Origin: Polyangiales bacterium | GTDB taxonomy: Bacteria; Myxococcota_A; Polyangia; Polyangiales; Ga0077539 | Direction of reading: 5' to 3' | NCBI GenBank assembly: GCA_044229975.1 | Contig: JBGARZ010000002.1 | Span: forward strand, 352,001 to 416,000 | Length of the DNA: 64,000 nucleotides | In this document: positions 1-64,000 of the stretch, in pieces | Numbering within the stretch: the stretch's first letter is position 1 | How the letters are laid out: the number at the start of each line of letters is the position of its first letter | Notes under the pieces: model-generated | Database searches by the model: none | The model's input: only the letters and a program-made list of their open reading frames with translations | Told to the model about the DNA's origin: nothing | Made by a program: the position numbers and the translations under genes

Positions 1-184
1 CGTCGGTCATCGGGGTGAGCGAGAGACCGAGCTGGTTGGAGCCCTCGATGATGGACGGGTTGAGCTTCGTCTGGACGCGGCGCTCGGCGCCGGCCCACTC
101 GTTGAAGACATCGATGCCGTTGAGGGTGACCTGGGCGACCAGGCCTTCACACTCGATGTCGAGGAGGTAGATCCAGTGGGGCAT
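1..184 (-). CDS. hypothetical protein, 5' part only (runs off the left edge)
   Basis: ATG at 184, open frame MPHWIYLLDIECEGLVAQVTLNGIDVFNEW... to the edge with GC3-rich codons; not in the ORF track because it is truncated. Confidence 0.6.
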   Translation of the reverse strand, partial: MPHWIYLLDIECEGLVAQVTLNGIDVFNEWAGAERRVQTKLNPSIIEGSNQLGLSLTPMTD

Positions 185-244
185 TGGGCGGGACGCGGAT
201 GCTACGGGCCTTCACCGCCGCGGCTCAAGGGAGCCCAGAATTAG

Positions 245-279
245 ATCAACCCACTCGTCATTGCTGACGGTGGGTTGAT
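245..279 (-). terminator. stem-loop just 3' of tRNA-Leu, probable terminator or processing hairpin
   Basis: ATCAACCCAC-T-CGTCA / TTGC loop / TGACG-GTGGGTTGAT: 15-bp stem with one bulge, 3 nt after the tRNA CCA; U-tract is weak. Confidence 0.6.
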
Positions 280-282
280 GCC

Positions 283-367
283 TGGTGCGAGCGAAAGGAC
301 TTGAACCTTCACGGTGTTACCCGCTGGAACCTGAATCCAGTGCGTCTGCCAATTCCGCCACGCTCGC
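283..367 (-). tRNA. tRNA-Leu (anticodon CAG)
   Basis: Reverse complement gives acceptor GCGAGCG/CGCTCGC, D-arm TGGCGGAATTGGCAGACGC, anticodon arm CTGGA-TTCAGGT-TCCAG, long variable arm, T-loop GTTCAAGTC and encoded ACCA 3' end. Confidence 0.97.
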
Positions 368-599
368 GACGTAGGGAGGCGGTGAGTACAGCGCTCCCCC
401 ACCGTCGTCAACAACCAAACTCCATCGGCCTCTCGGCGCGTCGCCGACTACGCAGCCGCGACGTCTGCATCGCGTTCATCGCTTCGCACCAACGGTGCGG
501 CCACACACCGTGAAATCCTTGCGATGCCGCACATCCCCATCTCGCGGACGGGTGGCACGCGCACTGCTGAAGCGTCCGCCGAACGGAGCATCGACCCAT

Positions 600-803
600 A
601 TGGCGTTTAGCGACGAGTGGATGGCGGGTGGGGTGACGGAGGGGTCGGAGCAGGCGCTTCAGGTGCTGGCCCGGAGCATCGTTCGGGAGATGAAGCGCTC
701 GGGGTATTCGAAGGCCCAGATGGTCGGCCTCGCGAGTGAGGTGATCGGTCTCGTGAGCCGCGATCTGCGCGCCGAGTCGAGCGTCGGCGACGCCCAGGAC
801 TGA
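600..803 (+). CDS. small hypothetical helical protein (67 aa)
   Basis: ATG at 600; MAFSDEW...LARSIVREMKRSGYSKAQMVGLASEVIGLV reads as amphipathic helices; lies directly upstream of gap. Confidence 0.6.
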   Translation: MAFSDEWMAGGVTEGSEQALQVLARSIVREMKRSGYSKAQMVGLASEVIGLVSRDLRAESSVGDAQD

Positions 804-892
804 GCGCTTTCGCGTCCTTGCCATCGGTGGGGCTTCTGACTACGGTGCCGCCGCCGCGCGGACCGACGGAGGCTCCGCCGAGGAGGACATCG

Positions 893-1918
893 ATGGCTCG
901 CAAGATCGCAATCAACGGGTTCGGCCGCATCGGCCGTTGTGTGCTCCGGGCGCTGAAGCAGTCGGGCAACCACGACCTCGACGTGGTCGCCATCAACGAC
1001 CTCACCGACTCCAAGACCCTCGCCCACCTGCTGCGTCACGACTCGGTGCACGGCGGCTTCAAGGGCGACGTGAAGGTCACCGAGAAGGGCCTCTCGGTCG
1101 CCGGCGACGACATCGCCGTGTTCGCCGAGAAGGACCCGGCGAAGCTCCCGTGGAAGGCGCTCGGCGTCGACGTGGTGCTGGAGTGCACCGGTCGCTTCAC
1201 CGACGGTGCGGGCTGCGGCAAGCACATCGAGGCGGGCGCGAAGCGGGTGCTGCTCTCGGCGCCCACCAAGGGCGAGACCGACACCGACATCTTCACCCTC
1301 GTCTACGGGGTCAACCACACCGCGTACGACCCGGCGAAGTTCAAGATCATCTCCAACGCGTCGTGCACCACCAACTGCCTCGCCCCGATGGCCAAGGTCC
1401 TCCACGAGACCTTCGGCATCGTGAAGGGCCAGATGACCACGGTGCACAGCTACACCAACGACCAGGTCATCCTCGACGCCCCCCACAAGGACCTCCGTCG
1501 CGCCCGCGCCGCCGCGAGCAACATCATCCCGACCTCGACGGGCGCCGCCCGCGCGGTGGGCCTCGTGCTGCCGGAGCTCAAGGGCCGCATCGACGGCTTC
1601 GCCATCCGCGTCCCGACGGTGGACGTGTCGATGGTGGTGCTCTCCGCCGTGGTCGGCCGCAAGACCACCAAGGATGAGGTCAACAACGCGCTCCGCGCCG
1701 CCGCCGAGGGTCCCCTCAAGGGCGTGCTCGCGGTGAGCGACGAGCCGCTCGTGTCGGGCGACTACATCGGCAACCCGGCGAGCTCCACCATCGACCTCGC
1801 GCTCACGCAGGTCATCGACGGCGACTTCGTCTCGGTGAGCTCCTGGTACGACAACGAGTGGGGCTTCTCGGTGCGCATGCTCGACGTGATGAAGTACCTC
1901 GCGTCGGCGGAAGGCTGA
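893..1918 (+). CDS. gap: type I glyceraldehyde-3-phosphate dehydrogenase
   Basis: RBS AGGAGG before ATG 893; INGFGRIGR, catalytic NASCTTNC, WYDNEWG. Confidence 0.98.
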   Translation: MARKIAINGFGRIGRCVLRALKQSGNHDLDVVAINDLTDSKTLAHLLRHDSVHGGFKGDVKVTEKGLSVAGDDIAVFAEKDPAKLPWKALGVDVVLECTGRFTDGAGCGKHIEAGAKRVLLSAPTKGETDTDIFTLVYGVNHTAYDPAKFKIISNASCTTNCLAPMAKVLHETFGIVKGQMTTVHSYTNDQVILDAPHKDLRRARAAASNIIPTSTGAARAVGLVLPELKGRIDGFAIRVPTVDVSMVVLSAVVGRKTTKDEVNNALRAAAEGPLKGVLAVSDEPLVSGDYIGNPASSTIDLALTQVIDGDFVSVSSWYDNEWGFSVRMLDVMKYLASAEG

Positions 1919-1926
1919 TCGCACCG

Positions 1927-3123
1927 ATGGCGCCGCTGCTCGATCGCATCGCCTCCGTCGACTCGCTCGACGTCGCCTCGCGCCGGGTGTTCGTGCGCGT
2001 GGACTTCAACGTCCCGCTCACCGAAGACGGACAGGTCGCCGACGACACGCGCATCCGCGAGGCGCTGCCGACCATCCGTCACCTCGTCGCGGCCGGAGCG
2101 CGCGTCGTGCTCGCCTCGCACCTCGGTCGCCCGAAGAAGGGGCGCGACCCGAAGCTCTCCCTCGCCGCCGCAGGCGAGAAGCTCGCCGAGCTCGTCGGGC
2201 AGGAGATCGTCCTCACCGACGACTGCATCGGCGACGGCGCGCGGCGCGTGGTGCACGACCTCCGCGACGGCCGCATCGCCCTCCTCGAAAACCTCCGCTT
2301 CCACCCCGAGGAGGAGGCCAACGACGAGGGCTTCGCACGCGAGCTCGCGCGGCTCTGCGACTTCTACGTCGAAGACGCGTTCGGCGCCGTGCACCGCGCC
2401 CACGCCAGCACCGACGCGCTCCCGCGGCTCGTGGGCAAGTGCGCTGCGGGCTTCCTCCTGATGAAGGAGCTCAAGGCCCTCGGCGCGCTCGCGGCGGGGC
2501 CCGAGCGGCCGTACCTCGCGGTGCTCGGCGGCGCGAAGGTGAGCGACAAGATCGCCGTCATCGAGGCGCTCTTCCAGAAGGTCGACGCGCTGCTCATCGG
2601 TGGCGCGATGGCCAACACCTTCCTCGCGGCGCAGGGCAAGGCGATGGGGCGAAGCCTCGTCGAGCACGACAAGCTCCCACTCGCGCGCGAGCTCATGGCG
2701 AAGGCGGTGCAGAAGCGCGTTCAGTTGGTGCTGCCGACGGACGTGGTCGCGGCCACGCACCCCGGCGCGGCCGAGGGCAAGGTCGTGGCGACGGACGGCG
2801 TCGGCCCCGATGAGATGGCGCTCGACATCGGTCCTGCGACGGTGGCTGCCTTCCGCGAGCGGCTCTTGCGCGCCAAGAGCGTCTTCTGGAATGGCCCCAT
2901 GGGCTTCTTCGAGAAGGCGCCGTTCTCCCACGGGAGCGTTGGGGTGGCGAAGGCGATCGCCGAGGCGTCGGCGTTCTCGGTGGTGGGCGGCGGCGACTCG
3001 GTCGCGGCGGTGCATCAGGCCGGCCTCGCCGATCGCTTCACCCACGTCTCCACGGGCGGCGGCGCGAGCCTGGAGCTCATCGAGGGACGCACGCTTCCCG
3101 GCGTCGAGGCGCTCCGGTCGTGA
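1927..3123 (+). CDS. pgk: phosphoglycerate kinase
   Basis: RVDFNVP, LENLRF, GGAKVSDK, WNGPMG, GGGDS, STGGGASL. Confidence 0.98.
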   Translation: MAPLLDRIASVDSLDVASRRVFVRVDFNVPLTEDGQVADDTRIREALPTIRHLVAAGARVVLASHLGRPKKGRDPKLSLAAAGEKLAELVGQEIVLTDDCIGDGARRVVHDLRDGRIALLENLRFHPEEEANDEGFARELARLCDFYVEDAFGAVHRAHASTDALPRLVGKCAAGFLLMKELKALGALAAGPERPYLAVLGGAKVSDKIAVIEALFQKVDALLIGGAMANTFLAAQGKAMGRSLVEHDKLPLARELMAKAVQKRVQLVLPTDVVAATHPGAAEGKVVATDGVGPDEMALDIGPATVAAFRERLLRAKSVFWNGPMGFFEKAPFSHGSVGVAKAIAEASAFSVVGGGDSVAAVHQAGLADRFTHVSTGGGASLELIEGRTLPGVEALRS

Positions 3124-3896
3124 CGTCCCCAGAGCGTCGGCCGCTCGTCGCGGGCAACTGGAAGATGCACCGCACCGTGGCGGAGTCGGTCGCGCTCGCG
3201 CGTGGTCTGGCGGACGCGGCGCGCATCGGCCCGCGCACCGACGTGGTGGTGGCGCCGGTGTTCACGGCCCTGCACGCGGTGGCCAAGGCCCTGGAGGGCA
3301 CTGCGATCGGGCTCGCCGGGCAGTGCTGCCACTGGGAAGACCAGGGCGCCTTCACGGGGGAGATCGCTCCGCCGATGTTGAAGGACGTCGGTTGTCAGTG
3401 GTGCCTCGTCGGGCACTCGGAGCGGCGGCAGCTCTTCGGCGAGACCGACGCGATGGTGCACAAGAAGACCCAGGCGCTGCGGCGTCACGGGCTACGGCCG
3501 ATCGTGTGCGTGGGCGAGACCCTGGCCGAGCGCGAGTCGGGGGTGACCTTCGACGTGCTCCGTCGCCAGTGGCAGGGCGCGCTCGGGACGCTGGAAGGCG
3601 ACGAGGCGCGGGCCTTCGTGGGTGACATCGTGCTGGCCTACGAGCCGGTGTGGGCCATCGGGACGGGTCGCACGGCGAAGGCTTCGGACGCCCAGTCGGC
3701 GCACGCGTACCTGCGCGATCGCATCCGCAACGACCTGGGTGAGGTCGCAGATCGCGTCCGAATCCTGTATGGGGGCAGCGTGAAGGCCGACAACGCCGCC
3801 GAGCTCCTGGCCCAGCCTGACGTGGACGGCCTCCTCGTGGGCGGCGCGTCCCTCGACGCAGCGGGCTTCGCACGAATCATCCAGGCCGCGGGATAA
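3120..3896 (+). CDS. tpiA: triosephosphate isomerase
   Basis: AGNWKM, GHSERR, AYEPVWAIGTG, LVGGASL; GTGA overlap with pgk. Confidence 0.98.
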   Translation: MTSPERRPLVAGNWKMHRTVAESVALARGLADAARIGPRTDVVVAPVFTALHAVAKALEGTAIGLAGQCCHWEDQGAFTGEIAPPMLKDVGCQWCLVGHSERRQLFGETDAMVHKKTQALRRHGLRPIVCVGETLAERESGVTFDVLRRQWQGALGTLEGDEARAFVGDIVLAYEPVWAIGTGRTAKASDAQSAHAYLRDRIRNDLGEVADRVRILYGGSVKADNAAELLAQPDVDGLLVGGASLDAAGFARIIQAAG

Positions 3897-3925
3897 CCTC
3901 CGGCACCATCGAGAGTTCTTCGTCC

Positions 3926-4396
3926 ATGCAAACGCTCCTCACCATCGTCCATGTGTTCGTGTGCCTCTTCCTCGTCGCGGTCGTGCTCCTCCAGTCGGGG
4001 CGCTCCGGGGGCATGGGCGTGCTGTCCGGCGCGGCGACGCAGACCGTCTTCGGCGGCCGCGGCGCGAGCGGCTTCCTCGCGAAGGCCACCAGCGCCTGCG
4101 CGATGCTGTTCATGCTGACGTCGGCGTCGCTCGCGTACCTGAGCACCTCGGGCCGCGACCCGCTCGCCCGCCGCCCGCGCAACAACGGCGCGATCACCGC
4201 CCCGGTTACGCCGCGGCCCGCGACGCCCGCCGCTCCGACCGCGGTGCCGATCCCCGCTCCGACCAACGCTCCGGCGGCGCCTGCTCCGGCGGCTGCGCCC
4301 GCGGCACCGGCCGCGCCTGCCCCGGCGGCGGCCCCTGCGGCTGCGCCTGTCGCTCCGGCGGCTCCCGCCGCGCCTGCTCCCGCTCCCGCGCACTGA
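3926..4396 (+). CDS. secG: preprotein translocase subunit SecG with Pro/Ala-rich tail
   Basis: Two TM helices, VLLQSGRSGGMG motif, canonical position after tpiA. Confidence 0.93.
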   Translation: MQTLLTIVHVFVCLFLVAVVLLQSGRSGGMGVLSGAATQTVFGGRGASGFLAKATSACAMLFMLTSASLAYLSTSGRDPLARRPRNNGAITAPVTPRPATPAAPTAVPIPAPTNAPAAPAPAAAPAAPAAPAPAAAPAAAPVAPAAPAAPAPAPAH

Positions 4397-4571
4397 TCCC
4401 CTCCACATCGCGACGAGTTCGTTGGCGCGGAACGATGGTTCCGCGACGAGCCGTCGTGCCTTGACGACCGGGACGTGAGCGGGCGTGCCCCTCCGCTTCG
4501 CCACGGGTGAGGGCGTATTGGGTGAGCCTGGCGGGGGCTTGGGAAGGGAGGAGGACGGGGAAGGGGACGGG

Positions 4572-5240
4572 CTAGCGGCCGAAGACCTGGACGCCGAACT
4601 CGCCAGCGCCGCTGAACATCAGCACTTCGAGGCGGTACTGACCCGCGGCCGTGGGGCAGAGCTGACGCTGCAACCCGATGACGGGGAAGTTGTCCGTCGC
4701 GATGTCCTGATCGACCATCTCGTTGGTCGGATCGTAGAGCTTGAGGTCGAGGTCGGAGACCCCGGGGCCGCCCACGCCGATGATCTTGTAACACTGGCCC
4801 GGGACCATGTTGACCGCGTAGTTCTGCGATCCGCCGGTGGCGAGCGTGCCGCGCGTGAGGGGCAGCACGGCGGCCATGCCCGTCGCGAACTGGGCCTGCC
4901 GCTGCGACATCTGGCCGGCGATGAAGTCGCCGCCCGCCGCCATCGGTTGCATGCCGGGCTGCGCCGTCGGATCAGCAGGCTGCATGCCCGGCTGCACAGG
5001 GGGCGGAACTCCCGGCTGCATACCGGGCTGCGGCATCGCAGGCTGCGGCATGGTCGGCTGCGCCGCGGGCTGCATGCCAGGCTGCGCGACGGGCGCCGGG
5101 GCCGCGACGGGTGCCGTGGTCGGCGCGGTAGTCGGCGCTGGGGTGGGAGTGTTGTCGTTGTTGTTGCGGCGGCTACGACAGTTGTACGAGACCAGCACGC
5201 TCGCGATCGTCACACCGCGCAGGATCCACTTCGACGTCAT
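4572..5240 (-). CDS. putative lipoprotein with QPGM low-complexity linker and C-terminal PPC-like beta domain
   Basis: RBS GGAGG, signal ending VSYNC, repeated QPGM, C-terminal GQCY..GVSDLDLKLYD..GQYRLEV. Confidence 0.75.
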   Translation of the reverse strand: MTSKWILRGVTIASVLVSYNCRSRRNNNDNTPTPAPTTAPTTAPVAAPAPVAQPGMQPAAQPTMPQPAMPQPGMQPGVPPPVQPGMQPADPTAQPGMQPMAAGGDFIAGQMSQRQAQFATGMAAVLPLTRGTLATGGSQNYAVNMVPGQCYKIIGVGGPGVSDLDLKLYDPTNEMVDQDIATDNFPVIGLQRQLCPTAAGQYRLEVLMFSGAGEFGVQVFGR

Positions 5241-5341
5241 CGGACTTCCTCCTCGGGCCTTCGGACACCAGGTCGAACGAGGCGGAACATCCCTACCCGT
5301 CACCCATGTCGGATGCCGCGGACGCTACGCCGATTGGGCCT

Positions 5342-7564
5342 TCATCGTCCAGCGCGCAGCGGCGCAGCAGGTGCTTCGTGCACCAGCACCACCACCGCGA
5401 GCGGAGGCAAGCTCAGCCGCACCGACTGCGGGTGACCGTGGCTCGCGACGGCTTCGCTCTGCACCGCGCCGGCGTTGCCGACGTCGCTGCCGCCGTAGGT
5501 CGACGCGTCGGTGTTGACGGCCTCGCGCCACCGCCCCGCGCGGGGCACGCCGAGGCGATGCGACTCGCGCACCACCGGCGTCGCGTTGAACACGCACAAC
5601 ACTTCGGGCTCGCCCACGTTTCCGCGGCGCACGAAGGAGAATACGCTGCGCTCGGCGTCGTCGGGGTCGACCCAGCGGAAGCCCTCGGGCACGTCGTCGT
5701 AGCGCCACAGCGCGGGCGTCGATCGCAGCAGTCGGTTGAGGTCGCCGAGCAGCGTCGAGACCCCTCGGTGCATCGGGTCGTCGAGGAGCGACCAGTCGAG
5801 CGAGTGCGTCTCCTGCCACTCGGTGGGCGCGCCGTACTCGGCCCCCATGAACAGCAGCTTGCGACCCGGGTGGCACCACATCCAGGCGTAGAGCGCGCGC
5901 AGGTTGGCGAAGCGCTGCCAGCGGTCGCCGGGCATCTTCTCCAGCAGCGATCGCTTCCCGTGCACGACCTCGTCGTGGGAGAGCGCCAGGATGAAGCGCT
6001 CGCTCCACGCGTAGGTGAGCCCGAAGGTGAGCGCGTGGTGGTGGTGCCGACGATGGATCGGGTCGCGCGCGAAGTACCCGAGGGTGTCGTGCATCCAGCC
6101 CATGTTCCATTTGAGGGTGAACCCCAGGCCGCCGTCGGGGACGGGGCGGGTCACGCCCGGCCACGCGGTGCTCTCCTCGGCGATCACCGACGCGCCGGGA
6201 AACTCCTTGTGGATGAGCGCGTTGAGCTCCTGGAGCAGCGCGACGGCGTCGAGGTTTTCGCGGCCGCCGTGGGCGTTGGGCACCCACTGATCGGTGGCGC
6301 GCGAGTAGTCGAGGTAGAGCATCGAGGCGACGGCGTCGACGCGCAGACCATCGACGTGGAAGTCGGCGACCCAGGCCCGCGCGCTCGCGAGGAGGAAGTT
6401 GCGCACCTCGCGGCGGCCGAAGTTGAAGACGTAGGTTCCCCAGTCGGGGTGCTCGCCCTGGCGCGGGTCGATATGCTCGTAGAGGGCCGTCCCGTCGAAG
6501 CGCGCGAGCGCGAAGGCGTCCTTGGGGAAGTGCGCCGGAACCCAGTCGACGATCACCCCGATGCCGCGGCGGTGCAGGTGGTCGACGAAGGCGCGGAAGT
6601 CGTCGGGGTCGCCGTGGCGCGCCGTCGGGGCGAAGTACCCGGTCACCTGGTAGCCCCACGACGCGTCGAAGGGATGCTCGCCCACGGGGAGCAGCTCGAC
6701 GTGGGTGAAGCCCAGCGCGGCGACGTGGTCGGCGAGCAGCGGGGCGAGCTCACGCCAGGTGAGCCAGCGGTCGCCGTCGTGCCCGACGCGGCGCCACGAC
6801 CCGGCGTGCACCTCGTAGATGGACATCGGTGTCGACTGCGGTACGCGCGCGGCGATCCAGGCGCGGTCGGCCCACTGGTAGTTCGACGCGAAGACGATGG
6901 ACGACTGACCGGGTCGAATCTCGGCGTAGCGCGCGAAGGGATCGCACTTGCGCAACGCTTCTCCCGCGCTGGTCACGAGGTCGAACTGGTACTTCGCGCC
7001 GGCCGAGACGTCGGGGATGAAGATCTCCCAGACGCCGTTGGTGCCGACGCGGCGCAGCGGGTGCGTCGCGGGGTCCCAGAGGTTCCAGTCGCCGACGACG
7101 CTGACTGCGCGGGCGTTGGGAGCCCACACCGCGAAGGCCACGCCGGGGACGCCGTCGATGACGCGGGGGTGGGCGCCGAGGCGCTCGTGGAGCTGCCAGT
7201 GGCGGCCTTCGGCGAAGAGGTGCTCGTCGAGGGAGCCGAAGGTGGGGAGGAAGTTCCAGGGCTCGCGGGTGGTCCAGACGGTGTCGCCGCGGCGGGCCTC
7301 GATGCGGTAGCGGCTGTCGGCGGCGCGCGTCGGCGTCCACGCGGCCCACAAGCCCGACGGGTGGATGCGCTCCATGGTGAGCACCACACCGCTCGCGAGG
7401 TGCACCGACGCAGAGCTCGCGTCGGGGCGCCACGCGCGGATGACGGTGCCATGGGCCTGTGGGTGCGCGCCGAGGATGCGGTGAGCCTCGGCGTGGTCGC
7501 GGCGCGCGAGGTGCTCGACCTCGGCGTCGGTGATGCCTTCCCAGAGTCGCGCCCGGTCGTTCAC
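5342..7564 (-). CDS. glgB: 1,4-alpha-glucan branching enzyme
   Basis: [50 protein letters not shown] start overlaps the upstream TGA. Confidence 0.97.
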
Positions 7565-8346
7565 AGACACTGACCCTTCACCCTCACGGCGGCGTCTCGC
7601 AAGGGACTTCGTCGCGCGATCGCTCCCTCTACGCAGTGCACGCCCGCGCCGTCGGGCGCCCGCGTCAACACCCTCCCCTCGCCCGACACGATCATCGACC
7701 CGCCCTGCCCCGGCACCCGCGGCTCGCCGCGACCCCAGTTGGCGTTGACCACTGCGCAGCCGTGTCGGGTCGCGAGCGCCGGGAGGATCACCGCGCGTTC
7801 GTCCTCCCTCGGGTCGTCGACCCACGCGCTCGGGAAGAGCAGCGCGTCGACCGAGTCGAGCACCTCGCCCGCCTCGGCGGAGACGAAGTGGATGTCGAAG
7901 CACACCGCCACCGCGAGGCGCCGACCGTGGAGGCTCGCCGTCGGCGTGCCGAGGTCACCGGGCGTCGCCCAGGTCTCGGGAAACCACGGGTGACGCTTGC
8001 GGTAGTGCACCGCGACCGATCCGCGCTCGTCGAGGAGGGCGACGCTGTTGAAGCGGCGCGCGCCGTCGCGCTCGACCCAGGACGCGAGGATGGACACCTC
8101 ATGGGACACCCCGAGCGCGGCGACGCGCGCGAGGAGCGGACCATCGATGGGCTCGGCGAAGCGGGTGAGGTCGAAGTCGCCGCGCGCGGAGACGTAGCCG
8201 GTGAGCGCGAGCTCGGGCAGCACCACCAGCGTCGGGCCGCCCGGAGCGATCGCCGCGAGCGCGCGGTCGAGCGCGGCGACCTGCGTCTCGGCGCGGCCGT
8301 GACGTGCCGGGAGCTCTACCGCGACGACGCGCAGATCGCTGTCCAT
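7561..8346 (-). CDS. carbon-nitrogen hydrolase (nitrilase superfamily)
   Basis: Catalytic triad motifs [18 protein letters not shown]; start could be 8382. Confidence 0.9.
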
Positions 8347-8461
8347 CGCTGCCTCTTCGCTGCGTGGCGTCGTGTCGTCCATCGGCTGCTTCTCGGGTTG
8401 CACATCGTAGTCCGCGGGGGAATCCTCCGGCCGCTCCTCGCCGGAGACGAGTACCACCGAC

Positions 8462-9691
8462 GTGCCAGAAGACCCCTTCGCCCAGTTACACGCCCCCCGT
8501 CGCCGCCGCTGGATCTACGTCGTCGCCGCGCTCGCGGTGGTCGCCGTCATCGCGGTGGTTTACGCCCGTCGGCACCGCGCGCCCGTCGGCCCGCGCTACC
8601 TCACGGCCCGCGTCACCCGCGGCGAGATCGTCGCCTCGGTCGAGACCAGCGGATCGCTCCAGCCCGAAGAGCAGGTGCAGGTCGGCAGCCAGGTGAGCGG
8701 CCGCGTGGCCCACGTCTACGTCGACTTCAACGCCCGCGTGACCCGCGGTCAGCTCCTCGCCGAAATCGACCCGACGTCGTTTCGCGCCGCCGTCGCGCAG
8801 GCCCGCGCCGCCGTGCTCGCCGCCGAGGCGCAGCTCCAGCGGGCCCAGGTCAACGTGCGCGTCACCGGCATCAACCTCCAGCGCGCGACCGACCTGCGCG
8901 AGCGCCAGCTCAACGCCACCGCCGACGTCGACAGCGCCCGCGGCAGCCGCGACCTCGCCAACGCCGACGTCGCCGCCGCGCGCGCCGAGATCGCCCGCGC
9001 CCGCGCCTCGCTCCACAGCGCCGAGACCAACGTGGCCTTCACCCGCATCACGACGCCCATCGCGGGGGTGGTGATCCAGCGCTCCATCGATGAGGGGCAG
9101 ACCGTCGCGGCGAGCTTCCAGGCGCCGACGCTGTTCCAGATCGCGGGCGACCTCACCCGCATGCGCATCATCGCCAACGTCGACGAGGCCGACGTCGCGC
9201 AGATGCGCGAGCACCTCGCGGCGACGGCGCGGGTCGATGCCTTCCCGGGCGAGACCTTCCGCGGCGAGCTCGTCGAGCTGCGCTACGGGTCGCAGACCAC
9301 CAGCGGCGTCGTCACCTACCCCGCGGTCATCTCCGTCGCCAACCCCGACATGAAGCTGCGCCCCGGCATGACCGCGACGGTCACCGTCATCGCCGCGCGC
9401 CACCCCGACGTGCTCTCGGTCCCCAACGCTGCGCTGCGCTTCCGACCGGCGAGCGCCGACGCGGGCACCGCCCCGGAGTCCGACCCCCACCGCGGAACGA
9501 TCTACGTCCTGCGCAACCGTCGGCCGGTCGCGGTGCCCGTGACGCTCGGTCTGCATGACGACCGTCGCACCGAGGTGTCGGGCGCTGGCATCGACGTCGG
9601 CGCCGAGGTGGTGACCGACGAGATCGAGGCGCGACCGTCCTCGTCGACGCCGGGCGCCGGTGTGCCGGGCGCGCGACGGAGATCGCAGTGA
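8462..9691 (+). CDS. MacA-like periplasmic adaptor subunit
   Basis: N-terminal TM, VGSQVSG, coiled coil, GQTVAASFQAPTLF, LRPGMTA. Confidence 0.93.
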   Translation: MPEDPFAQLHAPRRRRWIYVVAALAVVAVIAVVYARRHRAPVGPRYLTARVTRGEIVASVETSGSLQPEEQVQVGSQVSGRVAHVYVDFNARVTRGQLLAEIDPTSFRAAVAQARAAVLAAEAQLQRAQVNVRVTGINLQRATDLRERQLNATADVDSARGSRDLANADVAAARAEIARARASLHSAETNVAFTRITTPIAGVVIQRSIDEGQTVAASFQAPTLFQIAGDLTRMRIIANVDEADVAQMREHLAATARVDAFPGETFRGELVELRYGSQTTSGVVTYPAVISVANPDMKLRPGMTATVTVIAARHPDVLSVPNAALRFRPASADAGTAPESDPHRGTIYVLRNRRPVAVPVTLGLHDDRRTEVSGAGIDVGAEVVTDEIEARPSSSTPGAGVPGARRRSQ

Positions 9692-10440
9692 CCGACGCCG
9701 TCATCCAGATGGAGCGCGTCGAGAAGGTCTACCGCACCGGCGAGCTGGTCTTCCACGCGCTGCGAGGCATCTCCATCGAGGTGAAGTCAGGGGAGTTCGT
9801 CGCCGTGGGTGGTCCATCGGGCAGCGGCAAGAGCACGCTCATGAACCTCATCGGCTGCCTCGACCGGCCGAGCGCGGGCCGCTACATGCTCGCGGGCCAC
9901 GACGTCTCGGGCCTCGACGCCGACGCGCGGGCCTTCGCACGCAACCGGCTCATCGGGTTCGTCTTCCAGGGCTTCAACCTCCTGGCGCGCACCTCCGCGC
10001 TGGAGAACGTCGAGCTCCCCCTCGCCTACCGCGGACTCTCGTCGCGCGAGAGGCGACGCCGCGCCATCGAGTCGCTCGCGCTCGTCGGTCTCGCCGACAA
10101 GGTGGACAACACGCCCGCCCAGCTCTCGGGTGGTCAGCAGCAGCGCGTGGCCATCGCGCGGGCGCTCGTCACCGACCCGAAGGTGCTGCTCGCCGATGAG
10201 CCCACGGGCAACCTCGACTCGCGCACGACGGAGGACGTTCTCGCGCTCCTTCAGCGGCTGCACCGCGAGCAGGGGCTCACCATCGTGATGGTCACCCACG
10301 AGCCCGACGTCGCCGCGTGCGCCGAGCGCATCGTGGTGGTGCGCGATGGCCTCATCGGCAACGACGGGCCCAACCCGACGCCTCGCCGCGCGTCGGTCGA
10401 CGCGGGCGACGCCAACCCCCTGCTCGCCGGAAACGCGTAG
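9688..10440 (+). CDS. ABC transporter ATP-binding protein (MacB/LolD-like)
   Basis: [27 protein letters not shown]. Confidence 0.96.
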
Positions 10441-10447
10441 GCCGCCG

Positions 10448-11674
10448 ATGGGCATGTGGTGGATGGCCTTTCGCCTCGCGCTGCGCTCGCTCACGCGCAA
10501 CAAGCTGCGGGCGTCGCTCACGGTGCTGGGCATCCTCATCGGCGTCGCGGCCGTGGTCGCCATGACGGCCCTCGGCGACGGGGCGAGCGCCAGCATCCAG
10601 AACCAGATGGGGGCGCTCGGCGTGAACCTCCTGTGGGTCTACCCCGGCTCCAACACGTCGTCGGGCGCGCGCGGTGAGACGGGCAGCCGACCGACCCTCT
10701 CCGAAGACGACGCCGAGGCCATCACGCGAGAGCTCTTCACGGTTCAGGCGGTGGCGCCGGTGATCTCGGTGAGCGCGCAGGTGGTCGTCGGGTCGCGCAA
10801 CTTCGCGACGCGGGTGACGGGAACCACGCCCGAGTACCTCCAGGTGCGCGCGTGGCCGGTGGCTCGCGGGGGCGCCTTCACCGACGCGGATGTTCGCATC
10901 GCGGGGCGCGCGTGCCTCATCGGCGAGACGGTGCGGCAGGCGCTCTTCGACCAGGCCGACCCGGTGGGGCAGACCATTCGCATCGGGCGCATCCCGTGCA
11001 CCGTCGTCGGGCTGCTCGCGCCGAAGGGACAGGGGAGCTTCGGGCAGGACTACGACGACACGGTGGTGATGCCCATCTCGGCGGTGCGCGCTCGCTTGCG
11101 TCACTCGCCCGGCCGCGAGGTCGATCAGATCATGGTGTCGGTGCGCGAGCAGGACCTCATGACCCGCGCCCAGGAGCAGGTCACGGCGCTCCTGCGCCAG
11201 CGCCACCGCGTCGCGGAAGGCGACGAAAACGACTTCATGGTCCGCAACCTCCAGGACCTCATGGCGACCCTGGAGCGCACGCGCTCGACGCTCTCCACCC
11301 TGCTGCTCGCCATCGCCTGCATCGCCCTCCTCGTCGGCGGCATCGGCGTCATGAACATCATGCTGGTGAGCGTCTCCGAGCGCACCCGCGAGATCGGCAT
11401 CCGGCTCGCCATCGGCGCCCGCTCGGCGGACATCCTTGCGCAGTTTCTCGTCGAGGCCGTCACGCTGTCAGCCATCGGCGGCCTCGCGGGCCTAGCCCTC
11501 GGCGTCGGCGCGGGCACCGTGCTCGGTCGGGCCATGGAGTGGTCGGTGCGCTTCTCTCCGACGGCGGCGCTCGTGGCCTTCGCGACCTCCGGGGGCATCG
11601 GCATCGTCTTTGGCTATTTCCCCGCGAGACGGGCGGCGCAGCTCGACCCTATCACCGCGCTTCGACACGAGTAG
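10448..11674 (+). CDS. ABC transporter permease (MacB/FtsX-like)
   Basis: RASLTVLGILIGV, GGIGVMNIMLVSVSERTREIGIR, GYFPARRAAQLDPI. Confidence 0.95.
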   Translation: MGMWWMAFRLALRSLTRNKLRASLTVLGILIGVAAVVAMTALGDGASASIQNQMGALGVNLLWVYPGSNTSSGARGETGSRPTLSEDDAEAITRELFTVQAVAPVISVSAQVVVGSRNFATRVTGTTPEYLQVRAWPVARGGAFTDADVRIAGRACLIGETVRQALFDQADPVGQTIRIGRIPCTVVGLLAPKGQGSFGQDYDDTVVMPISAVRARLRHSPGREVDQIMVSVREQDLMTRAQEQVTALLRQRHRVAEGDENDFMVRNLQDLMATLERTRSTLSTLLLAIACIALLVGGIGVMNIMLVSVSERTREIGIRLAIGARSADILAQFLVEAVTLSAIGGLAGLALGVGAGTVLGRAMEWSVRFSPTAALVAFATSGGIGIVFGYFPARRAAQLDPITALRHE

Positions 11675-11754
11675 CGGTCTCGGCTCTCCCTCTGTACCCT
11701 CGCGAGGTTTTCCAGGGTCCGCCTCTCCCAACCGTGAAGAAGGTTCTCCCCGCG

Positions 11755-13149
11755 ATGTTCGCGCCGGGCGACGTGGTCGCAGACCGCTACGAGATCGTCC
11801 GAGCGCTCGATTCGGGCGCGATGGGGGAAGTCTTCGAGGCGCTGCACCGCACGCTGCAACGGCGCGTGGCGCTCAAGGTGCTGCGCGCCGAGGTGGGGCA
11901 CAGCGAGGAGAGCATGGAGCGCTTCAGCCGCGAGGCGCAGGCCGCGGCGGCGGTCGGGCACCCCAACATCGTCGACGTCATCGACCTCGGCGTGCACGCG
12001 GGTCGGCCCTTCCTGGTGATGGAGCTGCTCAAGGGGCAGAGCCTGCTCGCGCGGATGCGAGGCACCTACCCGTTGACGGTAGAGGACATCGTGCGCGTGA
12101 CGGCGCAGGTGCTCTCGGGGCTCGCGTCGGCCCACGCGCTCGGGGTGATCCACCGCGACGTGAAGCCCGAGAACGTCTTCGTCCTGGCGGGCTCCGAGCT
12201 GCGGGTGAAGCTCCTCGATTTTGGCGTGTCGAAGTTTGCGCCGTCGCAGGTGCAGCGCCGCGCCTATACCCGCGAGGGCGTGGTGCTCGGGACGCCCCGC
12301 TACATCGCCCCCGAGCAGTGGCTCGACGCGAGCCGGGTCGACCACCGGGCCGACCTCTTCTCGGTGGGCGTTCTGCTCTACGAGCTGCTGACGGGTGCCT
12401 TCCCCTACCCCGGCGACAACGACGCCGACCTCTTCCGCAACCTCGTCGAGCGCGCCATCGAGCCGGAGCCCCCGAGCCGCCTGCGCGCCGATCTCCCGCC
12501 CGGCCTCGACGCCGTCGTGCTCCGCGCGCTGGAGCCCATGCCTGCGATGCGCTTCCCCACGGCGCAGGACTTCCTCGACGCGCTGCGCCCCTTCGGCGCG
12601 ACGGGCATCGACGCCACCGACGCGCCGCCGTCCTCGCAGACCATCCCTCCGCCCGCGCCGCTCAGCATGCTCGCGGTGGAGACCTCCCTCCGTCGCTCGT
12701 CGCGCCCGGCGCCGACCGAGGGCGCGCGTGTCGCGTCGTTGCGCTCGGTCGCATGGCTCGTGCTGGGCAGCGGTCTTGGCGTGCTCTCGGCGGGCTTCGC
12801 ACTGGGTCTGCGCCGATCGCCGCCCGCGCCCATCGTCGCGCCGCGCGTGGTGGTCGAGCACCACACCGTGACCGTTCCTGCGGTGGCGACGACCGCGCGC
12901 ATCACGCTCTTCGAACTGCCCCCCGGCGTGGTGGTTCGCGTGGGCGGGGTGGAGCAGCGCGGCGCGTCCTTCGAGCTGCCGCGGTCGACCACGCCGGTGG
13001 CGATCGAGGTGTCGCACGGCGACGAGACCCGCGAGCTGCGCCTCGTGCCCGACCGCGACCAGACGGTGGTGTTCAGCCCCTTCGACCTCCCCGTCGAGCG
13101 CGAGCCCGAGCGCTCGTCCCGCCGTCGTCGGCGCCACGATCCGCGCTGA
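11755..13149 (+). CDS. Ser/Thr protein kinase with TM and PEGA-like C-terminus
   Basis: GAMGEV, VALK, HRDVKPEN, DFG, GTPRYIAPE; hydrophobic stretch after a Pro-rich linker. The ORF-track extension from 10852 overlaps the permease and is not real. Confidence 0.92.
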   Translation: MFAPGDVVADRYEIVRALDSGAMGEVFEALHRTLQRRVALKVLRAEVGHSEESMERFSREAQAAAAVGHPNIVDVIDLGVHAGRPFLVMELLKGQSLLARMRGTYPLTVEDIVRVTAQVLSGLASAHALGVIHRDVKPENVFVLAGSELRVKLLDFGVSKFAPSQVQRRAYTREGVVLGTPRYIAPEQWLDASRVDHRADLFSVGVLLYELLTGAFPYPGDNDADLFRNLVERAIEPEPPSRLRADLPPGLDAVVLRALEPMPAMRFPTAQDFLDALRPFGATGIDATDAPPSSQTIPPPAPLSMLAVETSLRRSSRPAPTEGARVASLRSVAWLVLGSGLGVLSAGFALGLRRSPPAPIVAPRVVVEHHTVTVPAVATTARITLFELPPGVVVRVGGVEQRGASFELPRSTTPVAIEVSHGDETRELRLVPDRDQTVVFSPFDLPVEREPERSSRRRRRHDPR

Positions 13150-13198
13150 CGGGTGTTGTCTCGCGGTCCAAGAGGCCGCAAGAGTCCCGGTCCCGCCA

Positions 13199-15634
13199 AT
13201 GGCCCCTCCTACTGATCAATCGCGCCCCGGTCCCGTCGTCCTCCTGACCATGTTCGCGGGGTGCGTGACCGTCGTCGGCATCATCCTCGCGGCCCGCGCC
13301 TGGGACGTGGAGCGCGGCGCCCGTCGTCTCTCCTCCGACCTCTCCTCCATCGAGCGCGGCGGTCGCGCGTCGCGTCTCGCCCATCAGCCGGGCTGGGAGG
13401 CGGAAGCGCTGCGGTCGGCCATCGTGGCAGCGTCAGCCCCGTCGCGCACGGCGCTGGTGCGGTCGCCGACCATCTTCGAGGGCCTCACCTCCGCGGTCGT
13501 CGCGGCCGATCGTGTTCGGACGCTCGACGCGAAGGCGGGCGCGGCCCTGGAGGTGGCGGCGAGCGCCGACGGCAACCGCGTGCTCGCGGGATACGGCGAC
13601 GGCACTGCGATCGTGTGGTCGAGCGACGGGCGGCGCCTGTACACGCTGCGCGGGCACTCGGCGGCCATCCTCGCGGTGGCCCTCTCGACCAACGGTGACG
13701 TAGCAGTCACCGGCGGCGCCGATCAGACGGCGCGTGTGTGGTCGCTCGTGGGCGGCGCGGCGCGCGAGGTCGCGGTGCTGCGGGGCCACGAAGACGCGGT
13801 CACCGTGGTGGCGATCTCCGCGGATGCGCGCCGGGTCCTCACCGCGGGTCGCGACCGCACCGCGCGCCTCTGGACGCTCTCCAACGACGGCGCGGGCGCG
13901 CCCCTCGCGCTCGCGGCCACGGCAGGCTGGATCGAGTGCGCGAACTTCTCCGCCGACGGCACGCGGGTGGTGACGGGTGGCGGCGACAACCTCGCCCGCG
14001 TGTGGAACGCCGTCGACGGCACCCTGGTGCAGACCCTCACCGCACACCACGGGGGCCTGCTCGACGCGCGCTTCGTGGGTGATGGGTCACGGGTGGTCAC
14101 CGCCTCGCGCGATCGCGGTGCGCGCATCTGGGACGTGGCGACGGGCGCGACGCTGCACGCCTTCGACGGGCAGCGGGGCATCGTGACGCGAGCCGTTCCG
14201 AGCCCCAACGGCGAGCGGGTGCTGACCGCGAGCGCGGACGGGTCGGCTGCCATCTGGGACGCGGGCACCGGCGCGCTCCTGCAGACGCTGACGGGGCACC
14301 GCGGGGTGGTCTACGACGCGCGCTGGTCGGCCGACGGGTCGGACGTGGCGACGGCGGGTGAGGACGGCACCGTGCGGCTGTGGCGCGGCGACGGCGGGCG
14401 CGCGGTGGAGACTTTCGCGGGGCACGCGGGCGCGGTGCGTTCGGTGCGCTTCCTGCCCGGCGTCGGGAGGCTGGTCAGCGCGGGGGACGACGGCACCGTG
14501 CGCTTGTGGCGCGCGTCGGCGGATGGGGCGACGGCGGTGTTTCGCGAGCACCACGATCCGGTGCTCGACGTGAGCTTCTCGCCCGACGGGCGGCGGGTGC
14601 TGAGCGCGGGCTGGGACAGCGAGGCTCACCTCTGGGACCCCGCGACGGGACGGGGACTCACGTCGCTGGAGGGCCATGAAGACCGCGTGCTGATGGCCCG
14701 CTTCGCCCCCGACGGACAGCACATCGCGACGGCCTCGGGCGACCACGACGCGCGGCTCTGGACCACGTCGACGGGAGCCTTCGAGCGCTCGCTGCGCGGC
14801 CACGGGAGCTGGGTGCGGGCGCTGGCGTACTCGCGCGACGGCGCGACGCTGGTGACGGCGGGCAACGACGGCACGACGAGGCTCTGGCGCACCAGCGATG
14901 GCAGCGCGATCGGGACGCTGGCGAGCGGCAACGCCGAGGTGTGGTCGGTGGCGTTTTCGCCCGACGGGCGCCGCGTCGTGACGGGCGCGGGCGACCGGGT
15001 GGTGCGGGTGTGGGACGTGGCGGGGCAACGCCTCGCGCACAGCCTCACGGGGCACCAGGGCACGGTGACGCGGGTGATGTTCACGCCCGATGGCGAGCGG
15101 GTGCTGAGCGCCAGCGAGGACGGGACGGCGCGGCTGTGGGACGCGCGCGGCGGTCGATCGCTCGCGGTGCTGGGTGACCACGGCGATGGTCACCGCGGGG
15201 CGGTGACGGTGGCGACGTGCAACGAGAGCGGGCGCTTCATCCTCACGGCGGGCGCCGATGGCACCGCGCGCGTCTGGAACGCCAACAGCGCCCGCCAGGT
15301 GGCGGTGTTGATGGGTCATGTGGGGGCGATCAACGCGGGCACCTTCGCGACCGAGGCCGACCTCGTGGCGACTGCTGGGAGCGATGGCACGGTGCGGATC
15401 TTCCACGGGCCTTCGGGTGAGCTGCTGGCGACGCTCGCGGGGCACGAGGGGCCGGTGCGCGCGCTCGCGGTGTCGCCCGACGGGCGGTCGCTCGTGAGCG
15501 GCGGGGACGACACGACGGTGCGGGTCGTTCCGCTCAGCTACGAGGCGTGGCTGGCGCGGGCTTGCGGGTTGTCGAGGGAGCGGGATGACGGGGAGACGCG
15601 GCGTCTGTGCGCGGAGGCGCGACCGACGCCGTAG
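13199..15634 (+). CDS. membrane-anchored WD40-repeat protein (~16 repeats)
   Basis: N-terminal hydrophobic helix followed by about 16 GH...D.TARxW repeats. Confidence 0.93.
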   Translation: MAPPTDQSRPGPVVLLTMFAGCVTVVGIILAARAWDVERGARRLSSDLSSIERGGRASRLAHQPGWEAEALRSAIVAASAPSRTALVRSPTIFEGLTSAVVAADRVRTLDAKAGAALEVAASADGNRVLAGYGDGTAIVWSSDGRRLYTLRGHSAAILAVALSTNGDVAVTGGADQTARVWSLVGGAAREVAVLRGHEDAVTVVAISADARRVLTAGRDRTARLWTLSNDGAGAPLALAATAGWIECANFSADGTRVVTGGGDNLARVWNAVDGTLVQTLTAHHGGLLDARFVGDGSRVVTASRDRGARIWDVATGATLHAFDGQRGIVTRAVPSPNGERVLTASADGSAAIWDAGTGALLQTLTGHRGVVYDARWSADGSDVATAGEDGTVRLWRGDGGRAVETFAGHAGAVRSVRFLPGVGRLVSAGDDGTVRLWRASADGATAVFREHHDPVLDVSFSPDGRRVLSAGWDSEAHLWDPATGRGLTSLEGHEDRVLMARFAPDGQHIATASGDHDARLWTTSTGAFERSLRGHGSWVRALAYSRDGATLVTAGNDGTTRLWRTSDGSAIGTLASGNAEVWSVAFSPDGRRVVTGAGDRVVRVWDVAGQRLAHSLTGHQGTVTRVMFTPDGERVLSASEDGTARLWDARGGRSLAVLGDHGDGHRGAVTVATCNESGRFILTAGADGTARVWNANSARQVAVLMGHVGAINAGTFATEADLVATAGSDGTVRIFHGPSGELLATLAGHEGPVRALAVSPDGRSLVSGGDDTTVRVVPLSYEAWLARACGLSRERDDGETRRLCAEARPTP

Positions 15635-15643
15635 GGGCGGGAA

Positions 15644-16513
15644 TCAGGCCTTCTTGTAGCGCTCGGCGACGTCGGCGCCGTGCACGCCCTGAAGGAGGTC
15701 GAGGTCCTTGTTGGTGCCGAGGAGCAGTCCGATGTTCTTCGCGGTGAGGCTGTCGAAGATCTCCTGACCGACCTCGTCGCCGACGTGCTCCTTGTACATG
15801 CGAGAGAGGGCCTCGAAGTCCTTGATGAAGCACGCGCCGCCCGCGCCGCGGCCCGACTTGTGGATCGGGTTCATGTACGTCGGGCCGTTGTCCGGGTCGG
15901 CGGACATCGCCTGGCGGATGACGTCCCAGTTGCCGCCCTGCTTCGCGACGAGGTCGTAGAAGAGGTTGATGAACACCACGCGCACGAAGCCGAGCGCGTT
16001 GCGGCCGTACTTGATGAACTCCGCCTCGCGCGCCGAGCACACCACCGAGTAGGGCGCCTTCGGGAGCACGCTGAGCACGTCGTCGGCGGCCTTGTGATAC
16101 TCGGCCGTCTCGATGGGGATGCCGACGATGTTGCGCGTCGGGTTCTCGGCGTCGTGCTTGGCCGAGACCACCGACAGGAACTCCGGCGAGTGCATCACCT
16201 TCACGTCGGGGTACTGCGCCTGGATGGACTCCGTGGTGCCCGGCAGCAGGGTCGACTTGATGACCACCGTCTTGCCCTTGCCGACGAGCGCGATGGTGCC
16301 GCGCACGATGCTGTCGTCGAAGCCCTCCGGCGTGGTGGGCGTGGGCACCGCGACGAAGACGATGTCGCAGTCCTTGATGAGCCCGGCGTTGTTTCGATAG
16401 GGCTCCTCCATGGCGTAGCGGGCGACCTTGTATCCGCGGCGCTCGAAGTCGTCCGAGTAGGTCTTGCCGATCCAGCCCTGGCCGATGAATCCGATGGTCT
16501 TGTCCGTGCTCAT
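15644..16513 (-). CDS. UDP-glucose/GDP-mannose dehydrogenase family protein, short form (289 aa)
   Basis: GFIGQGWIG Rossmann motif, VAVPTP, IKSTLLPGT, SPEFL, AEFIKY, catalytic GAGGACFIKD. Confidence 0.88.
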   Translation of the reverse strand: MSTDKTIGFIGQGWIGKTYSDDFERRGYKVARYAMEEPYRNNAGLIKDCDIVFVAVPTPTTPEGFDDSIVRGTIALVGKGKTVVIKSTLLPGTTESIQAQYPDVKVMHSPEFLSVVSAKHDAENPTRNIVGIPIETAEYHKAADDVLSVLPKAPYSVVCSAREAEFIKYGRNALGFVRVVFINLFYDLVAKQGGNWDVIRQAMSADPDNGPTYMNPIHKSGRGAGGACFIKDFEALSRMYKEHVGDEVGQEIFDSLTAKNIGLLLGTNKDLDLLQGVHGADVAERYKKA

Positions 16514-16691
16514 GGTGCGCGCGTACCTGTCCTGTGGGGCTTCGAGAGCGTTGTTGTTGCGGGCGCCGGGCCCGGCGTTCGGGCGCGGAGCATAGAACAG
16601 ACTCGCGCGCCGTTGGACGCCATCCGCCCCGAACGGGCGACGCATGCCCGCCGACGTCTCACAGGACGCGGCGGCGCGACGACCTTCGGTT

Positions 16692-17249
16692 CTACGTGGC
16701 GTCGGGTCCGGCGGGGTTGATGCTGCGCTCGCGCCGGTTGGCGGGCGGCTCTTCGGGAGCGGCTCCCGTCGGCGGCGTGGGCGCGGTTCCGGTCGGCGGG
16801 TTCGCGGGCGCGTTGTCGGGGCGGTTGGCTCCGTCCGACGGGGGCGTGGTCGGAGGCGTCGGACGTCGGATCACGGCGGGCGGCGGCTCGCCAAACTCAG
16901 CCCGCAGCTTGCGACCGAGCCGTGTGAGGATCAGCGACTCGACGTAGGTCGGCATCTGCGGAATCTGCACGATGATGCGCGCACCAGGACGGCCATCGAT
17001 CTCGGTGCGCACCAGCTCCACCGAACCAGGGACCGAGCGCGCGCCCTCGCGGTAGGTGAAGGTGAAGTAGCCGAGGTCCTGATCGCGCTCGTTGATGGTG
17101 AGGCCCATGTCGATGCGGACGAGGCGAACCGCGGCGTTCCAGGTGGTCTCCATGGGGTAGGGCTCGTCGCGGACGGTGCGCGCGGACGCCGTCACCGACG
17201 CCAGGGAGAACACCACCGCCGCGAGGCCGCCGAACCAATGAGCGCGCAT
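16692..17249 (-). CDS. secreted hypothetical protein with Pro-rich tail
   Basis: Signal peptide ending ASA; globular region, then PTPPTTPP tail. Confidence 0.75.
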   Translation of the reverse strand: MRAHWFGGLAAVVFSLASVTASARTVRDEPYPMETTWNAAVRLVRIDMGLTINERDQDLGYFTFTYREGARSVPGSVELVRTEIDGRPGARIIVQIPQMPTYVESLILTRLGRKLRAEFGEPPPAVIRRPTPPTTPPSDGANRPDNAPANPPTGTAPTPPTGAAPEEPPANRRERSINPAGPDAT

Positions 17250-17304
17250 GGCGCCGACCCTGAGGGGAGCAGCGCCCGAAACGCAAGTTACCGGCGGTGC
17301 GAGG

Positions 17305-18402
17305 TCAGCGCGCGGGGGGCGTCGAGCCTTCGGATCCGTCGAGCGCCTTGCGCGGATCGATGTGCGCGTACCAGAGCGAGCCGAGCCCCGCGATGGTCGA
17401 GAAGATGGCCTGACACGCGTACATCAGGAACACATAGACGCTCCCCTTCGAGAGCACCTCGGAATCCGGATAGAACATCCGCAGCGCCAGGTAGATGGAG
17501 TACTGGAACGGCCCGAAGAGCCCCGGGCCCGCGGGCAGCAGGATGCCCATGGCCAGCACGCCCATCACGGCGAAGCCCTGCGCGGGCGTCATGGCGAGGC
17601 CGCAGCCGTAGCCGAGCAGCCACATGCCGAGGGCGTTGACCGTCCAGTAGATGGTCGTCTGCACCATGAACGGGCCCATGAGCTTCGGGTCGGGCAGCGA
17701 GCGTAGACCGTCGGCGAGGTCGCCCACCATGCGCGAGAGGCGTGCGGCGAGTCGCTTGCTCACGAGCCCGACGACGCGCTCGGTGAGCCGCTCGGCCAGG
17801 CGGCGCGCGGCGAGGAAGAAGGCCAGCACCACCAGCGCCGACGAGAACACCGCGACGGTGAGGTACCCGTAGCGGACGACGTGCGCGACGCGGAAGCCGC
17901 CGAAGACCACGCCCTCCAGCGGCAGTCGCGGGACGAACCACAGCGTCGCGGCGAGCAGGAGCGCCACGAAGAGACCATCGAGCACGCGCTCGGCGGCGAT
18001 GGTTCCCATGGCGGCCGAGCCCGAGATGCGCCCTTCGCGGCGGAGCAGCGCGGGGCGCACGACCTCGCCCATGCGCAGCGGCAGCATCATGATCGCGAAG
18101 AAGCCCACCCACGCGTACGCGATGATGCGCGAGGTGGGGACCGTCGCGACGGGCTTGAGCAGGTAACCCCAGCGCCACGCGCGAAACCAGTGCACCACGA
18201 GCAGCGACGCGAAGTACGTCGGCACCGTCCACCAGTGCACGTACTTGAACGCGTCCCGATCGGGCAGCACCGGCACGCCGCCGCGCTGCATGAAGAGCAG
18301 GAACGCGCCTGCCACGAGCAGCGACACGAGCAGCCGCACCTGCCAGCGGCGCTTCTCGGCAGGGGCCTTCGGACTGATCTCGATGGTGTCGCTCACGCTC
18401 AC
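17305..18402 (-). CDS. lysylphosphatidylglycerol synthase TM / flippase-like (UPF0104) membrane protein
   Basis: [33 protein letters not shown]; multiple TMs; start 18402 or 18396. Confidence 0.88.
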
Positions 18403-18403
18403 G

Positions 18404-19159
18404 TTACGCCGTCGACGCGGCCCGCGGCGTCGCCCGCCCGGCCGCTGCAAGAACCTTCGCCGGCCCGTCGACCAGCAACCGCTGCACCTCGGCGTCGCCC
18501 CGCGCCGCCCGCACCGCCGCGATGCCCTGCGCCACGATCGCGACGTCCGATGCCTTGTGTGCGTCCGAGCACGCCGCCGTGTACTTGCCCGCCTTGAGGA
18601 TGCGCTCGGCCGCCGCCTGCGCGCGTCGACCGTAGGCGCCGACGAGGGACATCAGGTCGAGCAGCAGCCACACGCCCGCGCCCAACAGCTCTTCGAGCTT
18701 CTCCTCGGACTGTTGCACCGGCACATACCGCTCCGGGTGCGCGAGCACCGGGCGCACTGTCTTGGCCATGCGCCAGAGCTGGAGCTCAACCCGCATCGGG
18801 ATGTTGTCGTAGGGAAACTCCACCAGCGCCGCGCCGCCGCCGGGATACGTGAGCGCCTCGCCCTTGCGCAGCAGGTCTTGCAGCACGTCGTCGAACATGT
18901 GCTCGCCCGCCAGCAGCAGCGTGGGCAACGGCTCGCCCCGCTTTGCCGCCTCGGCCATGACGGCGCTCAGGACTTCGTGCGCGGCCGCGCGGCTCTCGAT
19001 GCGGTTGTCCCACACGCCGCTGCGAACGTGGGGCGTAGCCACCACCGTGCGAAAGCCGATGCCGTAGAGACCCGCGAGGAGCGCGGCGCCGTCCTCCGCG
19101 GTGCGGGCGCCGTCGTCGATGCCTGGGAGGGGATGGCAGTGCAGGTCGATCCAGGCCAT
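18404..19159 (-). CDS. CpsB/CapC-type PHP protein-tyrosine phosphatase
   Basis: [31 protein letters not shown]. Confidence 0.92.
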
Positions 19160-19230
19160 GAACGTGCGGGCCGTGGGGTATCACCCTTCCTGGCATGCGT
19201 CGAGACGATGCCTGCGCGCGCCGCGGACGA

Positions 19231-20487
19231 TCAGCCCGCGCGGTGGGCGCGGGCGAGTGTGACGAGCGCATCGCGGGTGTTGCGTGACGGGTCGTCGATG
19301 ACCTGCTCCAGCAGCCACTTCAAGAGGTCACCGAGCTCGCGCGAGGGGCGCATCGCGAGCTCCGTCATCAGCGAGTTTCCGTCGATGGCAAGGTCGCCCG
19401 TGGTGAGCGCGACACCCTCCGCGAGCGCAGTCTCTACCCTCGCCCGCAACCCGCCGAGCGCCGCCTCGCCGCGCAACGCCGCTGCCACGTCGAGCGTCGG
19501 CCTCGCCGCGTCGCGACCCACTCCCTGCAACCACCGTCGAACGTCGGCGTCGCTCCACTCTCCCGGCGAGCCGTGCGGTTGCGAGCGCAGGAGCAGCAGC
19601 ACCGTCGCGCGCTCGTCGTTGGAGAACTTCGTCGCCTTCAGCCACGCGTCGAGCGTCGCGAGGTCGACCGCGTGCAGCAGCGCCGCGAGCCGCGAGGTCA
19701 CCGGCAAGGGGCACGCGTCCACCGCCGCGAGCGAGCGCGCCCACGACGCATCGTCGCTCGTCGTCGAGAGCACGGGCAGCGTCACACCGAGGATGCCCGT
19801 GCGCGCCATCGCATCAAACGCGCGCGAGGGAGACGGCGCCTTGAGCGCCTTGATCCACTCCTCGCGGACGCGCTCGGCCGACACGCGACGAAACACTTCC
19901 AGGGCTCCGGGGATGGCCGCCTCCGTCGCAGGCTCCAGATCGAAGCCCAGCGCGGCCGTGAAGCGCGCGCCGCGCAGCACCCGCAGCCCGTCCTCGCCGA
20001 AGCGCTTCGCCGGATCGCCGACCGCGCGGAGCAAACCGCGGTGCAGATCGTCGAGGCCGCCGTGCGGGTCTACCAGCTCCTGCGCCACCGGGTCGTACGC
20101 GATGGCGTTGACGGTGAAGTCGCGCCGCGCGAGGTCGTCGGCGATGTCGTCGAGGAAGCGCACCGCATCGGGTCGACGGCCGTCGGTGTAGTCGCCATCG
20201 CCGCGCAGCGTCGTGACCTCGTAGTGCACGCGCTCGCGCACGACGGTGATGGTTCCGTGGTCGATGCCCGTGGGGATGGTGCGCGGGAAGATCTGCATCA
20301 CCCGCTCGGGCCGCGCGCTGGTGCAGATGTCCCAGTCGTTGACCGGGCGGTCGAGGAGGTGGTCGCGCACGCAGCCGCCCACGACCCAGGCGCCGTGACC
20401 ATCGGCCCGGAGCGCCTCGCAGATGGCCTGCGCCGCGGCTGGAATCGCCGCCGGGTCGAAGGTGTCGCGCACGACCCTCCCGCTCAT
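19231..20487 (-). CDS. cca: tRNA nucleotidyltransferase (class II CCA-adding family)
   Basis: VGGCVRD, DWD, EVTTLR..YTDGRRP flexible loop, [22 protein letters not shown]. Confidence 0.88.
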
Positions 20488-23249
20488 CGCCCGCGCGCTC
20501 CCGGCGAGGGAATGCCGTCGGGCGGCGTCTCGTCGCGCTCGCGCTCTCGGCCGCTCGGAGCGCCGAGTCCGAGCGCGGCGCGGGAGATGGCGGGGTCGGT
20601 GGTTCCGCCGCGGAGGCTGCGGTCGCGACCCGCCACGCTCGTGTCGGCGTGCAGCCGCGCGTAGATCTCGTCCGAGCGCACCCGCATCGCCTCCGCCTCC
20701 GCAAACGCGCTCTCCGGAACCACCCCAGCGGGTGACGTGCTGAGGAAGTCGGCGAAGGTGCGCGCCGTGCGGGCGAGTTCCAGCTCCGCGCCCAGCGCCT
20801 CGAACATGGCGAGCGACTTGCGGAAGAGCGACTCGGCGCGCTTGCCCTCGTCGGACTCCGCGCCGTAGGCCGCGAGCACCTCGGCGAGCGAGCGCTGCGC
20901 GATGCCCACGTGAACCTTCGAGCGCACCTGCTCGAACAGCTCCAGCGATCCCTCCAGCACCCGCCGCGCCGTGACGAGGTCGTTGTTGAGGAAGTGCGCG
21001 AGCCCGAGACCACGTCGCGCCTCGGCGAGCAGCAACCGATCACCCAGCTCCTGACAGATGGCTTCGACCTCCGTGAGGATGCGGAGCGCCTCTTCGACAT
21101 CGCGCATGCGGGTGCGCGCCTCGCCGACGTTGAGCAGCAGCACGGCCTGGCGGCGCCGATCGCCCACCTCACGCGCGAGGTCTAGCGCCTGATGCCAGAT
21201 GGCGACGGCCTCGTGGTCCTCCCCGCGGTCGGCGTGGAGCGTGCCGAGGTTGTTGAGCGTCACCACGAGGCCCGGCAGGTCGTTGGCCTCGCGTCGCAGG
21301 TCGCGTGCCTTCACCAGGGCGTCATACGCAGCCTTGTATTGGCCGCTGTCCTGGAAGACGAGCCCGATGTTGTTCCAGGACAACGCGATGGAGCGCTTGT
21401 CGCCTTGGGCCTCGCGTCGCACGAGGCCGTCCTGGAGGAAGCGCAGCGCCGTCTCGTAGGCGCCACGCAGCCAGTGCGTCTTGCCGATGTCGTCGAAGCT
21501 CGCCGCGATGCCCTTCTCGTCGCCCGCCGCCTCGAAGAGCGCGAGCGCCGTCCCGAGGTGCCGCATGCAGTCATCGAGCCTGCCTGCGTCGCGGTTGATG
21601 CGACCGATGCGGTTGTGCGCCGCGCCACCCTTGGCCTTCAGGTCGAGGCGGTACGCCAGCGCGAGCATCTTCTTGAAGTGCCCGAGCGCCTCTTCGCCGC
21701 GCCCCTGCATCGTGAGCACGTCGCCGAGGTGGTGCTGCGCGTCGAGCCGCAGACCCACGTCGTGCTCGCCCAGCATCGCGAGGCCCAGCTCGTAGTGCTC
21801 GACGGCCTTCTGGTTGGCGTAGCGCTCGCGCGCGAGGTCGGCGCTCTTGAGGTAGCAGCGTGCGGCGCGCAGCGGACGACGCCCGCGCTCGTAGTGACGC
21901 GCCAGCAGGTCGAGCTGTTCCTCGCCGCGGTTGGTGAGACGAAACTCCAGCCACTCGGCGAGCACGAGGTGAAGCTGCTCGGCGTCCTCCGACGGGACGA
22001 GCGCCGCGAGCCGCTCGCGGTCGAGGTCGTGGTTGAAGGAGTACGCCTGGTCGTCGGTGTCCGTCGGGCCCACGACGCGGCTCACGTACCCGCGATCGAC
22101 GAGGCCCTTCAGCGTGTCGCGGTATTGCAGCGCGAGGTCTTCCCCGCCGCCCCACAACGCCGGGGGCTCCTTGCCGGTGCGGCCCAGCACCACGAGGCCG
22201 CCCACCCAGAACACCCGCCCCATCAGCGCCGCCCACTTCAGGAGCTCCAGCTCCGAGGGGGCGAGGGCGGTCACCCGCGACGTGGCCGCGTCCTCCACCG
22301 ACATGGGCAGTGAGATCTGCTCCAGGCGGTCGAGGTCGATGGTCGCGATGCCTTCGTCGTCGACGGCGATCACCCCCTGGTCGAAGTAGATCCGGACGAT
22401 CTGCCGGATGAGCAACGGGTTGCCGCCGCCGAGCTGCACCGCCTTGCGAACGAGTTCCCCAGGCACGTTTTCGATGGTGGAGAGCAGCGCGCGGGCCATG
22501 ACGGTGGACTCGCCGCCGTCGAGGGGCGCGAGGTCGACGCGGCGGTGGCGCCCGGTGGGCGTCGCGCAGAAGTCGTGCGAGAGCGCGAAGAGCGGCGGGC
22601 GCGTGGTGAAGAGCACCGCGATGGGCGCCGCGCGCAGACCCTCGACGAGGCTGCGCAGGAGGCGCACGCCGTCGGCGCCGGCGAGGTGGACGTCCTCGAA
22701 GACGAGCAGCACGGGGCTGCGCTGGGCGTCGACCTCGAAGAGGCGACGGAGCACCGCGCGGGCGACGTGCTCGGAGGCGCGCGGGTCTTCGCGGAAGGCC
22801 TCGGCGAGCAGCGTGGCGCCGAAGCGCATGCCCAGGTACACGCCGAGGAAGTGCAGGATCTCGTCGACGCGACGGTCGCCGAAGAGGTCCATCACCTGGG
22901 CGGCGACCTCGTTGGCCTGGGCGTGCGCGTCGGCGTTTTCGTCGAGGGTGAAGCGCGCGCGGAGAATCGTCGCGATGGCCGCGTGGGCCCCGCGGTCTTC
23001 CCGGGCGGCGCCGCGGTAGACGCGGAGCATGGGCTGGTCGACCGCGAGGTCGTCGACGAGCTCGTCGACGAAGCGGGTCTTGCCCACGCCGGGACTGCCC
23101 ACGAGGGTGACGACCTCGGGGCGGGCTTCCTTGATGGCGCGCTGGATCGCCTCCTGGATGGCGGCCCGCTCGGACAGGCGGCCGATGAAGGGGGGGCGAC
23201 CGATGGGGAGGCCATCGTCGGCGGGGCGCTTGGCAACCTGGTCGTTCAT
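20484..23249 (-). CDS. STAND-like AAA ATPase with C-terminal TPR repeats
   Basis: PFIGR, Walker A GSPGVGKT, Walker B LLVFEDVH, GGNPL, then TPR helices (AAHNRIG, SWNNIG, TLNNLG). Confidence 0.9.
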   Translation of the reverse strand: MNDQVAKRPADDGLPIGRPPFIGRLSERAAIQEAIQRAIKEARPEVVTLVGSPGVGKTRFVDELVDDLAVDQPMLRVYRGAAREDRGAHAAIATILRARFTLDENADAHAQANEVAAQVMDLFGDRRVDEILHFLGVYLGMRFGATLLAEAFREDPRASEHVARAVLRRLFEVDAQRSPVLLVFEDVHLAGADGVRLLRSLVEGLRAAPIAVLFTTRPPLFALSHDFCATPTGRHRRVDLAPLDGGESTVMARALLSTIENVPGELVRKAVQLGGGNPLLIRQIVRIYFDQGVIAVDDEGIATIDLDRLEQISLPMSVEDAATSRVTALAPSELELLKWAALMGRVFWVGGLVVLGRTGKEPPALWGGGEDLALQYRDTLKGLVDRGYVSRVVGPTDTDDQAYSFNHDLDRERLAALVPSEDAEQLHLVLAEWLEFRLTNRGEEQLDLLARHYERGRRPLRAARCYLKSADLARERYANQKAVEHYELGLAMLGEHDVGLRLDAQHHLGDVLTMQGRGEEALGHFKKMLALAYRLDLKAKGGAAHNRIGRINRDAGRLDDCMRHLGTALALFEAAGDEKGIAASFDDIGKTHWLRGAYETALRFLQDGLVRREAQGDKRSIALSWNNIGLVFQDSGQYKAAYDALVKARDLRREANDLPGLVVTLNNLGTLHADRGEDHEAVAIWHQALDLAREVGDRRRQAVLLLNVGEARTRMRDVEEALRILTEVEAICQELGDRLLLAEARRGLGLAHFLNNDLVTARRVLEGSLELFEQVRSKVHVGIAQRSLAEVLAAYGAESDEGKRAESLFRKSLAMFEALGAELELARTARTFADFLSTSPAGVVPESAFAEAEAMRVRSDEIYARLHADTSVAGRDRSLRGGTTDPAISRAALGLGAPSGRERERDETPPDGIPSPGARGR

Positions 23250-23401
23250 CAGAGGGGTTCCTGGGCGGCGCGGAGCCCTGGCGGTGGGCTCTGGCAGAGA
23301 GGGCGTGCGACGCAGCGCGCCATCCTACTCCGAGGCCGCCCCCGGCGACTCCCACGATTCGACGACGATACCCGCGTCAAGAAGGTTTCGCTGGGAGCGC
23401 G

Positions 23402-25417
23402 TTGTCCACTAGTCTCCCGCCCGCAGGAAGCACAGCGGTGACGACGAGGCTCGCGGGAACACACATCGGACCGTACACGCTGCGTGAGCGCCTCGCGGTC
23501 GGTGGCATGAGCGAGGTGCACCTTGCCTTCGACCGCGACGGTCGGACGGTGGTGCTCAAGCTGCTCGACCCGCGGCACGTCGGAGACCCGACGTGGCGGG
23601 CGCTCCTTCGCAGCGAGGCCGCGCTCGCGACGGCCGCGGCGCACTCCAACGTCGTCGAGGTGATCGAGTGCCGCGAGGACGCCGACGACCCCTACCTCGC
23701 CATGGAGTACGTCGAGGGCGTCGACCTCGCGTTTCTCATCCGCGCGCTCCAACAGACCCAGCGACGGATGGAGGCGCCGCTCGCCTGCCACGCCGTGCGC
23801 GAGCTGCTCGTCGGCCTCGGCCACATCCACCGGCTCGCCGTCGACGGCGGAGGAATGCTCCACCGCGACGTCTCGCCGGGCAACGTGCTGCTGTCCGTCG
23901 ACGGCGCCGTGAAGCTCGCCGACTTCGGCATCGCCACGCCGCCGCGCGCGTCCGTCCCACCCGGTCCCCTGGGGACGCCTGCCGCCGCGGTCGCCGCGCT
24001 GCGCTTGCGTCGCGGCAAGGTGCCGTACATGGCGCCCGAGCAGCTCCTCGGTCTCTCCGTCGACGCGCGAGCCGACCTCTACGCCGCGGGCGTAGTGCTC
24101 GCCGAACTGCTCACCGGGCGGCAGGTGTTCACGACGCCCGCCGACGCGGCGGCGCTGCTCACGGCGCGCGACGATCAGCTCGAAGCGCTGCGTGACGTGC
24201 TCAGCGATCACCCGACGAGCCTGGTGTCGGTGGTGTTTCGCGCGCTGTCCCGATCGCCCGCCGAGCGCTTCCAATCGGCGGCGGAGTTCATCGCGTCGCT
24301 CCAGTCGTACGCGGGCGACCCGACGGAGTCGCGGCCGCTGCTCGCACAGCTGGTGCAGTGGGCGCGCACGGCCGCTCGATCGGCGCAGCCCATGCGGCGC
24401 AGCGGCGACACCGACCAGGCCCCGAGCGCGGCCCTCTCTGCGCGCTCGCCCTACGGCGAGACCATGGAGGTCGAGCGCACCCGCGAGGTGCCGCTGCTCT
24501 TCTTCGAGGTGGTGTCCGAGTCGGGCGAGGCGCGCGGTCGCTTCACCTTCGCGCGGCTCGTCGAGCAGGCAGCCGTCGGCCTCCTCACGGGTCGCGACAT
24601 GCTCGTGTCTCCTGACGGCAGCTCGCAGCGCGCCGAGGCGTGGGCCGACCTCGCGCCGCACCTCGTCGTCCGCTCCGAGACCACCTCCGAGGTCGCCGAG
24701 GCGCAAGCCGACTGGGCCGACGCGATGCCCACGTCCACGTTCCTGCACGCGCTCGCGAAGCTCGTGCTCTCCGACGAATCGGGGATGCTCGTCGCCGAGG
24801 CGACGCCCGCCCGCAAGGAGGTCTACCTCTTCAAGGGGCGCCCCACGCACTACACGAGCAACCTCCCCGGTGAGTCCATCGGCGAGTACCTCGTGCAGCG
24901 CGGCGTGCTCAACCGCGGCGAGCTCGACATGGCCCTCGCCATGATGTCGCGCTTCAACAGCAACCTCTCGTCGGCCCTCGTGCAGCTCGGCCTCGTCGAC
25001 GAGACCCTGCTCGCGCAGCGCACCGATCAGCTCACCCGCGAGCGCTTCACCGAGCTCTTCCGCTGGCGCCGCGGGACGCTCCGCTTCTTCCGCGCGGTGC
25101 TCCCGCCGCCGGGCGCGCTGCCCCTCACGCTGGAGCCCTCCGAGGTGCTGCGCGCGGGCGCCGCGGCGCTCGAAGACCCGGCCGCGCACTTCGCGGCCCT
25201 GGTCGATCGTCGTGTGCGCCTCGCGGGCGGCCCGGTGCCCGCGCGCGTGGCGATGATCCCGCTCAGCGCGGAGCTCATGGCAGGCGCCGAGTCGACGCCG
25301 CCCATCGACCGTCTCATCGCGCGCACCGCGAGCGAGCGGCGTGTGCCCATCGCCGACGCGCTACGCGAGCTGTACTTCCTCCTCGAGGTCGGGGCGCTCG
25401 CGCTGGTCGATCCGTAG
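23402..25417 (+). CDS. Ser/Thr protein kinase with C-terminal DUF4388-like domain
   Basis: VGGMSEV, VVLK, HRDVSPGN, DFG, GKVPYMAPE; C-terminal KEVYLFKGRP..SIGEYLVQRG..LFRWRRG; start uncertain. Confidence 0.88.
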   Translation: MSTSLPPAGSTAVTTRLAGTHIGPYTLRERLAVGGMSEVHLAFDRDGRTVVLKLLDPRHVGDPTWRALLRSEAALATAAAHSNVVEVIECREDADDPYLAMEYVEGVDLAFLIRALQQTQRRMEAPLACHAVRELLVGLGHIHRLAVDGGGMLHRDVSPGNVLLSVDGAVKLADFGIATPPRASVPPGPLGTPAAAVAALRLRRGKVPYMAPEQLLGLSVDARADLYAAGVVLAELLTGRQVFTTPADAAALLTARDDQLEALRDVLSDHPTSLVSVVFRALSRSPAERFQSAAEFIASLQSYAGDPTESRPLLAQLVQWARTAARSAQPMRRSGDTDQAPSAALSARSPYGETMEVERTREVPLLFFEVVSESGEARGRFTFARLVEQAAVGLLTGRDMLVSPDGSSQRAEAWADLAPHLVVRSETTSEVAEAQADWADAMPTSTFLHALAKLVLSDESGMLVAEATPARKEVYLFKGRPTHYTSNLPGESIGEYLVQRGVLNRGELDMALAMMSRFNSNLSSALVQLGLVDETLLAQRTDQLTRERFTELFRWRRGTLRFFRAVLPPPGALPLTLEPSEVLRAGAAALEDPAAHFAALVDRRVRLAGGPVPARVAMIPLSAELMAGAESTPPIDRLIARTASERRVPIADALRELYFLLEVGALALVDP

Positions 25418-25469
25418 CGCTCTCGCGTTGCGGTCCCCCGCGGTTTGCGGGTAGAGGCAGGCTAAGGCC

Positions 25470-26063
25470 GTGCCGGAGAAGTTCAGCTCACGAACCGTGG
25501 CCATCGTCGCGCTCGCCTCGCTGCTCGCGGGCTTCGTGGTGGTGTTCGCCGGCGGCATGATGCTGCTCACGCCCGCCACGCAGACGCCGCCCGCACCGCC
25601 GGCCGTGGCGCCCGCACCGCCGGTCCCCGTTGCCGCACCGCCTTCGGCCGACGCCGGGGGGGCATCACCGCTCTCGGAGACGCTCGAACCCACCGAGGCC
25701 GGAGTCGCCGCGCCCTCGGGGTCGGTGCGCTTTTCGCCGTCGGCCGTGTCGCGCTGCTGGGACGCCAACAACCCCGCGATGCTCCCCGGTGCGTCGTGCG
25801 ATCGGCTGCAGGCCATCGACGATCACTTCGCGAGCAAGGCCGCCGAGATCGCGGGCTGCGCGCGGGGTCATGGTCGCCTGGCGTTCATCATGGACCTGCG
25901 CTTCTCGACGGCCTTCGTGCGCTCGTGGGGCGGCCCGTCGAGCACCATCGGCAACGCGGGGACGGTGGTGGCGTGCGTGCGCCGCGTGACGCAGCCGTTG
26001 CCGCTCGCGACGGCCACGCACGCGCACGATCGCTACCTGATGGTGCTGCCCATCGACTGGTGA
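25470..26063 (+). CDS. membrane-anchored hypothetical protein
   Basis: N-terminal TM, Pro-rich linker, Cys-containing C-terminal domain. Confidence 0.7.
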   Translation: MPEKFSSRTVAIVALASLLAGFVVVFAGGMMLLTPATQTPPAPPAVAPAPPVPVAAPPSADAGGASPLSETLEPTEAGVAAPSGSVRFSPSAVSRCWDANNPAMLPGASCDRLQAIDDHFASKAAEIAGCARGHGRLAFIMDLRFSTAFVRSWGGPSSTIGNAGTVVACVRRVTQPLPLATATHAHDRYLMVLPIDW

Positions 26064-26070
26064 GCGCTCG

Positions 26071-27147
26071 TCAGGAGAGCCGGTCGGCGAAGGCCCGCAT
26101 GAACGACGTGAGCGCCGTGACGTCTTCGAGATCGACGGCGTTGTAGAGGGACGCGCGGACGCCGCCGACGGCGCGGTGGCCCTTCAGTCCAACGAGCCCC
26201 TCGCGGGTGGCTTCCTTCACGAAGCGATCGTCGAGGTCGGTCGACGGGAGGTAGAAGACGACGTTCATGCGCGAGCGCGAGCCGGGCTCGACGGGGCAGC
26301 GGTAGACGTCGGGGCGAGCGTCGATGGCGGCGTAGAGAGCGCGGGCCTTCGCCTCGTTGCGCTTCTCGATGGCGTCGACGCCGCCGAGGGACTTCACCCA
26401 GCGCAAGACGTTGCGCATGAGGTAGACCGCGAAGGTCGGGGGCGTGTGATAGAGCCCGTCGTGCTCCGCGTGGGTCGCGAAGCGAAACACCGTCGGGATG
26501 TCGGTGCGCGCGGTCTCCAGAAACGCCTTCTGGATGACGAACACCGTGAGCCCGGAGGGCCCGAGGTTCTTCTGCGCGCCGGCGTAGATGAGGGCGAAGC
26601 GCGCGGCGTCGATGCGCCGCGACAGGATGTCCGAGGACATGTCCGCCACGAGCGGAACGCCCACCTTGGGGAAGTGCTCGTACTGCGTCCCTTCGAGGGT
26701 GTTGTTGCTGGTGATGTGCAGGTACGAGCTGCCCGGCCGCACCGCATGCGCCGCGCCCGAGGGGACGTGGTCGTAGCGCCGCGACATCGACAACACGTCG
26801 GCGGCGTCGCCGATGGTGCGCGCCTCGGCCAGCGCCTTCTCGCCCCAGGAGCCGCTCACGGCGTAGTCCGCCGCGCCGCGGAGGAAGTTCATCGGAACCG
26901 TCGCGAACGCTCCGCTCGCTCCACCTTGCAGCATCAGCACGACGCTCGACTCGGGGATGCCCATGAGCTCGCGCAGCAGCGCCTTGGCCTCGTGGTGCAC
27001 GCGCTCGTACGCGGCCCCGCGGTGGCTGTGCTCCATGATCGACATCCCGGTGCCTTCGAAATCGAGCAGCTCGTCCCTGGCCTGCTCCAGCACGACGCGC
27101 GGGAGAGCCGACGGACCAGCGTTGAAATTGATCACCCGGTCGCTCAT
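26071..27147 (-). CDS. serC: phosphoserine aminotransferase
   Basis: NFNAGPSALP, SHR, QGGAS, DMSSD, GAQKNLGP, GHRAVGGVRASLYNA. Confidence 0.97.
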   Translation of the reverse strand: MSDRVINFNAGPSALPRVVLEQARDELLDFEGTGMSIMEHSHRGAAYERVHHEAKALLRELMGIPESSVVLMLQGGASGAFATVPMNFLRGAADYAVSGSWGEKALAEARTIGDAADVLSMSRRYDHVPSGAAHAVRPGSSYLHITSNNTLEGTQYEHFPKVGVPLVADMSSDILSRRIDAARFALIYAGAQKNLGPSGLTVFVIQKAFLETARTDIPTVFRFATHAEHDGLYHTPPTFAVYLMRNVLRWVKSLGGVDAIEKRNEAKARALYAAIDARPDVYRCPVEPGSRSRMNVVFYLPSTDLDDRFVKEATREGLVGLKGHRAVGGVRASLYNAVDLEDVTALTSFMRAFADRLS

Positions 27148-27217
27148 GGGCGCGGAAGCTAGCGCCCGTCGCGTCCGCTCACCAGCATTCGTATGTCGCT
27201 GGTAGGTTGTGCGCCCA

Positions 27218-28387
27218 ATGAGCGTTCCCCCCGTCGGTCCTACAGAGCTGACCCCGATGTTGCCGGAGGGCCTGCGCGACCTCCTGCCCGAGCGCGCCGC
27301 CCGCCGTCGCGCCGTCGCGCGCACCGTGCTCGCCTCCTTCGAGCGCTACGGCTACGCGGGCGTCGTCCCCCCGGCCTTCGAGCGCGAGTCCGTCGTCGCG
27401 CGCGGCGTCGGCGGCGCGGCGCGGCGCGAGCTCCTCCGCTTCCTCGACCCCGACGCGGGCGACGTCCTCGTGCTGCGCCCCGACATGACCCCGCAGATCG
27501 CGCGCCTCGTCTCCACGCGCTACCGCGAGCACCCCGGCCCCATCCGCCTCGCCTACGAGGGCAGCGTGGTGCGTCGCCCGCGCGGCCGCGCCCATCGCCA
27601 ACGCCAGGTCTCGCAGGCGGGCATCGAGTGCATCGGCTTCGCTCCGCCGCACGCCGACGTCGAGGTCATCGCCGCCACGCTCGACGCCCTGCGCGCGCTC
27701 GGTCTGCGCGACCTCGTGGTCGAGCTCTCCCACGCCGCAGCCCTCTCGACCGTGCTCGATGGTCTCCCCTCGCCCGTTCGTGAACCCGTTGCCGAAGCCC
27801 TCGCGGGCCGCGACCGCGCCACCTGGAGCGCGCTGCTCGACGGCGATCACCTCGCCCACGTCGACCGGCTCGTGCGTTGCGCGGGCGACGCTTCGCAGCT
27901 GCCCGGCTGGCGCGATGAGCTCGTCGCGCTCGGTCACGGCGACATGGTCGACGCGCTCTCTTCGGTCGTCGACGGCCTGCGCGAGACGGGCGCTCCCGTC
28001 ATCGTCGACCTCGGCGAGCTGCGCGGTCGCGGCTATTACACGGGGGTGTTTTTTCAGGTGCTCTGCGACGGCATCGGGTCGCCGCTCGCGGGCGGAGGCC
28101 GCTACGACGCGTTGCTCGGTCGCTACGGTGCGCCGCGGGCCGCGACCGGAGCGGCCATCGACCTCGAAGCCGTCGAGGCGGCGTTGCAGGCGCGCGGCAT
28201 CGAGCACGACGTGTTGCCCGCGCGGGTGCTCGTCATCGGAACCGCGAAGGCCCGCGCAGCCACGGCGGCGCGGCTGCGGGCGGAGGGGCGTTCGGTGTCC
28301 GAGAGCGACCCGATGGACGCGGAGTCCGAGGCGCGGCTCGTGGCGTGGGAGGGCTTCGCGGAGGTGCTGCGCCCGGACGGCGGTTGA
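27218..28387 (+). CDS. hisZ: ATP phosphoribosyltransferase regulatory subunit
   Basis: LPEGLRDLLP, LRPDMTPQIAR, QAGIE, YYTG, GGGRYD; no HisRS anticodon-binding domain apparent. Confidence 0.9.
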   Translation: MSVPPVGPTELTPMLPEGLRDLLPERAARRRAVARTVLASFERYGYAGVVPPAFERESVVARGVGGAARRELLRFLDPDAGDVLVLRPDMTPQIARLVSTRYREHPGPIRLAYEGSVVRRPRGRAHRQRQVSQAGIECIGFAPPHADVEVIAATLDALRALGLRDLVVELSHAAALSTVLDGLPSPVREPVAEALAGRDRATWSALLDGDHLAHVDRLVRCAGDASQLPGWRDELVALGHGDMVDALSSVVDGLRETGAPVIVDLGELRGRGYYTGVFFQVLCDGIGSPLAGGGRYDALLGRYGAPRAATGAAIDLEAVEAALQARGIEHDVLPARVLVIGTAKARAATAARLRAEGRSVSESDPMDAESEARLVAWEGFAEVLRPDGG

Positions 28388-28449
28388 CGGAGGGGCCGGC
28401 GCGGTGCGAACGATCCCGCGATGAGACACGCGACCTCGGGAGCGACGCA

Positions 28450-29172
28450 GTGCAGGCGGTGATCCTCGCGGGGGGCAAGGGTCGGCGGCTCGCTCCCTTC
28501 ACCGCGGCGTTTCCGAAGCCGTTGGTTCCGGTGGGCGACCGCGCGGTGCTGGAGGTGCTCATCCGTCGACTGGTCGCGGCGGGCGTGACGGAGATCGTTC
28601 TCTCCGTCGACCATCTCGCCGAGCTCATCATGGCCTACGTCGAGGGCCACCCCGGCCTGCGCAGCCTCGCGCGCTACCGCTTCGTCCGCGACGAACGCCC
28701 GGGCGGCACAGCCGGCCCGCTCAAGCGCATCGAGGGGCTCGGCGACACCTTCCTCGTGTGCAACGGCGACCTGCTGACGGAGCTCGACCTGCGCGCGCTC
28801 GTCGCCCACCACCGCGCGGAGCGGGCCGCGCTCACGGTGGCCGTGCACCGCAAGCCCGTGAAGCTCTCTCTCGGCGTGCTCGACCTCGACGACGACGGGC
28901 ACATCACGCGCTACACCGAGAAGCCCGAGTTTCAGTACGACGTGTCCATGGGCGTGTACGTGTACGACGCGCGGGCGCTGGGGTTCATCACGCCGGGCGA
29001 GTACCTCGACTTCCCCGATCTGGTGGGTCGACTCATTGCCGCGCACGAGGTCGTGGCGGCGTTTCGCACCGACGCGTACTGGCTCGACATCGGCAACCCC
29101 GACGACTACGCGCGGGCCCAGGAAGACGCCGCCGCGGGCCGCGGGCCGGCGGCGATGAAGGAGGCTTCGTGA
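28450..29172 (+). CDS. NDP-sugar nucleotidyltransferase family protein
   Basis: ILAGGKGRRL, PKPL, GTAG, NGD, EKP, WLDIG. Confidence 0.92.
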   Translation: MQAVILAGGKGRRLAPFTAAFPKPLVPVGDRAVLEVLIRRLVAAGVTEIVLSVDHLAELIMAYVEGHPGLRSLARYRFVRDERPGGTAGPLKRIEGLGDTFLVCNGDLLTELDLRALVAHHRAERAALTVAVHRKPVKLSLGVLDLDDDGHITRYTEKPEFQYDVSMGVYVYDARALGFITPGEYLDFPDLVGRLIAAHEVVAAFRTDAYWLDIGNPDDYARAQEDAAAGRGPAAMKEAS

Positions 29173-30332
29173 GCTGGAAGGTTCCGCTGACGGACGTGAC
29201 GCTGGGGGAAGAGGAGGCGCTCGCGGCGGCCGACGTCGTGCGCTCGGGGTGGCTCTCGCAGGGCGAGCGGGTCGCCGCCTTCGAGCGCGACTTCGCGGCG
29301 ATGGTGGGCGTTCCCCACGCGATCGCGGTCAACAACTGCACCGTCGGCCTGGAGGTCGCCTACGCGAGCGTCGGTGTCTCACCGGGCGACGAAGTGGTCA
29401 TGCCGGCGCTCACGTTCGTGGCCACCGCCAACGCCGCGCGGCGGCTCGGAGCGGGCGTGGTCTTCGCCGACATCACCAGCGACGACGACCTCTGCGCCGA
29501 CCCTGCGGACGTGCTCGCGAAGGTCACGCCGAAGACGCGCGCTGTGGTGCTCGTCCACTACGCAGGCTTCGCGGCCGACGTCGCCGCCATGCGGGCGGGA
29601 CTCGCGGCGATGGGCCGCGGCGACGTGGCCATCGTGGAGGACTGCGCTCACGCTCCGGCTGCTGGTGCGAGGGACGGCAGCGCACGCTGCGGAGCGCTCG
29701 GCGACGTGGCGGCGTTCTCGTTCTTCAGCAACAAGAACATGACCACTGGCGAGGGTGGGATGATCACCACGCTCAACGCCGACCGCGACCGCGACCTGCG
29801 CCTGTTGCGCGCGCACGGCATGACCACGACGACGTGGGATCGCCACCGCGGCCACGCCTTCACCTACGACGTGGTGCGGGTCGCGACCAACGCGCGCATG
29901 GACGAGATCCGCGCCGCCATCGGTCGCATCCAGCTCGGCAAGTTGGAGGACGCCAACCGTCGTCGGGCGGTAGCTCGCGGTTGGTACATCGACGCCATCC
30001 GAGCGAAGGGCGACGCGCTGTCGGGGCTCGGTGTTCCCTTCTCGGTGGGCGAGTTCGGCCATGGGTCGCAGCACCTCTTCGTCGTGCTGCTGCCGTGGGG
30101 CACTGCGCGCGAGCCGGTGATGGCGGCGATGCGCGCGGCGGGCGTCCAGACCAGCGTTCACTACCCGCCGACCCACCGCTTCTCGGCCTACGCCGACGTC
30201 CCCGCGTCGCTGCCGCGCACCGACGCCGTCGCCGATCGCCTGCTCACGTTGCCGTTGGGTCCGACGCTGACCGAGGCGCAGGTCGCGCTCGTCGTCGACG
30301 CCCTGGCGGAGGCCCTCGCCGCGCGCTGCTAG
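29169..30332 (+). CDS. DegT/DnrJ/EryC1/StrS PLP-dependent sugar aminotransferase
   Basis: TFVATAN, EDCAHA, FSFFSNKNMTTGEGG, VHYPP; GTGA overlap with the preceding gene. Confidence 0.94.
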   Translation: MSWKVPLTDVTLGEEEALAAADVVRSGWLSQGERVAAFERDFAAMVGVPHAIAVNNCTVGLEVAYASVGVSPGDEVVMPALTFVATANAARRLGAGVVFADITSDDDLCADPADVLAKVTPKTRAVVLVHYAGFAADVAAMRAGLAAMGRGDVAIVEDCAHAPAAGARDGSARCGALGDVAAFSFFSNKNMTTGEGGMITTLNADRDRDLRLLRAHGMTTTTWDRHRGHAFTYDVVRVATNARMDEIRAAIGRIQLGKLEDANRRRAVARGWYIDAIRAKGDALSGLGVPFSVGEFGHGSQHLFVVLLPWGTAREPVMAAMRAAGVQTSVHYPPTHRFSAYADVPASLPRTDAVADRLLTLPLGPTLTEAQVALVVDALAEALAARC

Positions 30333-30841
30333 CGACCCGCCTCGCCCAGCTCCTCGCGCTCACACGGCGCGTTGCGGTCGGCCCACTCACGCAGCCGCGT
30401 GACTCGCTCCAGCGGCCAGCGGCTGCCCTCGGGCCACGCCGCGACCGACGCGTCCGCCGCCGCGGCGAAGAGCCATCGCCGCGTCTGTGCGATGCGCGCC
30501 GTGTCGCGGTGACAGTGCGTGCGCATCACCCGCTCGACCACCGATCGCGCGAACGGCGCCCGTCGATCGTCGCCCGCGCGAAACACCTCCGCGACGACGC
30601 GCACGCCCGCGGCCCCGTAGCCCACGAGCCGCAGCACCGCAGGGGACTCGCCCGATTGTGCCGGGTTGGCGTCGTCGGCCAGGTGCGCCGCGAGCCAGCG
30701 CAGCTCGCCCTCGCGGAGGCTCGCGCCCGCGTCGCTGTTGCTGGTCCATGCCGCTTCGTCACCGGCGCCGAGCGTGGGCCCCGTGGGCGTCCCCGCGCAG
30801 CCCGCGAGCAGCGCCAACCCGCTGACCCGACGAGCGATCAC
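30329..30841 (-). CDS. hypothetical lipoprotein
   Basis: GTG start overlaps the ygfZ stop; lipobox LLAGC. Confidence 0.6.
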   Translation of the reverse strand: MIARRVSGLALLAGCAGTPTGPTLGAGDEAAWTSNSDAGASLREGELRWLAAHLADDANPAQSGESPAVLRLVGYGAAGVRVVAEVFRAGDDRRAPFARSVVERVMRTHCHRDTARIAQTRRWLFAAAADASVAAWPEGSRWPLERVTRLREWADRNAPCEREELGEAGR

Positions 30842-31728
30842 GACGCCCAGTCGACCGTGGCGCCGTCGAGTTGCAGCGGCGGCCGCTTCTCCAGCACCGC
30901 GTACTTCACCATCGCCAGGACGCTCACCCGACCCGGCTCGGTCGTCGACGGCGTCGCGCTCGTCACGCGCCCCACCGGCTTGCCTTCGGCCATCAGCTCG
31001 GCGCCTGCCACCGGAGCGACGCCGGACGCGGTCAACGCCACGAGCTGCTTCTGCACATGCCCGCGCATCTCCAACCGGCACACCACCTCCTGGCCGAGGT
31101 AGCAGCCCTTCTGAAACGAGACCGCGCGCGGCGTGATGGCCGCCTCCTGCACGTAGTTGTCGACTCCGAAATCCACGCCCCAGCGAGGCACGCCCGCCTC
31201 GGTGCTCGCCGCGTCGAAGGCCGCGCGCGAGACCGCGATCACTCCATCCGCTTGGGGCGCATCGCTCCCCTCGGCGACCAGCACGTCGACCCCACCACGC
31301 CCCAACCGGTCAGCCGTCGAACGCCCAGCCCACGCTTCCGTCGCCGTGATCGCCGTCGGCCCCTGCACCGTGAACACCCGCTCGTTGGTCGCTTCGAGGG
31401 TGACGTCCTCCATCACGATGAAGCGCTCGAAGTGCACCATCAACGCATCGCGCTGCGCCGACGGAACCACCAGCCGCAGCGACTCATCCTCCCCCGCGTG
31501 CACGAACGCATCGCCCAGCAGCTTGCCCTTCACCGCGACCATGGCCGTGTAGATGCCGCGCCCCGCGGTGAGCGGTCGCACGTCGGCGGTCACCACGCCG
31601 CTCAGCCACGTGAGGCGATCGTCGCCGCGCACGGTGATGACCGCGCGATCGTCGAGCCAGAGCGCGCCCGCGCCCTCCCGAAGAACGCGAACCTGATCGG
31701 CGAGGGACATGGGGGTGGTGGGTTGCAT
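30838..31728 (-). CDS. ygfZ: folate-binding YgfZ/GcvT-family protein
   Basis: Signature KGCYLGQE; VRGDDRLTWLSG; start 31728 or 31710. Confidence 0.9.
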   Translation of the reverse strand: MQPTTPMSLADQVRVLREGAGALWLDDRAVITVRGDDRLTWLSGVVTADVRPLTAGRGIYTAMVAVKGKLLGDAFVHAGEDESLRLVVPSAQRDALMVHFERFIVMEDVTLEATNERVFTVQGPTAITATEAWAGRSTADRLGRGGVDVLVAEGSDAPQADGVIAVSRAAFDAASTEAGVPRWGVDFGVDNYVQEAAITPRAVSFQKGCYLGQEVVCRLEMRGHVQKQLVALTASGVAPVAGAELMAEGKPVGRVTSATPSTTEPGRVSVLAMVKYAVLEKRPPLQLDGATVDWAS

Positions 31729-31772
31729 ACGCGCCTGCCTATGCCCCCGCGCGCCGCGAGGTGCAAGGCGCT

Positions 31773-32558
31773 TCAGGGGTCGACGATGCGGACGCCGAGG
31801 TGGTTGCCGACCGAGCGCCCATGGCCGTCGCTCGGGCGGTTCACGGTGCCGCCCTCGGACTCGATGTAGAGCTCGGTGCTGCCCCCGCCATCGAGGTTGA
31901 TCGCGTCGGACACGCCGAACTCCTCCATCAGGGGAATGAGCCCGAGGGAGGTCATGCCGGGGAGGTTGTTGCGACGTCCGTCGATCACCGCCAGCACGAG
32001 GCTCGCCCCACCCGGCGTCGCGCCGATCGCCGTGCGCGGATGGAAGCGGTACATCCCGATGGGCTCTTCGGGCTCGAACACCACGCCACCGCGTTCGAGC
32101 AGACGGGGCCAGCCGGTGATGACCTGGCGCGCCCAGCCGATCTCGCAGGTGGTGGGGTGGTCGACGCTGTCGAAGAAGGCGACGCGGGTTCCGTCGCTCT
32201 GCGGACCGAAGGCCACCGAGGCACCGCAGCGGTCGCGGTAGGCGTCGCGCCAGATGCGGCCGTCGCCCATCGCGAGCCCGCAGGTGGAGCCCTCGAAGAA
32301 GTTGGCGTTGATGGCGATCTGCGCGCCGTACTCCTGCGCAAACGCAGCGACCGGAGCGCGGCGATCGCCCGGCCGCGTGGCGACCACATCGACCGCGGGG
32401 CAACGCAGATCGATGACGACCACGTGCGCGTCGAGGCCGGGCACCACGCGGTGCACGTGCTCGACGCAGCGGTACGGGCGCGTGGTGCGATCGACCGCGA
32501 CAGCGGGCGAGACGGCGAGGGCGATGGAGAGGAGGAGTGCGGTGGGCGCTTGCTTCAT
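31773..32558 (-). CDS. phosphodiester glycosidase (NAGPA/DUF2233) family protein
   Basis: Signal peptide, AINANFF, HPRTAIG, VIDGR, AINLDGGGST. Confidence 0.9.
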   Translation of the reverse strand: MKQAPTALLLSIALAVSPAVAVDRTTRPYRCVEHVHRVVPGLDAHVVVIDLRCPAVDVVATRPGDRRAPVAAFAQEYGAQIAINANFFEGSTCGLAMGDGRIWRDAYRDRCGASVAFGPQSDGTRVAFFDSVDHPTTCEIGWARQVITGWPRLLERGGVVFEPEEPIGMYRFHPRTAIGATPGGASLVLAVIDGRRNNLPGMTSLGLIPLMEEFGVSDAINLDGGGSTELYIESEGGTVNRPSDGHGRSVGNHLGVRIVDP

Positions 32559-33844
32559 GCCGGCGGGCGGCCGCGCCGACGGAGCGCAGCCACCAGCGAG
32601 CCGAACACGCCGAGCACGCCCCACGCAAGGCCCGACGGGCGACCGGGCTGGGCGTTGCAACCGAGGCCCATGGAGGCTGTCATCACCTGCGGCGTGGGCG
32701 CCGGACTGGTCATGATCGGGGCGACCGGTGCACGAACGGCAACGTCGAAGCGGATGGGCTCTTCGACGAGCAGGCCGCCCTGCGGGGCGACGAGGCGCGC
32801 GCGTAGCGAGGTGTTGCCGAAGGTCTTGGGCTCCCACGCGACGACGAAGCGGCCGACCGCGCCGGGTGCGACCTCGTCGTTCGCGCGGGCCGACCAGGTG
32901 TGGCCGCCGTCGCTGAGCTCCACCGTCGGTCCGTCGTTGCCGCGCCACGCGCGACGACCCGTGTTGCGCGCCTCGACCCAGAGCGACGCGGGGTGTCCCG
33001 CGGTGACGGTAGCGGGCGACCCCTGCCCCGTGATCTGCCCGGCGTACCAGACGGCGCCGGGACGAACGCGGATGCCGAGGTGCGTGATGACCGCGCGCTC
33101 GTGGTGATCGCTCGGGCGGTTCACGAGGCGGGAGTTCATGACGAGGGTGGTGGAGCCGCCGCCGTCGAGGTTGATGGCGTCGTGCGCGCCAAACTCGCGC
33201 AGCACGTCGACCATCTGGAAGCCCGTGAGGCCCGGAACGCCCGGCCGCCGACCGTCCGCGCTCAGCAGGATCATGGTGCTGCGATCGGCCGTCAGCGCCG
33301 CCGCCGTCCGGGGATTGGGACGATAGAGGTGCTGCGGGCGAACCCAGTTGCGCGGGGCCTGACCGCCGCGCATCAGCCACGGCTTGCCGCTCCACGCCTC
33401 GGTGATCATCGCGGGCAGCGGGCCGTGGGGAGAGGCGGTGGTGTCGAGCGCGACGGCATCGTTGGCCGGACCGACGCCCAGGGTCGCGATGCAGCCATCC
33501 TCGTAGATGGTGGGGTAGACCTCGCCGCCGCCCGCTGCGAGGCCGCACGAGCCGTGACCCCAGAAGTTGGCGTTGACGGCGACCACCGCGTCGTAGCGGC
33601 GCGCGAACTCCGTGGTGGTGGTGAAGCGGTCTTCCGGGCGGGTCGCGACGACGGACACCTCGGGGCTGCGGAGGTCGACGAGCACGACGTGCAGGTCGAC
33701 GCCGGGGCGCACGCGATGGAGGTGACGGATGCCCGGATGCGGGGCCGTCCACCGGTCGACCGCCGAGGCCGTGGCCGGAACCATCGCCATCGCTACCGCC
33801 GTCACCATCGCCCACGCGTTCGCTCGCCAACGACCGTCGTACAT
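32555..33844 (-). CDS. phosphodiester glycosidase family protein with Ig-like domain and MYXO-CTERM sorting signal
   Basis: AVNANFW, NPRTA, NLDGGGST; RNTG..W Ig-like module; C-terminal GC..(TM)..RRR. Confidence 0.88.
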   Translation of the reverse strand: MYDGRWRANAWAMVTAVAMAMVPATASAVDRWTAPHPGIRHLHRVRPGVDLHVVLVDLRSPEVSVVATRPEDRFTTTTEFARRYDAVVAVNANFWGHGSCGLAAGGGEVYPTIYEDGCIATLGVGPANDAVALDTTASPHGPLPAMITEAWSGKPWLMRGGQAPRNWVRPQHLYRPNPRTAAALTADRSTMILLSADGRRPGVPGLTGFQMVDVLREFGAHDAINLDGGGSTTLVMNSRLVNRPSDHHERAVITHLGIRVRPGAVWYAGQITGQGSPATVTAGHPASLWVEARNTGRRAWRGNDGPTVELSDGGHTWSARANDEVAPGAVGRFVVAWEPKTFGNTSLRARLVAPQGGLLVEEPIRFDVAVRAPVAPIMTSPAPTPQVMTASMGLGCNAQPGRPSGLAWGVLGVFGSLVAALRRRGRPPA

Positions 33845-34063
33845 GTAGGCAAGGTCAACGCGAGTGCCGCGGAGCCGCAAGAAATGGGCGGCGACGGGGC
33901 GGACACGTGCAGGTTCCTTGCGCGTTGGGGGCACGTTCAACGGGGCTCTCGCACCTTCGCACGGCCGAGAGATTTGCGAAACAGCAGAGGGTGCGGCGGC
34001 ACATGCGCTCGGGTGCGTGCAAGCTCCTGCCATGGCTCGCGTGGCGGTAGAGTCGGAGCGCGC

Positions 34064-35332
34064 ATGAAGGTCCACTGGCGTCACTGGGGTGCAGCGTCCA
34101 TCGCAGTTCACGCCGCGATGATGGGTGCGCTGTCGACCTCGCGACCGCCCGACGTGCGTCCGGTGCCTCGTCACATTTCAGCAACGACGACGGTGCCCGT
34201 GGAGTTCCCGGAGGCCGATCGTCCGATCGTCGCGGCGGGTGCGGCGCGACCGCAAGCTCCGAGTGAGCGGCCCGAGCTCGGTGGCATCGCCCATCGACAG
34301 AACCTCGATGCCGAGCACGCCGGTGAGCGTGGCGACGGCCGCAGTCTGGAGCGTGGCAGGCAGCTCGCCGCCCGCGCCGAGCACCTCAACCTCGACGAGC
34401 GATTGCTCGACGCCAACCGCGGATCGCAAGAGCAACGCATCGCCACGTCCGCCCGCCGTGCTTCACCGCAAGACGACCGGCGTACGCCGCACCCCGACGA
34501 AGACCCGTGGGTGTCGACGGGGGATGGCGTTCTGTTGTTGCGGCTACCTCACGCGACGGCGCTTCCGACGGCCGGCGCGACGAGCCACGACCAGGCGACG
34601 ATCGCCATGCAGGCTGGTCCGATGCCGAATGGTGAACGCCTGCCCGACGCCGTTGTTGTTGGGCCAGGGCGTGGCGATCGCGACCTTGTCGAGCGACCCA
34701 CCGCGGGTGTCGCCCACGCCACCGGTGCCAGCACGCGGGTCGCGGGTCCGGTCGCGATGCAGCGTCCTTCGCTCCATGCGGGTCACGCCTCCACCACCAG
34801 CGACCGGCTCGCGGCCCGCACCAGCGACGACGCCGACGCGGCGCTGCTCGCGGCCTCGATGCTCCGCGACCACATGAACGCCTCGGTGCAGGATGGCCCG
34901 CAACGCGCGGTCGGCGAAGGTGGCGTAGGCGGTGGTGGCGCTCCCGGATCAGGCGGCGGAACGGGTCGTGGGGGCGTCGCGCGCTCCCTCGGCGACGGCG
35001 ACGGCTGGATCGCGCTGGGCACCGAAGACGCTCGCTATGTGCGCTACCTCCACGAGGTGCGGCGGCGCCTGCAGCCGCTGTGGCGTGACGCCTTCCCCTA
35101 CGACGAAGCGCTTCGACTGCGGCAGGGCACGGTGGTGTTGCAGTTCGTCATCGCGCGCGACGGGTCGGTGCACGCCACCGCCGTCAGCCATCGGAGCGGC
35201 GTCGATCGCTTCGACGCCAACGTGCTCGCGGCCGTGTCGCGGGCCCACCTTCCGCCCATCCCGGCGTCTCTCGGACGCTCGGAGCTCCGGATCAGGGCAC
35301 CGTTCGAATTCAGCAATCCGGTGGTGCGTTAG
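34064..35332 (+). CDS. TonB-family protein (TonB C-terminal domain)
   Basis: N-terminal ASIAVHA anchor; C-terminal QGTVVLQFVIARDG..SG..FDANV..PPIP. Confidence 0.85.
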   Translation: MKVHWRHWGAASIAVHAAMMGALSTSRPPDVRPVPRHISATTTVPVEFPEADRPIVAAGAARPQAPSERPELGGIAHRQNLDAEHAGERGDGRSLERGRQLAARAEHLNLDERLLDANRGSQEQRIATSARRASPQDDRRTPHPDEDPWVSTGDGVLLLRLPHATALPTAGATSHDQATIAMQAGPMPNGERLPDAVVVGPGRGDRDLVERPTAGVAHATGASTRVAGPVAMQRPSLHAGHASTTSDRLAARTSDDADAALLAASMLRDHMNASVQDGPQRAVGEGGVGGGGAPGSGGGTGRGGVARSLGDGDGWIALGTEDARYVRYLHEVRRRLQPLWRDAFPYDEALRLRQGTVVLQFVIARDGSVHATAVSHRSGVDRFDANVLAAVSRAHLPPIPASLGRSELRIRAPFEFSNPVVR

Positions 35333-36453
35333 ACGAGGCGTTCGGCGACGCGCGCCAGGGCCGCGACGTCGTACACGTCCTCGTCCATGATCGGCACCAG
35401 CACGTGCCGCGGGACCGACGCCATCTCTCGTCGCGCGCGGGCGACCTCGATCGCGTCACGCTTCGCCCACGTCGCCATGTCGCGCCACGCCCGCGAGAAG
35501 GCAGCTCCCATCTCGGTGGGCCCGTTCTGGTGGGCGTCGGAGAGGAGGCCCGCGAGGCGATCGGCGCTGGGCGTCGGCAGGTCCTGGGCCTGGCGAACGC
35601 GGTTCATCACGATGGCCTCGGCGTTCATGTGGTGCTTCTGGAGGTGGTCGACGAAGAACATCGCCTCACCCACGGCCATGGGGTCGGGCGAGCTCACCAC
35701 CACGAAGGCGACCTCGCTGCCCATGAGCGCGTCACGCACCTTCGCCGCGCGCTCGCGGAAGCCGCCGAAGAGCGACTGGAGGTCGGCGAGGAACTCCGCC
35801 ACCTGGGCGAGGAAGTCCGCGCCGGTGAAGGTTCCGAGGCCCGAGAGCACCTTCGCCATCGCCTTGGACAGGAGGTTGAGCGACATCTTGCCCGTGCGCT
35901 CGAAGGCCCCGACGAAGGCCTGGATGGCGGGCGAGTCGACGGCCTCGATCATCTTGTCGGGCGCTTCGAGGAAGTCGAGCGCGTTGGACGTCGGCGGCGT
36001 GTCGAGGACGATGAGGTCGTACCGCGGGTCGTCGCGCAGGGCGTAGAGCTTCTCCATCGCCATGTACTCGGGCGTGCCCGCGAGCGAGCCGGCGATCTCC
36101 TGGTAGATGCGGTTGCCCAGGATGCGATCGCGCGTGGCGGGGTTGCTCGCGTAGCGGGTGACCAGCGCGTCGAAGGTTCCGCGCACGTCGAGCATCATGG
36201 CCGTGAGGGAGCCCTCCCCTTCGGTGCGCCACAGAGCGGGGTCGACCTCCTGGGCCTCGCGCGCCATCTCGCGCAGCCCGAGAGACGTCGCCAGCCGCTT
36301 GGCGGGGTCGATGGTGAGGCAGAGCACCCGCCGACCGCGACGCGCAGCCGCGAGGGCCAGCGCGGCGGCGATGGTGGTCTTGCCCACGCCGCCGCAGCCC
36401 ACGGTCACGATGACACGCTTCGAGGTGAAGAGATCGCCGAGGCTCGTCAACAT
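35329..36453 (-). CDS. ArsA/Get3-like ATPase
   Basis: GCGGVGKTT, LTIDPAKRLA, EYMAMEKL, VLDTPPT. Confidence 0.92.
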   Translation of the reverse strand: MLTSLGDLFTSKRVIVTVGCGGVGKTTIAAALALAAARRGRRVLCLTIDPAKRLATSLGLREMAREAQEVDPALWRTEGEGSLTAMMLDVRGTFDALVTRYASNPATRDRILGNRIYQEIAGSLAGTPEYMAMEKLYALRDDPRYDLIVLDTPPTSNALDFLEAPDKMIEAVDSPAIQAFVGAFERTGKMSLNLLSKAMAKVLSGLGTFTGADFLAQVAEFLADLQSLFGGFRERAAKVRDALMGSEVAFVVVSSPDPMAVGEAMFFVDHLQKHHMNAEAIVMNRVRQAQDLPTPSADRLAGLLSDAHQNGPTEMGAAFSRAWRDMATWAKRDAIEVARARREMASVPRHVLVPIMDEDVYDVAALARVAERLV

Positions 36454-36499
36454 CGCGGCGGACCCTAGTCCCACCGCTCGCCCACGCGCAACCGCGACG

Positions 36500-37618
36500 T
36501 CAGCGGAGCGCGAAGCCGTCGCTTCGAAGCGCGCTGCCGTCGTGGCCCCAGAGGAGGAGCAACCCACGTTCGTCGGGGAGGGCCACCGCGCTCATCCGGG
36601 GGGCGGGTGATCCATCAGGGTGCAACGCCGTCCAGCGCTCGGTGGCGAGGTCGAGAACGGCGCCATCGCCGCGCATGCCCGTCGCGTCGCGACCGCCCCA
36701 CACCACCACGGCGCCGTGGGTTGCGGCGAGGGTCACTCCGAGGCGTTGGGAGAGCGGACACGGGTCGATCGCGCGCCAACGGCGGGTGCTCCACTCGAAG
36801 CGCCCCGCGCCTTCCGATCCGACCGCGATCAAGCCGCCAGGGACGATCACCGCCTCGGGGCCGGAGCGAGCGGGCGGGGCGCCTTCGATGGAGATTGGTG
36901 TCCAGGTGGACGAGGTGAGATCGAGCACGGCTGCGTCTTCGGCGCCGAGCGCCAGGGCCTCGCCCGCGCCGCCCCAGATCAACACCTCCCGACCGTCGGG
37001 CGAGAGCACCGCCGACGCTCCCCGTCGCGCCCGCGGACCACCGCTCGGCAGGGCGATCCAGCGTCGCTCGATCGGGTCGAAGCGCGCGCCATCGTCGAAC
37101 TCGTTGCCGTCCCCGTCGCGGCCGCCCCAGAGAATCCAATCACGGCCGGTGAACACGCTGGCCATCGCGGCCCGCGGAGAGGGGGCGCCCTCTTCGGGCA
37201 GGCTCTCCCATCGACCGAGGCCGGGGCTCCAACACGCGCCGTCACCGCGCGCCTCGCCGTGCGCTTCGCCGCCGAAGACGCAGAGCGCGTCGCCCGTCCA
37301 CACCGCTGCGTGGCCGACGCGAGGACTCGGCGCGCCGTCGACGGGGAGCGCGGTCCATGCGGCGCCGTCCCAGAGCCACCCCTCGCCTGAGGGCCCGCGG
37401 GCGTCGAGGCCGCCGAAGAGGGCGTTGCCGCGCGGGGTCGGTGTGACGCTCGGGAACTGTCGAGGAGGAGGGAGGGCGGGGCCGTCGTAGGGCGTCCAGC
37501 GCGCGGGCGTGATCATCAGGTGGAGGGTACCGCCCTCATCGGTCGCTCGGAAGTTTGAGCATTCCATCGTGAGCATCGCCGTCACGAGGAGAACCAGGAG
37601 GCCGCGTGGTTTGGTCAT
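36500..37618 (-). CDS. Kelch-repeat beta-propeller protein
   Basis: Repeated APSPR..H/AVWTG..WGG units; N-terminal signal. Confidence 0.85.
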   Translation of the reverse strand: MTKPRGLLVLLVTAMLTMECSNFRATDEGGTLHLMITPARWTPYDGPALPPPRQFPSVTPTPRGNALFGGLDARGPSGEGWLWDGAAWTALPVDGAPSPRVGHAAVWTGDALCVFGGEAHGEARGDGACWSPGLGRWESLPEEGAPSPRAAMASVFTGRDWILWGGRDGDGNEFDDGARFDPIERRWIALPSGGPRARRGASAVLSPDGREVLIWGGAGEALALGAEDAAVLDLTSSTWTPISIEGAPPARSGPEAVIVPGGLIAVGSEGAGRFEWSTRRWRAIDPCPLSQRLGVTLAATHGAVVVWGGRDATGMRGDGAVLDLATERWTALHPDGSPAPRMSAVALPDERGLLLLWGHDGSALRSDGFALR

Positions 37619-37679
37619 CGCGGGCGCCTCTTCGTTCTGTCCATCGGGCGGGTTTCGTCCGGGATAGACTCCGCGCACG

Positions 37680-39473
37680 ATGAGCCGCGAAGAGAGGCCC
37701 GGCGCGGGCGGGCCACCGATTCACTGTCACGTCTGCAACGCCGAGCTCCCGTCCGACGCGACGTTCTGCCTCCAGTGCGGATCGCGGGTTCGCGCGGTAC
37801 CGCCCGCCCCGACGCCCACCACCGCGGGCGCCGCGGCGCGACCAGCTCACACCCCGACCATGATGGGCGTCTCGCCCACCGCCGCGGTTGCTGCGCCGGT
37901 CGACCTCGGTGCCACGCTCGTCGACAAGCTCCCGACGGCGCCGCCGACCGCGGGCCCGCGACCCGCGCCCGTCGCCTCGTCCCTGCCTGCGGCTGTCGCC
38001 AACAAGCAGCGCACCATGATCGGCGTTGCGCGCGAGGGTCTCGCGCTGCCACCCGTCGCCGCCGAGGCGCCGCCCTCCGACCCGGCGCCGCCGCTCCCGC
38101 CGCGGTCATCGACCATGATCGGCCTGGTCGCGCCGGCCCCGCCCGCACCGCCACCGCCCCCAGCGCCCGCGCCTCCCGTGTTTGCGCCTCAACCCGCGCC
38201 GACGCCCGCGCCGCAACCGGCTGCTCGGCCTTACGTGCCGCAGCGATCGTTCGACAGCGCCGAGACCCTCAAGCTCATCGAGAAGCCGTCCGTGCTCCCG
38301 CGGGTGCTCGTCGGCCTGCTCGTGTTCGGCCTGCTCGCTGGTGGCGCGGCGTTGGCCTACCGGGCGTACGTCCCTTCGGGCCCGGCCGCCCTTCAGGCAG
38401 AGGTGCGCGTCGTCGATGGGGCGATGCATGTGCGCGCGACGATCCCAGGGAGCGATGCCCGCTGGCGCGTCTCCTATCGCGGTCAGGAGTCGGCGGTCGA
38501 CGCTTCAGGCGCCGTCGAGTTTCCTCTCGCGGGTATCTCCGCCGATGAGGTGGGCGACATCGTCCTCCCCGTCGAGGTGCGCGACGCCGCGGGTCAGCGC
38601 TCCTCGCGCGCTCTGCGAATCGTGATCGGTTACCGCGTGGTCACCGACCTTGATCACCTCGGCGACGATCCGCCGCGCGTGCACCTCCGCTTCCGGGTTC
38701 CGCTTGGCGCTTCGCTCTTCATCGCGGGGCAGCCCATCACGCTCGCTGGTCAGCTCGGCGTGGCCGAGATTCCGGCGCCCGCGCCGATGGCCATGGAGGC
38801 GCCGGCCGCGTCGCGGGTCGAGCGCTTTCCCATCGAGGTGCGCACCGCCTCGGGCGTCGTCATCCGTGGCGAGCACGAGCTGCGCGTCCCGCGGCTCCCG
38901 CTGCGCGTCGAGGTCCCCGGGCCGCTCAGTCACGTCGAAGCGGCGATGGTCACCGTCGAGGGCTCCCTCCCTCGCGCGAGCCGCGTCTTCGTCGGCAACC
39001 AGGCCGCGACGCTGATGGGCGATCACTTCCGCGCGGAGGTTCCGCTCGCTCCTGGCGCCAACAACCTCACGGTGCGGGGGTTTGCGCCCGGCGGTGCGCC
39101 CGCCACGGCGGCGTTTACCGTCTATCGATCGGTCACGGCGCAGGACTACCTCGCCTCCGGGGGCGGCGATCGCGGCGTCGCGCCGCTCGTCACACCGAGC
39201 CCTACGTCGGTGCGAGTTCGCGTCCGCGGTCGGGTGATCAACAGCACCCAGGCCGCGGGGGAGACTCCGTCGTTTCAGCTCCTCGTGACCGACCGCGCGT
39301 GCCCCGCGCAGCAGTGCCTCGCCTGGGTCGACGTCGCGCCCGGAACCCTCGTCCGCGTCAACGAGACCGTCGAGGTCGTCGGCGAGACCCACGGCACTCG
39401 CGCGTACGTCTCGCAGGGTGGACAGCGTCGCGCCGACACCGTCATCCGGGCTCTGTTCGTCACGCGCCCATGA
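37680..39473 (+). CDS. zinc-ribbon, Pro-rich, TM, Ig-like hypothetical protein
   Basis: CHVC..FCLQCG, TMIG repeats, TM helix, beta-rich C-terminus. Confidence 0.8.
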   Translation: MSREERPGAGGPPIHCHVCNAELPSDATFCLQCGSRVRAVPPAPTPTTAGAAARPAHTPTMMGVSPTAAVAAPVDLGATLVDKLPTAPPTAGPRPAPVASSLPAAVANKQRTMIGVAREGLALPPVAAEAPPSDPAPPLPPRSSTMIGLVAPAPPAPPPPPAPAPPVFAPQPAPTPAPQPAARPYVPQRSFDSAETLKLIEKPSVLPRVLVGLLVFGLLAGGAALAYRAYVPSGPAALQAEVRVVDGAMHVRATIPGSDARWRVSYRGQESAVDASGAVEFPLAGISADEVGDIVLPVEVRDAAGQRSSRALRIVIGYRVVTDLDHLGDDPPRVHLRFRVPLGASLFIAGQPITLAGQLGVAEIPAPAPMAMEAPAASRVERFPIEVRTASGVVIRGEHELRVPRLPLRVEVPGPLSHVEAAMVTVEGSLPRASRVFVGNQAATLMGDHFRAEVPLAPGANNLTVRGFAPGGAPATAAFTVYRSVTAQDYLASGGGDRGVAPLVTPSPTSVRVRVRGRVINSTQAAGETPSFQLLVTDRACPAQQCLAWVDVAPGTLVRVNETVEVVGETHGTRAYVSQGGQRRADTVIRALFVTRP

Positions 39474-40564
39474 ACCGCATCGGGCTCGCGGTCGCGCTCG
39501 CGTCCGTCACGGGCGTCGCCCTCGCCGATCCGCCGTCGCGCGCTCTGCCCGCCGCGCCGTGGCCCGTCATCGACTCCATGGCGCTGCCAGGAACCGGCGT
39601 CACGGCGCCCCTCCTGCTTCCCGATGGGCGTCTCGCGGTGTTCACCCAGGCGCCACCGGCCTTCGCGCTCGTGGACCCCGACTCGGGCAACGTCCGGTCG
39701 AGCACCCTGCACGAGCCCCCCCTGGACGGCAGGGCGCGGATCGACTCCCTGGGAAGGCTCGCCGTGCAGGTCGACGGCTGGACGCTCTTTCGCGTCGGGC
39801 TCGACGGCGGATTGCGCGCGGCCGTGCCGCTGCCCGCGATGATTCGTGGAATCGTCGAGCGACCCGACGGCACCGAGGTCGCCACCATCGAGAGCGATCA
39901 GCGCGTGGACTTCGTGACCTTCCGTGCAGACGGCAGCGTCCTCGCGGCCCGTGCGCTCGCCGCCAGCACGACCTCCAGGCCGACCCTGCTCTACGACGGG
40001 CGCGTTGCCGTCGGCGTCCCCTTCGGCCTTGCGGTGCTCGATCGCACCGGGGCGATTCAGCTCGTCCCCGGCCTCGACGAGGTGCTGCACCTCGTGCGCC
40101 TCGGCGACGCGACGGTGGCCGTCACCGCGACGAGCTTCTCGACCCTCGATCGCGACCTGCTGCCCTCGCCACCGACCCCGCTCCCCGGCCGCACGCGCTG
40201 GTGGACCGCTCGTCCCGATGGCGGCGCCCTCCTCTGGATCGACGGCACCACCCCCACGCTGCTCACCCTCGACCGACGCGGGGTCATCGTGGGTCGCATC
40301 ACTACGCCGCCCGCCATCGAGTCCGTCTCGGTCGACGACTCGGGGGCGCTGCTCCTCGTCAACAACCTCAACGGTCGCGGGCACCTCGTGGCGTTGGAAC
40401 CCGACGGCCGCACGCGCTGGACCGTCGACCTGCCTCACGCGATCGTCCCCGAGGTGACGCTGGGCCCCCGCGGCGAAGCCTGGGTCACCTGCCGCGATAC
40501 GAACGTGTTGCGCTTGTCGAGCCGCCCCGCTTCGGCGCAAGAAGCACCGCGTGCGCACCGATGA
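39470..40564 (+). CDS. secreted beta-propeller-like hypothetical protein
   Basis: ATGA overlap with the preceding gene; signal ending ALA; repeated DG..W turns. Confidence 0.7.
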   Translation: MNRIGLAVALASVTGVALADPPSRALPAAPWPVIDSMALPGTGVTAPLLLPDGRLAVFTQAPPAFALVDPDSGNVRSSTLHEPPLDGRARIDSLGRLAVQVDGWTLFRVGLDGGLRAAVPLPAMIRGIVERPDGTEVATIESDQRVDFVTFRADGSVLAARALAASTTSRPTLLYDGRVAVGVPFGLAVLDRTGAIQLVPGLDEVLHLVRLGDATVAVTATSFSTLDRDLLPSPPTPLPGRTRWWTARPDGGALLWIDGTTPTLLTLDRRGVIVGRITTPPAIESVSVDDSGALLLVNNLNGRGHLVALEPDGRTRWTVDLPHAIVPEVTLGPRGEAWVTCRDTNVLRLSSRPASAQEAPRAHR

Positions 40565-41564
40565 CCTCCGCTTCGAACTCCCGCCCGAGCTGATCGCCTC
40601 CGCGCCCCTCGCCGAGCGCGACGCGAGCCGCCTGCTCGTCCTGCGACGCGACGCTGCGACCGTCGCCGACGACGTCATCCGCTCGCTGCCCGCGCTGCTG
40701 CCCGAAGGGGCCTTGCTGGTCGTCAACGACACGCGGGTCATCCCGGCGCGGCTGCGCGGCGTGAAGGCGAGCGGCGGGCGCGTGGAGTTTCTGCTCGTAC
40801 GCGCGAAGGACGACGAAGGAAGGCGCTGGGAGGCGCTCGGACGCTCGTCGAAGCCCATGCGCGACGGCACCGTCATCGCCATCGGCGAGGGGCTCTCGGT
40901 GCGCGTCGTCGGGCGCGACGGGATGATGTTCGACGTCGAGCTGCTGGCCGACGACCCGCGCGCGGCGGTCGAGCGCCACGGCGAGATGCCGCTGCCGCCG
41001 TACATGCACCGCCCGGCCGAGGAGAGCGACCGCGAACGTTACCAGACCGTGTATGCCGACCGCCCCGGCGCGGTGGCCGCACCCACCGCGGGCCTGCACC
41101 TCACCGATGCGCTCTTCGAGGCGATGAAGCTGCGCGGCATCGAGCGCGTCGCCGTGACCCTGCACGTCGGGCCCGGAACCTTCGCTCCCGTCATGGTCGA
41201 CGACCTCGACGAGCACCCGATGCACGCCGAGTGGTACGACGTCTCCGAGGCAACCGCCGCCGTGGTTCAGGCCGCGAAGCGCGACGGTCGACCGGTGGTG
41301 GCGGTGGGCACCACCGTGGTGCGAACGCTGGAGTCCTGGGCTCTCGACGGCCCGCGCACGGGCGAGACCCGGCTGCTCATCCAGCCGGGCTATCGCTTCC
41401 GCGTCGCCGACGCGCTGCTGACCAATTTCCACCTGCCGCGCTCGACGCTGCTCGCGCTCGCCATGGCCTTCGGCGGGTCGGAGCTCGTGCGCCGCGCCTA
41501 TGAGCGGGCCGTGGCCGAGCGCTACCGCTTCTTCTCCTACGGCGACGCGATGCTGATTCTGTGA
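40551..41564 (+). CDS. queA: S-adenosylmethionine:tRNA ribosyltransferase-isomerase
   Basis: NDTRVIPARL, PLPPY, YQTVYA, AAPTAGLH, TNFHLP, FFSYGD. Confidence 0.97.
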   Translation: MRTDDLRFELPPELIASAPLAERDASRLLVLRRDAATVADDVIRSLPALLPEGALLVVNDTRVIPARLRGVKASGGRVEFLLVRAKDDEGRRWEALGRSSKPMRDGTVIAIGEGLSVRVVGRDGMMFDVELLADDPRAAVERHGEMPLPPYMHRPAEESDRERYQTVYADRPGAVAAPTAGLHLTDALFEAMKLRGIERVAVTLHVGPGTFAPVMVDDLDEHPMHAEWYDVSEATAAVVQAAKRDGRPVVAVGTTVVRTLESWALDGPRTGETRLLIQPGYRFRVADALLTNFHLPRSTLLALAMAFGGSELVRRAYERAVAERYRFFSYGDAMLIL

Positions 41565-41594
41565 GGGTCGTGCGGTAGGTTCCGCGGCCCTCCC

Positions 41595-42752
41595 ATGATG
41601 ACCACTCCAGGGTTCTCCTTTGACGTCGAGGCGCGCGACGGCCACGCGCGGGTCGCGCAGCTCAACACCCCCCACGGGCCCGTCGAGACGCCCACCTTCA
41701 TGCCCGTCGGCACCATCGGCACCGTCAAGGGCCTCACGATGGAGGAGGTCGGCGCCACCGACGCCGGCATCGTGCTCGGCAACACCTATCACCTGTGGCT
41801 GCGGCCCGGCGCCGAGGTGGTGTCGGCCCTCGGCGGCCTGCACGGCTTCTCCCGCTGGCCACGCGCGATGCTCACCGACAGCGGTGGCTTTCAGGTGTTC
41901 TCGCTCGCCAAGCTGCGGACGATGGACGACGAGGGCGTCACCTTCCGCTCGCACATCGATGGCGCGTTGAAGCGACTCACGCCCGAGGAGAGCATTCGCA
42001 TCCAGTCACTGCTCGCGAGCGACATCGCGATGGTCCTCGACGAGTGCCCGCCCGGCGACGCCGACCGCGACGCCGTGCAGCGCGCGATGACCCGTACCAC
42101 CGCCTGGGCGCGCCGCTGCCTCGACGCGCCGCGCGGACCGAAGCAGGCGCTCTTCGGCATCGTGCAGGGAGGCGTTCACGAAGACCTGCGGCTGCGGCAT
42201 CTGGAGGACATCGCGGCGATGCCCTTCGACGGCATCGCGCTCGGCGGTCTCTCGGTGGGCGAGCCCGTGGTCGACATGCACCGCGTGCTCAACGCCGTCG
42301 CGCACCAGATGCCCGACGAGCGACCGCGCTACCTCATGGGCGTCGGAACGCCCCGCGACCTCCTCGTCGGCTCGCTCGCGGGCATCGACATGTTCGACTG
42401 CGTGCTGCCGACCCGCAACGCGCGCAACGGACAGGCGCTCACCTGGAGCGGCCGCGTCAACATCAAGCAGGCGCGCCACCGTACCGACGACGGCCCGCTC
42501 GACCCGCGCTGCGACGGGCAGTGCTGCAACGGGCAGGGCGGGCGATACACGCGCGGGTATTTGCGGCACCTCTTCCTGTGCGGGGAGATTCTCGCCGCGC
42601 GGGTGATGTCGCTCCACAACGTTCATTTCCTCGGGGCGTTGATGAAGGGGATGCGCGCGGCCATCCGCGAAGGGAGAGCGGCGGCGTATGTGGATGAGAC
42701 CTTGCGCGGGATGCGCGAGGGCGACGAGGTGGGTCCGCCGGCCAACGGGTAG
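41595..42752 (+). CDS. tgt: tRNA-guanine transglycosylase
   Basis: TPTFMPVGT, NTYHL, TDSGGFQVFSL, GGLSVGE, DMFDCVLPTR. Confidence 0.97.
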   Translation: MMTTPGFSFDVEARDGHARVAQLNTPHGPVETPTFMPVGTIGTVKGLTMEEVGATDAGIVLGNTYHLWLRPGAEVVSALGGLHGFSRWPRAMLTDSGGFQVFSLAKLRTMDDEGVTFRSHIDGALKRLTPEESIRIQSLLASDIAMVLDECPPGDADRDAVQRAMTRTTAWARRCLDAPRGPKQALFGIVQGGVHEDLRLRHLEDIAAMPFDGIALGGLSVGEPVVDMHRVLNAVAHQMPDERPRYLMGVGTPRDLLVGSLAGIDMFDCVLPTRNARNGQALTWSGRVNIKQARHRTDDGPLDPRCDGQCCNGQGGRYTRGYLRHLFLCGEILAARVMSLHNVHFLGALMKGMRAAIREGRAAAYVDETLRGMREGDEVGPPANG

Positions 42753-42803
42753 CGCGTGTCGAAAAGTGGGCGACGGGGTGAGCGATGCGCCAACGTTTCT
42801 CCC

Positions 42804-43187
42804 ATGCAGACCGTCGACACGACCCGCAACGACCGCCGCTCCCGCCGCTCGGATGACCTCGCCACGGCGCTGAGGTTCCTGCTCGCGTCCCAGCGCGACC
42901 GGGCGGGGCTCACGCACCTCCTGCTCGCCACCTCCGAGGGGATGTTGCTCGCGTGGGACGGCGACCAGGCCGAGTGCGAAGAGCTCGCGGCGTACGCGCC
43001 CTTCATCGCGCGCGGCGAGGGCTACGTGCTCGACGCGCGGCGGCTCGCGGGCCTCTCGGTGCACTCCTTCAAGGTGCGCAACGACGAAGAACTCCTGCTG
43101 TTGTTGAGGGGCGAAGGCGCCGCCGACCACGTCGCCTCCGCGCTGCTCACGAGCATCGAGGGCGTCGCGCGCATCCTCGCGCGGTAG
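42804..43187 (+). CDS. hypothetical protein, possibly roadblock/LC7-like
   Basis: LLLATSEGMLLA followed by ELAA helix; small alpha/beta size. Confidence 0.65.
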   Translation: MQTVDTTRNDRRSRRSDDLATALRFLLASQRDRAGLTHLLLATSEGMLLAWDGDQAECEELAAYAPFIARGEGYVLDARRLAGLSVHSFKVRNDEELLLLLRGEGAADHVASALLTSIEGVARILAR

Positions 43188-43190
43188 CGA

Positions 43191-44195
43191 CTACGAGCCG
43201 CGGCGGATGCGGACGTGGCGGATGAACACCGGCTGATCGGGGCGGTCGGACTCGTTGCGCGGGAGCGCGGTGATCTGCTGCACCAGTGACACCGGCGTGC
43301 AGTTGCCGAAGATCGAGTAGGTGCCGTCGAGGTGGTCGCGCGCGACCTCGGTGATGAAGAACTGCGCGCTCCCCGTGTTGGGTCCGCGGTTGGCCATGCA
43401 GAGCTGGCCGCCCGCGTTGTGGGGGCGGACGTTTTCGTCCGTGATGGTGTAGCCCGTGTCGCCGCTGCCCGAGCGGAGCTGGTCGCCGCCCTGGATCATG
43501 AAGCCCGGAATCACCCGGTGGAAGATCGAGCCGTCGTAGAAGGGACGGCGCGCCCACTCGGCCGCGACCGGGTCCCAGAACGGTCGCTTGCCGCGCGCGA
43601 GCCCGACGAAGTTGGCCACCGTGATGGGGGCTTCGCGCTCAGACAGCGTGCAGGTGAAGTCGCCGCGCGACGTCTCGATGACGGCCGTGAGCGCGCCCGT
43701 CCCGGTGAGACCCTCGGTGGCCTGCGCCATGGTGAACGCACCGTGCATCGGGTCGGGCGAGGTCGGCTCGCGGGTGCGCGCCGCGACGGGCGAACCATCG
43801 AGCCCACGGTCTTCGGGGGCGGGCCCGGCAGGCGGCGTCGGAGCAGGCGTCGGGGCGGCCGGTGCGCTCGGCGGCTCGGCGGTCGCAGCGTCGGCGGAGG
43901 GAGCCCCCGCGTCGGCGGTGGTGGTCGGGAGCGGGGGCGGAGCGGGGTTCTTCTCGCGGTAGAAGTACCAGCCGGCGACGGTCACGCCCGCGGCGAGGAC
44001 GATCGGGATGACGACGTCGCCCGAGCGCCACCACGGGGTCTTGTCGGAGGGCGGCTGCCCGGAAGGGTCCTTCGCGGGGATCGAGCTGCGCGGCGGGCGC
44101 GGCTCACCCGACGACGAAGCGCGCGGAGGAGTGGGACCGCGAGAGGGGCGATCACGAAAGCGGGCGTCACGAACCTTGGGGGGAGACTTGGACAT
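43191..44195 (-). CDS. membrane-anchored cyclophilin-type peptidyl-prolyl isomerase
   Basis: FYDGSIFHRVIPGFMIQGGD, MANRGPNT, QFFIT; TM near the N-terminus. Confidence 0.94.
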   Translation of the reverse strand: MSKSPPKVRDARFRDRPSRGPTPPRASSSGEPRPPRSSIPAKDPSGQPPSDKTPWWRSGDVVIPIVLAAGVTVAGWYFYREKNPAPPPLPTTTADAGAPSADAATAEPPSAPAAPTPAPTPPAGPAPEDRGLDGSPVAARTREPTSPDPMHGAFTMAQATEGLTGTGALTAVIETSRGDFTCTLSEREAPITVANFVGLARGKRPFWDPVAAEWARRPFYDGSIFHRVIPGFMIQGGDQLRSGSGDTGYTITDENVRPHNAGGQLCMANRGPNTGSAQFFITEVARDHLDGTYSIFGNCTPVSLVQQITALPRNESDRPDQPVFIRHVRIRRGS

Positions 44196-44248
44196 GGGAC
44201 CTCGGGGTGAGCCTCGCGGCGCGACGTTGGTATCGCAGGACCCGTCGC

Positions 44249-44420
44249 GGGACCAGTACCTCCGGGCTGAAGTCCCCGCGCGTTTCCGAAGCAGACGCGA
44301 GCACCGCAAGGCGCGAAGAGCGCCGCGTGGCAGTGACACGCAAGCGATGAGCAACGCCGCGGGGCGACGTGGATGCGCACGGAAACACGCGGTGACTTCA
44401 GCCCGGAGGTACTGAGTCCC
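44249..44420. repeat. long inverted repeat, REPIN/MITE-like element
   Basis: 35-bp arms at 44254-44288 and 44380-44414 with 2 mismatches, extendable by GGGAC/GTCCC with one indel; 91-bp spacer. Confidence 0.8.
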
Positions 44421-45243
44421 TCAGCCACGCGCTCACCTGCGGGAGCGCGTCGGCGAGGCGCGGCGAGTACCAGCACAATGCCTTGCCGTCGACGCGCCGC
44501 ACCCGCCCGGCCGTCGCGGCGGGGATGGCGAGCGAGCGAAAGACCGCGGCGTCGTCGTCGGTGAAGGGGTGCGGCTCGTCGGGTAGGAGCACCACGTCGG
44601 GCTGCCGCTCGGTGACCTCGTCGAGCGTCACGCGGGGGTAGCGGGTGTCGCGCAGGCCCACGCGGTCGTTGCTCCATGGGGTCGCGCCCGCGATGTCGGC
44701 CGCGAGCGGATAGCGGCGTGCGCGGTCGGCGAAGACGTTGGCGCCGCCGCAGAGGTCGAGCACGTCGGAGATGAAGGTGTCGCCGTGGATGGTCATCAAC
44801 GGATCCATCCAGATGGGGCAGAAGACGCGACGGGGAGCGGTGTGTTGGCGGGCGCGTTCGAGGTCGGCGACCACGTCGGCGAGGCGCACCAGCGCCGGGT
44901 GATCGGCGCGCACGTCGAGCATCGCGGCGAGTTCGCTCATCAGCGCCATGGCGTCGCGGACCGACTTTGGAAACGAGAGGTGCACGCGCAGACCACGAGC
45001 GACGAGGTCGCGGTGCATGGCCTCGGTGTTCTCCTCCTGGTTCATCAGCACGAGGTCGGGGGCGAGCGCGGCGATGGCGTCGACGTGGGCGTTCTTGGTG
45101 CCGCCGACCGAGGGGATGCTCACGACCTCGTCGACCGGCTCGACGCAGTAGTCCGTGCGACCCACCACACGGTCGCCCACCCCCAGCAGGAACAGGCTCT
45201 CGGTGACGCTCGGGACCAGCGACACCACGCGGCGGGCACTCAT
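44398..45243 (-). CDS. helical-backbone metal receptor (BtuF-like substrate-binding protein)
   Basis: VVSLVPSVTE, VGRTDYC, VGGTKN, EEN, PDEP, DGKALCWY. Confidence 0.88.
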   Translation of the reverse strand: MSARRVVSLVPSVTESLFLLGVGDRVVGRTDYCVEPVDEVVSIPSVGGTKNAHVDAIAALAPDLVLMNQEENTEAMHRDLVARGLRVHLSFPKSVRDAMALMSELAAMLDVRADHPALVRLADVVADLERARQHTAPRRVFCPIWMDPLMTIHGDTFISDVLDLCGGANVFADRARRYPLAADIAGATPWSNDRVGLRDTRYPRVTLDEVTERQPDVVLLPDEPHPFTDDDAAVFRSLAIPAATAGRVRRVDGKALCWYSPRLADALPQVSAWLRDSVPPG

Positions 45244-46748
45244 GCGAAGGCGAGCGTTCCGTCGAGCCAGGCGTCGTGGGCGGGGCTCTGCGTGGCCTCG
45301 CCGAAGCGAACCCCGTGGCGGGCGAAGTCGCGCCGCAGCCGCGCCATGGAGCCGCGCACCTGCCGCAGCGTGCACTCGTACGCGCGCTCTTCGATCTCCT
45401 CCTGGTAGAGGAACTTCATCGGCGACCCCGACAGGATCTTCATCTCCTCCCCCTCCGGCCGGAAGAGATGGAACGCCACGCTCGGGTACATCTCCGACAG
45501 CGCCGAGTGCGCCTTGTCGAAGCGTCCGTTGATGAGCGCCTTCAGGCCCTGCATCGTCCCGAAGAGTCCGCCGCGGGCGTTTACGTAGCCCGCCTCCTGC
45601 GAGTAGATGGGCACCAGCGGGTCGACGAGCAGGCACAGCGACGCGCCGTGCTTCACCGCCACCCGCATGTTGGTCGTCCGCGTGAAGGCGCCGTCGACGT
45701 ACCAGCGGCCACCGATCTGCGTCGGCGCGTAGAAGGGCGCGAGCGCACACGAGGCGCGCACGGCCTTGTGGATGGGAACGTCGGTCCACCCCGGCTCACC
45801 AAAGACCACGGCCTCGCTCTTGTCCTGGTCGGTGGCGCCGATGAAGACCGGGCGGCGCGTCTCCTCGAAGTGGTCGCTCAGACCCGGTGCGGAGAGAGCC
45901 CGCGCGAAGTACTGCTCCAGACGATCGCCCGCGAAGACTCCCGTGGGGATCGCGCGGTAGAGCGCCGACAGCGGGCTGCGTGCGCCGCCGCCGCCGAGGA
46001 GCGAGCGGGCCAGGCCGAAGGCGCGTCGACCGAGCTCCTTCACGTTGGGGTCGAAGAGATCGCTGCGGCCGATGCGGGGGATGCGCGCGTTGCCCTTGCG
46101 CAGTCCCTCCATGATCTCGTCGGGCGTCACGCCGTTGGCGAGCAGCGCGGCGAGGAAGCTCCCGGCGCTGATGCCGAAGAAGAGATCGAAGTCGCACAGG
46201 CGCCGGTCGAGCACGAAGCGGTCGAGCGCACGCAGGGCGCCCACCTCGTAGAGCAGCCCCTCGATGCCGCCGCCTGCGAGGCACATGGCGATCTTGCCCC
46301 TCCCCTGCCCCGCGACGAGCGCCTCGACGGCCTCGAAGACCTCCGCCGTCGCCGGGTCGAAGAGGGGCTCGCGCAGCCGACGACAGCCCGCGCGCCACGC
46401 GACCTCGGCCGACGCCGCCCGCCGGTCGAGGAGCACCAGCGTGTGGTCGCGCGACGCGAGGCCGTGAGAGTCCTCGTCGGGGAAGAGCCGCGCGAGCATC
46501 TCGGTGGCCTCGGCGGGAGGGAGGCCGGTGTCCTCGCGCGCGTCGAGCAGCACCGCGTCCACCGGGCGCGCGGCGAGCCAGCGCAGGGCGCGGGCCGGGT
46601 CGCGCTCGACGATGACCCGGAAGGTTCGCACCTCGCCGTCGGCGTCGACGCGGCGCTGGAGCTGGATCTCACCGTCGCCGAGGCGCCGCGCCTCACCGCT
46701 TTCGAGGAGGGGGGAGGCGTCGATGGCCAGGAGGAGGAGGGTTCGCAT
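45240..46748 (-). CDS. patatin-like phospholipase with N-terminal extension
   Basis: GGGIEG oxyanion loop, GISAG nucleophile, DGA motif. Confidence 0.9.
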   Translation of the reverse strand: MRTLLLLAIDASPLLESGEARRLGDGEIQLQRRVDADGEVRTFRVIVERDPARALRWLAARPVDAVLLDAREDTGLPPAEATEMLARLFPDEDSHGLASRDHTLVLLDRRAASAEVAWRAGCRRLREPLFDPATAEVFEAVEALVAGQGRGKIAMCLAGGGIEGLLYEVGALRALDRFVLDRRLCDFDLFFGISAGSFLAALLANGVTPDEIMEGLRKGNARIPRIGRSDLFDPNVKELGRRAFGLARSLLGGGGARSPLSALYRAIPTGVFAGDRLEQYFARALSAPGLSDHFEETRRPVFIGATDQDKSEAVVFGEPGWTDVPIHKAVRASCALAPFYAPTQIGGRWYVDGAFTRTTNMRVAVKHGASLCLLVDPLVPIYSQEAGYVNARGGLFGTMQGLKALINGRFDKAHSALSEMYPSVAFHLFRPEGEEMKILSGSPMKFLYQEEIEERAYECTLRQVRGSMARLRRDFARHGVRFGEATQSPAHDAWLDGTLAFA

Positions 46749-46908
46749 CGATGCTCGGTGACTCCATGGAGGCGGCCGGCGCTCCGTGCAGAAGCGCCAC
46801 AGGCTCGCGGTGGGAGGCGGAGCCTAGCGTCGGCGCGGCGAGCGCTGCAAGCGAGACGGTGACGCATGGGGTACCCACGAGGCGCGGGCGTGTTGTACAG
46901 TCGCCCTC

Positions 46909-47364
46909 GTGGACAAGGAGCAGCGGTCGCACGCCACGATCGACGTGAAGGAACTCAAGCGGGCCCTCATCGCAACAGGGCTCGAGGTCTTTCGCGTGCG
47001 GGGCGATGAGGTGCACCTCGCGGAGCGACATCAGCTCCAGCTGATGGAGGCGCGGGTGCAGGTCGCGGGTGGGGGCGCGCCGGCGGTGACGGTGACCCTC
47101 CACGCGCAGCGCAGCGACGCCCCGAAGATGGAGCCGGCCAACCTCCTCGAAGTGGTTCGCGAGCACGCCGAGCCTCTCAAGGCCGACGGCTACGAGGAGG
47201 TCGACGCGAAGCCGAGGGAGATCTGCTCGGTGAACGACGGTACCGTGCTCGACGTCTGGTACGAGGTGACCTTGCGCCGCCAGGTCGCGAGCCTCGACGA
47301 GGCCGTGAGCGAGGCTCAGCGGGCCTTCGCCATCGACCGCTACGTCATCCCCACCCTGGACTGA
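46909..47364 (+). CDS. hypothetical protein
   Basis: 151-aa ORF with natural composition and GC3-rich codons filling the gap between genes. Confidence 0.75.
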   Translation: MDKEQRSHATIDVKELKRALIATGLEVFRVRGDEVHLAERHQLQLMEARVQVAGGGAPAVTVTLHAQRSDAPKMEPANLLEVVREHAEPLKADGYEEVDAKPREICSVNDGTVLDVWYEVTLRRQVASLDEAVSEAQRAFAIDRYVIPTLD

Positions 47365-47370
47365 CGACGC

Positions 47371-47853
47371 TCAGCGGGCCTTGCGGCGCGCGAGGCGATC
47401 GTTGCGACGGGCGGTGGCCTCCTCGATGCGACGGCGGTCGTCGTCGCTCTCGGGGAGCAGCGGGGGGACAGGCCGCGCGTGGCCCTTGTCGTCGATGGCG
47501 ACGAAGGTGAAGCGCGCCTCGACGCAGCGCCAGCGCGCGCCCGTGGTGGGGTTTTCGCCGTGCACCGTGACCTCGACCTCCATCGACGAGCGGAAGGTCG
47601 CGTTGACCCTCCCCTCCAGGGTGACCATGTCGCCGATGAGGATGGGCTGCTCGAACTGGAGGTCGTCGAGCGCGGCCGTCACGGTGGTCCCGGCAGAGTG
47701 GCGCATGGAGCAGATGCCTCCGCACATGTCCGACCAGGCCATGACCTGACCGCCGAAGGCCTTGCCCAGGGCGTTGGCGTGCTCGGGAAACACCAGGAAG
47801 GTCATCACGGTGCGGGAGGCCGACGCGGGCTTCGGGGCGATGGAGTCGCTCAT
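47371..47853 (-). CDS. acyl-CoA thioesterase (hotdog fold)
   Basis: PEHANALGKAFGG, VTAALD, SSMEV, FTFVAID. Confidence 0.92.
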   Translation of the reverse strand: MSDSIAPKPASASRTVMTFLVFPEHANALGKAFGGQVMAWSDMCGGICSMRHSAGTTVTAALDDLQFEQPILIGDMVTLEGRVNATFRSSMEVEVTVHGENPTTGARWRCVEARFTFVAIDDKGHARPVPPLLPESDDDRRRIEEATARRNDRLARRKAR

Positions 47854-47940
47854 GGCGCGGTGATCTCCCACGGACGTCGCTCGCGATGCAACGGGTGGGT
47901 TGACCCCGGGGCGCGAGGCGAGGCATCGACGAGTTCACCT

Positions 47941-49518
47941 ATGGAGCTGTCCAACGACCCGCCGACGCACCACCCCAGCAGCCGACCGCCCGGGTCGCGG
48001 CAGGACGAGGTCGTGGTGACGGACCTGTGCACGGGCGAGCGTCTCGCCGAGGTGGCGACGCACAGCCCCGACGAGGCGCGCGCGGCGTTGCGGGCGGCGA
48101 GCGATGCCCAGCGGGCGTGGTCGGCGGAGGGCGTCGGCACGCGCGCGACGGTGGTGCGACGGGTGACCGAGGCGGTCGTCGAGCACGCTGATGCGCTGGC
48201 CGAGGTGCTCCAGCGCGCGCAGGGGATGTGCCGCTTCGACGCCATCGTGCGCGAGCTGCTGCCCTGCGTGGACGCGGGGCAGTGGTACGCCGCCGAGGCC
48301 CGCGGAATGCTCGCCGACGTCGCCGTGGAGCCGCACCTCCGCGGTCACCGGCGCGGCGAGGTGCGCTACGTCCCGCGCGGCGTCGTCGCGATCTTCTCTC
48401 CCTGGAACGCCCCGCTCGCCGAGCCCCTCACGCTGGTGTTCGAGGCGCTGCTCGCGGGCAACGCGGTCGTGTGGAAGCCCTCGCCGCTGGCGCTTCTCCC
48501 GGCGTTGCGCGTGCGCGAGCTCGCCGTGCGCGACGGCCTTGCACCAGAACTCCTGACGGTGCTCGTGGGCGAGCGGGACGTGGGGGACGTTCTGCTCGAC
48601 GCGGGCGTCGACCTCGCGGTGACCATCGGATCGAAGGAGGCGTCGCGGCGCGTGTCGGCCCGCTGCGCGAAGGCCGCGGTACCTTCACTCTCGTCGGTGG
48701 CGGGCAAGACCACCCTCATCGCGTGCGACGACTGCGACGTCGAGCGCGCGGCGCGAGCCATCGTGGCGGGGCGCTTCGTTCACGCGGGGCAGCGGCGCGA
48801 CGCGGTGGAGCGGGTGATCGTGCACGCGAGCGTCGCGGGTGCCCTCACGGCGCGGGTGACGGAGCTCGTGGCGTCGCTGCGCGTCGGCGACCCGTGGCGA
48901 CAGGCGGTGGACCTTGGTCCGTCGCGCCATCACACGCGGGCGACCTTCCTGCGGGTTGTGACGGAGGAGGCCGTGCGACTCGGCGCGACGCTGGCGCTCG
49001 GAGGCGAAGTGCGCCACGGCGGCGGCGAGGGGTCGTGGTTTCAGCCGACGGTGCTCACGGGCGTCAACGAAGGCGCGCGGGTCGCCCGCGAGGTGCTGCA
49101 CGGCCCTGTGCTGCCGGTGCTCATCGCGAGCTCCAACGCGCACGCCCTCAACCTCGCGGACGACGGGCTGGGCGGGCCGTTTGCGTACGTGTTCACCGAG
49201 TCGGCCGATCGCGCGGCGGCGATGGCCGACGGGCTGCGCGCCTCGGTGGTGCTGCACGACGATGTCTTCGCGGCGGAGGTCGCCGTCGACGCCCCGATGG
49301 ACGCCGCGGGCCCCGGCGCCGCGGGGACGCTGCACGGCGCCGACGGGCTCACCCGCATGTGCCGCGCGCAGCACCGCAGCATTCCGAGCATCGCGCTCCC
49401 TGCGCGCGACCCGACGTGGCCGCCGTACTCGCCGCTGCGCGAGAAGGTGGCGATCCGCGCGCTGCGGACGGTGTTTGGTCGACACGGCGTGGTGGGGCGG
49501 CTGGCCGACCTCTTCTGA
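47941..49518 (+). CDS. aldehyde dehydrogenase-fold protein lacking catalytic Cys and Glu
   Basis: PRGVVAIFSPWN, AGNAVVWKPS, FQPTVL, EVLHGPVL; ELGG is replaced by SVAG and GQxC by GQRR. Confidence 0.85.
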   Translation: MELSNDPPTHHPSSRPPGSRQDEVVVTDLCTGERLAEVATHSPDEARAALRAASDAQRAWSAEGVGTRATVVRRVTEAVVEHADALAEVLQRAQGMCRFDAIVRELLPCVDAGQWYAAEARGMLADVAVEPHLRGHRRGEVRYVPRGVVAIFSPWNAPLAEPLTLVFEALLAGNAVVWKPSPLALLPALRVRELAVRDGLAPELLTVLVGERDVGDVLLDAGVDLAVTIGSKEASRRVSARCAKAAVPSLSSVAGKTTLIACDDCDVERAARAIVAGRFVHAGQRRDAVERVIVHASVAGALTARVTELVASLRVGDPWRQAVDLGPSRHHTRATFLRVVTEEAVRLGATLALGGEVRHGGGEGSWFQPTVLTGVNEGARVAREVLHGPVLPVLIASSNAHALNLADDGLGGPFAYVFTESADRAAAMADGLRASVVLHDDVFAAEVAVDAPMDAAGPGAAGTLHGADGLTRMCRAQHRSIPSIALPARDPTWPPYSPLREKVAIRALRTVFGRHGVVGRLADLF

Positions 49519-49562
49519 CGGTCGCTTGACCGTCCCCCTCCCCCTGGGCTTCGCTCCCTCCG

Positions 49563-50150
49563 ATGCCATCAGGACCCTTTCCTCCGCCGCGCCAGCAGCT
49601 CTGGGCCCCGCAGACCTCGCCGCCGCTCCCGCCTCGCACCAACACCGGGCGCTTTCTCTTCATCGGCTGCCTCGGGCTCGTGATGCTCACCGTCTTCGGA
49701 ACCGTCGCCGCCGTGTACGTCCTCGGCTCGAAGCTCGCCGGCAGCACCCTCGGTCAGGTCGCGGTCACCGCGGGTGTGCCGACCGCGCTGACCTTTACGG
49801 ACCCCGGTAAGAACTCGTCCGCCGTGTGGCTGGAGCTCGACGCGACCCACACCCAGGGAGTGCGCGTCATGGGCACCTTCGCGGTGACGGCAAACGGTCG
49901 CGTGCTCGTTCAGTACAGCCTCAACGGCGACCTCTCCGGCCGCTGCGCCAACCCCGTGCTGGGGCAGAACTCGTCTGCCTGCGTGAACTGGGTCTACGTG
50001 CAGACGGGCGCGGGCGGTACCGTGTCCGGTCGCACGCGGCTCTTCTCGATCCCGCAGCAACCGATCGGCACCTCTGTCTCCGTCACCGGCACGCTCTACG
50101 TCGCTCCCGGCGTCACGACGCGACAGCTCACGCTCACCGCCCGCGACTGA
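49563..50150 (+). CDS. membrane-anchored hypothetical protein
   Basis: Pro-rich N-terminus, GC-initiated TM helix, beta-rich domain with 2 Cys. Confidence 0.72.
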   Translation: MPSGPFPPPRQQLWAPQTSPPLPPRTNTGRFLFIGCLGLVMLTVFGTVAAVYVLGSKLAGSTLGQVAVTAGVPTALTFTDPGKNSSAVWLELDATHTQGVRVMGTFAVTANGRVLVQYSLNGDLSGRCANPVLGQNSSACVNWVYVQTGAGGTVSGRTRLFSIPQQPIGTSVSVTGTLYVAPGVTTRQLTLTARD

Positions 50151-50153
50151 TCG

Positions 50154-51923
50154 TCACTGCGCGGGCGCGATCACGGGCATCGCATGCGCTGCGGCGGCCG
50201 GGCGCCCCTCCTCGGGCGCGTTGGCGCGCGAGTGCCGTAGCTCGACGCGCGCGCCGGGCTGGGTGGTGCCCGAGTACACGCCATGCCACCCGGCGGGCAG
50301 CACCGGGTCGGCCCAGAGAAACACCCACCGCGCGTCGCCCGGGCTCAGGTTGATGCAGCCGTGCGACATCCTCCACCCGAAGTAGCTGTGCCAGAACGCC
50401 CCGTGCAGCGCGTACGACCCGTGGAAGTACATCACCCACGGCACGTCCTCGATGCTGTACGGACCGTCGCCCGCCGTGTCGCCGTCCATCGTCGTGGTGA
50501 TGTGCCGCGACTGGATGCGGAAGCTCCCGGTGGGCGACTCGAACTCGTGCGTCTGGTCGCGTGACCGCCCCGCGCGCCCCGACGAGATGACCGTGGCGAA
50601 CACCGGGCGCGGGCCCTCGTACGCGACGAGCACCTGCTCATCGAGGTCGACGTCGATCCACTTCTCCGTCGGGCCGACGCCTTCGGGGGGCGTCCGCAGG
50701 ATGGCGCGGCGCACGTTGCGCTGGTTGACCGCGTGGCCGTCGACGGTGCGCCAGAACACCTGTCCGCCCGAGCGAATCGGCGGTGTGTCGCTGAGCGCGA
50801 AGCTGGTGAGGCGCGGCACCCGGCGGTGCGACGAGGCGCCCTGTCCGTTGGCGTAGGGCGTGTACTCCCACCCGGCCTCGCTCACCATCCACGCCATTGG
50901 GAGGTGGTGCGTCTCGTCGAGCACCTGTCCGCGAAACGGCGACCAGTTGCGGACGTTGGAGAGGCGCCCGTTGCGCACGAAGCCGCCGCTCTGGGTGCGC
51001 CAGTAGACGTCGCCCGCGGAGGAGTCGCGCACGGTGCGGTCGAGCGCCACGTACATGCCCGAGAGCAGCCGTCGGATGACGGGACCACCACGCTCGCCCG
51101 CGAGGTCGGACAGCCTCGGTGGGCCGCCCGCGTCGCGCACCTCGGCGACGCGACGCGCCTGGCGGTTTTCGGTGGTGTCGCCCGGATCAGCGGCGGTGCC
51201 CGCCGCGACGGTGACGGGAGTACCGGCGTCGAGGTCGGTGGCCGACGCGGCCTCGCCGCCATCGGGCGTCGCGCGGGAGAAGCGCCACGGCTCGTACTCG
51301 TGGAGGTCGGCCATGGTCGGCAGGCGCCGGTACATGATCGAGCGGCCGTAGTTGATCGCGTAGGTGTACGGCATCGCCGCGTCGAGGTCGGGCTGCGCGG
51401 GCGGGCGGTAGCCGCGGTTGGGCATCGGGGCCGCGAAGTTGCCGCCGACGCAGACGAAGCCGCCCCCGCGAACGTGGTACCAGCCGCCCTCGGGGTGGTC
51501 GCGGTGCACGATGCAGCCGTCACGACCGACGGGCCCGTCGAGGACGTCGACGACAGCGCCCGCGCGCATGTAGCCGAGCGCCTGCGCCTCGCGGCGGGCC
51601 TCGACGCGCACGGGCGTCCAGGTGGCGAGGGCGATGATCTGGGTGGGCCGCTCGATGACGCCCGCGTCGAAGGGAGGTGGGGTCGCAGCGAGCGTGGCGG
51701 GCGCGGCGGTGGGAGCATCGACGGAGGCGTCGACGAGGGCGACGGGAGACGGCGTGGGCTCGGTGACGAGCGTGGGCGTCACGGTGGGAGGCGCCGGGTC
51801 GCGCAGGGCGAAGATCACCGCCGCAGGGATGGCCCCCCAGAGCGCAGCACGAATCGAGTGGGACCACGGAGAGCGAGGCACGCGGGTGACCTGGAGCGCG
51901 GCGGTGGGCAGGGAGTCGTCCAC
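50154..51923 (-). CDS. L,D-transpeptidase (YkuD) family protein
   Basis: KWIDVDLDEQ, ISSG, TG.FRI, ALHGAFWH..SHGCINL; start approximate. Confidence 0.9.
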   Translation of the reverse strand: MDDSLPTAALQVTRVPRSPWSHSIRAALWGAIPAAVIFALRDPAPPTVTPTLVTEPTPSPVALVDASVDAPTAAPATLAATPPPFDAGVIERPTQIIALATWTPVRVEARREAQALGYMRAGAVVDVLDGPVGRDGCIVHRDHPEGGWYHVRGGGFVCVGGNFAAPMPNRGYRPPAQPDLDAAMPYTYAINYGRSIMYRRLPTMADLHEYEPWRFSRATPDGGEAASATDLDAGTPVTVAAGTAADPGDTTENRQARRVAEVRDAGGPPRLSDLAGERGGPVIRRLLSGMYVALDRTVRDSSAGDVYWRTQSGGFVRNGRLSNVRNWSPFRGQVLDETHHLPMAWMVSEAGWEYTPYANGQGASSHRRVPRLTSFALSDTPPIRSGGQVFWRTVDGHAVNQRNVRRAILRTPPEGVGPTEKWIDVDLDEQVLVAYEGPRPVFATVISSGRAGRSRDQTHEFESPTGSFRIQSRHITTTMDGDTAGDGPYSIEDVPWVMYFHGSYALHGAFWHSYFGWRMSHGCINLSPGDARWVFLWADPVLPAGWHGVYSGTTQPGARVELRHSRANAPEEGRPAAAAHAMPVIAPAQ

Positions 51924-52047
51924 CCGCGGCGGCAACGCTCCCTCTACCGCAATTCCGAGCGCGATCAACCGTCCGAAGTGACGAGCCCTCGCGGCCTTGC
52001 CACGGCTCTTCACATTCCCGTTGGCGAGGCACTACCGTGCGGCCGAC

Positions 52048-53523
52048 GTGAGCCGCGCCCTCGACCTGCTCCGCGACCGACTCGCCGCCACCGCCCTCGG
52101 CGCGCGCGGACTCACCCTCGACGACCCCGACGGTGACCTCCTCGGACTCTCCTTCGAGGGCGACGACACCGGCGTGCGGGCGGCCGTGCGGCTCGTGCGC
52201 GTCCCTTCGCTCGCGTCCCTTCGCGTCGAAGGCCGCTGGATCGAGGTGACCATCGCTCCGTCCCTCCTCGCCGAGGCCGCTGCGCCGGTGGTGCTCGTCG
52301 TCCACGACCCGACGGGGCACGCGGTCTGGGCGACGCGCGAAGAGCTTCTCTCCCGTCTACCGAACGCGACGGCGGACGAATCGTGGCAGGTGCGCCTGAG
52401 CGCCCATGCGGGGGTCGGTGGCTTCGGTCTGCATCGGATGATCTTCGCGTGTGCGATGGGTGTGCTGCGAGCCGTGACGGCGGCTCCCATCGATGGGCTC
52501 GAACCCGGCGCGGTGCGAACGAAGACCCTGCTCCGTCGCTTCCTCGACGAGGGCGAAGGCTTCGACGCGTCGCTCGCCGATCTGCGTGCGCTCGCGGTGC
52601 CCGGGTGGTTCGTCGCGACGCACTCGACGGCGAAGGACGAGGCGACCGTCACCTTCGCAACACCCGCGTACGTCGAGCGGCTCGCGGTGGAGCTGCGCGG
52701 CGCGTTGGAGTCGCTCACGGCTCGTGATTGCGCGATGCGATGTGTCCAGGGTGGCGCGCTGCGGTCCATGTGGAGCAACGACCTCTCGCCTGCGACGGTG
52801 GCCTTCGTGCTGCGGCTCGATCACGCGCGCAACACCCTCGAACTCGAGGCGTCGATGCGCGGTGACCCTGCTTCGGCGGCGACGCTCGCGGTGGCAGCGC
52901 GCTTCGTCTGGCGCTTCGCGCAGGGAGGTCATGTGTCGCTCCTACCCGGGTGCAGCGCGGCGGGCGTGAGCGTTGGGTGCTTCCTCCCCGCGCAGGAGAG
53001 GCCGACGGTGTCGCACGGCGCGGTGGAGACGCTCGACGCGCTCGCGGCCATCGAGCGAAGCGTCGGTCACCCCTTCGACATCGCGCCCGGGCAGCTCGCC
53101 GACCCGATGCTGGCGGACGCTGTCCGCGAGCTGTTGCTGGTGCGATCGTCGGGGCGGGTCGAGCGACTCGCGACCTCGATGCGCTTGTCCCTCACGGCCG
53201 CGGAGGTGAGGCGCCTGCTCGACGCGTCGGGCTTTCAGCGGCGCGTGTCGTTTCGCATGCCCGCGTCGCGGGTGAGCCAGACCCTGATGGGCCTCCCGGT
53301 GGCGCTCGGATCGCGCGTGCAGGAGGTGACCGGAACGCTGGTGCAGTCGCCGGGAGCCCTCGCGACCTTCGTGGCCACGCTCTCGCCTGATGAGCAGGTC
53401 GACCTGGAGCTCAGCGCGGTCGAGGTGCGGGAGTTCTATGAGCTCGCTTCGCCGGGAGCGCCCACCACGGCACCGACGGCCACTCGTGGTGCTCCCAGTG
53501 GTAGCCGAAGTGGAAGCACGTGA
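52048..53523 (+). CDS. hypothetical protein with degenerate DUF4365-like N-terminus
   Basis: Long ORF with natural composition; PVVLVVHDP..AVW segment; 3' end overlaps crtW convergently. Confidence 0.6.
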   Translation: MSRALDLLRDRLAATALGARGLTLDDPDGDLLGLSFEGDDTGVRAAVRLVRVPSLASLRVEGRWIEVTIAPSLLAEAAAPVVLVVHDPTGHAVWATREELLSRLPNATADESWQVRLSAHAGVGGFGLHRMIFACAMGVLRAVTAAPIDGLEPGAVRTKTLLRRFLDEGEGFDASLADLRALAVPGWFVATHSTAKDEATVTFATPAYVERLAVELRGALESLTARDCAMRCVQGGALRSMWSNDLSPATVAFVLRLDHARNTLELEASMRGDPASAATLAVAARFVWRFAQGGHVSLLPGCSAAGVSVGCFLPAQERPTVSHGAVETLDALAAIERSVGHPFDIAPGQLADPMLADAVRELLLVRSSGRVERLATSMRLSLTAAEVRRLLDASGFQRRVSFRMPASRVSQTLMGLPVALGSRVQEVTGTLVQSPGALATFVATLSPDEQVDLELSAVEVREFYELASPGAPTTAPTATRGAPSGSRSGST

Positions 53524-54154
53524 GCAGCGACAGCGCGGGCGCGTAGTCGTTGCTGGTCGCGCGGTGCGCGTCGACGTAGCCGCCGGGTGGGGTGCGGTGC
53601 GGGAGGAAGGTTCCGAAGTAGAAGAGCTGCGCGGTGGAGGCGAGCGCGGGCAGCACCCACAGCGCCAGCAGTCGCCACTGCGAGACGTGCGCGAGGTGCT
53701 GGAGCATGTTGAAGATGACGGCGTGCCCGACGATCTGCGGCCAGCGGAGGTAGTGCCCGATGAAGCGCAGGTACCAGCGGCCGAAGCCCGTGTGTGCGCC
53801 GTCGTGGAAGTCGGGGTCGTCGGCGCTCGCGGGGTGCGCGTGGTGGCCGCGGTGTTCGCGCACGAGCACGTCGTAGGGGAAGAGCGCGTAGAGGCCGACG
53901 CCGAGCGCGCCGAGCGCGGCGTTGAGGCGCGGGCGACCGGGCGCGACCGTGCCGTGCATGGCGTCGTGGGCCACGATGAAGAGGCCCGTGTGGAGCCACG
54001 TGCGGAGCGCGATGAGCGGCAGCCAGAGCGGTAGCGGGAGCCACGCCGCGGGAGCAGCGAGCGCGACGGTGAGGGTGAGCGCCCACGCCGCGACGATGAG
54101 CGCGCCGAGGGCGAACCCGGCGAGGGGCTTCGTCGCTGTGGGCGAGGCGTTCAA
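53411..54154 (-). CDS. crtW: beta-carotene ketolase (fatty acid desaturase superfamily)
   Basis: His boxes TGLFIVAHDAMHG, HRGHH..DPDF, QLFYFGTFLPH, TCFHFGYHWEHH..P.VPWWALP; TTG start overlaps the upstream TGA. Confidence 0.88.
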   Translation of the reverse strand: MNASPTATKPLAGFALGALIVAAWALTLTVALAAPAAWLPLPLWLPLIALRTWLHTGLFIVAHDAMHGTVAPGRPRLNAALGALGVGLYALFPYDVLVREHRGHHAHPASADDPDFHDGAHTGFGRWYLRFIGHYLRWPQIVGHAVIFNMLQHLAHVSQWRLLALWVLPALASTAQLFYFGTFLPHRTPPGGYVDAHRATSNDYAPALSLLTCFHFGYHWEHHEWPSVPWWALPAKRAHRTPAPRPR

Positions 54155-56103
54155 CGCACGTTGATTTCGGGGAGGCCGCAGCGCACGCCGATGGCGTCGA
54201 GCTCGGAGCCCGAGCGCCCGAAGAAGGTCGTCACCGCGGTGTGCTGCCCCGCGCTCGCGTTGGGGCACTCGTAGTTGAAGACGGTGCCGCCGGTGCCGCC
54301 GTAGTCACCGCGAGCGGCGGTGCCCACGAGCTCCAGACGCCAGCCGGAGGTGGCAGAGCCGACGACGTTCCAGTAGCCGCAGGTGAAGGCGAAGCGGTCG
54401 ACGCGCGACCCTGAGCGCCCGCTGATGCCGGACACGAACGACCCCGACTCGCAGCTCGCCGAGAAGGGGGTCCCTCCGCTGCCGCCGCGCACCCCGGGGA
54501 TCGTCGTCGGGGGCACCGCGCGGACGTAGTAGCGAAACGGCGTCACGGTCCGGTCTTCCTGGAGCGAGAGCCGCATGCAGCGCACGCCGAGCTGATCGAC
54601 GCGAGACCCGGCGCGCCCGTCGAAGCCGACCGCCGCTCCGCTCGCGCAGATGTCGGTAAACGAACCGCCGCCGCCGCCGCCGTACTGCGGGCTGCTGGCG
54701 GTGTCGCCCGGCGTTCCGATGCCGGTGGGGCAGCCGTCGTCCACCACGCCGTCGCAGTCGTTGTCCGCGCCGTCGCAGACCTCCGTCACGGTGCGCCCGC
54801 ACGCGCCGCAATTTGCAGGCGTGTTGAGCGGGGTCTCGCAGCCATTGCCGTAGATCCCGTCGCAGTTGCCGAAGCCCGATCCGCACGCGGTGATCTGGCA
54901 CATCGACCCCGCGCACCCGGTGCTCGCGTTGGGCGCCGAGCACGCGCGACCGCACGCTCCGCAGTGGGCCTCGCTGCTACGCGCGTCGGTTTCGCAGCCG
55001 TTGGCGTCGTCGCCGTCGCAGCTCGCGTAGCCCGACGCGCACACCAGGGCGCACGCGCGGGACACACACGCCGCCGGGGCGTTGGGGCGCGACGGGCAGA
55101 CGGTGCCGCAGGCGCCGCACTGGGTGGGCGACGTGACGAGGTCGACCTCGCAGCCGTTGCCGGGGCTGCCGTCGCAATCGGCGAAGCCCACCTCGCAGGT
55201 GATCCCGCAGCGGCCCACCACGCAGGTGCGCGTCGAGACGTGCGGACCGATCGGGCACACGGTCGCGCAGGACCCGCAGTGATCGACGTCGGTCTCGGCG
55301 TTGACCTCGCAGCCGTTGGCCGCGGCGCCGTCGCAGTTGGCATACCCGGAGATGCAGGTGCCGACGTTGCACGTTCCGCCGCTGCACGCGCCGACGGCGT
55401 TGGGCAGGCCGCAGCGGTTGTCGCAGGCGCCGCAGCTCACCGTGCTCGCCATGAGGTTGACGCAGGCGCCCGAGCAGCAGGTCTCGCCCGTCGGGCACGC
55501 GCTCGTGGCGCTGCACCCGGCGACGCAGAGACCGCCGGCGCACTGGCGGCCGACGGGGCAGTCGGTGTCGGCGACGCACTGGGCGCACTCGTGGCGCGAG
55601 GTGTCGCAGCGCGTCCGCGTGGCGCCGCCGTCGGCGACGGAGAGGCAGCCCTCGTCGCTGCGGCAGCCCGCGACGCAGGTGAGGGTCGCGGGGTCGCAGT
55701 GGCGCGTGGGCTCGCAGGTGTCGGCCGCGGGAAGGCATTGCACGCAGCGCCCGGTGAGCGTGTCGCAGCTCCGACCGGCGGGGTCGGTCGCGCAGTCGGC
55801 GTTCGATCGACAGCTCGCCGTGTCGGCGGTGGGCGTATCCATCGTCGAGGGCGTGTCGATGGTGGGCGGCGTGTCCATCGACGCGGGGACGTCCGGGGTC
55901 GAGGCGTCGACGCCGAGGTCGATGACCGTTGGGACGTCTCGGGTTGCGCCGGTGTCCTCGCCCGCGTCTTCGACCACGCCGACGTCGGGGACGATGACCT
56001 CTGCCACGTCGCCCGCGTCACACGCCGCGAAGAGCGCGCCCGCCGTGAGGAGGAGTGCTGATCGATGAACCTTCGAGACCCGACCGACGCGCAGTGACCA
56101 CAT
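54151..56103 (-). CDS. Cys-rich repeat lipoprotein with MopE-like motif and C-terminal jacalin/beta-prism-like domain
   Basis: Lipobox FAAC, acidic linker, 4x G..CDG...NGCE...CG.C repeats, EVCDGADNDCDGVVDDGC, three GG.GG..F..C..GR.GS..D repeats. Confidence 0.85.
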   Translation of the reverse strand: MWSLRVGRVSKVHRSALLLTAGALFAACDAGDVAEVIVPDVGVVEDAGEDTGATRDVPTVIDLGVDASTPDVPASMDTPPTIDTPSTMDTPTADTASCRSNADCATDPAGRSCDTLTGRCVQCLPAADTCEPTRHCDPATLTCVAGCRSDEGCLSVADGGATRTRCDTSRHECAQCVADTDCPVGRQCAGGLCVAGCSATSACPTGETCCSGACVNLMASTVSCGACDNRCGLPNAVGACSGGTCNVGTCISGYANCDGAAANGCEVNAETDVDHCGSCATVCPIGPHVSTRTCVVGRCGITCEVGFADCDGSPGNGCEVDLVTSPTQCGACGTVCPSRPNAPAACVSRACALVCASGYASCDGDDANGCETDARSSEAHCGACGRACSAPNASTGCAGSMCQITACGSGFGNCDGIYGNGCETPLNTPANCGACGRTVTEVCDGADNDCDGVVDDGCPTGIGTPGDTASSPQYGGGGGGSFTDICASGAAVGFDGRAGSRVDQLGVRCMRLSLQEDRTVTPFRYYVRAVPPTTIPGVRGGSGGTPFSASCESGSFVSGISGRSGSRVDRFAFTCGYWNVVGSATSGWRLELVGTAARGDYGGTGGTVFNYECPNASAGQHTAVTTFFGRSGSELDAIGVRCGLPEINVR

Positions 56104-56114
56104 GGCCACGCAGC

Positions 56115-56777
56115 CTAGCGGACCACGGCGCTTCGTGGGGAGGGACTCTGCCGCGGGGCGCGCACCTCGCGCTGACACTCCGACGCCTGCCGGTCGGCGT
56201 CGATCGCGGACAGCACGTATGAGCGCGGCGTCACCGAGAGGCGCGCCCGGTCACGACACATCGCGTCGCGCACCCGCAGGTGGGCTCCGACCGTCACGCG
56301 AACGCGGTGGGCGTCGTCGCCCGGCGGGTCGCTGGCATGGGCCGCGAGGTCGAGCGCGACGGCCTGCCAGAGGTCGTCGTTGCTGCCGCTGCACATCGTC
56401 GTGAGCGAGCTCGTCACGGCCTCGGCGCGCCGGTGATGGGCGTCGGTGGCGATGACCCGCAGCGGCCGACGCGCGACCTCGTCGCCCCAGCTCCGTCGCG
56501 AGACCGCGACGCGCAGGTCGTCGCAGTCGGCCTGGAGGAGAGCCCGCTGCGCGCCCGCCACCTCGCCCAGTCCGCCGCTGTCGCGCGCGTCCTGTGCGAG
56601 TCGGCCGAGGTCGCGGCGGGTCGCGTCGCCGCACGAGCAGATGCGCTCGGCGCGCGTCCACCACGTCGCCCGGTCGCGCCGCGCCCGCACCGCGAAGCCT
56701 GCGCCGACGAAGGCCAGCGCCGCGCCGACGACGACGCCAACGAGGGCCTTCCGAGAGGGAGCGTCGGCCACGCTCAC
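56115..56777 (-). CDS. membrane-anchored Cys-containing hypothetical protein
   Basis: GTG start overlaps the upstream stop (GTGA); N-terminal TM, helical domain with 6 Cys. Confidence 0.68.
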   Translation of the reverse strand: MSVADAPSRKALVGVVVGAALAFVGAGFAVRARRDRATWWTRAERICSCGDATRRDLGRLAQDARDSGGLGEVAGAQRALLQADCDDLRVAVSRRSWGDEVARRPLRVIATDAHHRRAEAVTSSLTTMCSGSNDDLWQAVALDLAAHASDPPGDDAHRVRVTVGAHLRVRDAMCRDRARLSVTPRSYVLSAIDADRQASECQREVRAPRQSPSPRSAVVR

Positions 56778-58642
56778 TCGCCCCGCAGGTGCGGGTCGAC
56801 GAACAGCGGCACCCGGAAGGTCGCGTTGAGCGCGTAGTGCTCGGTCGGCGCAGCAGCGCGCTGGCCGAAGCGACCCAGCACCAGGCCCGACCCCTCCATC
56901 ACCCACGCGATGAAGGTCTCCGCGGCCACGCGTCCGAGGCGCGCGCACTGCACCTCGGGCCGGTCGGCCTCGCCGTCGCCCACCGAGCGCCACGTCATGG
57001 CGTAGCGCTGGAGCGTGGCGAGACGGTCCCTCGCCCGTTGTCGCTCAGGATCGGCGCGCACCGCGAGCAGGGCGTCGCGCAGCACGTCGAGGGGGCGCTC
57101 GGCGTTGGGGAGCACCACGCGACCGAAGAGTTCCTTGCCCTCGTCGGCCGACCAGATGACCCGCGCGCCGTCGGAGCGCAGCTCCGCTTCACCGATGAAG
57201 TAGAGCCACAGCGCGAAGCCCAGCGCGCGCAGCTCGCCGACGTCCACCAGCCGCTGCGGCGCGCCAAAGCGCTCCACCAGGCCGACCGCCAGCGCCCCTT
57301 CGCCGCCCGGCACCGCCACGATGCGCGGGACGCTCTCGCCCGGCGTCCACCGCGCGAGCAGCGATCCCGTCTGCGGCGCCGCGACGCCGGGCTCCACCCG
57401 CGCGATCACCTCGCGCGAGAGGTGGATGCGAACGCCCCCCGCCTCGGCCTCGGCGGTCTGCGCCACGACCAGCCGAACGCTGTCGGGGAAGAGCACCGGA
57501 AACGCCGCCACGTCGGCTTCGGTGATGGCCGCGCGCCGCTGCGATCGCGCCGCGGCTGCGAGCAACGGGTTGAGCACGAGCGAGCGATAGCCCTGCGCGT
57601 TGGGGTGATCTTCGAGCCAGTGGGCCTGGCCGTGGCCGCGCGCCACGTTGGCGACGGACTCCAGGCGACCGACGCCCGCGAGCAGCTCGACGCCCGCCGT
57701 CGAGGCGCTGTCGGCCGCCATGCTGGTGCGCCCGGTGCCTGCGTCGCGCGACGTGTCCCGCGGGGCCATCCGCACCGTCACGACGGCGCGGCCGTTGGGG
57801 TCGACGAGGTCGACGGTTCCGCCTTCGCCGCGGATGGGCTGGAAGAAGAGCAGCTCCGCGAAGCGGGTGCCCCACCCCGGATCGCGCTGCGGCAGGTACG
57901 CGATGACCTCGCTCGCGTCGCTGCCGTTGCGCGGCACCACGCCGAGGCGCAGCGGGCCGACCCCGCGAGCGTCCGCCGAGAGCGCGCCCACCGACGGCGC
58001 CGTCTCGCCGAGCAGCACCTGCAAGCCCTTCTGCCACGGCGGCGCCGCTTCGTGTCCCGGCGACCACAAGCCGTTGCGCTCGAACCACCCGCGCCACTCG
58101 GCGAGCAGCTTCAGCGCGTCGGCGCGCTCGGCGCTGGCGTCGATGCGGGTCTTGAGATCGCTCCAGTAGTTTTCGCGCGCGACCCGCGGCGCGCACCACA
58201 GGAGACACATCGGATCGGCCCCGCCCACCAGCAGCCGTCGGCCTTCGGAGCCCTGTCGGCGCGCGTCGCGCAGGAGACCGAGAAACCGGCACTCGGGGCG
58301 CAGGTCGGCGAGCATCGCGCCGAGGTTGTCGACCTCGGGGCGGCGCAGGTCGGTGAGCTCCAGCGTGACCTCGCCGAGCACGAGACCGAGCAGGAGAAGA
58401 CGCCAGCGCTCGAAGGACTGCTGGAGCCGCGGGTTGACCAGCTCGGGCTGCGGCTGCTGGGCGCCCGGGTCGAGCAGGAGCTGCCCCAGCAGGTGGGACA
58501 TCATCTCGGCCTGCGCGAAGGGCGTCGGGAAGCTCTTGGTGCGCAGGTGCGCGGGCGTCGGCTGCCAGGCGCCCTTCTTCTGGTCGAGCGCGAAGGTGTC
58601 GGTGGTCGAGGCGTCGTTGGAGCCGGGGATGAGTTGGATCAC
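56774..58642 (-). CDS. hypothetical protein (622 aa), partner of the tubulin-like gene
   Basis: Starts 4 nt after the tubulin-like stop; SFPTPFAQA, RWRLLLLGL and VGGADPMCL segments. Confidence 0.8.
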   Translation of the reverse strand: MIQLIPGSNDASTTDTFALDQKKGAWQPTPAHLRTKSFPTPFAQAEMMSHLLGQLLLDPGAQQPQPELVNPRLQQSFERWRLLLLGLVLGEVTLELTDLRRPEVDNLGAMLADLRPECRFLGLLRDARRQGSEGRRLLVGGADPMCLLWCAPRVARENYWSDLKTRIDASAERADALKLLAEWRGWFERNGLWSPGHEAAPPWQKGLQVLLGETAPSVGALSADARGVGPLRLGVVPRNGSDASEVIAYLPQRDPGWGTRFAELLFFQPIRGEGGTVDLVDPNGRAVVTVRMAPRDTSRDAGTGRTSMAADSASTAGVELLAGVGRLESVANVARGHGQAHWLEDHPNAQGYRSLVLNPLLAAAARSQRRAAITEADVAAFPVLFPDSVRLVVAQTAEAEAGGVRIHLSREVIARVEPGVAAPQTGSLLARWTPGESVPRIVAVPGGEGALAVGLVERFGAPQRLVDVGELRALGFALWLYFIGEAELRSDGARVIWSADEGKELFGRVVLPNAERPLDVLRDALLAVRADPERQRARDRLATLQRYAMTWRSVGDGEADRPEVQCARLGRVAAETFIAWVMEGSGLVLGRFGQRAAAPTEHYALNATFRVPLFVDPHLRGE

Positions 58643-58646
58643 GGCG

Positions 58647-60071
58647 TCAGCTCCGGAGGGCGGCGAGCAGCGAGCGCTCGATCTTCATGGCGAGCTCGGC
58701 GTCGGGGTCGGGCTGGTGCCCGCGGGCGCGCTCGGCCCCGGCCGTGGACTCGAACTGAAACGCATCGACCAGCAGCTTGAAGGCCTCAGGCGCCTTCCAC
58801 TGCCGGTGCTTGCGGACGGCGTAGAGCTGGCGCGCGCGCGGGTCGCCGAAGAGCGAGAGGTCGGTGTCGCCGAACACCTGCGCGAACCACGACGTGACGA
58901 AGCGGAGCTGGGCGCTGCGCGCTTCGAGGGCGTTGAGCACGCGCCGCGCGAAGGCCGAGTCGCGGTCGTGCTGCGCGCGGGCGACGTTGCTGATGAGCGA
59001 CCCCCAGGTGCTGCGCGCCTTCTCGTAGTCGAAGTCGACGAAGTCCGAGTCCTTCTGGCGAAACGACGCGTAGACCTCCTGAAGAATGAGCGCCTCCACG
59101 AGCCGCGCGCCGAGCGTGGCGTCGCGGGAGCCGCGCGGGGTGTTCCACTTGCGGCGCAGGGGCCAGGCGGGGTCGTGCTCGTCGTGCGAGAGGCCGTAGG
59201 TGCGGTGCATCGCGCGGGCCTGCGTGTCGGTCTTGTCGGGCAGCATCAGCAGGCCGTAGGCGGCGAGCAGGGGATACATGCTGACGGTCTCGTCGTTTTC
59301 CATCGCGGCGGGCACGGCCTTGATGTGCGCCGTGGGGTTGTCCGGAACGCCCAGCAGCACCGAGGCGTCGAGGAGCGCGCGGGTATACCGATAGAAGTAT
59401 TCGAGGCCGTGCCCCATCGAGGCGAGCAGGGTCGAGGTGTCGACGGTCTGCCCGGTGGTGGGCGGCAGGTCGAACCACCGCAACAGAAACGATCCGTAGA
59501 TGGGCTTCGCGGGCCCGACGGCCTCGCGCACCAGCTTGATGAGCTGGTGGGTGATGCCCGCGCCGGTGCCGCCGAGGAAGGAGCCCACGACAAAGATGCG
59601 CGCGGCGGTGCGGGCGCGGCCGAAGAGCGGGTCCATCGCGCCGCCCTTGCTCGACGCAAACACCGCGCTGCCGACGCTCGGATTGGCGAACATCCCCTTG
59701 CCGATGTCGACGCCCGCCGAGACGCCGACGCCGCCGTCCACGCCGCCCGACTCCTCGTCGTAGAAGAGCTCGAAGAGCTCGCGCTCCAACGGGTCGGCGC
59801 GGTCGTCGAGGAAGATCCGGCGGAAGGCCGTCTCCTTCATGGTGTCGCGCGCAAAGGGCGGGATCACCGCCTCGGCGCCTTCGAGCGGGTGAGGACACCC
59901 GGCGCTCACGGTGTTGCCGAAGGAGCGGAGCTTCACGGCGAGCCGCGAGTCGCTGTCGGCGTCGATGACGAAGGTCTCGATGGGCTCGGCGAGGGCGCCG
60001 ACCCGAAGGAGGCGCGCGACGGCGAGGGCGATGTGCTGTCCGCCGCCGCCGACGGCGATCACGAGGTCCAT
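58647..60071 (-). CDS. divergent tubulin/FtsZ-superfamily GTPase
   Basis: N-terminal IAVGGGGQ (T1), FVIDAD (T2), GMFANPSVGS (T3-like), GSFLGGTGAG (T4 signature); RBS GGGAGAG. Confidence 0.85.
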   Translation of the reverse strand: MDLVIAVGGGGQHIALAVARLLRVGALAEPIETFVIDADSDSRLAVKLRSFGNTVSAGCPHPLEGAEAVIPPFARDTMKETAFRRIFLDDRADPLERELFELFYDEESGGVDGGVGVSAGVDIGKGMFANPSVGSAVFASSKGGAMDPLFGRARTAARIFVVGSFLGGTGAGITHQLIKLVREAVGPAKPIYGSFLLRWFDLPPTTGQTVDTSTLLASMGHGLEYFYRYTRALLDASVLLGVPDNPTAHIKAVPAAMENDETVSMYPLLAAYGLLMLPDKTDTQARAMHRTYGLSHDEHDPAWPLRRKWNTPRGSRDATLGARLVEALILQEVYASFRQKDSDFVDFDYEKARSTWGSLISNVARAQHDRDSAFARRVLNALEARSAQLRFVTSWFAQVFGDTDLSLFGDPRARQLYAVRKHRQWKAPEAFKLLVDAFQFESTAGAERARGHQPDPDAELAMKIERSLLAALRS

Positions 60072-60108
60072 GTCGATGCTCTCCCGGGGTGAAGGCTGCG
60101 CGGTCTCT

Positions 60109-60633
60109 TCAGGTGCGGTTGGCGACGAGGCAACCCAGGAGGGTCACGACGAGAGTCGGGATGAGGCCGAGCACCAGCGCTCGCGCGAAGAGCTGGCTGC
60201 CGAGAAACACGTACTGCGAGAAGTCCGCCGAGTGCATGCACTGCTCGAGGATGTCGGCGCGCACCGGGTCCAGGCCCGCCACGGTGGTGCCGATGGCGCA
60301 CGCGAGGCCGACGCCCGTGAGGTAGCGACCGAAGGCGCTGCCCCAGAGCTTCTTGCGCATCACCACGAAGACCACGATGCCGATGAGCGAGGCGCCGACG
60401 GTGTAGCCCGCGGCGGAGATGAGCCCGTTCTTGCTCGCCTGCGTGCAGCTCTCCTGCGAGAGGTAGGAGGTGGGCGTCGCCGCGAACGACCCGCTGTTGT
60501 CACCGGTCGTCGTGGGCGCGGCGGGGACGGGTGCGGGCGCGACCGCGGCGTCGGCGCCATTGGCGGGTTGCGCGGGCTCGGCGGGCCAGCTCGGGGTGTT
60601 CGCGCGGGGTTGCAGGAGCAGGTTCGGGTGCAT
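60109..60633 (-). CDS. small membrane protein (about 3 TM) with Pro-rich N-terminus
   Basis: Three hydrophobic segments; first gene of the tubulin-like operon. Confidence 0.75.
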   Translation of the reverse strand: MHPNLLLQPRANTPSWPAEPAQPANGADAAVAPAPVPAAPTTTGDNSGSFAATPTSYLSQESCTQASKNGLISAAGYTVGASLIGIVVFVVMRKKLWGSAFGRYLTGVGLACAIGTTVAGLDPVRADILEQCMHSADFSQYVFLGSQLFARALVLGLIPTLVVTLLGCLVANRT

Positions 60634-60785
60634 TGCGGAGCGCCGGAGCAAAGCCCCCTTCGGGCACATGCGTCAAGGCCGTCGCACCGACGGCCGTCGG
60701 TGTCGCGAAGGTTCGCGGTGACCAGTGCGGCCGGAACATGCGACAGTCGTCGGGCACTCTCGTCTACGGAGGCTTTGGTGGTCCT

Positions 60786-63758
<2,973 letters not shown>

Positions 63759-63809
63759 CTCCAACAGCGCGGTTGCGACGGGCGGTGGTGTCCTTCACCC
63801 TCGCGCGTC

Positions 63810-64000
63810 GTGACCGAGGGCAACGACCCACCGCGCGATGCCTGGCTCGAAGTCGGGACCTCCGCATCCGAACCCGCTCCCCTCACCCAACCTCCCATCG
63901 CATCGGAGTCCTGGCTCCAGGCCGATCCCACCACCCCGGGCGCGGAGCCGGCGCGTCGCAAGGCCAAGGCCTCCGAGCGTGCCGCCCCGACCGCTGCCCA
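63810..64000 (+). CDS. hypothetical protein, 5' part only (runs off the right edge)
   Basis: GTG at 63810, open to the window end (MTEGNDPPRDAWLEV...). Confidence 0.45.
   Translation, partial: MTEGNDPPRDAWLEVGTSASEPAPLTQPPIASESWLQADPTTPGAEPARRKAKASERAAPTAA

Follow-up and report, generated by a model that had tools for sequence, protein, structure and literature searches.

The analysis supports gene B as encoding a divergent protein of the tubulin/FtsZ fold that does not belong to canonical FtsZ. With its two steady partners, A and C, it makes up half of a larger and hitherto unstudied gene set, and the two halves together likely build an envelope-anchored machine. In the window, by which we mean the whole 64,000-nt stretch of DNA that was analysed, ORF calls place A, B, C and D in the same direction on the minus strand, with intergenic spacings of 37 nt (A/B), 4 nt (B/C) and -4 nt (C/D), exactly as originally described. 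The features to which we refer are as follows.

A, 60109..60633, minus strand: small membrane protein; 174 aa if read from the second ATG, 186 aa if read from an upstream ATG at 60669
B, 58647..60071, minus strand: tubulin/FtsZ-fold putative GTPase, 474 aa
C, 56774..58642, minus strand: soluble protein, 622 aa, with no fold match found
D, 56115..56777, minus strand: N-anchored Cys protein, 220 aa, a lineage-restricted accessory
F, 60786..63758, plus strand: Cys-rich lipoprotein-like protein, 990 aa, divergent from A
U, 63810..64000 (its start; full gene G000:C38:415810-418746), plus strand: predicted single-pass membrane protein, 978 aa
Second half (E, G1, G2, V and H), G000:C38:432727-439742, plus strand: wholly beyond the window
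Related module (tubulin, giant actin-fold ATPase, lipoprotein and TM protein): plasmids AP017960.1 (NIES970_27680-27710) and NC_014503.1; locus L103

The tubulin-fold protein B

Structure and profile matches assign the GTPase domain of B to the tubulin/FtsZ superfamily, the fold that the original prediction had expected. The match spans residues 1 to ~305, and in the predicted structure the fold covers the chain through helix H7 and slightly beyond. The motifs AVGGGGQ (residues 6-12), IDAD (36-39), GMFANPSVG (126-134) and GSFLGGTGAG (163-172) occur in tubulin order, and because G8, G9, G11, D37, G126, P131, S164, G167-G170 and G172 are invariant in 17/17 divergent homologues, these motifs are not due to chance. 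The T1 and T4 phosphate-binding loops (superfamily pattern GGGTG[ST]G) are intact, with GGxG and GGTGxG in 17/17 homologues and the variant LGGTGAG in B itself. The FtsZ-type T7 motif NxDxxD had been reported missing, and it is indeed absent from B and from alignments A4 (0/19 rows) and A5 (0/17 rows), though the source genome's own FtsZ carries it as NVDFAD. The loop that follows H7 is not conserved among B homologues; in the closest clade a DxxD (D279/D282) stands directly after H7 and may retain a residual T7-like role. Residues 320-473 are predicted to be all-helical, with most matches ending near residue 305, and full-length unfused homologues measure about 445-497 aa.

The placement of B outside canonical FtsZ, and outside any dcw context, is borne out. 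Its Pfam Tubulin score is 19.4 bits against a cut-off of 33, its profile barely aligns with the FtsZ of its own genome (probability 9.8%), and it is contig C11 that holds the canonical ftsA-ftsZ pair. FtsZ, TubZ/RepX and PhuZ are nevertheless among its sequence-profile and structural matches; compared with FtsZ/FtsA, CetZ and TubZ, B has no T7 motif, apparently no C-terminal domain of the FtsZ type, and a different gene context. The sole PDB match of B as a single sequence was WrbA (E-value 0.04), which we treated as noise. In NCBIfam, A, B and C found no match and D one weak match (E-value 0.31).

Membership of the FtsZl1/Tubulin_2 family, in contrast, did not survive comparison. The Tubulin_2 (PF13809) score of B is 25.5 bits against a cut-off of 27, and the match covers positions 153-205 of the 356-position model. 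In the same sample of the phylum, the strongest members of full length reach 150-212 bits, and members above the cut-off occur in 95/401 phylum genomes. Cross-profile medians in the comparison of B with Tubulin_2 were 19 bits against 82 bits. In a quick maximum-likelihood tree of 38 rows (no bootstrap, several long branches), which took 14 of the 25 Tubulin_2 loci retrieved and left out a further locus with too short a flank (L132), all 14 rows of Tubulin_2 fall together (SH-aLRT 97) and the B rows cluster with the tubulins of the giant-ATPase module (SH-aLRT 97). Four genomes hold both kinds, on different contigs.

Operons of FtsZl1 (PF13809) were predicted to act in membrane remodelling (Makarova and Koonin, 2010; PMC2875224). 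As described in the accessible portion of that paper, FtsZl1 has a divergent tubulin GTPase domain and occurs beside a canonical FtsZ, as B does, and has a non-FtsZ C-terminus, as is predicted for B; its operon neighbours include vWA-type, membrane and sometimes OmpA-domain genes. The FtsZl1 proteins are, however, about 900-1,400 aa long with a long coiled coil, as against 474 aa for B, and neither a constant actin-fold ATPase nor C is named for their operons in that portion of the text (PMC2875224). FtsZl2 (PFL_1302 type), according to the same portion, shares a divergent tubulin domain without a coiled coil, but keeps T7, has an alpha/beta C-terminus and lacks conserved neighbours; B has no T7, a C-terminus predicted to be helical, and conserved neighbours, which sets it apart from FtsZl2 as described (PMC2875224).

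Layout and conservation of the gene set

Only part of the four-gene linkage that had been anticipated is conserved: C follows B in 36/37 loci and A adjoins B in 35/37, whereas D is found in 13/37. Likewise, the reported lack of adjacent vWA and actin-type genes holds for the window only. On the same contig, 20-28 kb from B, lie an actin/MreB-fold ATPase (E), a lipoprotein (V) and an Hsp70-like gene, and these genes follow C directly in other genomes; the locus is thus not a minimal variant. The distance from B to E is ~20 kb in the source genome, where the gene set is in two pieces, whereas one close relative, and every distant one with enough sequence, has E directly after C; locus L046 carries an unbroken operon. 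Other genomes contain B-C fusions (as at L070) and B-C-E fusions (as at L069), with fused ORFs of ~1,500-1,600 aa. The natural forms, B/C/E/G1, B-C/E, B/C-E and B-C-E (hyphens denoting fusions), show where one domain ends and the next begins, and they suggest C as the part that couples the others. The best reading of this arrangement is that the operon was broken in two in the source family, yet the gene set was kept.

B, E and V are present in 20/20 high-quality family genomes, B mostly in single copy, and purifying selection acts on those genes for which pairs were compared, as judged by dN/dS values that are rough (Nei-Gojobori, ~72% GC DNA, five related genomes). The fastest-evolving gene compared is F, whose repeats may inflate its dN/dS. 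Because E directly follows C in only 1/27 near loci, the case for co-function in this clade rests on co-occurrence, counted among related genomes that are not independent. The locus lies on a 1.08-Mb contig among ordinary chromosomal genes. A tblastn search of plasmids with B and E of locus L051 gave no match; E of locus L070 gave one weak match (E-value 0.1), which is the related giant-ATPase module.

Two RNA-seq runs, both of the same study, contain contigs of relatives that include stretches of A, B and C and span the junctions C-B and B-A; these contigs may be DNA, and we give them no weight as evidence.

Partners of B and a related module

C had been cast as a dedicated membrane partner. 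It is instead soluble, and its residues 23-152 are homologous (89%, ~110 columns) to the N-terminus, the PTPFA/IPSPWA region, of the giant actin-fold ATPase. The C-like part is weak in L069 (domain E-value 0.031), and the profile detects none in L087 and L088. Foldseek with the C model (pLDDT 80) returned no match at E<=0.001, and the ESM Atlas no usable one. E matches the ATPase part of the module's giant ATPase (98.5%), and G1 is the tip of E. An identity of E with SrfB found no support, since neither its own sequence nor three distant E proteins match Pfam SrfB. C likely bridges B to the actin-fold ATPase E.

The tubulin-plus-ATPase module occurs in cyanobacteria and acidobacteria. Its tubulin is homologous to B (hhalign 99.7%, E-value 3.9e-27), its ATPase corresponds to C plus E and its lipoprotein to V, and the order of tubulin then ATPase is the same. 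At the source locus, in contrast, the ATPase is three genes (C, E and G1) with E displaced by 20 kb, C is expanded to 622 aa, E bears a zinc ribbon at its N-terminus, the set has gained U and an Hsp70-like gene, the operon is in two, and no ZorAB-like genes are adjacent. A literature search found no paper on a tubulin plus actin-fold ATPase module.

Among the membrane and surface parts, the description of A as a three-TM protein stands for two strong hydrophobic segments (Kyte-Doolittle, threshold 1.6) and is softer for a third, which is weaker and was placed by eye. A conserved Cys pair in A likely forms a disulfide on the outside. In gene position A corresponds to the TM proteins that the module has in cyanobacteria and acidobacteria, but its profile falls short of them (E-values of 0.013-0.51). 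D has a single N-terminal hydrophobic segment and six Cys, in agreement with its description as a TM-anchored Cys protein. The N-terminal region of U is conserved and its C-terminal ectodomain variable; in locus L048 an F-related region is fused to this receptor. V carries DxSxS and TDG motifs, which we take to resemble a MIDAS-like pattern, and 0/8 V members match a Pfam vWA model.

Proposed mechanism and its rivals

We suggest, with belief and doubt about evenly balanced, that B, C and E constitute a GTP/ATP-switched, envelope-anchored assembly whose operon has been split but retained. The elements of this proposal that we regard as shown are the fold and phosphate loops of B, the missing T7, the gene set, the fusions, the homology of C and retention across the family. 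The part that sits in the membrane and faces outward would consist of A, U and the lipoprotein V and would bind a ligand, either of the envelope or from outside the cell; the signal would be relayed to B-C-E, which would assemble at the inner membrane. B would be a GTP switch or scaffold. Because T7 is missing, and apparently the FtsZ C-terminal domain too, B would not treadmill alone as FtsZ does and would depend on a partner, for instance C or E, for hydrolysis. The Hsp70-like protein would assemble or dissolve the complex. In the source family, a constant envelope function, such as local membrane or wall remodelling or a response to contact, is most likely, in preference to episodic defence.

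The main rival, which we consider possible but somewhat unlikely, is a conflict (defence) system triggered by an invader, in which the membrane parts would sense a phage or competitor and the tubulin, actin-fold and Hsp70 proteins would assemble once a threshold is passed and then arrest or kill the cell. Some relatives are plasmid-borne or ZorAB-linked, and the distribution outside the family is patchy (9/401 and 6/251 genomes, a lower bound for the range beyond the sampled genomes), which favours defence. A ZorB-like gene lies in the module's run at L069 (E-value 1.2e-7), and L103 has ZorA- and ZorB-like genes (8e-9 and 2e-14), the ZorB-like matches being limited to L069, L103 and L048; five cyanobacterial plasmids carry the related giant ATPase. 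Extra divergent copies of B in 3/31 family genomes and the variable ectodomains of U are also consistent with defence. In the accessible portion of Kaur et al. (2020; PMC7159879), tubulin and HSP70 are predicted parts of GTPase-centred conflict systems, and tubulin, HSP70 and vWA genes are found together in multicellular bacteria; those systems, however, centre on TRAFAC double GTPases with GAP1 and on coiled-coil tubulins, none of which is seen in either half here. A defence role is also hard to square with mostly single-copy presence in 20/20 high-quality family genomes, under purifying selection and past the operon split. PADLOC matches 0/9 own-genome proteins at E<=0.01, and no nuclease, NADase or similar effector is seen in either half.

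It is distinctly unlikely that B forms its own GTP-dependent filament anchored by A, like CetZ or FtsZ, and that E co-polymerises with it in the manner of FtsA/MreB to shape the cell. The tubulin fold through and slightly past H7, the DxxD of the closest clade and retention across the family would suit such a filament, as would the precedent of FtsZ/FtsA, a known tubulin-actin pair; but NxDxxD is missing from every row of both alignments, the post-H7 loop is unconserved, a predicted all-helical region replaces the FtsZ beta-sheet domain, and the fusion ORFs elsewhere argue for a stoichiometric complex. The originally proposed self-contained system, in which the GTPase acts through A and D on flanking surface lipoproteins, is very improbable and largely refuted. 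The genes are tightly packed, D follows C in 13/29 loci with room, and F is divergently adjacent to A in 7/26 loci. D, however, is present in 17/31 family genomes and in 11/20 high-quality ones (one query, with 9/20 giving no match), as against 20/20 for B, E and V; it is never present where E adjoins C and sits in E's place of the unbroken operons, and is accessory rather than core. Moreover, E, V and H are in the same contig, and the Cys-rich lipoprotein downstream of D adjoins it in only 2/26 loci. Finally, a role for B as a tubulin of cell division or DNA segregation, whether as an FtsZ paralogue or as TubZ, is scarcely credible: although FtsZ, TubZ/RepX and PhuZ are among the matches of B, the genome has its canonical ftsA-ftsZ pair, the B profile barely recognizes that FtsZ, and the 1.08-Mb contig is chromosomal in its neighbours.

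Beyond FtsZ/FtsA, we know of no well-studied bacterial pairing of a tubulin-fold with an actin-fold enzyme. The locus shows the wiring of such a pair, and the split and fusion borders provide small soluble constructs for binding and GTPase-activation tests. What is new here is that the architecture is split, that an Hsp70 and a receptor have joined the set, and that it is fixed across the family; retention in 20/20 high-quality family genomes despite the split suggests that a mobile cassette has become a core function. A bolder version, which we think rather unlikely, is that the new-fold candidate C physically couples B and E into a single heteropolymer that is anchored in the membrane and has an Hsp70 and a receptor of its own. 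On this view a once-mobile cassette would have been domesticated in one family of myxobacteria, as core machinery that remodels membranes when triggered by contact, such as during predation or cell-cell interaction.

Genes in the window and a second half beyond it

The four minus-strand reading frames of the original prediction were all found in the sequence; their lengths and motifs are as reported, and they are separated by 37, 4 and -4 nt: A (a small membrane protein), B (the divergent tubulin/FtsZ-fold protein), C (a 622-aa soluble protein) and D (a 220-aa N-anchored Cys protein). The feature is real and the tubulin reading of B, which is single-copy in a search of the source genome, is upheld. 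The view of these four genes as a self-contained unit proved too narrow, since the system is larger. By searching the source genome with proteins of distant homologous loci, we located five further genes, E, G1, G2, V and H, on the plus strand of the same contig (C38), 20-28 kb from B, and helicase/nuclease, transporter, two-component and metabolic genes lie between the two halves.

Further genes on contig C38 of the source genome (contig coordinates, in which the window spans 352001-416000)
415810-418746, plus: U, predicted single-pass membrane protein, 978 aa; its first 190 bases are the end of the window
432727-435903, plus: E, actin/MreB-fold ATPase, 1058 aa
435900-436211, plus: G1, small gene, 103 aa
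436222-436626, plus: G2, small gene, 134 aa, likely an adaptor
436601-438091, plus: V, predicted lipoprotein, 496 aa
438105-439742, plus: H, Hsp70-like, 545 aa (Pfam HSP70, E 2.6e-41)

E carries the actin-fold motifs DFGTSNT, DEAxAA, DxGGGS and GNGW, and its profile has MreB as top match in the PDB, followed by Hsp70. A profile of seven distant E tails matches G1 (E 1.4e-8) but not the source genome's own E tail; G1 is thus a detached tip of E. The present tail (C38:435300-435903), which replaces the one that became G1, is Pro/Met/Gln-rich with repeated Gln/Trp-containing segments; the E tail of locus L046 resembles it.

Several neighbours are recorded here in their own right. Between the halves (C38:419519-426036) lie two neighbouring genes of 1019 aa and 1153 aa; the latter encodes a UvrD helicase with a PD-(D/E)XK nuclease, and we take the two to be an AddAB-like pair. 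Within the window, a Cys-rich lipoprotein-like protein (54151-56103, minus) combines MXAN_6577-like repeats and a MopE motif with a jacalin-like lectin domain at its C-terminus; among 26 loci, it adjoins D in just two. A 508-aa protein (51997-53523, plus), kept near the B locus in five close relatives, had no match in Pfam, NCBIfam or PADLOC. A YkuD L,D-transpeptidase and a fatty-acid-desaturase-family protein lie downstream of the operon (50154-52013 and 53411-54268, both minus). On another contig (C20:208080-215614), a second U-type protein of 1598 aa, with DnaJ-like CxxCxGxG zinc-finger motifs by eye, is divergent from another Hsp70-like gene, which shares 47% identity with H; B, C and E are all missing from the surroundings. 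This arrangement suggests that U and H form a chaperone-receptor pair of their own.

Conservation of the gene set

We surveyed 37 homologous loci, 27 near and 10 distant (B 30-36% identical); some are the same records as genomes tallied below, so the two sets of counts are not independent. C directly follows B in 36, the remaining contig stopping within B. A adjoins B in 35 (29 in the same orientation by tblastn, 3 inverted, 3 via profile), with one of the other two lacking a match and one lacking room. D follows C in 13 of the 37, or 13 of the 29 with room, and is absent from every surveyed locus with an adjacent E. In distant loci E (about 820-1,200 aa) follows C in 7/7 with room, usually succeeded by V and then H; a contiguous A-B-C-E-G1-G2-V run occurs among near loci in L046 only (B 82% identical). 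Six of the 37 loci have U upstream of A-B-C, five of them with U on the strand opposite B. The C-terminal part of U is variable, with an LCCL domain in L056 and, in L048, a Cys-rich region like that of F, the lipoprotein-like protein encoded beside A.

In L056 (10585-13333 and 13102-16770) C is divided over two ORFs, a break or an assembly error, E has three C-terminal GYF_2 domains and the LCCL domain ends U. L048 (101-877 and 5482-20816) carries all of the system in divergent form; A and V are inverted there, U is fused to its Cys-rich region, and a ZorB-like gene lies 9 kb upstream.

Among 31 genomes of the host's family, B was found in 29, E and V in 28 each, U-type genes in 28 (a tally including some paralogue matches) and D in 17. 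The 20 with a completeness of 90% or more all have B, E, V and a U-type gene, and 11 of them have D; the two family genomes without B (76% and 82% complete) also lack E and V. Across a phylum sample of 401 genomes, B occurs in 9, E in 11 and both in 8; on inspection three further genomes have B and E within one locus, and one E match lies on a 2.2-kb contig. Rough pairwise dN/dS values against five close genomes are as follows: B 0.12-0.15, C 0.13-0.17, E 0.11-0.14, V 0.11 (a 53-codon fragment gave 0.02), H and U both 0.21, A 0.21-0.30, D 0.22-0.39 and F 0.52-0.58. The genes compared in this way are under purifying selection.

Fusions and relatives of the system

L070 has a B-C fusion, L087 a single ORF for B and E, and L088 a B with a long extension, followed by E; in L069 one ORF runs from B through a region weakly like C to E. 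That ORF of L069 (1838-10427) is followed by genes for a small adaptor, a membrane protein with an FHA domain and a ZorB/MotB-like protein.

Following up a weak plasmid match, we came upon a run of lipoprotein, TM, tubulin and giant ATPase genes in Synechococcus sp. NIES-970. The giant ATPase occurs on five cyanobacterial plasmids, two of which we inspected, and four genomes of the phylum to which the L051 host belongs have similar runs. The module's tubulins align with B (99.7%), the ATPase part of its giant protein with E (98.5%), its lipoprotein with V (91%), and the N-terminus of the giant ATPase with C residues 23-152 (89%, E 2.3e-6). The A profile does not reach the module's TM proteins, and a C model (pLDDT 80) had no Foldseek match. 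In a record titled Sphingobacterium MAG (L102), a giant ATPase shares 86% identity with the Synechococcus plasmid protein, which may reflect faulty binning or recent transfer. Our literature search, whose coverage leaves out most subscription journals, found no paper on this module. The system is a split, family-fixed version of this widespread, unstudied tubulin plus actin-fold module.

FtsZl1 and FtsZl2 were defined in PMC2875224, in whose supplementary file 5 there is one Hsp70 row and many neighbours are unannotated, so that an unrecognised actin-fold neighbour is possible; in PMC9871819, Tubulin_2 proteins serve as outgroup. Tubulin_2 scored above cut-off in 95 of the 401 phylum genomes (top scores 150-212 bits, in frames mostly of about 1,000 aa or longer); a B-type gene is present as well in four of these genomes, on a different contig. 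In a quick 38-row tree, built without bootstrap and including long branches, 14 Tubulin_2 domains fall into a group of their own (SH-aLRT 97) and 17 B rows group with six tubulins of the giant ATPase module (SH-aLRT 97). B does not belong to FtsZl1. As a lead only, a close B homologue lies nearest 453-511-aa clusters in the ESM Atlas, mostly Bacteroidota and only in part annotated as Tubulin_2.

Possible roles

The fold and motifs, the gene set with its fusions, co-occurrence and purifying selection are observed; the working scheme is inferred. V, A and U would face or span the envelope, C may couple B to E, B could act as a GTP switch or scaffold that requires a partner for GTP hydrolysis, and H might assemble or dissolve the complex. 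A polymer formed by B itself, as in a cytoskeleton, is improbable; the four-gene model is very improbable, and a role in division or segregation hardly credible. All three are less likely than a part in defence or at the envelope. Defence, which we consider possible though on balance doubtful, would fit the ZorAB-like genes in L069 and L103, the plasmid copies, the extra copies and the patchy range outside the family; against it, none of nine source-genome proteins matches PADLOC. A constant role at the envelope, to which we give an even chance, is favoured because the system has been retained family-wide despite the break-up of its operon.
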